Below the pieces are notes generated by a model. That model searched no databases. It was not told where the DNA came from and worked only from the letters and a program-made list of their open reading frames with translations. A program made the position numbers and the translations under genes. A stretch of 64,000 nt of DNA. Source: Trichosphaerium sp. ATCC 40318. Its lineage: Eukaryota; Protista; Tubulinea. Shown in pieces: positions 1 to 64,000 of this stretch. The stretch spans positions 1-64,000 of the forward strand of contig JALMLS010000175.1 in assembly GCA_038496445.1 (NCBI GenBank). Direction: 5' to 3'. Numbering within the stretch: position 1 is the stretch's first letter; each line of letters opens with the position of its first letter.

Positions 1-200
1 AGTACTGCGTCTTTTTTTTTGTGTTTTTGCAAATACACAATGTTGTTTTTATTCATTGAAGAGTACTAGCTCAGTGATGTCAATTATGCGTTTTTACTCA
101 CGATGAGCACTAAACGTAAAAGCTCCCTATCGCAAAAAAACAAGAGGTACCACTTGTCACGTGTTTATTTAACCTCAAACTTGAACGTAGACGAAAACTC

Positions 201-487
201 ATGTATTGGACCTTCCATTAGAGCTACTACTTGATATTATTGATTTAGATAATGAAATTTACATAAAATGGCCTCTTATATCAAAATATACAGCAACAAG
301 CACAAGGTTTGATAATAACTTGAACAAACATGGAAAATGGACAAAACACCCAGTACCAAAATGGAGGCGGCGATGTAAAGAAAATGAAGAACACATTGTG
401 TGGTTTAACGGTGGTCAAGTGTATTTTAATTTTGACTATCAAATAGCCAATTCTTGTAAAAATGTAAAAAAAAACCAAAGCCAGTAA
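201..487 (+). pseudogene. Truncated F-box-like/MORN-family paralog (N-terminal part only)
   Basis: LDLPLELLLDII..IYIKWPLISKYTATSTRFDNNLNKHGKW aligns with the N-termini of the genes at 21129-22472 and 57675-58628. The ATG at 201 is out of frame by 1 nt, and the ORF ends before any MORN array. Confidence 0.6.
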
Positions 488-665
488 CAATAATAATTAA
501 CGTTCTCTATGCAACAAGAGTCCGAGTTAGCATATGCCATTGCCACGTCCTCCGTTCATTTGTTACTTTTAAGCTTTGCTAGGTAAAATTTACTTACTGC
601 TTGTGAGGTGCGAGCAATGACTTATTAGTCGTTAAAAGTCGCCAAATCGATAACTATCAACAAAT

Positions 666-3600
666 ATGGCAGAGGAAACGCGTACTCCTGTTTTCTTCAA
701 TGAGCTTCACTATGAAGATATGCTTTCAGATCAATTTGAAGGTAACTAAACCGACTACAATTGATAAATCACGTGACAAATCTTTTTTCCAAAAAGGTTT
801 CGAAATCGCCGCTCCAGGTGGTACAAACTTGAAGGGATGGTCAGTTTCGCTTTATGGAGGTACGTTACCAAAATACCGTTAAATCACAACGGAGAAAAAA
901 GATCCTCAGCTTTCTCTTGTGTTACTCCGTCCGTATCTAGCATATTCTTATCACGTGCGCGTCTAGGTGCCGATGGTAAGGTTTATAAGACGGTAGAACT
1001 GAAAGGACTTGTACCTGATTTACAAGTACGTTGAGTGTAATGACAAGGCTAGATTTTCTTTCCTAATCAAAACCAAGAACGGTTTCGGAGTACTCTTTTT
1101 TTGTAAAAGGCATCCACGACGGTACGACCACGTTTTTTCCATCACCAACGCTAATGTTTACCACAAGGATCATCTAATGGCGATGGTATGGCTCTCGTAG
1201 ATAAGTGGTAAAGTCCGACAATTTTTGAGCTACGAAGGCGCTTTTGAGGCTACTGATGGTAAATTACTCTTGTGAAAGATTTGGTAAAATTTTTTAGGTC
1301 CTGCAAAAGGAATGACCAGTGACAAGATACCTGTCGCCGAATTCGAGTGGTCTCACCATGAGAACTCTCTTCAACTCCAAGGCAAAGGTAGTTGCTACGA
1401 AGATTTCGAATGGAAAGGTCCAGTAGACTCTACTCCAGGCGAAGTTAACGGTGAACAAGTATTCGGTAAGGTTTTATAAGACCTATTTCGTTTTTGCTTA
1501 TTTTTAAATTGTAGAGGGCGTTCCAATCTCCGCTCCAGAACCTGGTCACGTGACTCTTGAAACTTTCACTGGCATTAATCGTGAATCGCATCATACCACT
1601 GATTATGTTAATAAGAGTATGCTCATACTAAGACGTGCTAATACTTTCCAACTTGGGTTCAAAACAAATCTTGGTACGAAATTAGCATTTAACTTGTTTT
1701 TACGCTTCTTTTTTTGACTCTTAGCCACTGTTTTATTAATGCTGGATATATAGAACCTAGTGCGCTTACTATTGTACTGACTGTATTCCCTGAGACTAGC
1801 GAACAAGTCAAAATCAAGGCATGATGTCACATTCGTTTTATTACTAATTCTCGAAAAGGTGTTAGATGCAAAACCAGAAGAGTTGAGTAAGACAGAGTGG
1901 GCAGCTTTTGTGAAAGAAAAGTCAGATGATGGCTTCTTAGCAATGGTCAGGTACACAAAACGACAGACGTAAAATCAAGTTACTCTAACACAATTTTTCT
2001 CTGTCAGTATTCCCGCCAATGCAAAAATCGGACAATACTCACTCTCTGTAACAAACGGAGATGTAACAGACGAATCAACTCATCCCGTTATCGTTCTATT
2101 CAATCCATGGAGTGAAGATGATGTGTATATATGGAAGATGACTCTTGGAGAACTGAATACGTTCTAAACCAGGAAGGAGTTGTTTGGGTACCTTTAAAAA
2201 AAAAACATCATTTTCTGAAGTTGCTTTGCTAACACGTTTCTCAAAGCAAGGAAGTGAATGGGTTAAAGTACCTCAAAGATGGCTTTATGCACAGTTCGAG
2301 GAGTTGAGTGTTTTAGCATGCTTGAAGCTTGTTGAAATGATACCTCTTGAGAATCGTGGAGATCCTGTTTTATTCTCGAGAAAATTAAGTGCTCTTGTTA
2401 ATGTTCAAGATGAGGGTGGAGTACTTGTAGGAAACTGGAGTGGTACGTCATCTACCTAATGGGTTAGAAAAGTTAAACTTTCGTTAGGTAATTATGCCGA
2501 TGGCACTAAACCAAAGGCGTGGGTAAGTTCACATCCTATTTTGGAACAGTTTTATGTAAGTGGCCAAGGTGTTAAGTATGGTAAGTCTTTTAACTATTAT
2601 TTTGAGTTTATCATGTATTGATCATTATATGTAGGTCAATGCTGGGTATTTGGTATGTTTAGTATGTAAGTGTTTCTAAGTATACTTACATTGTTTCAAG
2701 CTGCCGTATTGCGTTCGGTCTGTAGGTGCCTTGGTATTCCATGCCGTCCAATTACAAACTTTAACTCAGGTTCCCAAAACATTTCTGTATTATTTTCGCT
2801 TACTCCTTTGTTTTTTAGCGCATGACACCTCTTTTGATAGAGGTATCGAGTATTATTTCTATCGTGATGGCGATGGAAAGCTTGTTCAAGACAGTTCTGT
2901 CACATCTGACTCAATTTGGTACTAAACTACAACTTGTTGTTTAAGGTTTTCTCTTATAATTTCTTTAGGAACTTTCATGTGTGGAACGATGTCTGGTACA
3001 ATATCATTGTTGATAAAGTGCTTGAGTTTATAAATAATATATAGGATGCGCAGACCTGATTTACCTTCCGGATATGGTGGATGGCAAGCACTAGATTCGA
3101 CACCACAGGTATGCCTGGTTGAAACTAAAGAAGTTTTTTCAAACACATTCGTTTAGGAAAAGAGTGAAGGCATTTTCCAGACAGGACCTTGTCCTATTAC
3201 CGCTATAAAAGCAGGCGAAAAGGATAAATCTATCAAATACGATTTGGACTTTATATACGCTGAAGTAAACGCAGATGTAAAGTACGGTCATATCATTTAG
3301 TTTTCTTAGAATTGTATCTGACTCAATTTAAGGCACTTCGCAAAGGGAGAGAGTGGTGAGTATGAACTCATAAAGGTAGAGACTACCAAGGTACGTTTTT
3401 ATTACATCTGTTGCGGAGGTATGTAAATATATATGTAGGTTGGTCAATCTCTGTGGACTAAATCTGTTGGATCTTTTTTGAAAACTTTTGCAACATCTCA
3501 GTATAAGTACAAAGAAGGCTCGGCTGCAGAACGTGCAGTGCACCTTGATGAAAACAATGGTACGTATTTTAATCTCATATGTTACCGGTTATAATTACTA

Positions 3601-4511
3601 ATATCTTAATTTCTGTAGAAGCTTTCACTGTTACGTTTGATGTCGATCACAACAAGGTTAGATAAAAAATACGAATAAAACAAGAAAAATAGTTGACTTC
3701 TCAAACAGGTTGCTGGTGAAGACTTCGTTGTCAAGATGAAACTCAAGCGTATTAAGACTGAAGGAGCTGTTGATACAAATGTAAAGTACGTCCTCAAACA
3801 CTCAATCAGCAGAGCGAGGCAAAAAAAAAGCATTCTGAACTAATGTTCCATCCTTTAGTGTCACCTTCAGCGCTTACGCTGTTTACTACACTGGAAAGCC
3901 TAGAAGTAGTTTTAAATCAGAAAATACTAACCTTACTATCCCTGCTGATGGTTCCGAAGTTGATTTCTCTGTGCCTATTACTGTGAATGACTACTTGGCT
4001 CTTCTAGATGATGACCATCAAATGAAGTTTAACGTTTATGTTCTTTCGGAAGATAAGAAAGAAACAGCACTACAATCTCTTGATTTTGACCTTGATAACC
4101 CTGTGATCAATATCGAACTAGAAGGTGTATCAGATTTGACAATAAACGAAGGTAAACACAAAAACCAAGTACGCTCAGATTGTTAACAAAAGAAAATTCT
4201 AGGTGACAACGTAAATGTTAATGTTTCAATGAAAAATACACTTCCTGTTGCACTCACAGGTGCCACATTTATTGTCGAATGTCCTGGATTATTGAAGCGT
4301 AAGAAAGTCACTATTTCAGATGTATCCCCAGGCGCTGATGCAAAAGCAACGGTAGCTGTTAAGGGTAAGAATCAATTGAGCTTTTTTTTAAAGTTGGTTC
4401 TAAAGTATCTTTTTTCTAGCGACAAGGAAAGGAAAGCTTGATTTGAATGTCACGTTTGATGCTAAAGAACTTGCTCCTGTTCATAGAGATGTTGATGTAA
4501 CCGTGAATTAG
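666..4511 (+). CDS. Transglutaminase (protein-glutamine gamma-glutamyltransferase) with N-terminal bacterial-type lamin-tail-like domain; multi-exon
   Basis: Spliced motifs GQCWVFAAV (catalytic Cys), NFHVWNDVW (His), [10 protein letters not shown] (Asp), LFNPWS, YAEVNAD, followed by C-terminal beta-barrel segments. N-terminus reads [47 protein letters not shown]. Apparent 1-nt indels near 1100 and 2126. Confidence 0.92.
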
Positions 4512-5417
4512 TTTGACGAGTACAACTCATCGGTAAAGAAAAACTTTTAAAATAAAGAGTTATTTTCAGAAACACTTGTAAGCTGTAAATCTCCAACTAA
4601 AGTTTATAGCGTTTGTTTATTAATGTGTTTTGACAAAGATGTTGTTGGTTAAGGCCTGCTAAACAATGAAAAAACATTGAAGCTAGGTTCAGTAATCAGC
4701 GATATAGCTGTTTTTGGTTGTTTACAAAGTTCTAACTAATGCGTAGTAGCTTATAACGACTTGTTGGTGTATACCCGGTTTTGACCCAAAGTGAAACCAT
4801 AGCAAACATGGAAAAAATGCGGATTGAGATGAAGGAATTAGTTTAGGTTCTTGGTTTTTTTTGCATTTTTAGTTAAACTCTTTTTCCCACAGTCGTTCAA
4901 CGTCTCTGTATTGCTTTTTGAGCGTAGAAAACGTTGTTCGATATTGTCTCACGTTAAGTGCCTCAGTTTTTTAGGTAGTAACCGGAAAAATGCGCAAAAT
5001 AAGTGAGTTTGTTTATTCACAGGTTGAAAATAAAAACCAAGAATTTTTGACTTGTAGCGACTCCAGACCGAAACAGCCAGTGTTAATAGGGACTGTCACA
5101 AATACTGTTTAGTTAAACCTTTATGTATACCCAATCCAGATCTTTATTGCCACCGATGATAACCCAACGTAAGGGCAGCATCGCTTTTGAGACAGTTTCG
5201 AAAATTATGACATTTTTAATTTAATTTATTATTTACGGATTACGAGAATCATTGAGACGTTTTTACTCACCTCAGAACCGTCCTAACTTTAAATTGCTAC
5301 TTTGAACATTTAGCCAGTATTCTATACTTAGAGTACGTAAAAAATTTTTGCGATTCGTTCTTGCTGTGCCGAGGAAAAGTACCGCAAAGCAATTTTTTTA
5401 CAACAAACTTTTCAAAA

Positions 5418-7466
5418 ATGTCGGAATTTCTGAATGTGTTAGGTAAGTTCATTGTATTCAACGTTGCACTACTCTATGTTATTCTAAATACCTAAATGGT
5501 ATGCAAAAGAGTAACTACATGCCTTTGTAAGTTTTCCCGGGCAAGGTTACTGTGTCTTATTATAACTGGTACGATTGTAATTCTTAAAGCTACAAAACGT
5601 GTAATAGCGAAAATACAAGCGTCAGTATGGTTAACAAAAGGCTAGGAGCGATATTCATTATATTCCAATTTATACTGGTTGAGGGACGCAGTGCCACTTC
5701 CTATGAGCCCAATGCAAGCACAGGTACGTATTTTTGTAGTTTTAATATCGCTGTGAAACAATAATCTCCCTAAAACGCACTTACACGCTATTTTAGCGCA
5801 AATACTTGAAAGAGGACTAGAAAGAACGCCCATAATTAAAAATATCCTTCATTTCATGCGGTTCATCTCAAGACCACTATACGACAGTACGTCATGATAT
5901 TATCTGTCAGAATAAAATAATTAAACAAATTCTATTTAACCACTAACATGGTTTCAGGTCAAAGTTATGATGACTGGCACAAATTCTCGTATAATCCCAC
6001 TAACCTACCCGAAACTTGTACAAAAAATGGGTGGGCAGTGCGCAAAGACAGTGTCAAGTTGTACGATGCCTTCTTATTCAGTCACGTGAGTGTCACGTGA
6101 TGATATTCTTTTTGCAACACAACAAAAAAGCAATTGCTGACTCTGGTGTATTAAAGGAACTTGATATCTTGGAGATTCGGCTTAAGGAACTATATGACAT
6201 AGTTGATTTTTTCGTAATTACTGAATCCAAACAGACATTTTCTAAGCAAGGTGACGTTGACTACTTTAATTTTTTTCGAAAATTGCTTATTTGGGTTTTT
6301 TTGTAAAAATGTTTAACAATAATTATTAGGCCAGAAAAACTTGTTTTTTAACCTTACTAAATCTACGCGGTTTAAAAAATATATGCCAAAGATAATTCAT
6401 CACATTACAGAACCGGGTGGTAAGTTACAAATACAGACTTAAACCAAGTTTATTCCCAAAATAGGATCTTTATTTCTTGCCGAAGCCAAGTCCAGAAATT
6501 CCCAACAACAAGGATTAATGGAGGTACAAATCACCTCAATATGTGGTATACTCATACCTAACTAGGCTGGTATTAAACCAGGTGACATCGTTTTTTTAAG
6601 TGACGTTGATGAGATACCAAGAAAGTCTGCATTAAAATTATTTAAAACATGCTCTCAGTACGTTTACTCCTGCAAGTGCTTACCTATAAATACCTAACAA
6701 TCTATTAGGTTTCCTAGCATAGTATACTTCTCTTTGCGACATTATATGTATAGTTTTGTTTACCCTTTGGAGTATCATGTAACAGGTAAGAAAAGATTGA
6801 TTGTTTGTTCGCCGTTTTCTTTGTACTTAGTTGTTTGGTGTAGGAAAGGTTATCACCTATACATCAGGTGAGAATTACATGGGTCGTGTTAAAAAAGGTA
6901 ATGGAAATATGTTACTTAATGCGGGGTGGCATTGTAGCTTCTGTTTTAGGTGCGTACTAGTTAGCTATCTTTTTCCTCTCGTTTTTCTTTTCATCTTCTT
7001 TTTTTGACAATATTCTAGATACTTAGATGATATCACACATAAACTACAGTCATATTCACATAGAGAACGATACAGAAAGTATCATGAGAATCTCAACTTA
7101 CTCCAGAAGAAGATACAGAATGGGAACTTTATTTATGACTCAGTACGCCTTTTTTTTTTTTTTGTGATTTCAACACATCCATGATAAGCATGTGACTCAA
7201 GTACTCATCTTTTTTTCTTTAGTGGCCAGAAGCCTTTAGTTTTAAAAACATTTGGAGCCTTTGGCCGCCTTTTAGAAAGCACATTAGTGATGATGTGCCT
7301 ATCGCTGTTAACAAAGACAAGAAAAACTTCGGATTCCTTAATACAAAGGTACACGACTTTCACGAACACGTGTTTTTGTTTACAACTGGCGCAGGAATGC
7401 ATACGTGAACGTCATAATCCTATCACTTACTGGGATGAAATGTATCCTCAACCATATAAAAAGTAA
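5418..7466 (+). CDS. Glycosyltransferase family 17 (GnT-III/MGAT3-like beta-1,4-GlcNAc transferase); multi-exon
   Basis: Motifs YDAFLFSH-ELDILEIRLKELYDIVDFFVITESKQTFS, SDVDEIP and AGWHCSFCFR. Start exon uncertain. Confidence 0.85.
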
Positions 7467-7622
7467 GAAATAAAAAAGATTGTATGATTTGTAACCATTT
7501 ATCTCCTTTTCATTATCAATACCATAAGTAGGAAAGCGTTAGTATTGATGTATCACACTGTGGGTGGTATAAAGTGAGTTGAGTTCAAACAGACGGTGGA
7601 ATTACAAGAACATTTGTTTTAT

Positions 7623-8563
7623 TTATCGACTATTAAACAATTGAGATACTCCATTTGCTATCATAGTAGCCCATGTAGTATTCGCTCTGAACGAATCACC
7701 TGTCAAAGAACGTAAAGGAGATAGATCAGTGAACTCTACAATAGGTATATTCTTAACCCAGAAAGGACCATTAATCGATAAACAAAAAGTTGTCAATTTT
7801 CCTTTTTTACAAATATCTTTCCCAGCAAAGTTCAATGAGAACGGATAGAACTTAACTCCGTACAGACCCATTGCATAATCCATTAAATCAGCTAACCCGG
7901 CAGAGTTCTTATTAGCAAAACCAGCTATGAAGTTACCTCTAAATCCATCAACCTTCATTCTTTCATATGTTTCTGGTAAAAGTGTTGCAAACGCTTCTGG
8001 TATATTTGCTGATCCAAGTGTATTATTATAATTAGCTATCTCATCTAAGTTAACTCCCCATGTTATCTTATTAACATGTGGATAGTTTTCAACGAAATAA
8101 GTAGCTGCAGGAGGAAGTAATTTTCCGCAAGAATCATCAATAAAAAGTAAAAAGATTCCTTGTTGGTTTGCAAGAATTCTTGCGATTTCTAGAGCTGCTC
8201 CTATTCCAGCAGCGTTATCATCAATGCCTCCAGGGCTAAGAGCTGCACCTGCACTACCTGTACAGCGTGGCTGGTAGTGAACCATCAGAATAGCCATTTC
8301 GCTTTTTATAGAACCGGAATAAGCAATAATGTTCTTAAACGGCCTGTTTGTATTGAAGGTTTGTATCCGAGCTTGTTGAGTTGATTAATAATGTATTGTC
8401 TGTTATTGGCTACAACTCTTTGGAATCCAGCGTCGCCAGGGCATACTGCATCGCTTGAAAGCTTTCTTATTGTATTGTCTATATACGACTTTCGTACTTG
8501 GCCGAGAGCACCGCAATATAAGCAAAGGGTTACAATAGCACAAAGTGCAAGTAGATGCGTCAT
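7623..8563 (-). CDS. Secreted M28 peptidase-like protein with degenerate active site; intronless, one apparent frameshift near 8340
   Basis: Signal peptide, then FKNIIA..VHYQ..GIDDNAAGIGAALEIARIL, VNLDEI, GNFIA and GPFW..IPIVEFTD. The two ORFs join by a 1-nt shift. Confidence 0.7.
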
Positions 8564-9100
8564 CGGAATTGTATTCTGAGACTACAGTCTAAGTGCAGTT
8601 TCCTTTTTTGAAAGCGCTTAACACGGGCAAAACTTGTACCGGGATTTAAAGGCCAAATTCGGTTTCAATAAAGTGTGTAATAGTAAAGAATGGAATTGTA
8701 CTGACAGGAAATACTTGTTATGTTTTGGATCTATGGTTTTTGGGATAATACAGAGGCTACTCAATACCAGCTTAAAATTAGAAGAAACGCTGAAGTTCGC
8801 GTTTTCTTCATTATTTCTGGTTTAGTTAGATACAACATTTGTCGCCCGTATCTCGGTTAGAAACAAGTTCAGCAATAGAGGACTGAGTTGGAAAGAAAAG
8901 CCGAAACCTTGCGTGTGGTGCTATTACTTTCCGCCTTTTGTCACTTTTTGTGCTTGAATACACTGGTACATGATAGTTCTGCATTGTGTTGTATGGTGAT
9001 GCCAACATAACTTAATACAAGCGTAAAACATACGACTACCTTGTTAAACACTGTATTGAATCAAATTTACAAATAAAGTACATAGTGTAACTCCCGTTTA

Positions 9101-12100
9101 TCAACAACGTTCAAACATCTTCTTTAATGAACTGGAAGTAGCAATTTCATAAATCGTGCCTACAAACACAATTAAAAACAAAAAGAACTTTAGACCAAAA
9201 AGTTCTCAACAAAAAAAACCAACATACCATCAGTAGCCCATCGTTTTGGAGGCACAAAATTCTCTTTAAGAAGTGGGAAGAAAATATTACGTATTGCATT
9301 TTTGTATTTCTACGCGTGTATAAGTAAGCAGTTGAGTTTCTTTTGTTTTAACATACCTTGGAGTCATTCTCGTCTTGAGGTAAATGTACCTTGTAGTACT
9401 CAGCAAACTCTCTAGCACAAGTATCATAATACTCCTTCTCATTTTCCCAATCAACCTGTACAAATAAATTAATCACGTGATTAGAGAAAGAACCAAAAAC
9501 GAAAATGTCAAAAAGCGTACACCAATACCAAGACGTAGTACAAAGTTAGACAGAGCTGCAACAGAAGGAATATAACCTTGAAGAATCAAAGGTAAACTCT
9601 TTAAATTGCCTTCCTCGTCAATATCAATATTCCAACCAAGTTCTAGCATCTCCCGTCTATCAATAAGCATGCTTTTTACATACTAGTAATCACAATTAGT
9701 TAACAACACGTGCTTGAACATCTGCAAAGAAGGTGGACGTACATCAGAAATATCATGGAGATCATCTCCTGTAAGTTCTCCTTCATGCTGAGTCATAGAA
9801 GGATCAGCAGTGATAGCAGTTTTACATAGTTCATAAATGGATAAGCTATGAGACAACTCTATACGCTAAACAAAATTAAATTAACCAAGTTGAAGGACAT
9901 AAACAAGAACGTACAGTGAAACGTCCAAAACACTGTAAAGCAGTTTGATAAACAAGTTCGTGAACTATATTATCCGCATTACACATGTAAATCTTTCCTC
10001 CTTGTTGAACAACAACAAACTCGTCATCTTTATCAGGAACAATACTAATATAGAATTAACAAGCAACCAGAATTACTCTCAGACAGTAAGTGTTAATGCA
10101 CATACCCAACAAAGTGGTGGTTGCAAAATACATCTGTAAGTTTTTTATGACCTTGCTTTTTGACGTCCTGAATACTCTTTAGTTAGTCCATTGATATTGT
10201 AAGCTGTATACCTCTAGCAACTCTTGTACACAAGGTACCTCAACTTTTTTATCTTGAAGTTGTCTTTTTGGTACACTTGAATCAGATTTCTTTGTTGTTT
10301 TGCGCTTCTTCTTTGCAGGCCCGTCCGGCGTAAAGTCATCATCATCTGCACCGCTTTGATAGTCAAGCATACTAAAGGCTAGATGTGAGTATGAATAACC
10401 CGAAATCTATACTAACGATAGTTGGCGCTTCTTAGAGGAAGCTGGAAAAGGCGATGCTGTATCATTGGATACATGTTTAGCCGGTGATGTTCGTTGAATC
10501 GGTACTGAGTTACGTGGAGAATTGAACGGTAAAGCTGATTTTTGTGGTGAAGTCACTGGACTTCTGTGTCCAGCTGTGGCAGGTATTACCTAGTGATAGG
10601 ATTAAAGCACTGCGGAATTATTAAATAAATCAAAGAATCACATACGGAAGGATTAAATGGCCTCGAAACGTCAGCATTTTTGAGCTTCTCTATAATCGCA
10701 TTTCTGATCTAAGAAGTTGTTATTTCTTTCAAAAGAAGATACTATCGTACGATATCAATGATTCCTTGTTCATGAAGAAATCGAACCTTCAAAAAATTTG
10801 AATTAGAAAAGCAAAAATGTTTACTTTACATTTACATACCTCTTCTTTAGCCGGGTGGACATTTACATCCAAGTGGCTTGGTTCAAGTTGTAGACTTATG
10901 TATACGAATGGATGTGATCCACGCGAAATGTAACTTGAGTATGCTGCGTCCACGGCACGTTTCAGAGGTTTACATGATACCAAACGATCTTGTTGAAGAA
11001 AAAAGTCAGTACATGTAACCCTTAACTGATTTTTGAACTTCTTGTGGCGTACGATTTATAAAAAGAACGAAGCAACTCTTCTTCGATGAGTATTCAGGCT
11101 TTGATAATCTGGCATCAACAGAAAACTTAAGTTTTTTATCTTCGATTGCAATCGTCAATATTGATTTTGATAGAGCGTGCCCAAACAATGTTGCAATATT
11201 ATCAACTACTGTTAGACCTTTTCTTGTATGAATATCAGCTTTATTAGTACCACTCTAAATAAAATATTAAATATTATAAATCCTTTGGGCACGCAGCATG
11301 GTGGGAAACCAAAAAGACTTTTTTTCTTTATTGATTTTTACCTTTTTTAGAGTGAACCCAACACCAGTGTTGTGTAGTGCATATCGTTGTATTACATCAA
11401 AAACCTTTTTATATTGCGTCGTTTCATTCATACCACGCCGTCTTGATGTTGCATTATAAAACAGATCTTCAACCTGTTTCACATAAACACGTGACCATCA
11501 AAAATAATAAAACAAAAAAGATTTGAGCATACCTGAATCATTGTGCCTATTTTACCATGTGTCGGGGTTGGTTTAGTAGTCATCTTTCCATCTTGGTATA
11601 CTGCCCTTTAATATTACGTTAGCGTTATGGGGTTTCATGCGCCACAGACAATACAATCCCAATCAGACAAACAACGGTTTTTTTGAATTGAAAAATTGAG
11701 TTTTGTAGTTTTACTCACTTTCATGATCACGTACTTGAATGCCGTTTTTTGATCCTTCGTTGCTGATGTTATGGTGACTCTAAGAGACATTTCAACTTTT
11801 TTGAAGAAAAATTACGTTTTTAATTAACGAGTACCTTGCTACATGACTAATACTGGCTAAAGCTTCGCCTCTGAACCCATAAGTGGCAATACTTTTTAAA
11901 TCGTCGATTACTTTTAGCTTGGAAGTACAATGACGCTCGCAAACCATTGCCAAATCCTCTTTCTACGCGCTGTTATGCCAGCCAAGTACTTAATACGCAC
12001 TTTAATGCCACCACCATTATCAGTTAGTTTAATAAGTTTTAAACCGCCTTTACTTAATATAACGCTAATATTGGTAGCCCCAGCATCAATAGAGTTCTCC

Positions 12101-12195
12101 AGCATTTCTTTTACAGCATTTTGAGGTGCTCGTATAACCTCACCAGCTTGAATACGTACAACGACGCTCTGATCAAGCCTCTTTATGCTAGCCAT
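9101..12195 (-). CDS. MLH1: DNA mismatch repair protein MLH1; multi-exon
   Basis: [56 protein letters not shown] and the C-terminal FERC stop. Confidence 0.95.
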
Positions 12196-12650
12196 GTTGT
12201 AAACAACGCAAAAGTTAACGTATATTCCACGAAGAGAAAAAAAAATAATTTTGACACGAAATGACTTTTGTGGTTTTGGGAGTTTTTTACGCTTGGAAAC
12301 CAACGGAATTCTTTCCTTGGAAGATAATATTATTTTAGGCTACAAATGTACAGTTTTTGAAAAAAAATTAGTTGAAGTTCCCAACAAGAGATTAATAAGT
12401 AACATCAAGAGTCTCGATAACGATCTCTGGAAGAACGGCGTGAGTCTCGATCCCTACGACAAAAATACATTAATATTCAACAAAAAAAAAATTAAAAAGA
12501 ATGCAAGGCGTCAAATTAACTTCTCTGTATGTACCTCGAGTAATCTTTACTATCTCTACGATAATCATCACGTTTATCGTATCTACACAATAATTAGACT
12601 CAATTTAAACACAATAGCAACAAAGCAATGAACTTTCTTTTTTCAAAGTA

Positions 12651-14076
12651 TTACCTATCCCTATCTCTGTCCCGATAACCACGATCAGACCCTCTAGAAC
12701 GACTATCATAGCCTCTATCATAATCGCGCCTATCTCTATCACTTCTATCATAATCACGACGATCGCGTGACTCTCTATCTTTATAGTCTCTATCCCTTTC
12801 CCTACTGTCTCTATCTCTTGATCTACCATCTCTATACTTTCTCTCTTCCTCCTTCTCACGAAAGTACTCACGATTAGCTGGAGACGATGATGACTCAAGT
12901 AAACTCTTCCCACTAGATTCTTTAGGTTGCGCAGGTCTTGGTGGAGGATCAGGAAGATCTGGAAGAGTTGTAGGCTTTTTTTCGTAATGCCAACTTGGAT
13001 CAGGCAAAACTTTACTATTTTCAAGCGCCTCAGTTTGTAAAAGTAATTGACGCCTATCTTCACATATTTGTTCATAATTCTGAAGTGCTATGCTTGTCTC
13101 CAAGTCTTGATCCAATAGCTTCAAATTAACTCTATGTAGCTCTTGATCAGTGTCTATTTTCTTTCTGTGCAAAGACAATAACTACAAAAGAGCCCAATTA
13201 GTAAAGAACTAGATACATAAAGGTAGAAAACAGCTTATTTGAGCTTAAAAAAATGCTTGGCGTTAAGAAATAGTTTCATATTGGAGGGAAACTTTTTTGT
13301 AGAATCAAATAAAACGCCATAGAGTTGATTTTATGTCCGTTTTGACGATAGTTTTTGCTCATTGTTATCAAAAAAATGCCATAAATACATAATTTTAATT
13401 AAATAAGCGCCCATGGCGTTATTCAGTTGTAAACGATAAAGTTGTAGTTTGGAATATTTAAATCTTTTTCAAAAAAAACGTACCTCGTCTTCACAGCGAT
13501 TAATTTGGTCTGAACTGCGGGATAGTATTCTATGGAGCTCTTTCATTGCTGGCGTGATGCTTTCGGGCAAAAGGCCATCTAAAGTTACTTTTGGCCGTTT
13601 TAATTTTTTAACAGGCGCTCTACTAGCGCTTCCACTACTCGTGGATAGATTATGTGCAGAATTGTCGCGAGAATTACTGTAGCCTCCTTTTGGAGACGAG
13701 TTAGCATATCTATGGCGCCCATAATTGTTTCTATCGCCATAAGATTGATAATGGCCTGATTTGTGCTGGTAACTTTGTGAGTGCGCGAAATGCGACGAAG
13801 GCCTCCCTTGATTATCGCCTGAGTGGGAGTGGTAATTCTTAGCGTGTCCATTAAAAGAAGGGGAGTTTCTGTAGGGACCATAGTGTGATTGGCCAGAATT
13901 GCTTCTATGACCGCTATACGAGTTGCCCTGCGGTCTACTACCAGAATTTCGTTTATTGCCGTCCCTGGTTTATTGGTTAGTCGTTTTGCAAATTCAACAG
14001 CAGACACGTACCATTGCCTTCTAGAATTATCGTAGTGCGTGTTTCGGTCGTTGTAGGGATGATAACGAGCACTCAT
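12651..14076 (-). CDS. Hypothetical low-complexity protein with coiled coil and Arg/Asp(Ser)-rich C-terminus; multi-exon
   Basis: ATG at 14076, spliced ORFs, and a C-terminal RDRD/RDYD dipeptide-rich tail typical of nuclear RS-like proteins. No family recognised. Confidence 0.55.
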
Positions 14077-14169
14077 TGGCCGCTCAAAGCCTCTGAAGTG
14101 TTAACACCAGTTTTTTGCGCCACTTTTTTGTGAGTCAATAAAAATCGTGTTGTTTTCGAATAATGTTGG
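14077..14169. promoter_or_regulatory. Putative bidirectional promoter (93 bp between divergent start codons)
   Basis: Divergent ATGs at 14076 (-) and 14170 (+). Confidence 0.45.
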
Positions 14170-17100
14170 ATGAAACGTAAAGCAACGGGTCTTGACGGTG
14201 GCCCAGCGCGTAAGCGATTGTTGTCTGGTGATACGAGCGCGTTAAAGATAAAAGAAGCAATTATTGAACTAATCATAGATACTAATGCTACATCTGTTAC
14301 AGAGCGTCATCATGGTACAATTATTGAGTACTTTTAATTACCAAATGTAACGTGTCATGTAGAAACGCCGTTCATTAGTTCGGCGTTACTTATAGATGAG
14401 ATAAAAGCGAAAATAGACTTGTTAAAGGACGAAAATTATCAAGGATCAGCTAAACTAACCTCAAAACTTTTAATTGAATGGCTACAACGCGCCAAGGTGT
14501 CATATATCTACCATAATTTTATTTTAACGCCAAAACAGGATAGTTCAGAAAAAGATGTCATTGACACCGTTAAAAAAGTCCAAAATGTGCACAAACCAAG
14601 TCGTAAGGCATTCTTGGAGTATGCAACAAATTCAGCAGCGCCTCTTGTAAACGTACAATTGCTTATAGCGTTACACAAGTCAACAGACTTATTTTCTCTG
14701 AGGTTCGATTTTTAAACAAAATCCTAAGTTATTTGCAACGTTCTAGTGGTTAACCTTCGTATCAAAATTAGGGAATACTTTTCAAGAATAGACAATAAAA
14801 CTACATCGTCACTTGTAGATAATTTACGTGACTTGTCATCCAACCAAGGAGCGTTTAGAGGTGAATAATATTCAATGGTTTTTTTTTTTCGATTAATTAA
14901 GTGTAGAATTCCTGAGCATTCTTTTGACTGTATTATCTGAGAGGTTCTTGAGTAATTCACCTATATTCGCTTACATGTATTTTTGATTAGGGAGTCTCCT
15001 ATTTGCACCCGCATTCTTGAAGAACTTGTAACGATTGACTTTATACAAGAATCCAAAAGTACTCATTAATTTTTGCTCTTCATCTTTACTCACCACTTGA
15101 AAGATAACACCACAACTCTTTCAGTTCTACAACACTTTACAAAAATGGACCAACAAAGTGTTAAACCTTGGTTCCACCACGTATTGCACAGTATGCTTCA
15201 ATCAGGCTACAGCACTCCTTTAACCAACAGTAAGTTTACCTTTTTTAAAGTGAAAAAAAAAACCAAACAAACCATAATACTCATCTTGATTAGGTATCTC
15301 AGAGGCCGTAGACTTGCCTAAAACTCTAAAGAAAGTACTGAGAGAGCTGATATCATATTTCAAGCCTCTGGTAATTTTTGAGGAGATTCAAAAAGCGTTA
15401 ACAAGAGGAATAACTTCATCTTTTTTAATGACAAGATATTTTCTTGAGATCTTAATGCGTGAAGCCCCATTAAAGTCATTGAAAGCATCTAAGGCTTTAA
15501 TATGTAGTATAGCTACTGATTCAGTTGCTTTAGCAGATAACAGAAAGATGGCAGGTATGTTAAGCTAAACAATTCCAAGCTTTGTTTACTGATGTGTTTG
15601 TAGATTGTATCAAGTTACTTGAGTATATCACGACGTGTAATTCAGATGATGCATGGAAACCCCAATACAGTTCTTGGTTTCAAGTGCGTTCGTTTACATT
15701 GTACTTAAGGTTGTAATAACAGTATTAGTACTTGTTTGTAGATGCAGAAACAAGCGTTGTTAAAAATAAGAAAGGACAACAATTTTTATCTGATGTTTTG
15801 AACCATTTAGTTCAAACAACACCGACTCCTTTTCTTCGTGTATGTTACTATCTTGGATTGTATTACTTATTGATACTTACATGTTTATCAAAAGGCTAAT
15901 ATTAGAGCATTTCAAAACGTGAAGACCCGTTGTATAAAACTTTACAGAAAATCTGCTCAGAACAAGCTCCTTGATCGTGGTGATGAGTCTCAAGTTAAAC
16001 CTGTTGGTGAGTATAGATACCGACAATCTATTTATTATACTAAAACTGCTTAGAATCACCAGATGCGTATGTTGATGCATTCGTGGAGCTCTATGCAAAG
16101 TACGTAATAACATCTGTTGTTCGTCTAAGTTTGGATTAGGAAAAAAGTAGTACCCAAAGATCTGCATACTTTGCGACTTTTTAAGGCCAATTATTTCTCC
16201 AATATTTTCTTACCTGAGTTGCTTAAACCCGAACCTCTTGCTTTCATAAAGGGAACGCCAAAATACGGTCTAATCAATACGCTAGCAAACCAAAAGGTAA
16301 AGCCAAAAACTCGTTGGAAAATATTGACACTTTTAGTACATAAGTCGTGAGCTTTTACTAGACTGGAACAAGTCTTGTAGAGCTATGGATATCAATAATG
16401 TATGCGTTAGCGAAGAAGGAGTTATTGATATTCTTGAGAGCGCGTTTAAACAATTGGATAAAGCCCAAAGACAGCTTATCGAAGTAGTCAATGAAAATGG
16501 TAAGCTTTTTCTTAGTTTTTAGTTAATGTCTAGAAGGCGCTCCAACATCTATATCTGGTTGTATAGATAGAATATCGAAGGCAGTATTGCGTACTCTCGA
16601 ATTACCTAAAGAAGAACAGTATGCGGAACAAGAAGTCGCAATCGTGAATAGAACAACACGTGTTCTATTGAATACGTTTCACAGAATTGTAAAATCAAAG
16701 AACCTTTCTATCAAACAACATGCTAGATGGTATGGTATTTTAGATATCCTTAATTTAGTATTACTTATTGCATTGTTACAGGGCAACACCATTTGTAGAA
16801 AATTTATTTATTCGACATCCAGCATTGCAAAGAACTTTAGTGAAGAAGATTCAAAGTATTATCTCTGTGGAACAAAAAGCAAAGATTATCGACAATACAC
16901 AACTTTCTTCATTGTCGAATCTATTAGCCCTTCATGGCGCAATGATGGAGCCTGGATCAAAGGTATGCATACAAGGTTATTTATAAACAGCTTATTAAAG
17001 CGAAGAACCCTGTGGAGCGTATTTTTAGCCATCGACCTAAAACTGTTGCACAGTTTACTGTGCTTTCTCAATTGGCTGTGAATTGCATGGTAACTATTCT

Positions 17101-18973
17101 TGAGATGTTTCCAAAAGTACATGTTGATAAGCACACAATGTTGCCTAGTAGTAAGTACCAGACAGAAGGAGATCAAGTTCAATGTGATGCATCCAATAGA
17201 GGTAAACTTGTGTTCTGATAGTGATGTTTTTTACGTGTTTCATTTACTCACTTCTGTCTGACAGGTAGAATACCTCTATGTATATTACGTAATCTCATGT
17301 GGGTGCGTGGACGATTGAAATTTAAAAGAGGAAATTTCATGGGCCTTGATAAAGGCCGTGTTGAAAAACTCAACCGGCTAACTTCTGATTTAAAAAATCT
17401 GTTTATTGATCCAGTCGTTAAAGTACAAAAACCGATAAAATTAGCCATAACATTAACGTCATATTGTAAAGGTTTTGATGAAGAGGAACAGAGGAATAAT
17501 GGATATAGAATCATGGCTTTCACACGAAATCGTTATCACTGATGACTTTTTGAGTATGCAAAGGTACGATCTCTAGATGGTCATATTTTTTCTTGTAATT
17601 TTCTTTGTTTTTCATGTTGAGTAAACTACAACCCTATAGGGCTCTGCTTTTACCTTACGCTAACTTTCTGCGCTTCTTAATAGACTTATGGAATACACAA
17701 GACATGTGTTATTTACCGATATGTTGCAAGCTAAAAAAGATGAAACAACATTCTGCAAGCAGTTCTTTGAGGTTTTAATCAAGCTGAAAAAAAGCGAAGA
17801 TAGTGTTCGTATTTTTCAATTATCATCAATTTGCGCCGATATGTGTATGAGAGTATCTTCATCAATCGAATCAAATGAAAGGTAGGATCACGTGTTCTTT
17901 CTGAGCCAAGTTTTTTTCCCTTTTTTTGCGTTCGCATACTGACACGTTCTGTTTAGTTGGATTATGAATTGGATTGAACAGTTTCTGCGGCTAGATAAAC
18001 CTGTCAAAGACTTTGATGATATGCTGTGTTTATTACAATCTTGGCCTCCTTATTTCATTTTAACAAGCCGATTGAAGCCAAGGTTAATAAGATCTTCATA
18101 TCACATGTTTTTCTAAATTTCTATTTAGTGTTGAAACACTGTCTAAATCTTTAGAACGATTAAAAACTGTATATATACTAGGAATGGAAACTAATAAGAA
18201 TGTATTGTCCTGTCAGCATGTATCAGAACACTGTACGGACGTTTGGAGACTTTTTACGAGATTTACTAATTTTTTTTTTTAAAGATGTTGACTTTCATTG
18301 CCTTGTCTTATGCAGCTTGGCTGACATTGTATCAATGAACTCAGAAACAAATGATGTTTCAGATACTTTAAAGGTACGTTTAAGAGTATCTACGCGTCCC
18401 TAACATGCCACAAGGAGTTTGTTGAGAGTAATCAAGACTTTATTGTTGAATGGGCTTGCATATGGAATACATTGACTGTAAGAACACAAAGTGTTCTTTC
18501 TAAAATTTCATGCTTCGCAACAATATCAAGTCTTGCGTCTTGTATTCAATGCTTTCTTGAGCCACAGTACGCATTGCTTAAACTTAGTTTTTATTAATGA
18601 GAACGACTTATAGGCGTATTCATTGGAATGTTGTTGAAGACTGTGTTATTTCTTTTCCAGATTTAACAGCGAAATCGATGTTTTCTGCGTCAGTACGTAG
18701 GATACAAGAACCATTAACAAATGGGTATGATGAAGGCGTATTATTAAGTAATAAGATTTGTGCATTAATAAAGTACACAAAAGAGGTATGTTGTGAAGAA
18801 AGCAACATTAGCAAAAGCGATATTAAAATACATTCTAGGAACTTGAAGATGATGACAATATTTTCTTGTCACACTTACGTATGTGCCTAGAAAAGGCTTC
18901 AGGCATGCTTAAATATGTTAATGACAAGGCTTCCATAGAAGGATTTATAAATCAGCTACATAGCGCATTGTAA
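14170..18973 (+). CDS. Fanconi anemia group A (FANCA)-like large helical protein; multi-exon
   Basis: N-terminal bipartite NLS (MKRK...RKRLL). Segments YSSWFQ..KKGQQFLSDVLNHLVQTTPTPFLR and KVPKDLHTLRLFKANYFSNIFLPELLKP resemble the conserved FANCA core, by recalled alignment. Confidence 0.6.
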
Positions 18974-19334
18974 CAATATTGTAAAAACACGTGAATATTT
19001 TCAAAAAAAGTATCCAAATAGCTTTCGATGCTTGACAATACCTTAAGTGTACTTTATTTAATCTATTAAAATCATAGAAATATCGGCTCGACTCCTACAT
19101 GCGGTATCAGTCTGTCAAGACAATATATATTATAGACTGTCTACACAACTTAATTAAGGCGTTGTGGCAGCATTTGATTGTACATGTTTTGACTTCTGCT
19201 TATGATTGTTACAAGAAAATTAACGAAAAGTGATACTGGTACAAATGTAGTGTTTTATGAAGAAAAGCCGTCTTTGCATCAATCAACATCTTGCGTCAAA
19301 TAAACATACTGTAAACCGATTTGAGCCTCATCTA

Positions 19335-20471
19335 CTATATGTCAACAAAAATTGCAGGTTGATGCTCTTTCAGCGCTTTGACTCCTTCATCAGTTATATG
19401 TCCACAATTACACAGACCAATAATGTATACACCTGATAAAGCCTTTAATCCTTCATCTGTTACTTTTGTGCGATCCAAGTAAATAGTATGTACACCAGCC
19501 AACGCTTTCAAGCCTTCATCAGTCACATTTGTATATGATAAATCTATAGTGTGCACACCTGCCAATGCCTTGATACCGTCATCAGTTAAAAGTAAACAAT
19601 AAGACAGATTGATATTGTATACACCTGACAACACCTTCAATCCTTCACCTGATACTTTTGTGAATGTTAAGTTAATAGTATGTACACCAGCCAACGCTTT
19701 CAAGCCTTCATCAGTCACATTTGTATATGATAAATCTATAGTGTGCACACCTGCCAATGCCTTGACTCCTTCATCACTTATTTGTTTACAAGATGCCAAG
19801 CAGATAGTATGTACGCCACCTAATGCTTTCAATTCCTTATCTCTTACGCATTGCAGACCGCGTAAATCGATGGTATGTACACCAGACAATGCCCTTATAC
19901 CTTTATCTATGGCATTGCAACCTTGTAAATTGATTTCGTATACCCCAGCCAATGCCTTGACTCCTTCATCATTTATTTGTTTACAACCGAACAAGTTGAT
20001 AGTGTGTACGCCAGATAATAGCTTTAAGTCTTCATCACAAACTCCGGTGATAGATAAATCAATACTGTGAACACCTGCCAGTGACTTAAAGCATTCATTG
20101 TTCAGATTAACATTTGACAAATTAATAGTATGTACGCCTTCTAATGCCCTTATTCCTTCGATTGTTATATCTCCACAACATCTTAAGTCTATTGATCTTA
20201 CACCAGCAAGTAGGTGCAAATACCTATCGGCACGAAATCCAAAGTTCTCCATTGACAAATGTGTATTTTGAAGTAACAGGCTGCCAGAAAGTATGTCTAT
20301 GTTTGTCCTCGAAACCATGATAGAACCATATCCAATGTATTTATGTACGATATTTCGCATGAAATGGCATGTTTGAGCTGATTTGAGTGTAAATACACCT
20401 TGTTTAAGGATATGAACTACTATTTCGACAGGGAGATCAACTATACTCTCATTTGTGGTATTACTTGCCAT
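19335..20471 (-). CDS. F-box + leucine-rich repeat protein, intronless
   Basis: N-terminal IVDLPVEIVVHIL F-box motif, then ~13 repeats of GVHTIDLS..VTDEGxKALA. Confidence 0.9.
   Translation of the reverse strand: MASNTTNESIVDLPVEIVVHILKQGVFTLKSAQTCHFMRNIVHKYIGYGSIMVSRTNIDILSGSLLLQNTHLSMENFGFRADRYLHLLAGVRSIDLRCCGDITIEGIRALEGVHTINLSNVNLNNECFKSLAGVHSIDLSITGVCDEDLKLLSGVHTINLFGCKQINDEGVKALAGVYEINLQGCNAIDKGIRALSGVHTIDLRGLQCVRDKELKALGGVHTICLASCKQISDEGVKALAGVHTIDLSYTNVTDEGLKALAGVHTINLTFTKVSGEGLKVLSGVYNINLSYCLLLTDDGIKALAGVHTIDLSYTNVTDEGLKALAGVHTIYLDRTKVTDEGLKALSGVYIIGLCNCGHITDEGVKALKEHQPAIFVDI
19482..19765. repeat. Identical 92-bp internal direct repeat in the LRR gene (19482-19573 and 19674-19765)
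   Basis: Direct base-by-base comparison; offset 192 nt, in frame. Confidence 0.9.
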
Positions 20472-21128
20472 GTTCTTTCTGAAATACTTGTTGAAATATC
20501 TTTGAACTGTGACTTATCACAAATAGTTTAAGCTACACAAAAAAAACACGTGAGATATTTTTAGTTTTTATTGCAATGTTCGAAAACACATGGAGAAAAA
20601 ACAAAACGTAGTTATTGATTTTTATTTGACTCTGCGTAGAATCTTTTTTTATAAATCTCAAGCATTTCAAACGTTTTATGTTCGCTGTGGCGTACCTCAA
20701 AGTTTAACTGTTTTGGTATTCGAAACACTTGTTGGACGTGGTTGTTACCAAAATATTACTGAAATAACAATGTTAGGAGAAATAATTATACAGGCGCGTG
20801 CTCGTTCGATTGTCTTTGTATTTGGTACGTTACTGTGTACCTTATGTGATCTTTATGTTGATCCTTTATACCAGATCTTGCCACATTGAAAACGTAATAT
20901 CTTCTTTCATTGCTAGCAATATCAAGTCTATGTTACCAATGGTTTGTGACATGCAGTTCTATGTTAACCATCTCCTGTGTTGCAATCTATTTAATAGTAG
21001 GTACTACGAAATATTATTTAACTAAACACCAGATGTTGTTGTAAGATACTTTATTTAGGGTACAACAAGACACGTTTTTGTTAGTGAGTTACAACATATT
21101 GGCATGCCTTTGAGGCCTGTTTCTTTCC

Positions 21129-22472
21129 TTAACGTGATGCTTCAAGTTGGTCTTCTTCATATATAATGTCGCTGATACTTATAACTGTGTGTTCTTTGAA
21201 ATAAGTGCGGAGAAGAATATTCTTCTTGAAGAAACCATGGAAGTTCATTGATCCATCTTTATTCCACTTTCTGTAATGACCATCTTTTTTGCCGTTTTCG
21301 TATTGGCATCTTTTTGCAATCTTACCATTTCTATACCATATCTCACAACTACCATGTTTTTTATTATCAACAAAGTTCTTAATCCCCATTATAAGACCAC
21401 TATCATACCATCTTTTATATTCACCTTTTTTTTTATTGTGAGAATACTCACATTCTTTGATCAAAACACCAGATTCTCGCCATACTCGATATCGGCCGTG
21501 CTTGCTGCCACGATGATATGCACTGTCATATTCTAGCTTTCCATTTTTGTGCCATTGTCTAAAATCACCATGTAGTAAACCGTCAACCATATTAAGCGCT
21601 TCGGAAGCATTTTTTCCATTCTTAAAAAAACCTTGGTGTAAGCCATTCTCTTTGCCATCAATATAAAAATTCAATTGACATTTTTCACCACTATCATAGT
21701 ACTTCGTAGCTTTGCCTTGCTTTAAGCCATTTTTATAAGTACACTCATAGATAAGTATACCTTTTTTAGTCTCTGTATATTTTCCTTCTCTTTTTCCTTC
21801 AGTATTATAAAAACATTTCGATGTTGCTGGTGTTATATAGTACTGTCCATGTTGCCAGTGTACTTTTCCTTCAATATCGACTTTCATACAATATCTTTGA
21901 TGTTCGCCGTCTTTCCAATAACTTTCTTCAATGAGCTGACCGGATTTATTCCATATTTTTCTTAAACCATGCCTTAATCCTTCTTTGTAGTGAACTTCTT
22001 CGTGAACTTGACCATTTGGCCCGCACACCAAGTGTACACCTATCGGAGACCCTTTGTTGTATTCCCACTGTCTAGATAGTTTACCATCTATATGGTACTC
22101 TTTAATTTGACCATCAAGCTCTCCTTTATGACATGCTCCTTCTTCTCTTAACAGACCAGAAGCGAACCATTTTTTGTACTCTCCATGTTTTTTACCTTCC
22201 TCATACAACGTGCTGCTATAAAGAACTCCATTATCATGCCACACGCGCGACAAGCCGTGTAGAATACCGTTTTTGTAGTTTATTGCTTTCCAAAGAGAGT
22301 TTCGAGGGTGTGGATAGTTTTTGACAAAACACCCATGTTTTTCAAGATGGCTATTGAACCTAGACGTTAAAGCTGCTTGGTAGTTTAGTAAAGGCCACTT
22401 TACATACACACTACGGTCTAAACTTCTTATTAAGTATTGCAACTCTCCAGGAATACCAAGCAATGTATTCAT
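21129..22472 (-). CDS. F-box-like + MORN-variant (YwqK-type) repeat protein, intronless
   Basis: LLGIPGELQYLI N-terminus; repeated YKxGxKHGxYxxWxxNG units. Confidence 0.88.
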   Translation of the reverse strand: MNTLLGIPGELQYLIRSLDRSVYVKWPLLNYQAALTSRFNSHLEKHGCFVKNYPHPRNSLWKAINYKNGILHGLSRVWHDNGVLYSSTLYEEGKKHGEYKKWFASGLLREEGACHKGELDGQIKEYHIDGKLSRQWEYNKGSPIGVHLVCGPNGQVHEEVHYKEGLRHGLRKIWNKSGQLIEESYWKDGEHQRYCMKVDIEGKVHWQHGQYYITPATSKCFYNTEGKREGKYTETKKGILIYECTYKNGLKQGKATKYYDSGEKCQLNFYIDGKENGLHQGFFKNGKNASEALNMVDGLLHGDFRQWHKNGKLEYDSAYHRGSKHGRYRVWRESGVLIKECEYSHNKKKGEYKRWYDSGLIMGIKNFVDNKKHGSCEIWYRNGKIAKRCQYENGKKDGHYRKWNKDGSMNFHGFFKKNILLRTYFKEHTVISISDIIYEEDQLEASR

Positions 22473-23028
22473 AGCGTGTTGTCCTGGTGGTTGTTAGAGA
22501 AGAAAAAAAAAGTGGAATGTTCAGTGAACTTTATTTAGGAAACGCTAGTAGATCCTTCTTGGCAAATGGGTTACCAATTCAGTCATCTAAAAAAACAAAA
22601 TAGCGAAAACTGCAAGGAAGCAACTTGTGTTGCAACGTGACACAATAAGTCTCTCACTGTTAACTCTAGCTTAAATGTTGCTCAGACACGTGATGACTTA
22701 TTAAACTTAACATTTATTCGCTCAAGCCCTTTTGAGGTGTTGGTTGATAATAAATGACTGTTTTACTGGGAAAGTGGCGGTAGTAGCAGTCCACTATACC
22801 GCCCATACCTATACTATTGTGAAATTCTTGCTCTGCCTAACCTCGCTTTGATTGACAGCATCAAACCTGTAGCAATCTCAAAGCCTTTCGTTGCCAATGT
22901 TACTTTGCTGCTTAATAGTGAATTAAGTGATATGATCCAAATAGCACGTGATAGTAATATCAGTATAACCTGGACGCGTGTCAAACTTCAAAAAGATGGC
23001 ACTTTGCAAGCTTGAAAAGCGTTACAGG

Positions 23029-25137
23029 ATGAAAAATATTAGAAATTACCTCGTTGCCCAGCAAAGTCCTTTAGAAGCGGCAGGCGAAGAAATGCCAAGC
23101 GAAGGCGAAGTAAATACTCAATTTGAAGCGCTCATGGTGACTACTCGATAGTGCACTTTTTAATACTCTAACCAACAATATTAGGATGATTTGGGTGCGC
23201 TAGAAGATTATTGACAACAGTACGAAGTTATTATATAACGACCTCTTAGGTATGAGCAGGGAGCAATCCAGTTTTGATACAAAGAAAAAATGGACGCTTG
23301 TTAGACAGCATAAGGTTTTATCTGAGCGTGAAACTACTCATGGAGTACCTTACTGTATTGATATGCTTCAAGAGAATGATATTAACTTTAAGTCTGTTAA
23401 ACATCTAACGCAAGTACTCGAGCAAGCTAATCCTAGTTGGCACGCTGATTTCTCTGCGCAAGGTAGTTTTTCAGATTTTATCCAAAACAATTTGTCACGT
23501 GATTTTTATTTTTAGAACTTTTGAAACTTTTTTTATCAGATTTTTATTCTTTTTGTTTTAGGTGGTGTCGAGTTGTTGCTATCACAACTAAAGAAACTTC
23601 TGGTTGAAAAAGCTATAGATACTCAGTACGTACTTCTCAAAACTAGTGAGATTAATGAAGCCAAGAAAACTTACACGAGAACGAGCTTCAAATCAAGTCA
23701 AGGTACATTTAATTGTTACAATATAATTTATTTATTGTTACGTACAGATGAAGTACAATTATGATCACCTTGCACGATTACAAGAGAAGAACACATTATT
23801 ATTACAAGAGATGCAGAAACAAGAAGAGATGCTTGCAGAATTGGTACAAAGCTACAGTAGTGTCACGGACTAATAAATACACAGACAAACCAAAAAATGA
23901 TAAACTATGATGAGATTAAAGTAGGCACAGAAATAGCGAAAGGTAATCAAGGAAGCGTTAGCCTGGGTACATGGAGAGGAAGCAAAGTAGGAACTACATA
24001 AAACGATAACATTTGTGTGTTACTCATTATTCTTTCTAGGTCGCCTTAAAGAGTATACTTCACGCTGAGGCAGCAAAAGACTTAAAAAACGAAGCTGCAA
24101 AATTTATGCAACTACGCCCACACGTGAGTAATTTTCAAGGATATCAATGATTTATGGTTTGTTTCTACAGGTGAATGTTGTCAGATTTATAGGATTGGCA
24201 ATAGCAAATGATGACAGCTTGGTGATTGTAAATGAATATGTCACTAGAGGTTCTTTGTGTGAGATGTTAAGAGACGATAATCAAGTATTTAATAAAAGCC
24301 AGCTACTAAAAATATGTCAAGGAACTGCTGCAGGTAACCGAACAACAACGTTGAACTCGAAATACATTGTTAAAAAACCCCAACACTTACATCTGTATTC
24401 TGTTAGGTATACATCATCTACACTGTGAGGGTATTGTAAGAAAAAATGATTGATCGATTCTATCAGTTTAAACTAATTGGTTTCTGTTGTTAGGTTCATC
24501 GAGACATTGCTGCAAGGAATGTTTTGATATCACATGATTTTATACCTAAAGTTACAGATTTCGGTTTTGCAAGATCTTTGGAACATCAAGAAGAGTGGCG
24601 GAGCACATTAGCAGGTAATATAAATTGTGCTTTGATATGTGCATATTAAACAAATTATATAAAAGGTTCCATTCCTCTACGATGGATGGCACCGGAATCA
24701 TTAGTTCCAGATACCCAAAACAAGATTATGTACAGTATTTATTCTGATGTTTGGATGTATGGAATGCTCTTGTTCGAAATAGTAACACGGAGTGTTCCAT
24801 TCTACTGGATTAAAGGTAATCTCAAAATATGCCTTATAGCGCTATTCTAAAAAAGGTTACTATAGATTCTATCAAAGTAGCAGAAGGCGTAAGAGATGGT
24901 ATCCTTAAGCTACCAAGGTGCAGTAGTTTATACATTGTTTATTAGTGTTGGTACTCAAGTGTTTTTTCAAGGCCGTCTTGTCCGTCCTTGGTAAAGATTG
25001 CTTCAGTGATGGATAGTGCATTACGTACACAACCTTATAAGAGACCTAGAATGTCGGCTATTCTCGAAACTATGATGTTGATGGAAGACAATGATATGAA
25101 CCATTGGCAACCATCAGAAGAAGAAAAGATGTGCTAG
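23029..25137 (+). CDS. Tyrosine kinase(-like) with N-terminal formin GTPase-binding (Drf_GBD)-like region; multi-exon
   Basis: Kinase motifs [38 protein letters not shown]-terminus [46 protein letters not shown]. Confidence 0.85.
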
Positions 25138-25260
25138 TAAGTAAATCAATTGTTAACTGGCCAGGAAAAGTTGTACATATAACGTTGTAGTAAAACAAAA
25201 TAAAGTTATAAATAGATTGTGCTTGTACATGTGAGTTATTTGCAAGAACAGAAAAAAAAT

Positions 25261-25368
25261 GATGAGTATCGAATTGAAGTGTAGTCCGCTACGCTCCGTG
25301 GGGGGAGGGTTGGCAGAAGAGTTACGTTTCGTCAGGAAATCTAAGATGACTACACCTCGTGGCTCATC
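25261..25368 (-). ncRNA. Putative novel Pol III small structured RNA, copy 1 (108 nt)
   Basis: Termini GAUGAG/CUCAUC pair; 11-bp helix GAGGUGUAGUC/GACUACACUUC; poly-T immediately downstream; paralog at 30263-30389. Confidence 0.75.
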
Positions 25369-25392
25369 GATAGAAATATCAACACGTGACAC

Positions 25393-25431
25393 TTTTAAAC
25401 ACGAGCACAAACAAAAAAAATAGTTGTGGGA
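25393..25431 (-). promoter_or_regulatory. snRNA-type upstream promoter: DUSE-like TCCCACAA (25424-25431, -63) plus TATA-like TTTAAAA (-25..-31)
   Basis: Exact match to the Dictyostelium DUSE consensus WCCCAYAA at its canonical ~63-nt distance. Spacing is conserved in copy 2. Confidence 0.7.
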
Positions 25432-25637
25432 AAAAACCTGTGCCAAATTTCTACAGTACCATTTAGATCATAAAAGTGTAAAAGCACCTGTACAGTAGCT
25501 TACTTCAATACGTACTGACAATGTCATTTTCATTGAATGAAATTAATGGCAGCAATGTTAACTTATAAGCACGCTTGCTGAATAGTATCCACAACATTCG
25601 TATCCCTGCAATTACTACCTTTATTGGAGTGGTACAT

Positions 25638-26404
25638 TTAGGCGTCAATCCACTGCTTGATTGGCTCCAGAGAAATAACAGCATTGTACATTTTGCTCAA
25701 ACGAGGTACAGGTTTAAGGTCAAGAGACTCAGGTACAGTCAAAGATACATCTCTTATCATTGATGCGACCAAAATATCTGCGAAAGAAACTTCCTTGCCT
25801 GTACAACCGAGTTAGTCACATTAAACCTACTGAAAACGAATCTACCTGAGAAGTAGTCGCCCTCAGTTTGACCCAAAATGGTGTCAAAGGCTTTGAGTTG
25901 AGTTTTTTGGTATTCAGCAAACTTTTGCTTATCTCCGCCTGCCAACACAACAGGTACCCAAGCATCGCGATAAGAAATGTACGCAGATGCTGCTCTATCA
26001 CTGTGATAGTCTTTGATATCATCAACGCCATATTTACCAAGTTTCTTTGCCATGTATCTTATCATCGGCACATGCTCGCACATGTTAAGACCTTACCCTT
26101 TATCAGAATTGTAACAACCAAGAGTCAACTCTTACCGTTCAAGTGCAAGATTGGAACACCGCCAAAAGGATTCACCCCACTGCTTATAATATTCTCCTTT
26201 TTTTTCAGGCCAAGCGCCAGGGAAATCAATAATCTCCTCAGTAAACTTGATGCCGTTCAATAACATGAAAAATCTAAGTTGATTTAGTTGAGTCTTATTC
26301 AAAGTTGGACAGTACCTGACTGGACCACCGCGTCCTCCAAGTTTACCAAGCTGAATGTAAGTGAACTTTGGAGTACATCCGATTTTATCGTTCGCTGTTG
26401 TCAT
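25638..26404 (-). CDS. Glutathione S-transferase family protein; multi-exon
   Basis: KFTY..GGRGGPVRFFMLLNGIKFTE, NPFGGVPIL (after a homopolymer +1 shift) and a C-terminal helical GST domain. Confidence 0.8.
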
Positions 26405-26852
26405 TGTTGTTGTTCTTTCAATTTGTGATGAAATATTATTTTTGTAATTTTCTTCCACTTTCTCCGTTTAGAAATCGTTCCTCGGCAACCATTATTGTGT
26501 ACTAACAGATTAATCGCTGTGAGTATTGCTTACTGGTTTATTGTAGTTTGACTGATAGTGTTTGGGTTCTCCTCGGGTCACTTTCCTGATATAGTAATTG
26601 ACCCTCGTTAGTTTTTTCAAAATGTACCTGATGTAATCTTACGTGTAAAAAATCCAAAGCGGTACACCACAAAAGGTTACTCTAATTACATAGAAACAAA
26701 AAACCACATTGTTGTCAGAAATACACTTTGTACGATAACACTACGTTCTAGAAAACCATAGCTATTTTAAGTGGCTCTACAATATAGTTTTCAGTGAAAT
26801 GAGCTTAAGTCTACACAGTTTTGATTCTAATGCAGTTTACCAGACATTAAAC

Positions 26853-28723
26853 ATGGGAGGCGCTGTTTCTGCCCTATCGCCTGAAAAAAAGGTAGAATTG
26901 AAAGCCAACTTCGAGGCTTATTGTAAAAAAGCCGCTCAAGAAATCGCCGACGCAGATATATGTACGCCAGTAATATACAATCGCTCGTGACGGGTTTATT
27001 TGTCTAATACTTGATTAGTTTTATTATCTACAGGCGCAGGGTTCTCCGCAGATAGCGGTTTAGCCGTTGTACGACTCCATTCGTTTTTTGTAACAGTCAA
27101 ACCACAGTTTTTTCGCCCAATTTAGCTAACCCAAACCCGAAAGTTACCGGTTTTCTTATTGCACCTAGTACAAAGATATTGCAGATATAGATGTCTACCA
27201 CGAGAGAGATTTGAGTTACCATGATATATGTATACCTGACTGGGTAAGTGTTTTATTACATGAAGCGCAATTCCGTTAAAAATGGCAGCAAAAAAAAATT
27301 CAACTTTCTGACAATTTCTTTATCTGACGTTTCCTTATAGGTTAAACATGAGCCCAACTTGTTTTATGGGTTCTGGGGTATGTGCTTTAATGACTATAGA
27401 GAGTGTAAGCCTCATGAGGGATACTATATTATAAAACGATGGAAGGAAGAGCTATTCTCAAGCAACAAAAAATGGGACGAAGTTGCAAAAGTTTATAAAT
27501 CTGTACGTCTTGTTTTTCATTTCACAGAAATGAGTTTGGTTTTTTTTGCCTAACAAGCAGAAAAGGACCTCGCAGAGGAAATGAAGGCTTTGTCTATCTC
27601 TGAAAAAGACGGAAGTGAGAGAAGTCACTTTTTAAGTGCCGTGAAACCAGAAGAAGGAAGTAAAGAAGCGGGTAATATATTTCTTTGAGATGAATCTTAC
27701 TGTGGTTTTTCACTGACAAAAAAAAATAGGACCGTTCTTTGTTTATACAAGTAATGTCGACGCTCATTCGATATACCCTGGACTTTTCGGTGTCCATGAA
27801 GTGGTTGAAATACATGGGTATGTACTGCAGGTTTCTTTGAGTTACTTGGGCTTAACATAGTGACAGGAACACTGAGACTTGGCAGTGCGCATCACATTCA
27901 CAGTGTGATTTAAAATTATGGAAAGCTCCTGCGGATTTTAAGTTTAACGTTGATAAAACTACCATGTACGCTCGTAAACAAGAAATCGAATCTGAGCATA
28001 AAGGATGGCAAAACAACCAACCAACGTACGACATTCACAGATATTTTGATATAAGTTCATTCAAACCCAATGGTGCTTAATCGTGATTTTCAGCTGCCCT
28101 GATTGTGGTGGACCTGCTAGACCTGCTATTCTTATGTTTGGAGATATGGACTATATAGCTGATAAATATGGATCACGTGCATATCATATATGGGAAAAGG
28201 TACATACAAACCAAACGTTTGAAACTAAGACTTATATAGCGTGCAACTGCTTGCGTTAACAAACTTGGTGCAAAGGCAGTTATACTTGAGGTTGGATGTG
28301 GTAACAATGTACGTTATTTCTGTGAAGCAGCAACCAAATAACAAACTACTTAAGGTTCCTTCTGTACGCTGGCATGATACTGGTCTTGCAAAGAATTATT
28401 GGGGTGTAGATAAATCAACTCTTATTCGTGTAAACCCAGATTTCCCTCTATCTGACAGTGATGAATGTCCTGTTATACCAATTATGGCTAAGGGATTAGA
28501 CACAATAAAGGAGATTGATAAACATCTAAGAGCTATCCTTGAAGCTCGAAAGAAAGCAAAAGGAGCAACAGAGGAAGTAAAAGTAGTCGAAACTGAAGAA
28601 CAAACGAAAGAAAGTGATGAAGTAAAACCTAAGGTAGACACAACGGAAGTAAAAGAAGACGAAGAAGAAGTATCAAAGGAAACCAAAGAAGAGGTTGCAA
28701 AGGAAGACGAAAAGAAAAACTGA
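26853..28723 (+). CDS. Sir2-family NAD-dependent deacylase with acidic C-terminal tail; multi-exon
   Basis: TGAGFSADSGL, TSNVDAH, EIHG, CPDCGGPARPAILMFGD, LEVGCG, LIRVNP. Confidence 0.9.
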
Positions 28724-28902
28724 TTAATCACGTATAATCGGCCTGTCAACAGACATAAAGAACTTGCTGATCTAGTATTCAATAAAATGTTATCCCTAAA
28801 AAACGACGCTCTAAAAGCCCATTTTCTCATAAAAAAGAAATGACAACCCAGCACCGTTTGATTACACGTGAACTAAAATATTTCAACCTTTTTGACTTAT
28901 TA

Positions 28903-30067
28903 TTACATTACTGAGCATGCTCCTTCTTCTTGCTTAGGATCTCCGGTATGCCAAACAACACCTAAAAGAAAATAAAAACAAAACACTTGTTACCTTCTTC
29001 AAAAAATGAGAAAAAAAACCATTGACTACATACCTTCACTCTGCGCTTCAATTGCTTTAAGAGCTGCTTCATGCTTCAATTTCAATACCTGTTCATTAAA
29101 CATTTCAACATAACCACAATTCAAGCATGTAAGAACTAGCAAAGGCGCTTCAGAGTCATCCTAACACCGAACATTAACTTTTTTTTTCAGCCAGTAAGAA
29201 AAAAAAAGAACATGTCATTCTTCTACCGCCGAGATGTCGGTTCCTTACCTCTCCTTCGATGAACTTATTCACGACACGTGTAAACATTGTCTTATGCGTT
29301 AAGAAAAGAGTTGTTTGGGCTATATCTACTTTAGTTTGTCCGCACTTGACGCATTTATAGTTTTTTCGTAAGCGGTCCAAAGGATTTTGAGCTCTGAGTC
29401 TGAATCTAGGTATAAGCCTTTCTTCCGCGTGTTTTGCGAGGCTTTCTAGTGTTACCTCTTTTCCTAAAGGAAAAATGAGTGCTGTTGATTGTGAACAAGA
29501 TTTACCTTGTTGTGCAAGCGCTATGAGCCTACAGGCGATACAAAAATCAGGGAATTGAAGCTCCTTCTGATTTTTAGTATTTGCTAGCGTCCAAATCTTT
29601 CTAGAAGTCGTCAGTACTACACCCGACGCTACATGCGTATGATATATTACCCCAGCAAGTTTTTAGGAAGACCAGAGTATGCGAGAAATTTAGCGTCCGT
29701 CTTTCAATAATTAACGTATTGTAGGTTGTATTTTAATACGTACGAATCCGACAGCGCCATCTCCGTCTTTATCTGCGAGTTTAAAAATGTTCCTGTACAC
29801 TTGCTCTTCTGTTAATCGTAGTGGTACATCTGCGAAAGCCTCGGGATCGTCTGAAGCGTCAACTGTGTCATCTTTTGACTCCATTGAAATAACTGTATCA
29901 CCCTTTGGCTCATCGGCCTCATTTGGCTCTGATGCGCTTACGTCGCTTGATTCAGGAGCGTTGGTAGCTACTGCGCTTTCTACAACTTGTTCTTCTACAG
30001 CGGTTGGTTTAGCTTCTTCTGTATCATCTTTTTGTTCTACTGGAGTGTAATCAATGTCTGTGCTCAT
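28903..30067 (-). CDS. EH-domain protein with Cys4 zinc ribbon and C-terminal CaaX; multi-exon
   Basis: FKLADKDGDGAVG..SGLPKNLLGKIWTLA..FCIACRLIALAQQG (EH domain); YKCVKCG...LTCLNCGYVEMF; ends CSVM*. Confidence 0.78.
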
Positions 30068-30262
30068 TATCCAACCGATTACAATTCGTTACAAATGCTG
30101 TGAAACAGTTTTACTTTTCTAGTCAATAGTTTTCACGTAAGCCTCGCTCACAATTCTACAACTGACCTATATCAAAGCACTCAATTACCCAATGTAAAGA
30201 GTCCACCGTACTGGTTTCTTCAACTGGATCAAATGACAAGACGGTAGAATAAGAAAAAAAAA

Positions 30263-30389
30263 GATGAGTGTCGAATTGAAGTGCAGTCCACTACCTCCAG
30301 ATTGCCCGACATCGTCGTCAGGCAGGGAGGTAGACAGAAGAATTACGTTTCGTCAGGAAATCTAAGATGACTACACCTCGTGGCTCATC
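30263..30389 (-). ncRNA. Putative novel Pol III small structured RNA, copy 2 (127 nt)
   Basis: First 47 nt identical to copy 1; same terminal helices; longer GC-rich variable hairpin; T9 terminator. Confidence 0.75.
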
Positions 30390-30413
30390 GATAGAAATAA
30401 CAACACGTGACAC

Positions 30414-30453
30414 TTTTAAACGCGAACACAAACAAAAAGAAAAAGTTGTGGTT
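30414..30453 (-). promoter_or_regulatory. Upstream promoter of ncRNA copy 2: DUSE-like AACCACAA (-64) plus TTTAAAA (-25..-31)
   Basis: Position-conserved relative to copy 1; one mismatch to the DUSE consensus. Confidence 0.6.
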
Positions 30454-30935
30454 GAAAATGTACCAAATTTCTGCCAGTTAGAAACCAGAATAGCATAACA
30501 TGCACCTCAACGTGAAAGTGTTGTCAGTTGCTACAATTAGTATGTAGAAGAAATTATCTTGATGACGTCACCGCACGACAAAAATGACTTAAGTCTTTTC
30601 GGTCTTTTGAACAACAAAGCAAAAACCGCTTACACCTTTGAAAAAAGTGCAAGGTTTCAGGCGTTTCATCACGTGTATTGCAGAAAAAGTAGTGCTGACA
30701 AAGTCAATGTTTTACTTAACAATTGATGCTGCGTAATTTGTACAAAACGACACAACCTCAAGCCGAAAAAACTAAAGTATCTTTACTTTTCCAAAACGGA
30801 AGACTGAAAGTAGGACTGTTTCGTTCCAACCCCTGTCTCATGGTGTAGATACACAATTACACGTTCTAACTAAATAAGGCAAAATAGCTGAAAATACAAA
30901 GAACGTAATACAAGAAGGTTTAAACAACAGATGTA

Positions 30936-32738
30936 TTAAAGAATATTGTTTTTTTTTGCTTTGATGATTTTGATACGTTCCATTGCATTAAATCCAAGCT
31001 CCTCTAAAATACTGCCAGTAATATCAGTCACTTTGATAACAGCTTCATTCATCAATGAGCCAAGTTCTTGTGCTCTTTCATGTGCAATACCCAACTTGAC
31101 AAGCGTTTCTTGCCATTGATCAAGTTCTTTGTTGAGCTCTTCGAATGTTGAAGTTAATACAGGAGCGAACGTAGGCTAAAAATCATCAGTAATAATTGAT
31201 ATTGGTAACTACCTTGGTGTTGTCAGAAGTAGCTTTTTCCATCCATGAATTTGTACCAATCAAAGATGAGTAAGAACCAAACTTGTTGTTCACAAGAGAG
31301 TTTTGGTTGTCATAATAATCATGCTATAATGCTGTTAGTGTATTTGCGTTAACCTGCGTAAACTGTACTACAAGATATTGCTGTTTTTCTTGAGTTAGAA
31401 TATCAGTGGATGTGTTTTGTGAATAGTTTTTTGGTTCATACTACAGCACGGTCAGACGTTGTTTCGTAGTAGCATACCTCATTATCATATTCTTCACGGT
31501 TTTGGGCTATTTCAAGCGCATCTTGCAATATATCAAGATGGTCAGGATCATCTCCAAACTTAGTGTATTGGTGATTGGGATCAAGCGCTGCTTTTGACAA
31601 GAACTTGTCTTTTGGATCTTCCTTCAATTTTACATCCATCTTGTTCAAATACTCATTGTTTTTCTTATCTCCATTGTCTGTATTGACAACATGTTTCTTC
31701 TTAGAATATGAGTATGTGCTTGAATTCATGCCACCTCTATAGCGTTTAGGTGGCTTTGGGAATCCGTCGTCATTCTGTTCTTCTATGAGCATCCGTTGCT
31801 TGTCAATAATTTGCGACTCATCTAATCTCTTTGATGGGTTATCCAATAGCTTCACTCGGCATCCTTGGTGATAATCCCAAACCTTACACTATAACCAAAT
31901 GTATTAATATTGAATAGGTACTAACACAACACACCTTTTCCTTGTCTAACATAAACTCGGCACACATGTCAGTCAGGAAGTCTCCAATTGTTGTGGCCTT
32001 GCTAAATTGCTTGATGATAGTGTGTTCAGACTCTAAGGCACTTGACTTGTTAATGTGTAACGTCAATAGGCGCACTAGTAAATATGTTAAATAACACCAC
32101 AATTAATATGAGTCATTTGGAGCGTGACACTAACAGAAGAAAGAAAAAAAAAAGAATATGGACTGACCTTCAACTTGCACGCTATTGCGTCCATGCTTAA
32201 TTGCCCTGCGCTTTATCTCAGGGCCTCCACCATACCTTTTATCGTTAGCACGAATCAATGACTAGTATTAAATTGTAAACACAAATATTTAGCGAGCCTA
32301 CAGGCCAGACAGTCGTTTTGAGACGTCTGTGGCGTGTTAGGAATAACCTTTGTGTTTGCCTAACTAAAAATACTAACCAGCTATGCAACGTTTGCCATAT
32401 CTCCTCTGAGACAATAAAATAGTGGTAAGACTCTGTTGCAGTGCGCATTACAACATTATATGGATTATTCGGCTCAAGAATAGACGAATTATCAATTGCA
32501 GGCGGTGGCTCGTCTGTATCGCAATGAGACCATATTTCATACTCAACATAATCCTTGTAAATTGGATAAATAAAAAAACCGCTATAGCTATGTTTAACAC
32601 CTTCCACTGTTTAAACCACTTGGCAGTGATAAGATAATAGCTTTTTCTAATGCTGAGAGGTGCCTCTTCTTCCTCTAGCTGTTTAATGATAACCTTTTGC
32701 TCCTCCTTCTCCGGTACAGGCTGAGCGCCCTGATACAT
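30936..32738 (-). CDS. DUSP-UBL protein (USP4/15-like N-terminus) with C-terminal SAM-like domain and no USP catalytic domain; multi-exon
   Basis: YYLITAKWFKQWKDYV, PPPAIDNSSIL, VSEEIWQTLHSWYGGGPEIKR, FSKATTI..VWDYH; ends LEELGFNAMERIKIIKA. Confidence 0.75.
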
Positions 32739-32819
32739 TCTAAATTTCGTCGACCGAGTCGAAATACGAATTGAGCAGATGTTACTTCCCACAAACAACA
32801 AAAAATCTGCAGTTCAAGA

Positions 32820-32990
32820 TTTTGTGCACTGGGTGGGTTCTTTTTTCGTCGTCACATCGATCCACGTGAAAACACTCGCTCTACAGTTGCAGAGCTAGCA
32901 GGCACACATAAGTACACCTTGGCTACTTTACGGATGGTAGGGAAACATAAGGTTTTCCAACAAATATGAACTAAAATCCTGTTTTCGATT
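32820..32990 (-). mobile_element. Degenerate hAT transposase C-terminal dimerisation-domain fragment
   Basis: Minus-strand translation WKTLCFPTIRKVAKVYLCVPASSATVERVFS, then an early stop. Confidence 0.75.
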
Positions 32991-33643
32991 TGGATCCATG
33001 TAATGTCAACATTAGCCAGCCCCGAAAGCACCTAAAGTATTCATTAGTTCAATTCAACGTTTTACAAAAAACACATACTGCTTCATAGTATCTGCACTTT
33101 GTTTAATTTTAATTTGTTTGCTAGCTCCTCGTACTTGATCTTTGTAGGTATTGTTCAAGATTACCATGCCCTGCACTTCCTAATGCGGACTCAAAACGCG
33201 AAGCGACAAGACCCAATTTTAAATGTATATTGTTCTGCTGATTTATCCTGTAGCAACGATTAACTAAGCCAATACAGCGAACAGCTTAAAAAGGATGTGA
33301 CATTTACAAAAAAGCGAAAATATTTGCTACCCGCTGGGCGCATTAACTTTGTACGAAAGGCACGTGACAAGCTACGCACCATGAATCTTCAATAAAATAA
33401 AAGGTAGAACGGCAATTGGTTTAGTGGTATCAACTGATTTAGGTTGTGGTACATGATTAAGTACTGGAAAGAACAGTACAAAAAAAAAAACTGAAAACGT
33501 GATGTGTTGTTTATTTGTTTAATGAATACCTATAACCTTGTTACTAATTGTTTCACTTCTTGCTTTGAACACTCGCAACACAGTGTTATTTGGCCGCATT
33601 GGAGCGGTATAAAAGATATTTGGAACTTCCATGCTCCCCAACC

Positions 33644-34855
33644 TTAAATTATTACTGTAGCACCATCAAAACCTTGAATGTCACTTCCTTTTATGTGCTG
33701 ACAACCAAATAGCATAATCATATTTACACCTGTTAATGCATTAATTCCATCGATAGTAATAAAATCACAATGGCTTAAATCAATTGTATGAACACCAGCC
33801 AACGCTTTAATACCATCATCTGTTACACGAGTATTACTTAAATCAACTGTATGTGCTCCTGCCAAAGCCTTAACACCAACATCTGTGATATTTACACAAT
33901 AACGTAAATCAATGGTATGAACCCCAGCTAGTGCTTTAACACCTTCATCTGTGATTCCCTCACAATGACATAACCTAATTGAATGAACTCCAGTCAACGC
34001 TTTTATACCATCATCTGTTATATAACTACAACAGCTTAGACTTATTTCTTGAACTCCAGCCAATGCTTTTACACCAACATCTGTGATGCCATCACGACAA
34101 AATGTTAAATCAATGGAATGAACTCCTGCCAATGGTATAATACCTTTATCTGTGATTTGGTTGCAATGACTTAAACAAATTACTTCAACTCCAGCTAGCT
34201 CTTTAATACCATCATCTGTAACATTCTTACAATCACTAAGATCAATGATATGAACTCCAGCAAGTGCTTTAACACCTTCATCTGTGACATCACAATAGCT
34301 TAACTTAATTGAGTAAACTCCAGCCAATGCTTTAATCCCATCATCTGTCACATGTTCACAAAAGCTTAAGTCTATGGTATGAACACCAGCTAACGCTTTG
34401 ACACCAATATCTGTTATGTTGGTATCAAATAACGTTATCTTTTGTATGCCAGCAAGTTGCATAAGATGATCATCTGTCAGTTTCTTTCCACGTCCAAAGT
34501 CAATACTGTTAACAATGTTAAAGTCTGTAAAATCAATATCTGAGGACATTTTCGGTATGAAGAGTTCATACACTCCCTGTAGGTATTTCAAGTGCTTTTG
34601 CTTTAGACAAAACCATAGACTGAGTTTGTTGGACTTGATGAGCTGTGGCGCTGTTTTATACAGTTTTTTCAGCTTCTTTTTAGATTTAATGATAATAAGT
34701 CGTATATCTTTGTATCCCAAGTGCTGTATTGCGATATTAGCCAATATTTTAGATGTATGCACTACTGAGTGCAAAGAAAACAATGAAACGTATTGTAGGA
34801 TATGAACAATAAGTTCAACAGGAATTTCATCAAAGAAAGACGTGTTTTGGTTCAT
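33644..34855 (-). CDS. F-box + leucine-rich repeat protein, intronless (paralog of 19335-20471)
   Basis: FFDEIPVELIVHILQY F-box motif; ~12 GVHTIDLS..ITDxGVKALA repeats. Confidence 0.9.
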   Translation of the reverse strand: MNQNTSFFDEIPVELIVHILQYVSLFSLHSVVHTSKILANIAIQHLGYKDIRLIIIKSKKKLKKLYKTAPQLIKSNKLSLWFCLKQKHLKYLQGVYELFIPKMSSDIDFTDFNIVNSIDFGRGKKLTDDHLMQLAGIQKITLFDTNITDIGVKALAGVHTIDLSFCEHVTDDGIKALAGVYSIKLSYCDVTDEGVKALAGVHIIDLSDCKNVTDDGIKELAGVEVICLSHCNQITDKGIIPLAGVHSIDLTFCRDGITDVGVKALAGVQEISLSCCSYITDDGIKALTGVHSIRLCHCEGITDEGVKALAGVHTIDLRYCVNITDVGVKALAGAHTVDLSNTRVTDDGIKALAGVHTIDLSHCDFITIDGINALTGVNMIMLFGCQHIKGSDIQGFDGATVII

Positions 34856-35182
34856 TGGCGTACTCCACGGAACTAAAGAATTTTGCGCACGATATCACGA
34901 CTCTTTTTGACTGCAAATGTAATGAACGTTGACTGGTTTTTAGCCCTTTTAAACAATGGCTTATAAAAGACGAAACGAAGCTCAAACTTGTTGAGATATC
35001 TTGTAGTGAGTTCATGCAATGACAACCCCAACCCAACACATGGAGTTTCCGATAGTAGGTGCAGTAAGCTTTATGTACGAGGTGTGTTAAAGTTGTAATA
35101 CTGAAGGAAAAGTCTTTTTCCTGTTTGTTTTAATATTTATCACATCACGTGTTTGTTTTCTCAAGTAACTTATATTTATTAC

Positions 35183-38100
35183 TCACTTTTCAGGTGGTTC
35201 AAGTTCACGCGACTTTTTAAAGGCAGAAGAATCATCCAGCACACTAAAAACACATAAGATTAATACAAGAACAAAATGAGAAAAAATAAAAAATTGAGTT
35301 ACTTTGTGCCTCAAATGTGATTAAACGCGTAAAATAGTGAACGTACTTAGGGTCTTCTATGTATTCTATAATAGGTTTATGCTCGAGTAAATTATAAGGG
35401 CATTGTTGGTACAACAGTAACTTTTCTAAAATTTCAGCCAATTTCTCACGTTTGTGGAAATTAATCTTTCCTGTTGGTGTTTTGTTCGGTGCACCTATTT
35501 TGAAAGATAGCTTAGTACCAAAGTACTCGTTGAGAACATTTTTATATTTCACATACCTTCATCCAGTTTCGTTAAATCAGTCAAGAGAATGCCTAAAAAG
35601 TTGAGTCAGTTTGTTTTTTGTATTTTGTTTTTTGTCTTTGTTTCACCTGTAAATGGAATAAGAGGTGGATTGCCATTTGCTACTTCTTTTCTTAGATTAG
35701 CATAATTATGGCCAATAGATAATGATTCAGCTTTCAATGTTTGAAGCTCCATCAATCGAGTTTTATTCACTTTCTAAAATACAATTTAGTATTAAAAACT
35801 CCATTCGTATCACAACAGTATTCGTGTACTTACCGACCACGTCCTTTTCAAACGATCAACAGCTGAATTAGCGAAAGCTGCAACAAGTTGCATTGCTCCT
35901 TCGAAATTATTAAGCCTATGTAGCTCCTATTTGCTGTCAGAAGAAACCGAAAAAAATAAGAAAAAGCAACGTACTTTGGCGACAACAATGAAGTTATCAA
36001 TGACCTTAGACAGGAAAATAAGATTCAGGCGCGAGGTTTCTGTTCTATATTAAATAATACATACCTTGGCTCGCTTTGTGTATTTATTAGACTTCAAAAT
36101 TTCTGTTATTGTCCATGCTGATATGTGATTAGAAAAAGCAATCATCTTTATCAAGTTTGGACTATTTTTCTCTTTTCCTTTCTTTGAGAAAGCCAAACCC
36201 ATGCATTCTTTAACTTGAATAGCCTAATCATTGAACATAAATAAAGACATGATACTGACACTAACAGAAACGAAAAAAAAAAACGTGACTTGCCTTGAAC
36301 AGCTCAAAAAATTTGAATGTAATTTGTCTTGCAATCTCAAACGGATGTATGTCTCCAGCTTTTGATATCACTCTGTGCTTTGGTACTAGAATTGCTGGCG
36401 GTGGTTTTGCAAACTTTGGTATATACTTTGCTTTAGTATTGTTAAGCTACAAACAAAATCAATTAAGGGTGTTTGTTACTTCAGATGTAAGTTCAAACGA
36501 GAAACTATTGCTCTTTTGTCTTGTGTAACTCTACCTTATTGTTTAACGTCGATGAAATTCTATCATACAGTTTTGTGCCATCGCAAGATTTAACATGTAC
36601 AAAGAAGGCCTTTATCTTTGACACAAGTTGTACATCAGACTGGAAAAAAATATGTTAGTGAAGAGTAATACGAAAGACCAAAAAAAAAAGTTGTTTCAAA
36701 GGTTTTTTTTTATCACGTGCTTCGAAATCAAAGAAATATCGAGACATCCACCGATTGATAAAACTGATTATTCTCAAACGATACACTTTATCCAAGCTTA
36801 CACTTGACGTTCTAAAACATTGTAAGAAAGAAAAAATACTCAATTGAGTTCACGTACGCCCTGGTGTTATCCAGATTTGCAAATTCAAGGTATTTATCTT
36901 GTAGTATCTCGATAAGACGATGAGGTGTTGTAAAAGTACGATACGTCAATAAAAACACAGTAGTGTATCGCTCTAAACAGATGGAATTTAAAATTGACAT
37001 ATTGTGTTTTAAAGCTAACAAGACATACGTGCTGCAGTGCCATCATAAAGGTTATCAATAAGTTTCTCTACAGAACCCTCAAGTACTGATTTTGTACCGC
37101 TAACAGGTGTTGCTGAAACGTTCTCCAAAGGTTTGACAAAAAGCCTGGAAGGTGTTTAGTTCTTTTATGGAAGAATGAATTTTTACTGTGGATAAGCTTC
37201 AATGAGATCTTCCAAGGTATTATACTGATCCTCTCCAACACCGAAATGTTCAATACCTGAGAATAGAGTTAGTTAGATACCACGTCATGTGGAATAGATC
37301 ACCTTTTTCATTGCCCCTTTGAATGCGTATATGCTCTATGCCACCCTTCGAAGTATATGAAAGAGTAACACTTCCAGGCGACCGACTGAAGCGCAACAAG
37401 TAAGTTCCCTTGTTTAAACAGTAAATAACTAACGTTTGAATGTAATCATAGTAATATCGCGTACCACTGGTTGTGCTTTCAGTAAATCATCGGCCTGCTC
37501 TTTTGAAATATCACCGTAAAACCATCTTTAAAGTAAAATGAGCGAGAAATTGTTTACTTGACTTTTTACAAAAACTTACTTTTTCTTATGCATTTCACCA
37601 GCATATGGGAATACGAAGAAATGATTATTTGCTGCAATAAGATCCTTGATAGAGCTATAGCATTTTATCCTTGAAAAATCACGTGTTAATACACGTGACA
37701 AATAATCTTCAAAAGAAAAAACAGTTAAAATAAAATTACCCATCATATTCTTGAATCTTCAAGCCTTCAGGTGAATGCCATATCCTGGATGCCTTTGGGT
37801 TCAAAGACCCATCCTCCTGCTCATAAACAAAATTCACAGCGAAATTTCCAGGCTTCGACTCACTGAATCGTACAACGAAAGTACCAGCACGTTCTAAACG
37901 CCAAAAAATCAATAATCCGTTATTTCTTCAAAAAGAGGAACTACCTATTTCTAATAATTTTGCCGCTTCATCATTCGATAAAAATCCATGAAACCATTGA
38001 GCCTGTAGAGTTTGACGAACCTATTCGCGTTGTTAATAAGTATATGTAGTCTCTTGGTTATGTTTAGATACTTACCTTGATTATACACTCGCCTATAGGA

Positions 38101-40817
38101 CCGAAACCCTTCAAATACTCGGAGAACTTATAAATATTGACATAGCCAGTGTTTGAGTTATCAAGAATATACTTTATAGCCTTCTCTTCACTAGCTAATA
38201 ACTGATCTGTGCCTTGAGGAGCACCTTCAAGTTGTCTTGACGTCTTTGTAAACTTACAAAGTTGTTTAATGAAAGGCTCCCATGGTACCATGAATTTCTT
38301 TTGGAAACAAAAAAGTAAGCATTGATTCGATGATGAGTTCTTTCTTACTTCAGTGCCAAAGGCTTTTTGCCAGAATTTCTTTGCCTGTTCGTCATGCTTG
38401 AATATATCCTGTAATATTTCACGCATCGAATTGGTTGTACTCTCTTCTTCTTTGTTGTCTATTGTCTTTGTTTTCGCTTTAACTTTAATAGATTGAATGT
38501 ATCTAAAAACCTTATTTTAGCGTTTTGTAAGAAACTACGACACGTGCGTATCAAATGTGCTCATTTCTTCTGTAAGATTTGCATTGAGCTTTTCTATAGC
38601 TCCACGTAGCTGCCGGTTCTTTAGAAACTTACTGAAAACTGTCATTTGCTCCATACGATTCCATAAATCTGAAGATAATACTTTAGAAAAAAAAGAAAAA
38701 AAAAGACATCAACTCACCTTCAAACTGATACAAGAAATGCTCGAAAGCTAATCACGTGATTAATAGTTAGTATTATATATATTTGTAAGTTAAGCTTGTT
38801 AAAACATACTGGATATTCGTAAGAGCTCTATTAACTCCACAACCAAAGACGGGTTCATATCAACCAAATTATTAAGTGTTATCAACAGCTGTCGTAAATT
38901 ACCAACAAATTCTATTAGAGAAGGTTCGTTCCTGTATGAGAAATACTTATTAGATATAGTCTCAATGATTAACCCCGACGGGAACTTACTTTGATTGTAG
39001 TGTTTTCCACACTGCCACAATCCTTTCCCGAAGTTTTTTCATTTTCTCAAGCTTAAAAACAAATGGTTAAACGCTAAATATTCCAAGCTCCAAGAGCCTT
39101 AACACAATACCTTTTGCTTGTTGATAGCAACTAAATAAGGTGGAGGTGTTTGAACCAATCTTGCACTCTGAAAAACAAAAAATAAGTCAAAACAAGCAAG
39201 GAGGGAAGAACAACAAAACAACACAAAACAAATGAAATAAAAAAAACATGTTGATGACGTACCACGCAGTTCTGATAATTATCCGGAATAGCCTTAAAAC
39301 AATAGTGCACTACTTGTACCGCTCTAGCTTTGGAACTCATCCCACGAATAAGTAGTGGAGCAAATTTTTCTGCGACTTCCACCTCTTTCAATTTACCTTT
39401 TTTTGAATTCTTTGTTAGCAACATTAATGTCTTATGATTTGGACGTATACCTTTCCTGCAAATACTTGTCAATCCGCGCATCAAGTACAATAAAGCCAGG
39501 TATTGGGGCTTAGGAAAACAGTATATAACAGGAAGCAATGCGTCAGTAGCACCTAAAAATCGCGTTACAATAAAACAAATATTTTACTTTTCTAGTTTAG
39601 GTACCTGCACGCTCTACTTCTGGCAGTAACTCCTCTGGGAATAAACCGTGTGGTAACTGGCGTAAGAAAAGCATGAGTAAAGAAGCTGCTTGCTCGTTTC
39701 TAGTGAATGCAATGTCTTGCCCTGTAAGAAGTATTTGTACTCTCAAATTCATTTGTTGTTAAGTGCCTGAATTGAAGTTGTTCCTCAACGTAAAAGTGTG
39801 GGTTGTAGGATCCGACATGCGAAATACATTAGTGCTTGCTCTAGATCCATGGTAATTAGCTTCCAAGTAGTCCAAAGAAGTAGCAAGTATTTTAGGTATT
39901 TCACCAGAGCGTCTAACGCCTTTTGTAAATCCTACAAAAATTAAATATAGCGTCACGTGGTTGGTTGAAACAAAACGCACGTCTAGCTTCCTTTGTTAGA
40001 ACTACAGTCAACGGAATATTAAATATACGACTACCATAAAGCATGGATGATACTTCTTTCGGTTTATGCTACACATAGATACAAAATTAGAAGCGATGAA
40101 AGGTGTGAAGACAAATACTGAAAACTAAAAAAACAGGCTCTTTAGTTGAACCACCGAGCTCGTGTACCAAGTATGGCCTTATCTTGTTTGTGTATTCAGC
40201 CAGATCATCACCCAACATACGTGTTGTGGCGCACTCAGCTTGGTTTATCCAATACATCTTTGACTCTTGCGATTCGGCAAAAAACGTATGTACTGTATGC
40301 GTTGAAAGATTTACGAAATGGAAAGGCGCTGATTTATCTAAATGAACGAGAGTAAGCCGTAAATACGTCACAATCACGTGAGGTTAAAAAAAAATACTAA
40401 TTTAATTACGCCTTACCCTCAGCAAACCTATGATCGTCCAATACAAGTACTTCCTTCAGTGGTAGTGTTACCTTTAAGTTATAGCTCGTTTGAGACTCTC
40501 CACTGGATGAATTAGAAATCACCTAAACAAAAAAAAAAGACGTTAGTTTGATGCTTTTTGCTGCTTTTAATTATCACGTGCCAACGCATCAGTAAACAAA
40601 AAAGCTACAACTTCCTTAAATACTAATCCGGCTTTCATTTGCAGTTTTCCTTGCGTTAATAGTGTCCCTTTATTGAACCATTCGGCTTTACAACACATAT
40701 CAGAATTTATCAAACATAAAAACCAAAATTATAGTCCAGAGGCCTTTGGCATGGCAGTAAAACTAAAAAATTATACTTACCCATGGAATGGGCCAGCGAA
40801 GAGCGGTTCCCAGCCAT
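35183..40817 (-). CDS. Multidomain signalling protein PH-RhoGAP-(EF-like)-SH2-SH2-REM-RasGEF(CDC25); multi-exon
   Basis: PH (AFLFTDAL.., ESKMYWINQ); RhoGAP (IFNIPL, VFRMS, LFLRQLPHGLFP); SH2s (WFHGFLS..GTFVVRFSES; WFYGDIS..GTYLLRFS); REM (FLLTYRTFTTPHRLIEIL); CDC25 (EIARQIT, LNNFEGAM, PPLIPF, KINFHKR). Confidence 0.85.
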
Positions 40818-41056
40818 TTGTTATAACCAATAGTTTAATATCGCGCCCTAGTGTATTGCAGTGTTCGAACTGGCGTACTTTGTCGGTTTAGGCTGCTGGT
40901 AAGTCAAATACTGGTCAATTTTGTGCTACCTACTTTGAAAGTGGTTTGTGTAGCTATTTTGACAGCTGTTATTATGGCATGAATTAGTCGTTTATTTTTA
41001 GGTCACGTGATTTAATTAAAATATTTATAAAAACAATGCGTTGGAAGTTCCTACTT

Positions 41057-42067
41057 CTACCACTTCAATTTTAAGTAACGAACAACACCACCACGTTCTG
41101 GAGAGTACTCATCTAAGTCACATTGCAATCCAGTTTTTTCTTCAATGTACCTATCAATTATTCTCAGAGGGATGTGTAGACACAGAGTCATTTGTATACG
41201 TACTGTATAAGACGCGCTTGACGCTGTTCAATCTGTGGAGAACACGCTTTTTGAGAGCCAACTACAGAAAATAATTTGTGAATAAAAAAAATATTTGAAT
41301 AAAGCCAAAACAGAATTATTTGTTAATTTATACGTACCACCTGTTGATAGGTATCTACATAATACAACATCAGTGTAGCTATAGTTTGCTCCTTGTGCTA
41401 CATTCTTATCTTTGGCTCCAACTAGGCGCACAGTGTACAAAGAACTGACAACAAACATTAGACTAAAAAAGTGAAAAAAAATAAAGAGACTTTACTCCTA
41501 GCAAACATGCTTCATACAGCGCCAACACGTGGTGCATTCACGGTTGGGCTCACCTTTGTTTTGCCGCTTTTTGCATGTGCGGCCATATAGTCTTTATTAG
41601 CTTATCAGCGCGATACGCAAGAGTCATATTTGGTACGCTATGATGTTGTCCAATCTCCCTCAATTCGTGGCTGAGCATTCTGCTTTTATCAACGCCCAGT
41701 GCGTCTGAGGAGTACGGAATCTGGAAAAAATCGAGCTCTGCCTTTAGTAGCGCTATATTCATGTTCGGCGGAGCGTAAACAAACCCGTTGCGGTGAAAAT
41801 TCAAAACCACATTGAAAGCAGTTGGATCTCGATCAAAGAAGTATGATCCATCATCGTCTGAGTAGTATTAGGCAGATGTTTGAATTACACGTTCAAAAAT
41901 TAAACAAACTGACCTGGCTTTATCAAAGACGCATTCTCCTCCGCAAACATAGTCCCCAGGAGGGTTTTTGGGTATTTTTTGATTGTGTCAAGCGTTGTTT
42001 CAAATAGCGTACCGCCGACATTTAGTTTCAAGCGGCCGCTGTGACTACCATTTAGAGCTCTTTTCAT
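41057..42067 (-). CDS. KCTD-type BTB/POZ domain protein; multi-exon
   Basis: LKLNVGGTLFETTLDTI..YPKTLLGTMF, YFFDRDP..VLNFHRNG, ELDFFQI. Confidence 0.88.
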
Positions 42068-42123
42068 GACATAGAGCTTGTTTATGAAGTTTGACCAGAA
42101 AAAGTCGCCAAACTGCGCTTGCA
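42068..42123. promoter_or_regulatory. Putative bidirectional promoter (56 bp between divergent ATGs)
   Basis: ATG at 42067 (-) and ATG at 42124 (+). Confidence 0.4.
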
Positions 42124-43529
42124 ATGTCTTATAACAGCGGTAAAGGCGTAGACGCATTTTTTAAGAACTTAGCACAGCGCAATAGAAAGCGAAAGATAGA
42201 AGCGCTGCGTAAAGTGTTTAATGAGCTAGACACGGATTCAAAGTGCGTTTAGGAACGTGTATGAAACCTAATAAAATCCTAGCGGTACATTAGAGTACAA
42301 TGAAGTAATGGAAGCGTTAAAGACCTCGAAACTACCATTCACGGAGGTAACGGTATCCTCAAACATCCAAAATTAACGGTTTGTAGGACGATATTCAAAT
42401 CATGTTTTTAGTCGCAGACTCTAACAATGATGGAGAAATTGACTTCAAAGAGTTTGTACAGATTGCTCAAGGTATTTAATAGCTCTTAAACAAAGCACGG
42501 ATTAAAAGAGCTATCTTCTTACACCAGCTAGGCGTTTACTTCACTTCGCTCAAAAACATCGCAGCAGGTTAGAAATCTTGACGTAAAGTTGTTTTTGACA
42601 AACTGTTAGACTGGAACGCACAAGTCACTCATGACGCCACATCCTTGCGTACTATGTTCGATAAGATAGATCACGATAATAAGTACGTGCTTCGTGCGTT
42701 GTCAAAAAACACTAGACATAACTTTAACACCGCTTTTTTGATTTTAATTGTTTAGTGGCGTTATCGACTTGAATGAGCTGGAAGTGGCCTTAAAAATTGC
42801 TGGTGCAAATCTCACAACCGTACGTATTTTTAAGGATGTGTTTGATCGTGTGTGGGCTTTTTAAAAGCTCGTAGGCGCAAGTAGAAAAATTATTTAAAGA
42901 CGCTGATAAAAACAATGATGGAGCTCTTGAATTTTCAGAGTTTCTGGGTATAGTTGAAAGTGCTGGGTTAGGAACATTCAGAGTAGGCACAAATAGTCAA
43001 TGTACGTGGTAAAAATGTCATATGAATGTGACACATTGTTACGAGAAAAAAATGAGAATTTCCGTAATGACGCTTTGTTTAGCCACTACTAAAAAAGCTA
43101 TGGCTTTATTTGCTCTTGGTGTACCTGCACAAAGCGCTTATCAATCTTATTTACAAAGATCACTTCCATGGGCTTGGAGAACAAGCGGGGAAGGTATTCA
43201 AACATATGCAGGTACTGCTGCACGATTGTTCCCTTCCCAAGCAAAATTGTACAATGCAACATTATCCCTCACCCGTTTCCAATACGTACGTGTCTGTGAC
43301 AATTCGTAAACTTACTTGAGTTTCTAGGGAGCTATAAATCAACAAGTTCGTGCTACACAGAATATGTTTTCGAGAGCTTGGGTTACCAGAGCGTTTATGC
43401 GTAGAAACGCTAGTGTACGCATTTACTTAGCGTTGTTATGGGCTTACTGAGTGCTTGTAGGTCACTACTTTCATGTGTTGTACTGCTATGGCGTATCAAG
43501 GTTGGAGATTGTATGTAACTAATCAATAA
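42124..43529 (+). CDS. Four-EF-hand calcium-binding protein with hydrophobic C-terminal extension; multi-exon
   Basis: EF loops DTDS.GTLEYNE, DSNNDGEIDFKE, DHDN.GVIDLNE, DKNNDGALEFSE. Confidence 0.82.
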
Positions 43530-44099
43530 CAAAACGATCGCATTGAGATACTTTTATTGATGATATTATTTACAAGAGGCACCTTCAGCCCAATAAAGGC
43601 GCCCCGAATGGATTTACGTTCTCTATAGTGTAGAAATATCGCTATGGAGAACCCAGACCCAGTCGTTGCGCCTTTTGCTCACTCCTCGAAACCGTGGCTG
43701 ACAAGTTTTCCATTGGGTAGTTTATCCATTAAGAAGGACTTTCCAAGTTATCACCGCTACAACCTAGTTTAATTCTGAGATATTTGGTACATTACACAAT
43801 TAAGGCTTACTGGTGTTCGAGATAGTAAAGAAGAGATACAGTACTGCCTATTGTGTCATCAAGGGGTCCATCAGAGACTTGTTGCTACTGTTGTTATAAT
43901 CGATGTTTTGTGAGTATAAGAGGCTATTAAGGCATGTCGCGTGTATGTCTTTATTTAGTATGAGAAAAGCGTGGATGTACTGATAGCGTTGACATTCAGA
44001 AAACACGCAGCACGTGCATTTTGTGATTGTCGTTTTCTATGTTAAGTATGACACTGATTAAGTTGACACGAAGTGTCGTTTCAAGGGTAGTACACAGAG

Positions 44100-46447
44100 A
44101 TGCAAGGTGACAGGCCAAATATTACGCCTGTTAGGCTCCTATTAATGGCAGGCTTTTGGTTGTCGTTTATGTTCTTCTATTCGTTCTACACGATGATACT
44201 TATACCTGATCAAACTGTAAAAATGGTAGGAGAAGATAATAAAGGCAAAGGCATAGCAGTTACCAGTTTCGGAGCAGGTTTGGTACGTGGAGCAATAAAT
44301 AATTTCAAATAATTTTCAAAAGCGTTACTGACGCTATTGTAGATCGCAGCGTTCCTCCCGCCATTAATGGGCGCCATCAGTGATGAGTATTGATTGAGTT
44401 TAAATAGCGTCGTTCTAAATCTTATTAGCTATGGCGGATACTGGCGTAAATATGGGCGTCGAAGGGTATTCGTAATCCAGGGAGCGTACGTAACGTTTCG
44501 TCGTCGACAAATTGCTAAAATCGAATCCCAGCATAATAAACTGTATCGGGCAAGGCTTAGTAGCGATATCAACGAGATTGCGTACGAAAACAAAGCCCAC
44601 AATCCATTTCTCCAATAAACTGAAATTTTGTTTTAGAGAGTTTTCCTTTGTATGCTATGAGTTTCTTTGTTGCTTGTTTTGGCGTACAATTCGCTCAGGC
44701 TCCTTACAGTGCGATAATACCTGATATTGTACCAACAGCCCAGACAGGATTGTACGAACAATTTTAAAATAAGAATTTACATCTCATTACTCTTATAGTG
44801 CGTCTGGAAGCGTAGGATTCATGTAAGTTCATATGAAAAAGTCAAGTAACAGGATTAAAGATATCTAATGGCTTTTTCTTGGATTTTTTTCTTTTCTCGC
44901 TTGCGTTCTCAATGTGCTCTAGGCAAATGCTTGGTAATGCTCTAGGAGGCTCTATGGGTTTTGTGGAAGGAAGTATAGGAACTACTTATGCCATTTTCGT
45001 TTCTATTGGATTTCTGGCATTGGGAACAACAATTTTCGTATTTGGGTATTTTTTTTTGCTTCAAAATGAGTTGTTTGACTTAGTACTTATATGTTTACTC
45101 TTGGTTTCTAAACACTACTATTAGAATATCAGAGGAGCCTGCAGATAAAGGACATAGCCCATTACAGACTGTGAAAGAGAGTTGCTCGAGTTGTCAATCA
45201 ATTAAAGAAATATGGGATGGTTTAAAGTCTCCTTTCTACCATAGTAACTTCAGATGGGTATTCTTTACACGATTTTTAATGACAATGGGTATCACTACTA
45301 TTATAATACGTAACAAAGTGGTTGCTAATTGTCTTGACTTTAGGGCTATACACTGTCCAAGGATTCATACAATTCTTTGTACAAGAAGCAATTCCACATG
45401 GTGAACTTTCATATCCCGCTTTAAATACTACTTCTATAGCCCCAGGATCGCCTATGTCACCAGGAATAGGGTTTAACTCAACAGCTCCTATGGAACCTGT
45501 TTATCGCTATCAATTTTTTAACTTGTTTGTAATTCATGGATACAAGGTACGTTTTTGATCGATTGTTTTTCTCAAATGTTTCTCACTTTTGGTGTATTGT
45601 AGGAAGCTACTTCTGTTGTTTTAGTTGCTTTACTTGTTGGCGCAATGATAAGCGCTGTCATATCGGGTTTCTTGGCTGATAGATATGGTAGTAAACTATT
45701 TGTTTACATATCAGGTGTAACACAAGCTGTGGCTATTGTGCCGTTTTTTTTCATGCGCTCTTTTGAAGCTACAATATTCCTAATGTTTGTCTTTGGTCTA
45801 GGTACGTGTTCTCTAATAATACTACTATCCATCTTTAGTGGAACGAAATTAAGCCCATTGCCAAGCAAGCATCAAAGAAAGTTGTTTTTTTTATCCAACG
45901 TTTGATCGTTCAAGTTTTTTTCCGTGCTAGTTTACTTCCTTTTAATTTACTTAATTCTATTTACGATAGGTTATGGATCATATCAATCAGTAGATTGGAT
46001 GCTTGGAATCGAATGCTTGCCCGATAAGGAGCGTGCTGCAAAAGATATGGGTATTTGGCATTTCTCAATGACACTTCCTCAAGTGTTTGCTCCTGTAATT
46101 GCTGGTACGGTTCCTTCCACTTCCATATCAATTTACCACTATTACATACACGTATATAATCTAATATAATAAACACAGGCTTTGCTCTGGACATCTTTGA
46201 GAAGGTTGGCGATCGCAAGCTGCATTTGGGTTACTCTGTGATTTTTGGTCTAGCTTTTATTTATATTATTCTGAGCACTATCCTTGTTGGGTTCATTAAG
46301 CTTGGACCTCGTAATAATGGTATGGATGTACTACCTGACTATGATTTGGACGTTGATGTGAATACGGATCATATTCAGGATGATGGAACAGCTATTGCTC
46401 TAGACGATCTTGCGCTTACTGATTCTGCCAGTAGCGATTCAATGTAA
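44100..46447 (+). CDS. Major facilitator superfamily transporter; multi-exon
   Basis: Many TM segments; GAISD..KYGRRR, GFLADRYGSK, GSYQSVDW, AKDMGIWH..LPQVFAP. Confidence 0.88.
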
Positions 46448-46725
46448 AATAATAAGTAATAACAAACTGCCACGATAATAAAACTGACAGTTCTAGCATT
46501 CTGGCAACACGATAAAACTCATACGGAGTCCAGGTTTAGATCACTTTTTACTGTTGAATAAAACAGGCAAATTTGCCTGTTTTTCCTGATCAAAAACAAT
46601 TCTTCTCTCGTTTTCTTCCACAATTCGCCTACCCAAAAAAAACTCGACGATCAACTGAAGTCAAAACGAACTGTGAATTCTTCGAATTGTTAAATCTCAT
46701 ATCCTCTCAGCCTCAAAGTATTGTA

Positions 46726-48462
46726 ATGGCTGAATTAACAATTTCAGGTTTTGTCAAAGCAATTAAAGATGTTTTTTCTAATATATAGCTATAGACCTTC
46801 CCATTGAGATCTACGATCGTTTTTTGAGCGAAGTAGCGGGTTCTTCGTCCACTTTAGCTGGTTTATTACCATTGCGGCTTGTTTCACGTAAATTTGAATG
46901 GGCGGTATCATCAATGCGCTTGTGGCAGGTACGACATAATTATTATCAACTTGAAGCTTCAAAATACACAATCGTCAGCCGGCAATTCACTTAAACAATG
47001 TCAACAAAATCAATGACCCATTTTTACAGGACTTGACGAACAAATACGAGTGGAAACATAAAATAACCTTCCAAGGCAGCGTCAAAAGAATGATTGGACA
47101 CAAACAATTGGTAAGTACTTGTAAGTAGAATCCCAACAAAAGCATTCGTCTTTTATAAATACTGACATCAATGATAAATAGATCTATGCACTTGTTCATG
47201 ACCACGAAGATACTGCCAATACTTGTAAAATACACGTGATAGATACGGATAAATCATGTATTGTTAAGACAATCCCTCTTGATTTGTTATACGTCACTAT
47301 GTTCGAACGCAATGATTTATTGGATGATAGCTTGCATTTAAGTATGACTTGTCAATTTGTTTTTTATGTGCTTACTTATGACAGTTGGTATTCATTTTCA
47401 GGGACGAACCAATAGCCTTTATGACATTGACTTGGATACTGGAAAGCATAAATCTATTGTACAGCAACGAAGAGATCATCCGATAAAGGTAGGTGAAGTT
47501 TTTTGGTGGTTTTTTTTTCTTGATTGTACTCTGACTTCATTTTTTTAGCATGCAATCATGTCCAAATCGGGTGCAATTACTCTTTATTGCAAGATGTTTC
47601 CCCATTTACCCTATTATGGTGTTATGAATGTTACACATTTTAAAGATCCAGCACAACGGGGTGTCCAGTTGGCAATGGATTTACAAAATGGTGCTACCTG
47701 TATAGGTGTTGGTACATTGCCAAATGATTCTGTGGCGGTTGTATTATCTATTTACACTTTATGCTTGGAATCACCAAAAAAATTGTTCGAAGCAAAGAAG
47801 TGTGTACATGCAGAAACAGCTTTAGCTGGGATTGTAACACCAGAAGGGGATGTGTTGTTAATTTATAACGACAAGACTAAGATATCTAAGTTGTACAATA
47901 ACTTCGATAAGGTACTCTATTATTCGGATTTCTTTACTTCTTTTGACCTTTTTTCATGTGGAGTGCTTCTCTGACATGCGAAAGCAAACTTTTTGACCGT
48001 GTAGTTAATCATGAACTGCCGCAAATTCTATTTTCCTAGGAACCGTATTATTTTTAGTTAGTGATTTTTCAATTTCTGTTTTTACTCTTTTGATGGCTTC
48101 ATATTGATACTAAAAATCGCCAAACTATATAGCTAGCACTAGTTACGCTATTATTTCCTTTTTTCTTACTTTTAGATTTCTAGTACGTCACAATAGTGAT
48201 TCAAGGAAACGACAATATAAAGGGAAAATATTCAGCAGCTGTAGTGGTAGACAACAATCTATACGCTTGTTTTGGAGAAGCAACTTATAGAAAGGTACCT
48301 GGGCAAGCAAAGCATCAAGAACGTCATACAACACATCTATATCAAATGGAATCAGTTGGCAGCTTTTATGAGAGTGCAACTGAAACGGCACTGAAGAATC
48401 ATAAACAAGACATGGAAGTGTTTCCGAATCTTTTTGCAGATGACAGTGACGACGATTACTAA
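46726..48462 (+). CDS. Hypothetical protein with N-terminal F-box-like motif; multi-exon
   Basis: ISDLPIEIYDRFL..LRLVSRKF after the first intron; spliced ORFs run to the stop at 48462. Confidence 0.55.
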
Positions 48463-48739
48463 ATTAATGAAACGAAAGACCTATCCGCCTTATACCTAAG
48501 TGCATATTATCTCATTGTAATGGAAACAACACATTGCGGCAAGAGAGTCTGAGTTTCGTATTTATTGCATTTTGAAAAATCAGAAACAAATTTCACGTGC
48601 AGTAAGTCACGTGTACGTATTGCTCGTTTATTCTTAAATTGTAAGAGTGAAAGCGTTTTTTTATTATTTGACACTTCGCAGTGTTCATCAGTTAGGGTGC
48701 AGTTAGAATAATTTACATATCGCTTTTTTACAAGAATTC

Positions 48740-49774
48740 TTAGCAATGTGACCGAACATCCTTGTTAAAATTAGCAGTTGTTAAACTAAGACCAGTAAGA
48801 ACGTACATATGCATTGCACCCCAAGATCCAGTGAGCGCGCATCCAATATCATCACACCAATTCTTACACATTATCGCAGGTGTGTATGGACCTTCCCATG
48901 GAGTGACAAATCGGTGTTCTCCTTGGTTTACAGCAAACAAGATTCCGTTTATTTGACCTTCGACTGGCTCATACATTGGTTGGACTGGAACCTACACCAA
49001 TATAATAAGCTTAAATCAACACACTATACAGTATACGTACAAAAGTAGATGAATTCCATGTCATATTGCCACGAATAGCAGTGTCATAACTGTAGTGAGT
49101 GCTAAAAGAGCAATTAAACGCCAGTGCCAAATATATAAAAGACGACACTCACCCCATTCCAGGTATGCAATTACCTCTCATCCAACCTTCTTTTATAGCT
49201 TCTTGGCTTGTGAGAGGAATATTTAGTTCGCCATTGATACTCAAGACTTCACCCAGGACGTTAGGAGATACTTTTCCGGAACACCTTGATAAACAAACTT
49301 AGCTTTTTCGTATTTCTATTTTGACGTACAACATCGCTGGCTCACGTGTACGTATGAATACTTCAAGAGCGTTATTATAATCGGCATTATATGTTACATT
49401 CTTGTAGAATGGAGAAAGGTCATATGGGTAAACTGGATGAGGAAATATGCGAACACCAAACCCGGCAAGTTGCCCTGCCGATGTAAAATAAAGTATGTTA
49501 GGTTCCTATGCGATGGTGTTAGAGTTCTATTAATAAGTGTTCATAAAACCAGTACCTTGGTGCTTTTAGGACCTGCTTTTGCGTATGCAATACCCTGTTT
49601 AGCTGTGCAATCTGATATAGCCTTCCAACCAGCTCGTTCAGCGGCTGTCGTAGTTACTGGCATCGAAGAGAACACAAAGAAAGTGCGCAGAAGTTTGTTG
49701 CCTTGTATTTGTGCTTGTGCATGATAGGCAATTGATAAGACTACCACAAGAAACAATAGGTGAGTAGTTGCCAT
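48740..49774 (-). CDS. Secreted Cys-containing protein of unknown function; multi-exon
   Basis: Signal peptide; internally repeated P.T..AA...GW motif; CIPGMG-THY; ends RSHC*. Confidence 0.7.
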
Positions 49775-51098
49775 TGTTACACGTAATTTAGAATGGATTT
49801 AGGAATTAAGCGATAAGGTACTTTGGAAATTCCCAGGATTTAATAAAATTGGTAGCGCTACTTTGGGATATTCTCATGTACCAAGCAATAGGAGCTAATA
49901 TATTTACGCGATTTTCACCTCAGAACTAACGTTCTTCCAATCCGAATGAATACTGTTTTTCAAAATTCACAAAAATTCATGAATTGTTGACTAAATTCAT
50001 ACGCACAGTGCTGCATAAAATACGGTTTAACATATACTTTCTCGTAAGTTGACAATTTAGCCACAAATTTACCAACTAGCGAACCAATACAAAAAAGCTG
50101 CAATATTGAGTACATAGTATCATCTACGCACAGAGATACCAAAATTAAAGGTTTTACGCAGTTTTTTTTGCGAGCGTAACTTCTTTGGGAACAGAATTGG
50201 ACACAAAAAACGCTCTTAGGTGAAATTTTCTCTCAAAATGTTGGTCAAATATGGCAAGACTTGTGCGCCTTCTGCCATTTCTTTTAATTGTGCTAAACAC
50301 GCTTGATTGTTGGAAGAAAACACCAAGCAACTTTTTTACAACTTCACTGAAGCAAACTCCAAGATCTGACATGGTTGCCTTGAATAATATGAATGTATTT
50401 AGGTTACTCCTGGCGTTTAATACTTTAGACTGTGCCAACCGACTCCATAATACACTCTTAAATCGATCACGTGACAAGTTGCGTGTTGCCTAACACTTCT
50501 TGCTTTGTGAGCGAAAATATGTTCATAGGCATAAATGGGACAAATAACGTTCCTGCCAGACAGATTTGACATAAATCTGTAACTGTTCCTTACTCAACAA
50601 AAAAAAACTTTCCAAAAAAAAACATGTGCAATGAGACCGTAGGGCGCTGTACTACAATTTTGAAAAAAAAATGAAACGGATAAAGTCTGTGCTGGGTTTC
50701 CTTTTTGAGAAAGTAAAAAAAAAAACTGAAGCGTTACTTGACCTGACTCGACAATAGTGTAGCAGCACTAGATTTGTTCTATAACTCAAGTGACTATGTG
50801 CCAACGCAAGTGAATGTTCCTACTAATTTCCCGCTAAAACGCGGGAAAAGTTAAGCCGAAGTGAGGATCCCGAGGGAAAATTTTATCCGGTATAAAAAAC
50901 GACTTTTCAACACCACCGTGAAGTGTTATTGCGATCTTTTTCACATGAATCTCACTTAATTTACCCCTGAACGGCTATAAAATTTACCCGGTGGGTGAAC
51001 TTAATCATATGAATCGAGCTTATCATCAAAGCAACGGAAGAGTTTCAACCTTCCTTTTTTTTTTATTTGTTTTTTCTGAATTCACCATCTCATTTGCG

Positions 51099-52388
51099 AT
51101 GCCTTGCCCAAAAATGTGGCCTATGTATCTAGAATGTAGCGGAAATGGCCGTTGCGTTAATAGTACTTGTATATGCTTCAAAGGGCACGACTTTATTTAA
51201 TTTCTTAGATATCTGGTAATTAACAATGTGTCAAAGATTTTTTTACCATATTTTCTCTTTTTTCTTCACAAAAACCGTTATTCACTGTTTAAAAAACGCT
51301 TATGTGATATATTCCAGGTGGTCCGGAGATGGTATAACGCTAGGGCTTACTGATCAAGCGTGTTATACGAATAAGATTGCGATTATTGTTGTTTATTCAG
51401 TTGTTGTTGTTATGGGCATTATACCATTTTATATGGCGTTAAGCAAGCTATATGACTTGAGACCTTACAAGAGATGGATTGTATTTTTTGATTTTAAGCA
51501 AAATCACGGACTTCTGTTATCAATAGCTTTCATTTGTTTCTGTTCGTAATCCGTCTACGGCACTCATTTTTTTCTTACTTTTATTTAACTAGTTTCTGGC
51601 ATGTCTGGTGTTCTCCTCATTGCTGGATACAGGCCCACTAGAGATGTTGGAGCTGTTTTGACTTGGACAGCATCAATGATATCACATTCAGCTTTTCTGA
51701 CTATAATGTCTCTGCGACTTATCTCGTACGTTTTTTATTGCTACTTACGATTTCTTACAAAATTTTGTGCAGAGTTGTTAAGCATGTTCCGAAAGGGGAA
51801 CAGTTTGAGCATGAACTCAAGTGGGTAAGAGGTTTAGAGTATTGTACACTTGTAGGAAGCATACTGATTGATATTGGTATACCTATAGCAACGTTCTTTG
51901 CAGCAGGGATTCAAATAAGATGTACTTTTTGTTTGTGTACATTTGAGATTCTAATTGTTCTTCTAGATTTTTTCGCAGCCGGCGTTGCCTTTGCGTATTT
52001 AACCACCGTAATACCACATGTTTTGATAGCTTTTGTATGTGGAAGACGTATTGTTATTGGTCTTGAAGATGCCGCTAAGTTGTCCAATGATCGCGAAAAT
52101 GTTAAGCCCGCTATAGAGAAATTACAGAGCGTAAGACGAGCGATTATACTACCTCTACTTGGTGTAGCCGTTGTCTGTGGCTTGGTACTAGTATTTCTAG
52201 TTCTTATGGACTACGTATTCGCAATAATGCACGTGATTTTCATAGCTGCAAGCTTGAGAGTAATGATAAAAGTGATAAAAAAGAAACAAGATAAAAAGCC
52301 ATCTACAGCACATTCACTAAGGACGAGTCATATTCATATGACAACTGCTAAAACAGCGCATGTTGCTTCAGCTGTAGTTGCAGTATGA
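51099..52388 (+). CDS. Multi-pass (about 7 TM) membrane protein with N-terminal EGF-like module; multi-exon
   Basis: CSGNGRCVNSTCICFKGWSG followed by several hydrophobic helices and a basic cytoplasmic tail. Confidence 0.7.
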
Positions 52389-52765
52389 GGCTTGAACCAT
52401 AAATTTGTACATACTTGTATTATAAACTACCTTTGACATGTAGCTAAATTTTATTGTTTTTCGCGGACTACATGCCAATGTGGTATGCGTAGCAATGGCA
52501 ACTGTACCTGATTAAATTGTTTGTTTATTTCTTACATTTGCGAGCGTGATGGATACCGTCACGTGCTCAAGCAGCATCAGAACTACAATCAACCAAATCT
52601 AGGATCTGGTATCTTTTCCGGGTGGCTATTTTTTGTGCGATTAACATTTGATTACAGTTGCACAAACGTAAAATGACTCCTCGAGACTTCGCTATTTTAG
52701 TCAATTTCGAAGCGAAAGTAAATCCAATAGACCATAGATGATTTGGTAGGCTTATTTACACATAA

Positions 52766-54157
52766 ATGGAGCCTATCGAGGAAGAGGATGATGGTATTAT
52801 ATCCGACGTTCATATTTCGCCTACAATGTCAGTTGTTTTCTATTCATACGCTCTAAATATCAATATACAGACCGCCACCAGCGCCAGAGAACGATAAACT
52901 ATTTATTTCACGGTTTCCGCTCATAAACAACAATGGTTTGTATCTAGGGCTTTATAATACGTGTAATAACGTTATGTAGAGCGTAATAAACTTATACCCC
53001 CACCAGAAAGCGACAGCGACAACGATGACGAAGATCTTTGTGTAAGAAGACGCAGAACAAACAAAGGAACCCCAAGAGAGGTCATAACTATTGTTCACTC
53101 AATGGACAACAAAATAACAGACGTGGGCATGCAGGTAAAACTTTCATATTCGGCACGTGCTTTGCTTATTGTAACACGTGTTTGCCAAAATATCAGGTTT
53201 GGAGAGGTGCTTTGGTTCTTGCCGATTATATTATTCATAACAAGCACATATTCGAGGGTGCCTATGTTATGGAATTGGGAGCTGGTGTTGGTACTTGCTC
53301 TTTTCTTCGTTCTTTGTAAAATCTTTTTATGATTTCAAACTATTGTTAATAGAAAGTACTATCTTTACTGTTGTTAGGTTTTGTTGGTTTAGTAACTGCA
53401 CGTGTTGCTTCTTGTGTTTATATTACAGACTACGTACCACAGGTACTAAGCAATTGTTTGCGAAATAGAACAGTCAATGATCATTTATTCAATAGTTGCA
53501 AAGGTATTGCAGTATAGTTATCTCGTATCATTCTAAGTTTTTATTATAGTTCACATACGCAGCTATAATCTCAAAAGTGACTCAGATCTAGCTTTTTTTA
53601 AAGATGCAGTGCGTATAACTGGAAGCTCACAGATAAACCTAATCAAAACTATTTAAAGGAAAAACGAAAAGTGTTGCAGGATAGCAAAGATGAGTTTACG
53701 TGGAAGACAGACGATACTGAAAATGTGAACAAAAGTAAGTCTACTATACTCTCAATTGCCTTTCTTACATTTGTATGTCCTTAACAGTCACAATACTATT
53801 GGCTTCTGATGGTGCGTCAGCAAACTTTGTTTTTTTTTTTGTTTTAAAGCTGATTTTTTTACAACAGTGATTTATGGAGAAGAATTAACGGATGCTTTGC
53901 TGAGCAACTTGGAAGTCCTCTTAACACCAAAGAGAAAACTATACCTATCTATAGAAAAACGTATAAACTTCTCTTTGGAAGAATTACAAGTAACAGCAAA
54001 AGCATACGACTATTTCTTTAAAAATATGGATATGACTAATTCTGATCCTTCAAAGAGATTTTTAGCAAAGAAGATAAAACTTGAAGATGTTCCGCAAAGT
54101 TTTTCTTATGATAGAGTACCTGAACTAGAGGTTTGGGAAATAACACAAAAGTTGTAA
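52766..54157 (+). CDS. METTL22: METTL22-like protein-lysine methyltransferase (Methyltransf_16); multi-exon
   Basis: DVGMQVWRGALVLADYI, MELGAGVG, ASDVIY, LSIEKRINFS, PQSFSYDRVPELEVWEI. Confidence 0.82.
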
Positions 54158-54626
54158 TAAAAGTTTTTAACAGACACATGAGACTCGCAACACTTTGTAA
54201 CCGTTCTAATGGTTTGGATATTTAATAATTAGTAACTGCTTCTGCAAGTACTGCAGATGTTGTGCATTGTCTCCCATCTCCGCTCAAAAGAATGTATCAA
54301 AGACTTACTTGGCGTTCAAATCTAACCGCATTATCTGCAGCTACTGGAGATGTTTCTTGAACACTAAAGAACCACTGCAATCAAAGGTCACTGTGGACAA
54401 GAGATGTCAAAGTTAAACTTTCAACACTCTGTTATTTAGCGCCATTTACGTTATATACCTGTGGCTTCTAGAAAAAAGGAAGAAACGTAAGAGCTGTTTG
54501 AAACGCTTTACCAAAACATCTTGTATGCTGTTTTCAGAGAATATCGAGGTTAAGTGCGATCTACCGTAAACACTACATTTGCACATTGATTGAACATACA
54601 TACACTCAAGATTATAAGTTGTTACA

Positions 54627-55875
54627 ATGGAAAGGTAAGCTAGAGTTGGAATAATCTTTGCTTACTCTGCCTATTTTACCTCTATTCTACTCTTTTTGTC
54701 CTTTATTACGCATGAGATACTTGTACAAAGCTTCTGTGTTAATATAAATTATTTAGGCCAGAAAAGAAACAGTACGAGACACAATCAGCCTCTATACACT
54801 TGTCTGTAGCTAAAACAGTTTTTCTGAAGGAAAATCCAAAAATCTAAAGTTATTGACTTGACACATTTCTACAATCTTCAAATAACGTGGCAATTTTTAT
54901 TACTTGATGTTCGTGATAAGGCTACCTTTGACAAAGGTCATATTCAAACAGCACAGAGTATTGGACCTAGTGTTACCGCTAAACTTAATGATTATATAAA
55001 AGATCACGTGTACAGTGCTGACAGACCAGGAACTGGTAAGGTTTTAAGCTAGTTGCTACTTTTTTGATTAATGATGTATTAGTCATCATTTACGGTGCTT
55101 CGTTTGGTGTAAGCGATACAGGATTATTGTTAAATATGGATAAACATAGTATTGCTGTTAAAAACTACTACGAGGCAAAGACAAACGTCAATGAGATCTT
55201 TTTCCTCCCTCAGAAAGACCTCACTGACTTCCTTTTAAAGTTCCCATTTTTAGTCCAAAAACCAGGTGTAGAAGAGTCTTCTCTTGTATTCCCAGCAATG
55301 ATCACAGATCAGATATTCTTAGGAAGCTTCTTGATAGCAGGAGATAAACAGGTTTGTATACACTAGTCCCAATATTCCTGTCCTGAGCTTGTCAATAGGT
55401 TTTACAGCATATGAATATTTCGCATGTTGTAAATGTTGCAACAGAGTGTCCAAACGTTTTTGAAAACGACACTTCTATTTGCATTGAATACCATAAAGAA
55501 GATATGGTGGATAACTACAAACAATCTCTGGAGCCTCACATTAAAAGATGTTGCACATTCATAAAAGAGTACACGGCAATTTTCATTTTTTTATATTTTT
55601 GTTGTTTCACTGTTGTTCACATGTGACCCTTATTTTCGCTGTTTGATTGATTGGAATTGGATTTTAACTTTTCCATTATTAGTGTTGTATCTAAAGGTGG
55701 CAAAGTATACGTTCATTGTGCACAAGGAAAATCACGTTCATCTAGTGTTTGTATAGCTTACTTAATGTTGGAGGAAGGTTACAATTTTGAAGACGCTTAT
55801 GAACACGTAAAGAAATGCCGGGAGTACATTAAGCCCAATGAAGGCTTCATGCGCCAATTGAAGCTATTAAAATAA
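54627..55875 (+). CDS. Rhodanese + dual-specificity phosphatase (MAPK phosphatase-like); multi-exon
   Basis: LLLDVRDKATFDKGHIQTA; ITDQIFLGS; VYVHCAQGKSRS; IKPNEGFMRQL. Confidence 0.9.
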
Positions 55876-56294
55876 ACAAAAAACATCAACATAAAAAAGA
55901 CCAAGCCCAACTTATTGGAGGCAAATGACGTTTGTTATAATTGGAGTGGAGAAACAGTACTGACAAGCCTTGGAATATTGTATACGATAGTACCTTCTGT
56001 GACACCATAAGTGTCCGTTGCTGGTGATTCGCTAAGACATACAATTTGCAAAGTATGCTAGCTACACATTACAAGTGCTCATATATTAACTCGTTTGTTG
56101 GGCGGCCATCTGATTAACCTTTGTAAATATAACTAGCGGACACGATTGTGTTCAAACAGTCAGGGTTCTACAAAAGTAAACGTTCCTGTTTTAGTAGATA
56201 CTAACTAGTTAGCCAAGTTCATTGAGTTTACCAAGAAAATTTGAAAAATTCTCAGTTTTCTGTCAGGAGCACTCAAGTGTCCAACATATCACGA

Positions 56295-57637
56295 ATGCAA
56301 TACTTCTTTGTTTTTTCTGTGCTAGTACTTGTATCTCTTGCATCAGCAAGTTCGCTTTCATCAACACACCTTTTAGAAGCTTTTGATGCGGGTAAACTTG
56401 TTTTCCGACCTCGAGAAAAACATTGTTATTGACATCTTGTAAACCGCCTCTTTACAATGTTTAGGTCTGGTGCGAACGATAGATGATGGAGGTTACCTAG
56501 AAGCTTATAGAATGAACTACAGTGGCTTATCATTTCGCGCAGTTGCTAGCTGGAGCTGTGGCGCAATCCCTTCTAACTTTCCATATCCGCAGAATCCTAC
56601 TGGTTAGCATCAGAATAAAAGTCCCTTTTTTTGGTTGTTACGCATTAAAACACTTCCCCTACGCGTAACAAACAAGTTTATAAGCCTAACAATAAATTTT
56701 AGGCATGTTACAAGAAGCTATTTCAACTGGCATCTTAAAAATGGGAACATTAGCGCTTAGAGCATTACCAGACATTAATACAATTGATGAGCCTCATACA
56801 GGCTTTTGGGTACTTAAACAGCATTTTTCTGTAAAACAGTGTTGTCACGTGATGTCACTTTTCAGGCAAATTAAGTTTTTGAGTTTTAGGTTGAATACGT
56901 AAGACGTATAGTGGATCATATAAACGATCATTACAACAGTGCTATTAAAGTGCAAAGAATAAACTATGATACTTCTACAACTTTGTTACAAGCTCTACTT
57001 GATGGGGAGGTACGAGTGTACTTCCTAGTTAAAACCTCTTAAGCTTAATGTTTGTAGGTCCACCTAACAGAACCTTACTTTATCATTGGTGGCTTTTGGG
57101 AATCACGTGCAAGACATTTTCATTTTGACTTTTCGTGCACTTCACTTGGTTAGTTTGTACCTTTGATTGCGTCATTAACAATTTACTGTAGGCTATGATA
57201 GTACTTTCTTTACAGTTGAGAAAAACATTACTACACTCGATAGCATGGTAGCATCTATTTCAAAAGGAGCAAAACGATCAATCGGCTTTTTATCGGAAGG
57301 AAACTTTCATAGTGTCCAACCAGTTCTGCCAAGTGAGGTTGAACCAATATACTATGTTGATCAAGAGCATTTAGAAGAGGCTGTTAATAACGGAACTATT
57401 TTGGCTGGACTACTTTCTGGTAAACAAAGAAAATCGCAGAAGTTTTTTAACTTTTTTTTTTTAGGTAAACCAAATGGAGTCTTTAACGAGTTCTCTAGTA
57501 CTATAATATCACCTCGTGCTGCGTTTTTTAGAAGCGATAGCGATCCTCCTAATGAGACGAGTTCAAGTTGTCGTCAAAGAATTACATTTCAACTTGCTTG
57601 TGCATTAATTCTCACATTTATTCTTGTGCTAATATAA
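56295..57637 (+). CDS. Secreted/GPI-anchored protein with periplasmic-binding-protein (type 2)-like fold; multi-exon
   Basis: Signal peptide; MLQEAISTGILKMG..GFWVEYVRRI..LLQALLDGEVHL resembles SBP_bac_3; hydrophobic C-terminus. Confidence 0.55.
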
Positions 57638-57674
57638 AACAAAAAGTTCTTACAAAAAAAAAAGGATTTCAGAC

Positions 57675-58628
57675 TCATCCACTGCCTTGGTATAAAACTT
57701 GTACTTGCATTCCTTGTTTGCACATAGCATGCATTATTAATTTACCTTCTTCTGACCATTTTTTATACTCTCCTTCAAGCAAATCATTGAGAAAGAAACA
57801 TGTTTTTCTTAGTTTTCCATTCGTATACCATTCTTTGTACTCTCCATTCTTTTTGTCTCCAATATAAAACGCTTCTTCTGCTATTTTCCCATTCGTAAAA
57901 TACTCCTTATGTGGTCCATCGCGTAAGCCTTCTTTAAAAAAGGAAGTCTTAGCGAGAACACCTGTACAATGCCATTCTTTTTGTTCACCATTTTTTACAC
58001 CATCAATAAGCGTACATGTCAATTGTAACTGTTCGTCATCTCTCCAAGTAGTATACTCTCCGCTTTCCTTACCATCCTTAAAACAACTCTGACTTCTAAT
58101 ATTACCATTCGACGCCCATGTCTTACAAGAACCATCCTTGACGCCATGCTTATAATGAGAAAGTTCGTACTTAAGGCCTGACTTGGGAGAATATTCAATG
58201 TATTCTCCATGTAACATATCGTCTACCAAATGACACGTGATAAAAGATACGCCATCGCTATACCACGTGCTATACAGACCTTGCTTACCCTTTGGACTCC
58301 ACACGGCTTGCTCACGTAGAAAGCCATTTTGGTGCCAAGTTCGATACTCTCCGTCATAAATGCCGTTTTTATAACAACACTCTTTTCTCGGATTACCGTT
58401 AGCGTACCATGCTTGACATTTTCCTTCGTATACGCCGTCTTCGTAGGTTACAGAATAAATAACTTGGCCCGACGCGTTCCATCGCTTCCAGATGCCATTC
58501 TTTTGCAGTTTTTGGTTAAATCGGGACGTTGTAGCTGTTTTTTTGCAAAGTATAGGCCAAACTATATAAGTTCGCTTCGTGGCAATATAAATAGCGTTTT
58601 GAAGCTCAAGAGGTAAATTCAACAGCAT
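57675..58628 (-). CDS. F-box-like + MORN-variant repeat protein, intronless
   Basis: MLLNLPLELQNAI; repeated YxDGxxxGEYxxWxxNG units; paralog of 21129-22472. Confidence 0.88.
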   Translation of the reverse strand: MLLNLPLELQNAIYIATKRTYIVWPILCKKTATTSRFNQKLQKNGIWKRWNASGQVIYSVTYEDGVYEGKCQAWYANGNPRKECCYKNGIYDGEYRTWHQNGFLREQAVWSPKGKQGLYSTWYSDGVSFITCHLVDDMLHGEYIEYSPKSGLKYELSHYKHGVKDGSCKTWASNGNIRSQSCFKDGKESGEYTTWRDDEQLQLTCTLIDGVKNGEQKEWHCTGVLAKTSFFKEGLRDGPHKEYFTNGKIAEEAFYIGDKKNGEYKEWYTNGKLRKTCFFLNDLLEGEYKKWSEEGKLIMHAMCKQGMQVQVLYQGSG

Positions 58629-59073
58629 TTTGTACTTAATCAATTCTAGTTACGCGGATATTGCCTTAGGCTCGTTATATAAGTGCAAGAGAAGCGAAAT
58701 TTCGCGTACGGTGGGAGATTGAAGTGATAGGTAAAAATAACTGCGATAACCACAAAATTGGCTTAATTGTATGTTGCCTTACTGTTAGTTTTGACATGTT
58801 CATTCAATTTTCTCTACGCCTACAATATGTTAATAGGCGCTTGTAAACCCAATTTGACAAACTTTACAATTTCTCATCTACAATCCACTACAATCAGCTT
58901 CCAATGACACGCAGTATCAACGACAACATTGTATTAGTTCACATAGTGTACAGAACCGGGTTTGAGTTTACCCTTTTAACAAAATGTGAAGACTCGGCGT
59001 AAAAAAAACGCCGATTTTGAGTGAAAAATCCGGAGCAACAGAATCTCCATTGGTTTTAAACGCAAATATTACG

Positions 59074-62000
59074 ATGTCGACTGTGCAGCTAGATACCACA
59101 AGACGTGGTAGTAGCTCACTTGAAGATGAAAAGAATGATGAAGAGGTATTTCGTAATTTCTATACCGACTTGCTAGTGGACAGGCCTATTATAGTCACAG
59201 CGGTAGTAGTAGTGTTCTGCTTGGCTCTTGGAGCCATTGCTTTTGGCGCATTTGGTTTAGCCATAGATGTAAGTCTACAAGCGTTATTATTGCCCTAATA
59301 AGTGTAAATAGACTAGCGGTACCCTTTTTAGAGTATACAATGAAGTCACAGACCAAAGTGACGCAGTCAACTCTGCTTTACTTATTATTGCTGATCCAGA
59401 CCTCCCTGAAAGCGTAAGTACATTCAGAATGAACATCGGAGCCTCTACGGCCGCAGGTTCACACACTTTTTTTCTCTGAAAAAACCGGTTGAGCACGTCA
59501 TAGCTCACCACAGTTATCTCACTCTTCTTAGTTAGTACAAAGAACCCGTAGTCAACCGTATGGGTTAGATTTTCAGATCTTAATGGCGTCAGACCCAAAT
59601 GGCGAGAGTATTTTTGAGATAGACAGACTAGCGTACGATTTTTTTGGCTTGTCAAACGATCTATGAATTATTGTCATGCGTTGACTTTACTAAATACGTT
59701 GTAGTGCCGTTAAAGCTATTGAAGACCGCATTAAAAACGCACCAGGATATCAAGACTTTCTCCTTCTTGATTGTGAGTCTCGTTCTTTGGGTTTTTTACC
59801 TGAGATAAAAAAAAGATTGTTACTAATTGTTCCCTTTGACTAGATGACGAAAATAATGCCTCGAGTGTTGGTGTACCAAGGAAGATAAATTCATTTTTTA
59901 CAGTTGATGAGGATTACCCAACAACCGCTGATACCATAGAAGCGCTATACAATCCTTCCACTGACTTGCTTCTCCAGCGTCGCCTTGTCATCACGGACAA
60001 GAATTTTGGTATTTTTTTTTCTGTGAACTCAGTTTTTTCTAAGCTCTTGTGTAGGTGTGACTGCCAATTATTCAACAGGACTACGATTTCGTGTTGTATT
60101 TGGCCTACCTAGACCGGGTTATAACAACGAGCAAGTGGACGAGGCCAAACAAATCAAAGAGATTGACGTAAGTTAACTTCTCAAATGTGCTAAGTTCTGA
60201 AAACGGAGTTTTTTTTTTAGACATGGATGGTTGATAACTTTGCGAAATACTTGAGTGATTTGTCAAAGAAAAAGGATGATAATCTCGTTGTTGCTTCACT
60301 TGGACCTGGTCTCATTGATTATGAGGTTAACCAAATATTATTTGGTGATGCTTCATTGGCAGTAGGCAGTTTTTTGATGATATTCTTGCTAATCTGGCTT
60401 CACACAAAGTAAGTCTTTTTTTTCTGACTCCAGTGTGCTGATCAAGTTGTTTTTTTAGGTCTATATTCTTGGCTGGTATTGGCATAGCTGAGATTTTCTT
60501 GACGTTCCCTGTAACGTACTTCTTCTACAGAGCTGTATTCAGATTCTATTGGATGAACTTGCTCAATTTTTTAGCTTTATTTATTGTTATGGGTATCGGT
60601 GCAGATGATATCTTTATCTTGTACGATATCCATTTTGGGGTTTTCTACTTATTTTACTTATACTGTATTAGTGTCGACGCTTGGAAGCAATCTCACTCAG
60701 CAGGACCTAAAGTGAACGCTAATCTCAGTATGTTATTCAGTGTCTTTTTTTTTTCTTTTCTGCTCAACTAACTTTCTTTTCCCTACAGAAACGAAAATGG
60801 CGTGGACATTCTCTCGTGCATCTGTTACTACACTTGTTACTACTTTAACTACATCTGCTGCGTTTTACTCAAATGCCCTGGCTAGAATACCACCGATTAG
60901 GTAAGACCTTAATAGTTCTCTTCTCTTATTAACAACTGCGATAGGGAGTTTGGTGTTTTCATTGGTACACAGATTGTTGTGAATTACTTGCTTGTTATAT
61001 CCCTGTTTCCTGCAATCTTAGTTATACGATACAAGTATCTTCGTAAATATACTTGTTGTTGTTGTTTCACAACAAAGATGAGTAAAAAATGTTGCGATTG
61101 TTGTCCTGTATCACTTGAAGATGAAGTACATTGGACAAACGATAAGGCGGCCAAACGTAAGTACTCTTCTTTGTTGTCTTTCTTTAACTCACTTGCTAGA
61201 CTCTGCTAATGGCCAGGTTGTTGAGAAGGAACCTAGATTATTAGAGAAGTTCTTTAAAGGACCATTCGCTGATAGTGTCAACAAAGTCAAGTACGAAACG
61301 ATTTCCATAGTTTTTTTTGGGGTGATCCTGTTTCTTACTGCTGTAGATGGGTGATTATTGTTGGTTTTGTTCTAGTTCTTATATGCTTTATATACGCTAC
61401 AACGCAATTAGAAGCTAATGAGGAAGCAGCTGGTACCTATAGACAAGAAAAAAGAAGCCTAACTCTGATTAACATTTTGCTAGTATTTTTGCCTGATGAG
61501 CAGAATTTCCGTATTTATGAAAGGCTTACTGGCGAAATATTTAATGCATTGGGAAGACAAGAACGTCCTATATCACTAGTTTGGGGTATATCAGGTCTAG
61601 ACGCTTCAAATAAGGATGTAACGGACACGTTCGATCTGGGAGATCCCATATACAGTTCAAACTTTAATCCTACTCTTAACCTCAATGCAACTCAAGAACA
61701 CATCCTAAAGGTTTGTGAAGAGGTTGTTCTATTCGATGGTACGCATCTTAATGGCTTTTTTTAAGCGAAAAGTGCCAATATTGCGAGCACGTGTTCTGGT
61801 ACTAAACCTCCTTTTTTTTAGGTCTTCGTGGTCAGAAGTTGATTCCAGCGCTTCCACGATTTTATTGCTTCATGTCTGCTTTTAAGGATTTTGTTACAAA
61901 TGACGGAGTAAACCCAGAAGAGTGGCCAGTCGTTAATGATTTTGTTCCTCGTATTTGTAACTGGTCAGTAACTGCCATCAGAGACGCTGATACACGTGCT

Positions 62001-63273
62001 ACTTGGGATCATGAAGTGGTATGCACCAAAGACGATTCAGGAGCATGGACAAGCATCAGGTACGCTTTTTGTTAGAAGAATTGGGCATGAAGTCCTACTA
62101 TTTTTTATTTAATCGATGCTCATTTTCTGCGATACTAGATGGTGGCGCGTTTGGGGTGTTACGTCTATGAGGTTTGCAGAATCAGGAAGAGATCTTAGAC
62201 CTATTTATGATGAACTGGAAGCTTGGGTTAAGCAAAAGAATGAACAAGCACCTCAAGGTGCTAATGAAATGTTCCAAGCAATTGATTCTTGGATTAATAT
62301 GGAGACTGAAAGAGTGCGTGTTTTAATCATAACGCCCTTCATTTGAATTTTGATAGAAGGCTTCGTCGAACGAAGAAGCGAAGAAACTCAAACATTTCTG
62401 ATTGTTTTTTTTTAGGCACTCCTCAATAATGCCGTTGTCGGTATTGCTTTCTCTTTAGTTATTGTTTTGATTGTACTATTCTTTAGTACACAGAATGTAC
62501 TACTTACCATCTACGCTTGGGTAACAATTGTTGGTATTGTTGTTAGTATGACTGGAGTGATTGTTATAATCGGATGGAAACTTGGATTCATTGAGTCTGT
62601 ATCACTTGTAAGTTGAACTAGTGTTTAATGTTTCCGTGGTCTCACAGTACATTATAGGCTATTCTAGCTGGATTGGCCGTTGATTACACTGTGCATTTGG
62701 CAGTAGCTTATAAGACTGCTAATTTCAAGAATCGGTTTAAACGTGCACAAACAGCAATCTATGGTAAGCTTTAAAAAAGAGTTTTTTTTAATTGGATTTG
62801 ACCTAATATTTTGTCACAAACAGAGATGGGTATATCTGTTCTCATGGCATCTATAACTACTTTCGCTTCAGCTGTTATGCTATTCTTTACGACTATTCTA
62901 TTTTTTGTTAAGGTACGATTCTTGTTTTGGGTGGAAGAAAACACTTTTTTTTTTGCCTAATTTGGTCAATGTATCGTCCTTTTGCAAGCAGTGCTTGTTT
63001 CTGGTTTTGTGTTATGTATCGAGTAATATTAGCATTTTTTGCAAGTATGTGTGGCCCGTTCTGATAATTTTCTTGTAGTTTGGTCAGTTTATGGCATTGG
63101 CAACTGTTGTTAGTATGCTATGGGCTTTCTTGTTCTTTATGTCATTGTTATTCACTATTGGTCCTCAAGGATCGTTCTGTGATGTTGAAAAGTACATGTG
63201 CTTTTGGACAAAGTATATTACTTGTTGCTCTGTTTCAGATGATAGCGATGATGAGGAAGATAATAACTTGTAA
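59074..63273 (+). CDS. Dispatched/Patched-family (RND, sterol-sensing domain) membrane protein; multi-exon
   Basis: GIGADDIF in TM4, TSLTTSAAF-like segment, GLAVDYTVHLA in TM10, and two luminal domains. Confidence 0.9.
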
Positions 63274-63416
63274 AACAATATGTTTGCAGGAACAGAAAAT
63301 GTAAATAAATTTTTTGATCGAAATATCTTCATTTCCCTAGACTCGATGTTAACAGAACCAAATTCATAACAATTACGACAATGGTGGGCCTGTATACAAT
63401 TCTTGTCACCAGTTGG

Positions 63417-64000
63417 TTAGTTGGCATTTACCAATGATTTCCAATGTTCATTTTTATCCTTTGTTAATCCAATAGCTATGTTAAAGTGAAAACAAAATGT
63501 TCGGGCTATGTCATTTTGTTCATCTATTTCAGTAATCTTTGTAGCGACGTTTGCGAAGGAACAATAAAGAAACTAAATGGTAAAAGCAATGTAGCACTTG
63601 CAAATGCCTTATCAAACAAAAATGGAATCAACTAAAGGTGGTAAGTAATGGTGACACGTGTACATAAAACTCTTGAAAACCAAGAATTTTTACATAAAAA
63701 TCTACGTAATTTCTTGCACAGAATTAGCATTAACAACCTTTGAACAGTTTGCCATCATAGAAGCAATTAACATATTATGCATAAAGGCAAATTTAGACCT
63801 CGTTCAGGTCCTGCCAGCAGTAGGTAATTACAACACAATTGTTAAAACTGGTACAGTGTTTCTAAGCTTCATAGCGGAGCTGCGGCTCTTGTTGGAGGAG
63901 GAAATATAGGATTTTTTGGGTTTGGTAACGATTTACAAGCTATTGCGGTACTACAAGCGTCGAAATACTCATATAACAGATATACAGGCTATTCCACCCA
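63417..64000 (-). CDS. 3' part of an unidentified spliced gene running off the window
   Basis: Open exon-like segments (SKFAFMHNML..; KITEIDEQND..SLVNAN*) separated by intron-like gaps. Confidence 0.3.

Follow-up and report, generated by a model that had tools for sequence, protein, structure and literature searches.

The 64,000-nucleotide (nt) stretch of DNA from Trichosphaerium sp. ATCC 40318 analyzed here (the window) encodes, twice and on the minus strand, a real small RNA and not a chance pattern. The two loci are probably active genes, each with its own promoter, for a single abundant and structured small RNA of the Pol III type, for which a role in an RNP can be proposed by analogy. 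Judged by its sequence, the RNA is outside all catalogued RNA families, and it is best read as an unclassified, lineage-restricted RNA whose closed-ends architecture is like that of Y, vault, and Class I RNAs.

A first-pass annotation, made from the sequence letters alone, had described two homologous noncoding minus-strand blocks of ~200 bp, and alignment of the copies bore this out. Common to both blocks are a promoter, an RNA body, and a T8 or T9 run, with homology extending on the minus strand from about −84 to the T run, whereas the flanks cannot be aligned and show 37 to 40% identity in the pairwise comparison of copies 1 and 2, which is the random level. The RNAs are 108 and 127 nt long, as had been proposed, with an identical first 47 nt, and the 21-mer at the RNA start occurs only twice in 64 kb (expected, 0). 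Identity between the copies is 90% in the promoter (−84 to −1), 100% over RNA nt 1 to 47, 61% in the variable hairpin, and 90% over the 3′ 30 nt. Promoter and RNA are thus selectively conserved, and this unevenness, with random flanks around a conserved promoter and RNA, indicates that the duplication is old and that promoter and RNA are under constraint. The features are as follows (X2 and X3 are RNA sequencing runs, introduced below).

25261 to 25368, minus strand: RNA copy 1, 108 nt, 5′ end at 25368 (from sequence, fold, X2 contig, and covariance model).
25252 to 25259, minus strand: T8 run of copy 1, directly after CUCAUC-A, a putative Pol III-type terminator that is kept in copy 2.
25393 to 25399, minus strand: TATA-like box TTTAAAA of copy 1, −31 to −25 (sequence, alignment, and pattern search).
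25424 to 25431, minus strand: USE/DUSE-like box TCCCACAA of copy 1, −63 to −56 (sequence, pattern search, and literature).
25439 to 25452, minus strand: conserved upstream block AGAAATTTGGCACA of copy 1, −84 to −71, the outer limit of homology.
30263 to 30389, minus strand: RNA copy 2, 127 nt, 5′ end at 30389/30388 (sequence, fold, X2 and X3 contigs, and covariance model).
30254 to 30262, minus strand: T9 run, putative terminator of copy 2 (sequence and copy alignment).
30414 to 30420, minus strand: TATA-like box TTTAAAA of copy 2, −31 to −25 (sequence, alignment, and pattern search).
30446 to 30453, minus strand: USE/DUSE-like box AACCACAA of copy 2, −64 to −57 (sequence and pattern search).
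30459 to 30472, minus strand: conserved upstream block AGAAATTTGGTACA of copy 2, −83 to −70 (copy alignment).

Expression was assessed with contigs from public RNA runs, namely, X2 (total-RNA-like), X3 (SMART cDNA), and X1 and X5 (poly(A)-type). Minus-strand transcripts had been predicted from both loci, and X2 contained contigs over both RNA bodies, with a depth of 732 over positions 25267 to 25350 (copy 1) and of 171 over positions 30269 to 30380 (copy 2); neighboring mRNAs had depths of ~0.4 to 10 in the same run. At this locus, the X2 contigs were confined to the two RNA bodies, the promoter bin being 0, and X2 represents RNA because neighboring genes appear in it as spliced contigs. In X3, a contig of copy 2 carried the reverse-complemented template-switch oligonucleotide directly abutting 30389/30388; this junction maps the 5′ end of copy 2 to within 1 nt of the prediction. 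The adapter orientation was identical at all three ends seen, and it fits a minus-strand RNA. Expression, strand, and 5′ end are thus shown, and the 3′ end and exact size of the RNA are predicted. The X2 contigs begin at C10 and, for both copies, break off 6 nt before the 3′ helix strand, which could be a library artifact or reflect processing. X3 further yielded a third variant, in which the downstream flank differs.

The positions of the upstream elements, previously given as boxes at −63 and −64 together with TTTAAAA at −31 to −25, agreed with our pattern search in both copies, and the T8 to T9 runs said to follow the RNAs were found at 25259 to 25252 and 30262 to 30254. The combination of box and TATA motif is present at these two genes alone in 64 kb (expected, 0.17), and the USE/DUSE-like box is separated from the TATA-like box by about three helical turns. 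Both copies therefore have the type 3 (U6-type) arrangement of an upstream PSE/USE-type box and a TATA box near −30, and both have oligo(T) (T8 and T9) at the RNA 3′ end. As this genome, with 37% GC, is not that of a Dictyostelium, “DUSE” denotes a resemblance; the box resembles DUSE and the plant USE equally, and the spacing resembles that of Pol III genes. The Dictyostelium DUSE is used by Pol II and Pol III genes alike, and the plant USE, with the consensus RTCCCACATCG, likewise serves both polymerases. In plant U6 and U3 genes of type 3, some three helical turns separate the box from a TATA box near −30, and these genes have a purine start and an oligo(T) terminator. From this layout we infer that the two genes are transcribed by Pol III. 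They are like U6 and the plant U6 and U3 genes in upstream box, spacing, TATA, purine start, and oligo(T), but their RNA shows no similarity to U6, U6atac, U3, 7SK, MRP, RNase P, or SRP RNA, and Rfam found no U6 or other snRNA gene within the 64-kb window.

Both RNAs folded better than 200 of 200 shuffled sequences (z = −3.4 and −4.0). The predicted fold contains the terminal GAUGAG/CUCAUC helix and the 11-bp helix that had been noted before, and both are present in both copies. Helix 1 (6 bp) pairs nt 1 to 6 with nt 103 to 108 of copy 1, and helix 2 (11 bp) pairs nt 11 to 21 with nt 83 to 93, with one pair that is U-A in one copy and U-G in the other and with GGUGU paired to ACACU inside it in both. 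Between them, the perfect 6-bp helix is followed by a 4×9 loop or by a 3×3 loop plus a 5-nt bulge. Helix 1 and the helix 2 core have pairing probabilities of ~1, and the base of the 11-bp helix and an alternative 3-bp register compete with each other (44% versus 56%). Beyond helix 2, a conserved, mostly unpaired stretch of 34 nt (nt 22 to 55; 25347 to 25314 in copy 1) leads to a variable hairpin, which is short in copy 1 (nt 56 to 81). The extra length of copy 2 had been placed in one internal hairpin and is indeed a single hairpin extension, in which CUACCUCC/GGAGGUAG is lengthened by UGCCUGAC/GUCGGGCA (30333 to 30291). In X3, copy 2 occurs in a variant with four differences, all of them structure neutral: a U-G pair that becomes C-G, a C-G pair that becomes U-G, an extra base in a loop, and a bulge base. 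Among these two to three near-identical sequences there is no real covariation, and two apparently compensatory pairs disappear when the alignment is shifted by 1 nt. For nt 22 to 55, the longest antisense match in the window was 10 nt, and shuffled sequences gave 10 to 11 nt.

These features suggest how the genes may work. The external promoter (a CCACAA box near −63 with a TATA-like element at −31 to −25) and the oligo(T) end form a U6-type (type 3) Pol III layout. The transcript starts with G or A at 30389/30388 (25368 in copy 1) and is predicted to fold into a closed-ends “panhandle,” in which an asymmetric internal loop separates the terminal helix of 6 bp from a helix 2 of 9 to 11 bp with GUG/CAC; beyond helix 2, the conserved and mostly unpaired 34-nt stretch leads to one hairpin that is free in sequence and length. 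Such an RNA might serve, as Y, vault, and dictyostelid Class I RNAs do, as the stable, protein-bound RNA of an RNP. By the same analogy, the 3′ oligo(U) could bind La, the paired ends could protect against exonucleases, and the invariant 5′ half (helix 2 and the open stretch) could be the platform for a binding partner; the La-bound RNP role and the existence of such a partner are what these parallels lead us to infer.

The RNA had not been recognized as a spliceosomal snRNA, tRNA, or SRP RNA and had been taken for an undescribed family, and Rfam agrees: at the gathering score, the search of the whole window matched it to no family, and at an E value of ≤10, searches with 500-bp and 131-bp stretches gave only chance-level matches to unrelated families. 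A covariance model scored 138.5 bits for copy 1 and 164.7 bits for copy 2 and found neither additional nor decayed copies in 64 kb, so the check that had been suggested against decayed SINE/MITE-type copies came out in favor of genes in this window. A scan of metagenomes with a 22-mer gave no match, and an 18-mer gave 19 matches, all attributable to chance, with 0 to 11 of 29 flanking bases agreeing; one of these lay in a bacterial-looking contig from a human-gut metagenome. The viral and prokaryote genome collections contained no relatives, leaving no homologue outside this organism in the metagenome, viral, and prokaryote collections, and a literature search for the sequence itself found nothing. 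The earlier proposal of an undescribed, independent Pol III RNA family is thus supported, where Pol III is deduced from the layout and “family” means two to three near-identical genes.

Closed-ends Pol III RNAs such as Y, vault, and Class I RNAs are abundant, and their function is poorly understood. To our knowledge, almost nothing is known of closed-ends small Pol III RNAs outside animals, trypanosomes, and Dictyostelia. A bolder reading, which we hold tentatively and at slightly less than even chances, is that with this RNA a new class of abundant Pol III transcripts from nondictyostelid amoeboid protists has its first member; it would be a larger analogue of Class I RNAs, under the control of a CCCACAA-type box whose position and Pol III spacing match those of the dictyostelid DUSE and the plant USE. 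Dictyostelid Class I RNAs are 42 to 65 nt long (up to 85 nt), start with (AA)G, end with CUGU, and have an 11-nt motif adjoining the 5′ stem strand; there are dozens of genes per genome, and they are reported to be restricted to Dictyostelia. The Trichosphaerium genes share with them a CCCAYAA-type box ~60 nt upstream, T runs downstream, a short stem joining the ends, a conserved single-stranded motif by the 5′ stem strand with a variable remainder, and high abundance. However, the RNA has twice their length, finishes with CUCAUC plus oligo(U), and is seen in two to three copies; it does not fit the Class I definition, and there is no Rfam match. If the new-class reading were true, the snRNA-promoter grammar would be far older and more widespread than its description from Dictyostelia suggests.

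Vault RNAs are Pol III transcripts of 80 to 150 nt with paired termini and a central domain whose length varies between clustered paralogues. We consider it unlikely that the two genes supply this amoeba with its vault RNA, which TEP1 would bind and which would be packaged into vault particles. The likeness covers the size class of a small Pol III RNA, the paired termini, the length differences in the central domain, and the clustering of paralogues, which lie between unrelated protein genes; the slot is also vacant, in that no amoebozoan vault RNA sequence is described in the literature searched. By eye, a box A-like (GAGCCACGAGG) and a box B-like (AATTCGAYACT) match, both weak, can be found. 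Vault RNA genes depend on internal A and B boxes, however, and here these are weak at best and poorly matched, with two sequences only to judge by, whereas the conserved 84-bp region upstream favors an external promoter. The Rfam Vault model gave no match, and there is no evidence of TEP1 in the genome.

A highly diverged Y RNA, bound by Ro60 (TROVE) through its lower stem and having a GUG/CAC upper stem and a pyrimidine-rich variable loop, is also improbable. Y RNAs and stem-bulge RNAs are described as having a lower stem with the Ro60 site, an upper stem, and a variable internal loop (PMC4726728), and the size, type 3-like promoter, oligo(U) end, paired ends, and variable loop of the Trichosphaerium RNA fit that description. 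As in Y RNAs and the nematode stem-bulge RNAs, there are ~100 nt, a U6-type promoter, two stems, and genes in small clusters of paralogues; the loop is C/U rich, and GUG/CAC in helix 2 agrees with the upper-stem motif (A/G)UG-CA(C/U), although so short a motif (3 bp within an 11-bp helix) may occur by chance and carries little weight. What argues against a Y RNA is the lower stem, where the Ro60 site, defined by a 7-bp helix, a single bulged C, and a 3-nt bulge across from it, cannot be recognized and its place is taken by a perfect 6-bp helix followed by the 4×9 or 3×3 loop. The loop is variable in Y RNAs, whereas here its long open stretch, nt 22 to 55, is invariant, and the Rfam Y_RNA model gave no match, even at an E value of ≤10 on the 131-nt RNA alone.

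An snRNA-type gene, of the Sm class or another, that Pol II would transcribe from this sort of upstream box has to be weighed, since both polymerases use DUSE and the plant USE. It is very unlikely, given the TATA-like element at −31 to −25, a distance from box to TATA of about three and not four helical turns, the T8/T9 run at the RNA end, the lack of an Sm site in both copies, and the lack of Rfam matches to snRNA families. A SINE/MITE-like repeat or a functionless, dead duplicate would account for there being more than one copy and for the third X3 variant with its other downstream flank; this we regard as extremely improbable, with decayed copies absent in 64 kb, constraint strongly uneven along the unit, and both copies highly expressed. 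Because the copies are also homologous over ~84 untranscribed bases ahead of the mapped 5′ end, a SINE-type retrocopy made via RNA is ruled out. A spliced-leader RNA donating nt 1 to 43 at AAC|GUAAY, which would account for the invariance of exactly nt 1 to 47, has next to no probability: GUAAY agrees with the local 5′ splice-site pattern GTA[CA] and the invariance stops just past AAC|GUAAY, but all three neighboring mRNA 5′ ends (3/3) join the template-switch oligonucleotide to genomic sequence and are leaderless, no contig of the poly(A)-type runs X1 and X5 touches the leader region, the Sm site is absent, the terminator is of the Pol III type, and the 3′ part is conserved too.

Further candidates were rejected by eye. 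CUGACGA, as in a hammerhead, is present, but stem II and GAAA are not in place and Rfam is silent; AUGAUGA, as in a plus-strand C/D-box RNA, is present, but a D box is absent and the reads and the template-switch oligonucleotide indicate the minus strand. Against a telomerase RNA, the sole C-rich stretch is not the same in the two copies, and no 1.5-repeat template lies in the conserved part. U4, U5, U6atac, U11, U12, U1, 5S, and the SRP Alu domain have, by eye, only short chance words in common with the RNA.

Two active genes for a structured Pol III-type RNA, as preferred here, would provide a clean case in a little-studied protist, with defined gene boundaries, a mapped 5′ end, high expression, and invariant versus free parts, and this anatomy makes partner identification by pull-down as well as knockdown directly feasible. 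Their promoter is a data point for deep conservation of the USE/DUSE-plus-TATA grammar, with spacing that would specify the polymerase. Were the RNA found to bind Ro60 or TEP1, amoebae would have their first described Y or vault RNA. As for the surroundings of the genes, the long open reading frames in the 64-kb window encode repeat proteins, an exact look-up of the window's protein products found nothing, and a search for homologues of the window's proteins returned only distant, mostly bacterial-type MORN proteins with 22 to 34% identity.

The two loci are a real, expressed and selectively conserved gene pair encoding a small RNA with a U6-type layout, and the RNA is unclassified. The RNA bodies are as follows.

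25368->25261, minus strand, RNA body of unit 1 (copy 1), followed by A and T8
30389->30263, minus strand, RNA body of unit 2 (copy 2), followed by T9

All coordinates and motifs in the first-pass annotation were correct when both units were re-checked, and the 21-nt RNA start occurs twice in the window (0 expected). Pairwise alignment of the units with 200 to 300 bp of flank per side defined the limits of homology, which begins abruptly at about −84 (AGAAATTTGGYACA) and ends at the T-run.

Sequence identity between units 1 and 2, by segment
Far upstream segment: 40%, chance level for the composition
Promoter, −84 to −1: 90%
RNA nt 1 to 47: 100%
Internal hairpin region: 61%, the lengths differing by 19 nt
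Last 30 nt of the RNA: 90%
Downstream segment: 37%, chance level

With flank identity no better than random, enough time has passed since the duplication for sequence free of constraint to be randomized; most of the RNA and the 84 bp of untranscribed upstream sequence have been kept constant.

All evidence for expression consists of assembled contigs from four public RNA sequencing runs (X1, X2, X3, and X5), each of which contains spliced contigs with GT..AG joints over neighboring genes and is thus RNA-derived. The transcripts predicted by the first-pass annotation were found in the total-RNA-like run X2, with contigs over the bodies of copy 1 (25267-25350; depth, 732) and copy 2 (30269-30371/30380; depth, 171), against depths of ∼0.4 to 10 over neighboring mRNAs, 0 in the promoter bin (25382-25572), and 0.6 in the bin downstream of copy 1. 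Illumina adapters adjoin the sequence at 25267, 30269, and 30380, indicating short inserts of about RNA size, and at all three of these ends the read-1 adapter lies on the low-coordinate side, an orientation consistent with a minus-strand RNA sequenced from a stranded library. In the SMART-type cDNA run X3, one contig (30259-30389) continues into the reverse complement of the template-switch oligonucleotide, placing the 5′ end of the RNA at 30389 (G) or 30388 (A) on the minus strand, no more than 1 nt from the predicted start; the two positions are ambiguous because the G's of the oligonucleotide are inseparable from a templated G. No contig of the RNA was present in the two poly(A)-type runs, X1 and X5, from which a small RNA without a poly(A) tail should be missing. 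In both copies, the X2 contigs start at C10 and finish 6 nt short of where the 3′ helix strand ends, and these matching end points may reflect a library artefact or trimming of the terminal helix in the mature RNA; random-primed libraries usually lose extreme RNA ends. The X2 contig over copy 1 also carries one extra C at 25299, within the tract of six C's in the loop of the variable hairpin, which is either strain variation or a slippage-prone homopolymer. The X3 contig with the template-switch oligonucleotide, whose RNA is copy-2-like, extends 227 nt past the T-run with sequence that the window lacks, and this tail is either a third locus with terminator read-through and polyadenylation or an assembly chimera.

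Both RNAs fold far better than their shuffles, none of 200 being as good (z = −3.4 and −4.0 for copies 1 and 2). In a partition-function analysis, the terminal helix (GAUGAG/CUCAUC) and the core of the inner helix, helix 2 (GGUGUAGUC/GACURCACU), had pairing probabilities of ∼1, and two rival registers (44% and 56%) competed at the base of helix 2. Nucleotides 22 to 55, which are near-identical between the copies, were mostly unpaired (0.53 to 0.74) and had no antisense match above chance within the window. The long hairpin of copy 2 is formed by CUACCUCC/GGAGGUAG with the extension UGCCUGAC/GUCGGGCA; copy 1 has a short, imperfect hairpin at this position. The single change in helix 2 keeps pairing, as had been claimed (U-A versus U-G), and is one-sided. 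Two sequences provided no real covariation, and two pairs reported by RNAalifold as changed on both sides were lost when the alignment was shifted by 1 base. A third variant, from the X3 cDNA contig, differs from copy 2 by four structure-neutral changes: U-G to C-G, C-G to U-G, one added base in the hairpin loop, and one changed base in a bulge.

The window has a GC content of 35 to 40% and thus does not come from Dictyostelium, whose genome is far more AT-rich. The combination CCACAA-N24-34-TTTAAAA occurs in the window only at these two genes (0.17 expected). The upstream box had been read as the Dictyostelium upstream element (DUSE); it is present at about −63, but the sequences TTCCCACAAC and CAACCACAAC equally resemble the plant upstream element (USE), RTCCCACATCG. 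The DUSE lies ∼60 nt upstream of dictyostelid noncoding RNA genes, and its describers did not expect conservation outside Dictyostelia (PMC7919456). The centers of the box (∼−59.5) and the TATA-like element (−28) are ∼31 bp apart, roughly three turns, and this distance, together with the T8/T9 run, supports RNA polymerase III, which probably transcribes both genes. No snRNA or tRNA gene was found within the window. A perfect CACGTG palindrome, an unusual feature in a U6-type core promoter, is found in both copies downstream of the TATA-like box and ahead of the start (25382-25387 and 30403-30408, minus strand, about −19 to −14), inside the invariant stretch AAAAGTGTCACGTGTTG.

In anatomy, the RNA resembles the closed-ends polymerase III RNAs: its paired 5′ and 3′ ends leave a short overhang of 3′ oligo-U, and the fold further comprises a second helix, a conserved platform, and a freely varying module. 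Y RNAs, vault RNAs, and dictyostelid Class I RNAs share this anatomy. Rfam searches yielded no family match in any mode, including Y_RNA, Vault, U6atac, other snRNAs, SRP, MRP, 7SK, and telomerase RNAs, in agreement with the earlier proposal that no known family is involved. A GUG/CAC element in helix 2 would suit a Y RNA, but we consider both a Y RNA and a vault RNA improbable, given the lack of an Rfam model match for either and of a recognizable Ro60 site for a Y RNA; the A/B boxes of the vault type are weak. A spliced-leader RNA was also considered, as invariance between the copies ends just past AAC|GUAAY, matching the local GTA[CA] splice-donor pattern; it was rejected, since at the 5′ ends of the three neighboring mRNAs the template-switch oligonucleotide is followed immediately by genomic sequence and X1 and X5 contain no leader-bearing contig. 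RNA-mediated spread as a SINE is excluded because the homology takes in 84 untranscribed upstream bases. A covariance model of the pair scored its two members at 165 and 138 bits and everything else in the 64 kb at ≤12.8 bits; there is thus no halo of decayed copies in this stretch. Searches of metagenome, viral, and prokaryote collections and of the literature yielded no relatives, a result of little weight because amoebae are hardly covered by those collections.

By analogy with Y, vault, and Class I RNAs, La would bind the U-tail and the terminal helix would protect against exonucleases, helix 2 and nt 22 to 55 would serve as the binding site of a particular protein or pair with a target, and the variable hairpin would be dispensable. 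The finding is solid and of moderate weight, new lineage-specific small RNAs being expected in unexplored protists; its importance would rise with a partner or with a promoter grammar demonstrated to be common to plants and Dictyostelia.

Three ordinary genes with no link to RNA function lie between the copies.

25603-26419, minus strand, GST-like gene
26832-28733, plus strand, sirtuin-like gene
28800-30127, minus strand, EH-domain gene

All three are spliced, with very short introns (40 to 100 nt), a 5′ splice-site consensus of GTA[CA]G, and a 3′ end of YAG. In cDNA contigs, transcription of the EH-domain gene begins at two sites, ∼30127 (X3) and ∼30081 (X5), which lie only 127 to 180 bp downstream of the copy 2 terminator on the same strand. 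Long intron-free ORFs for LRR_6 and MORN_2 repeat proteins are located at 19338-20471, 21132-22472, 33647-34855, and 57678-58643, all on the minus strand; the closest database relatives of a 447-amino-acid MORN ORF, mostly of the bacterial YwqK type, are just 22 to 34% identical.
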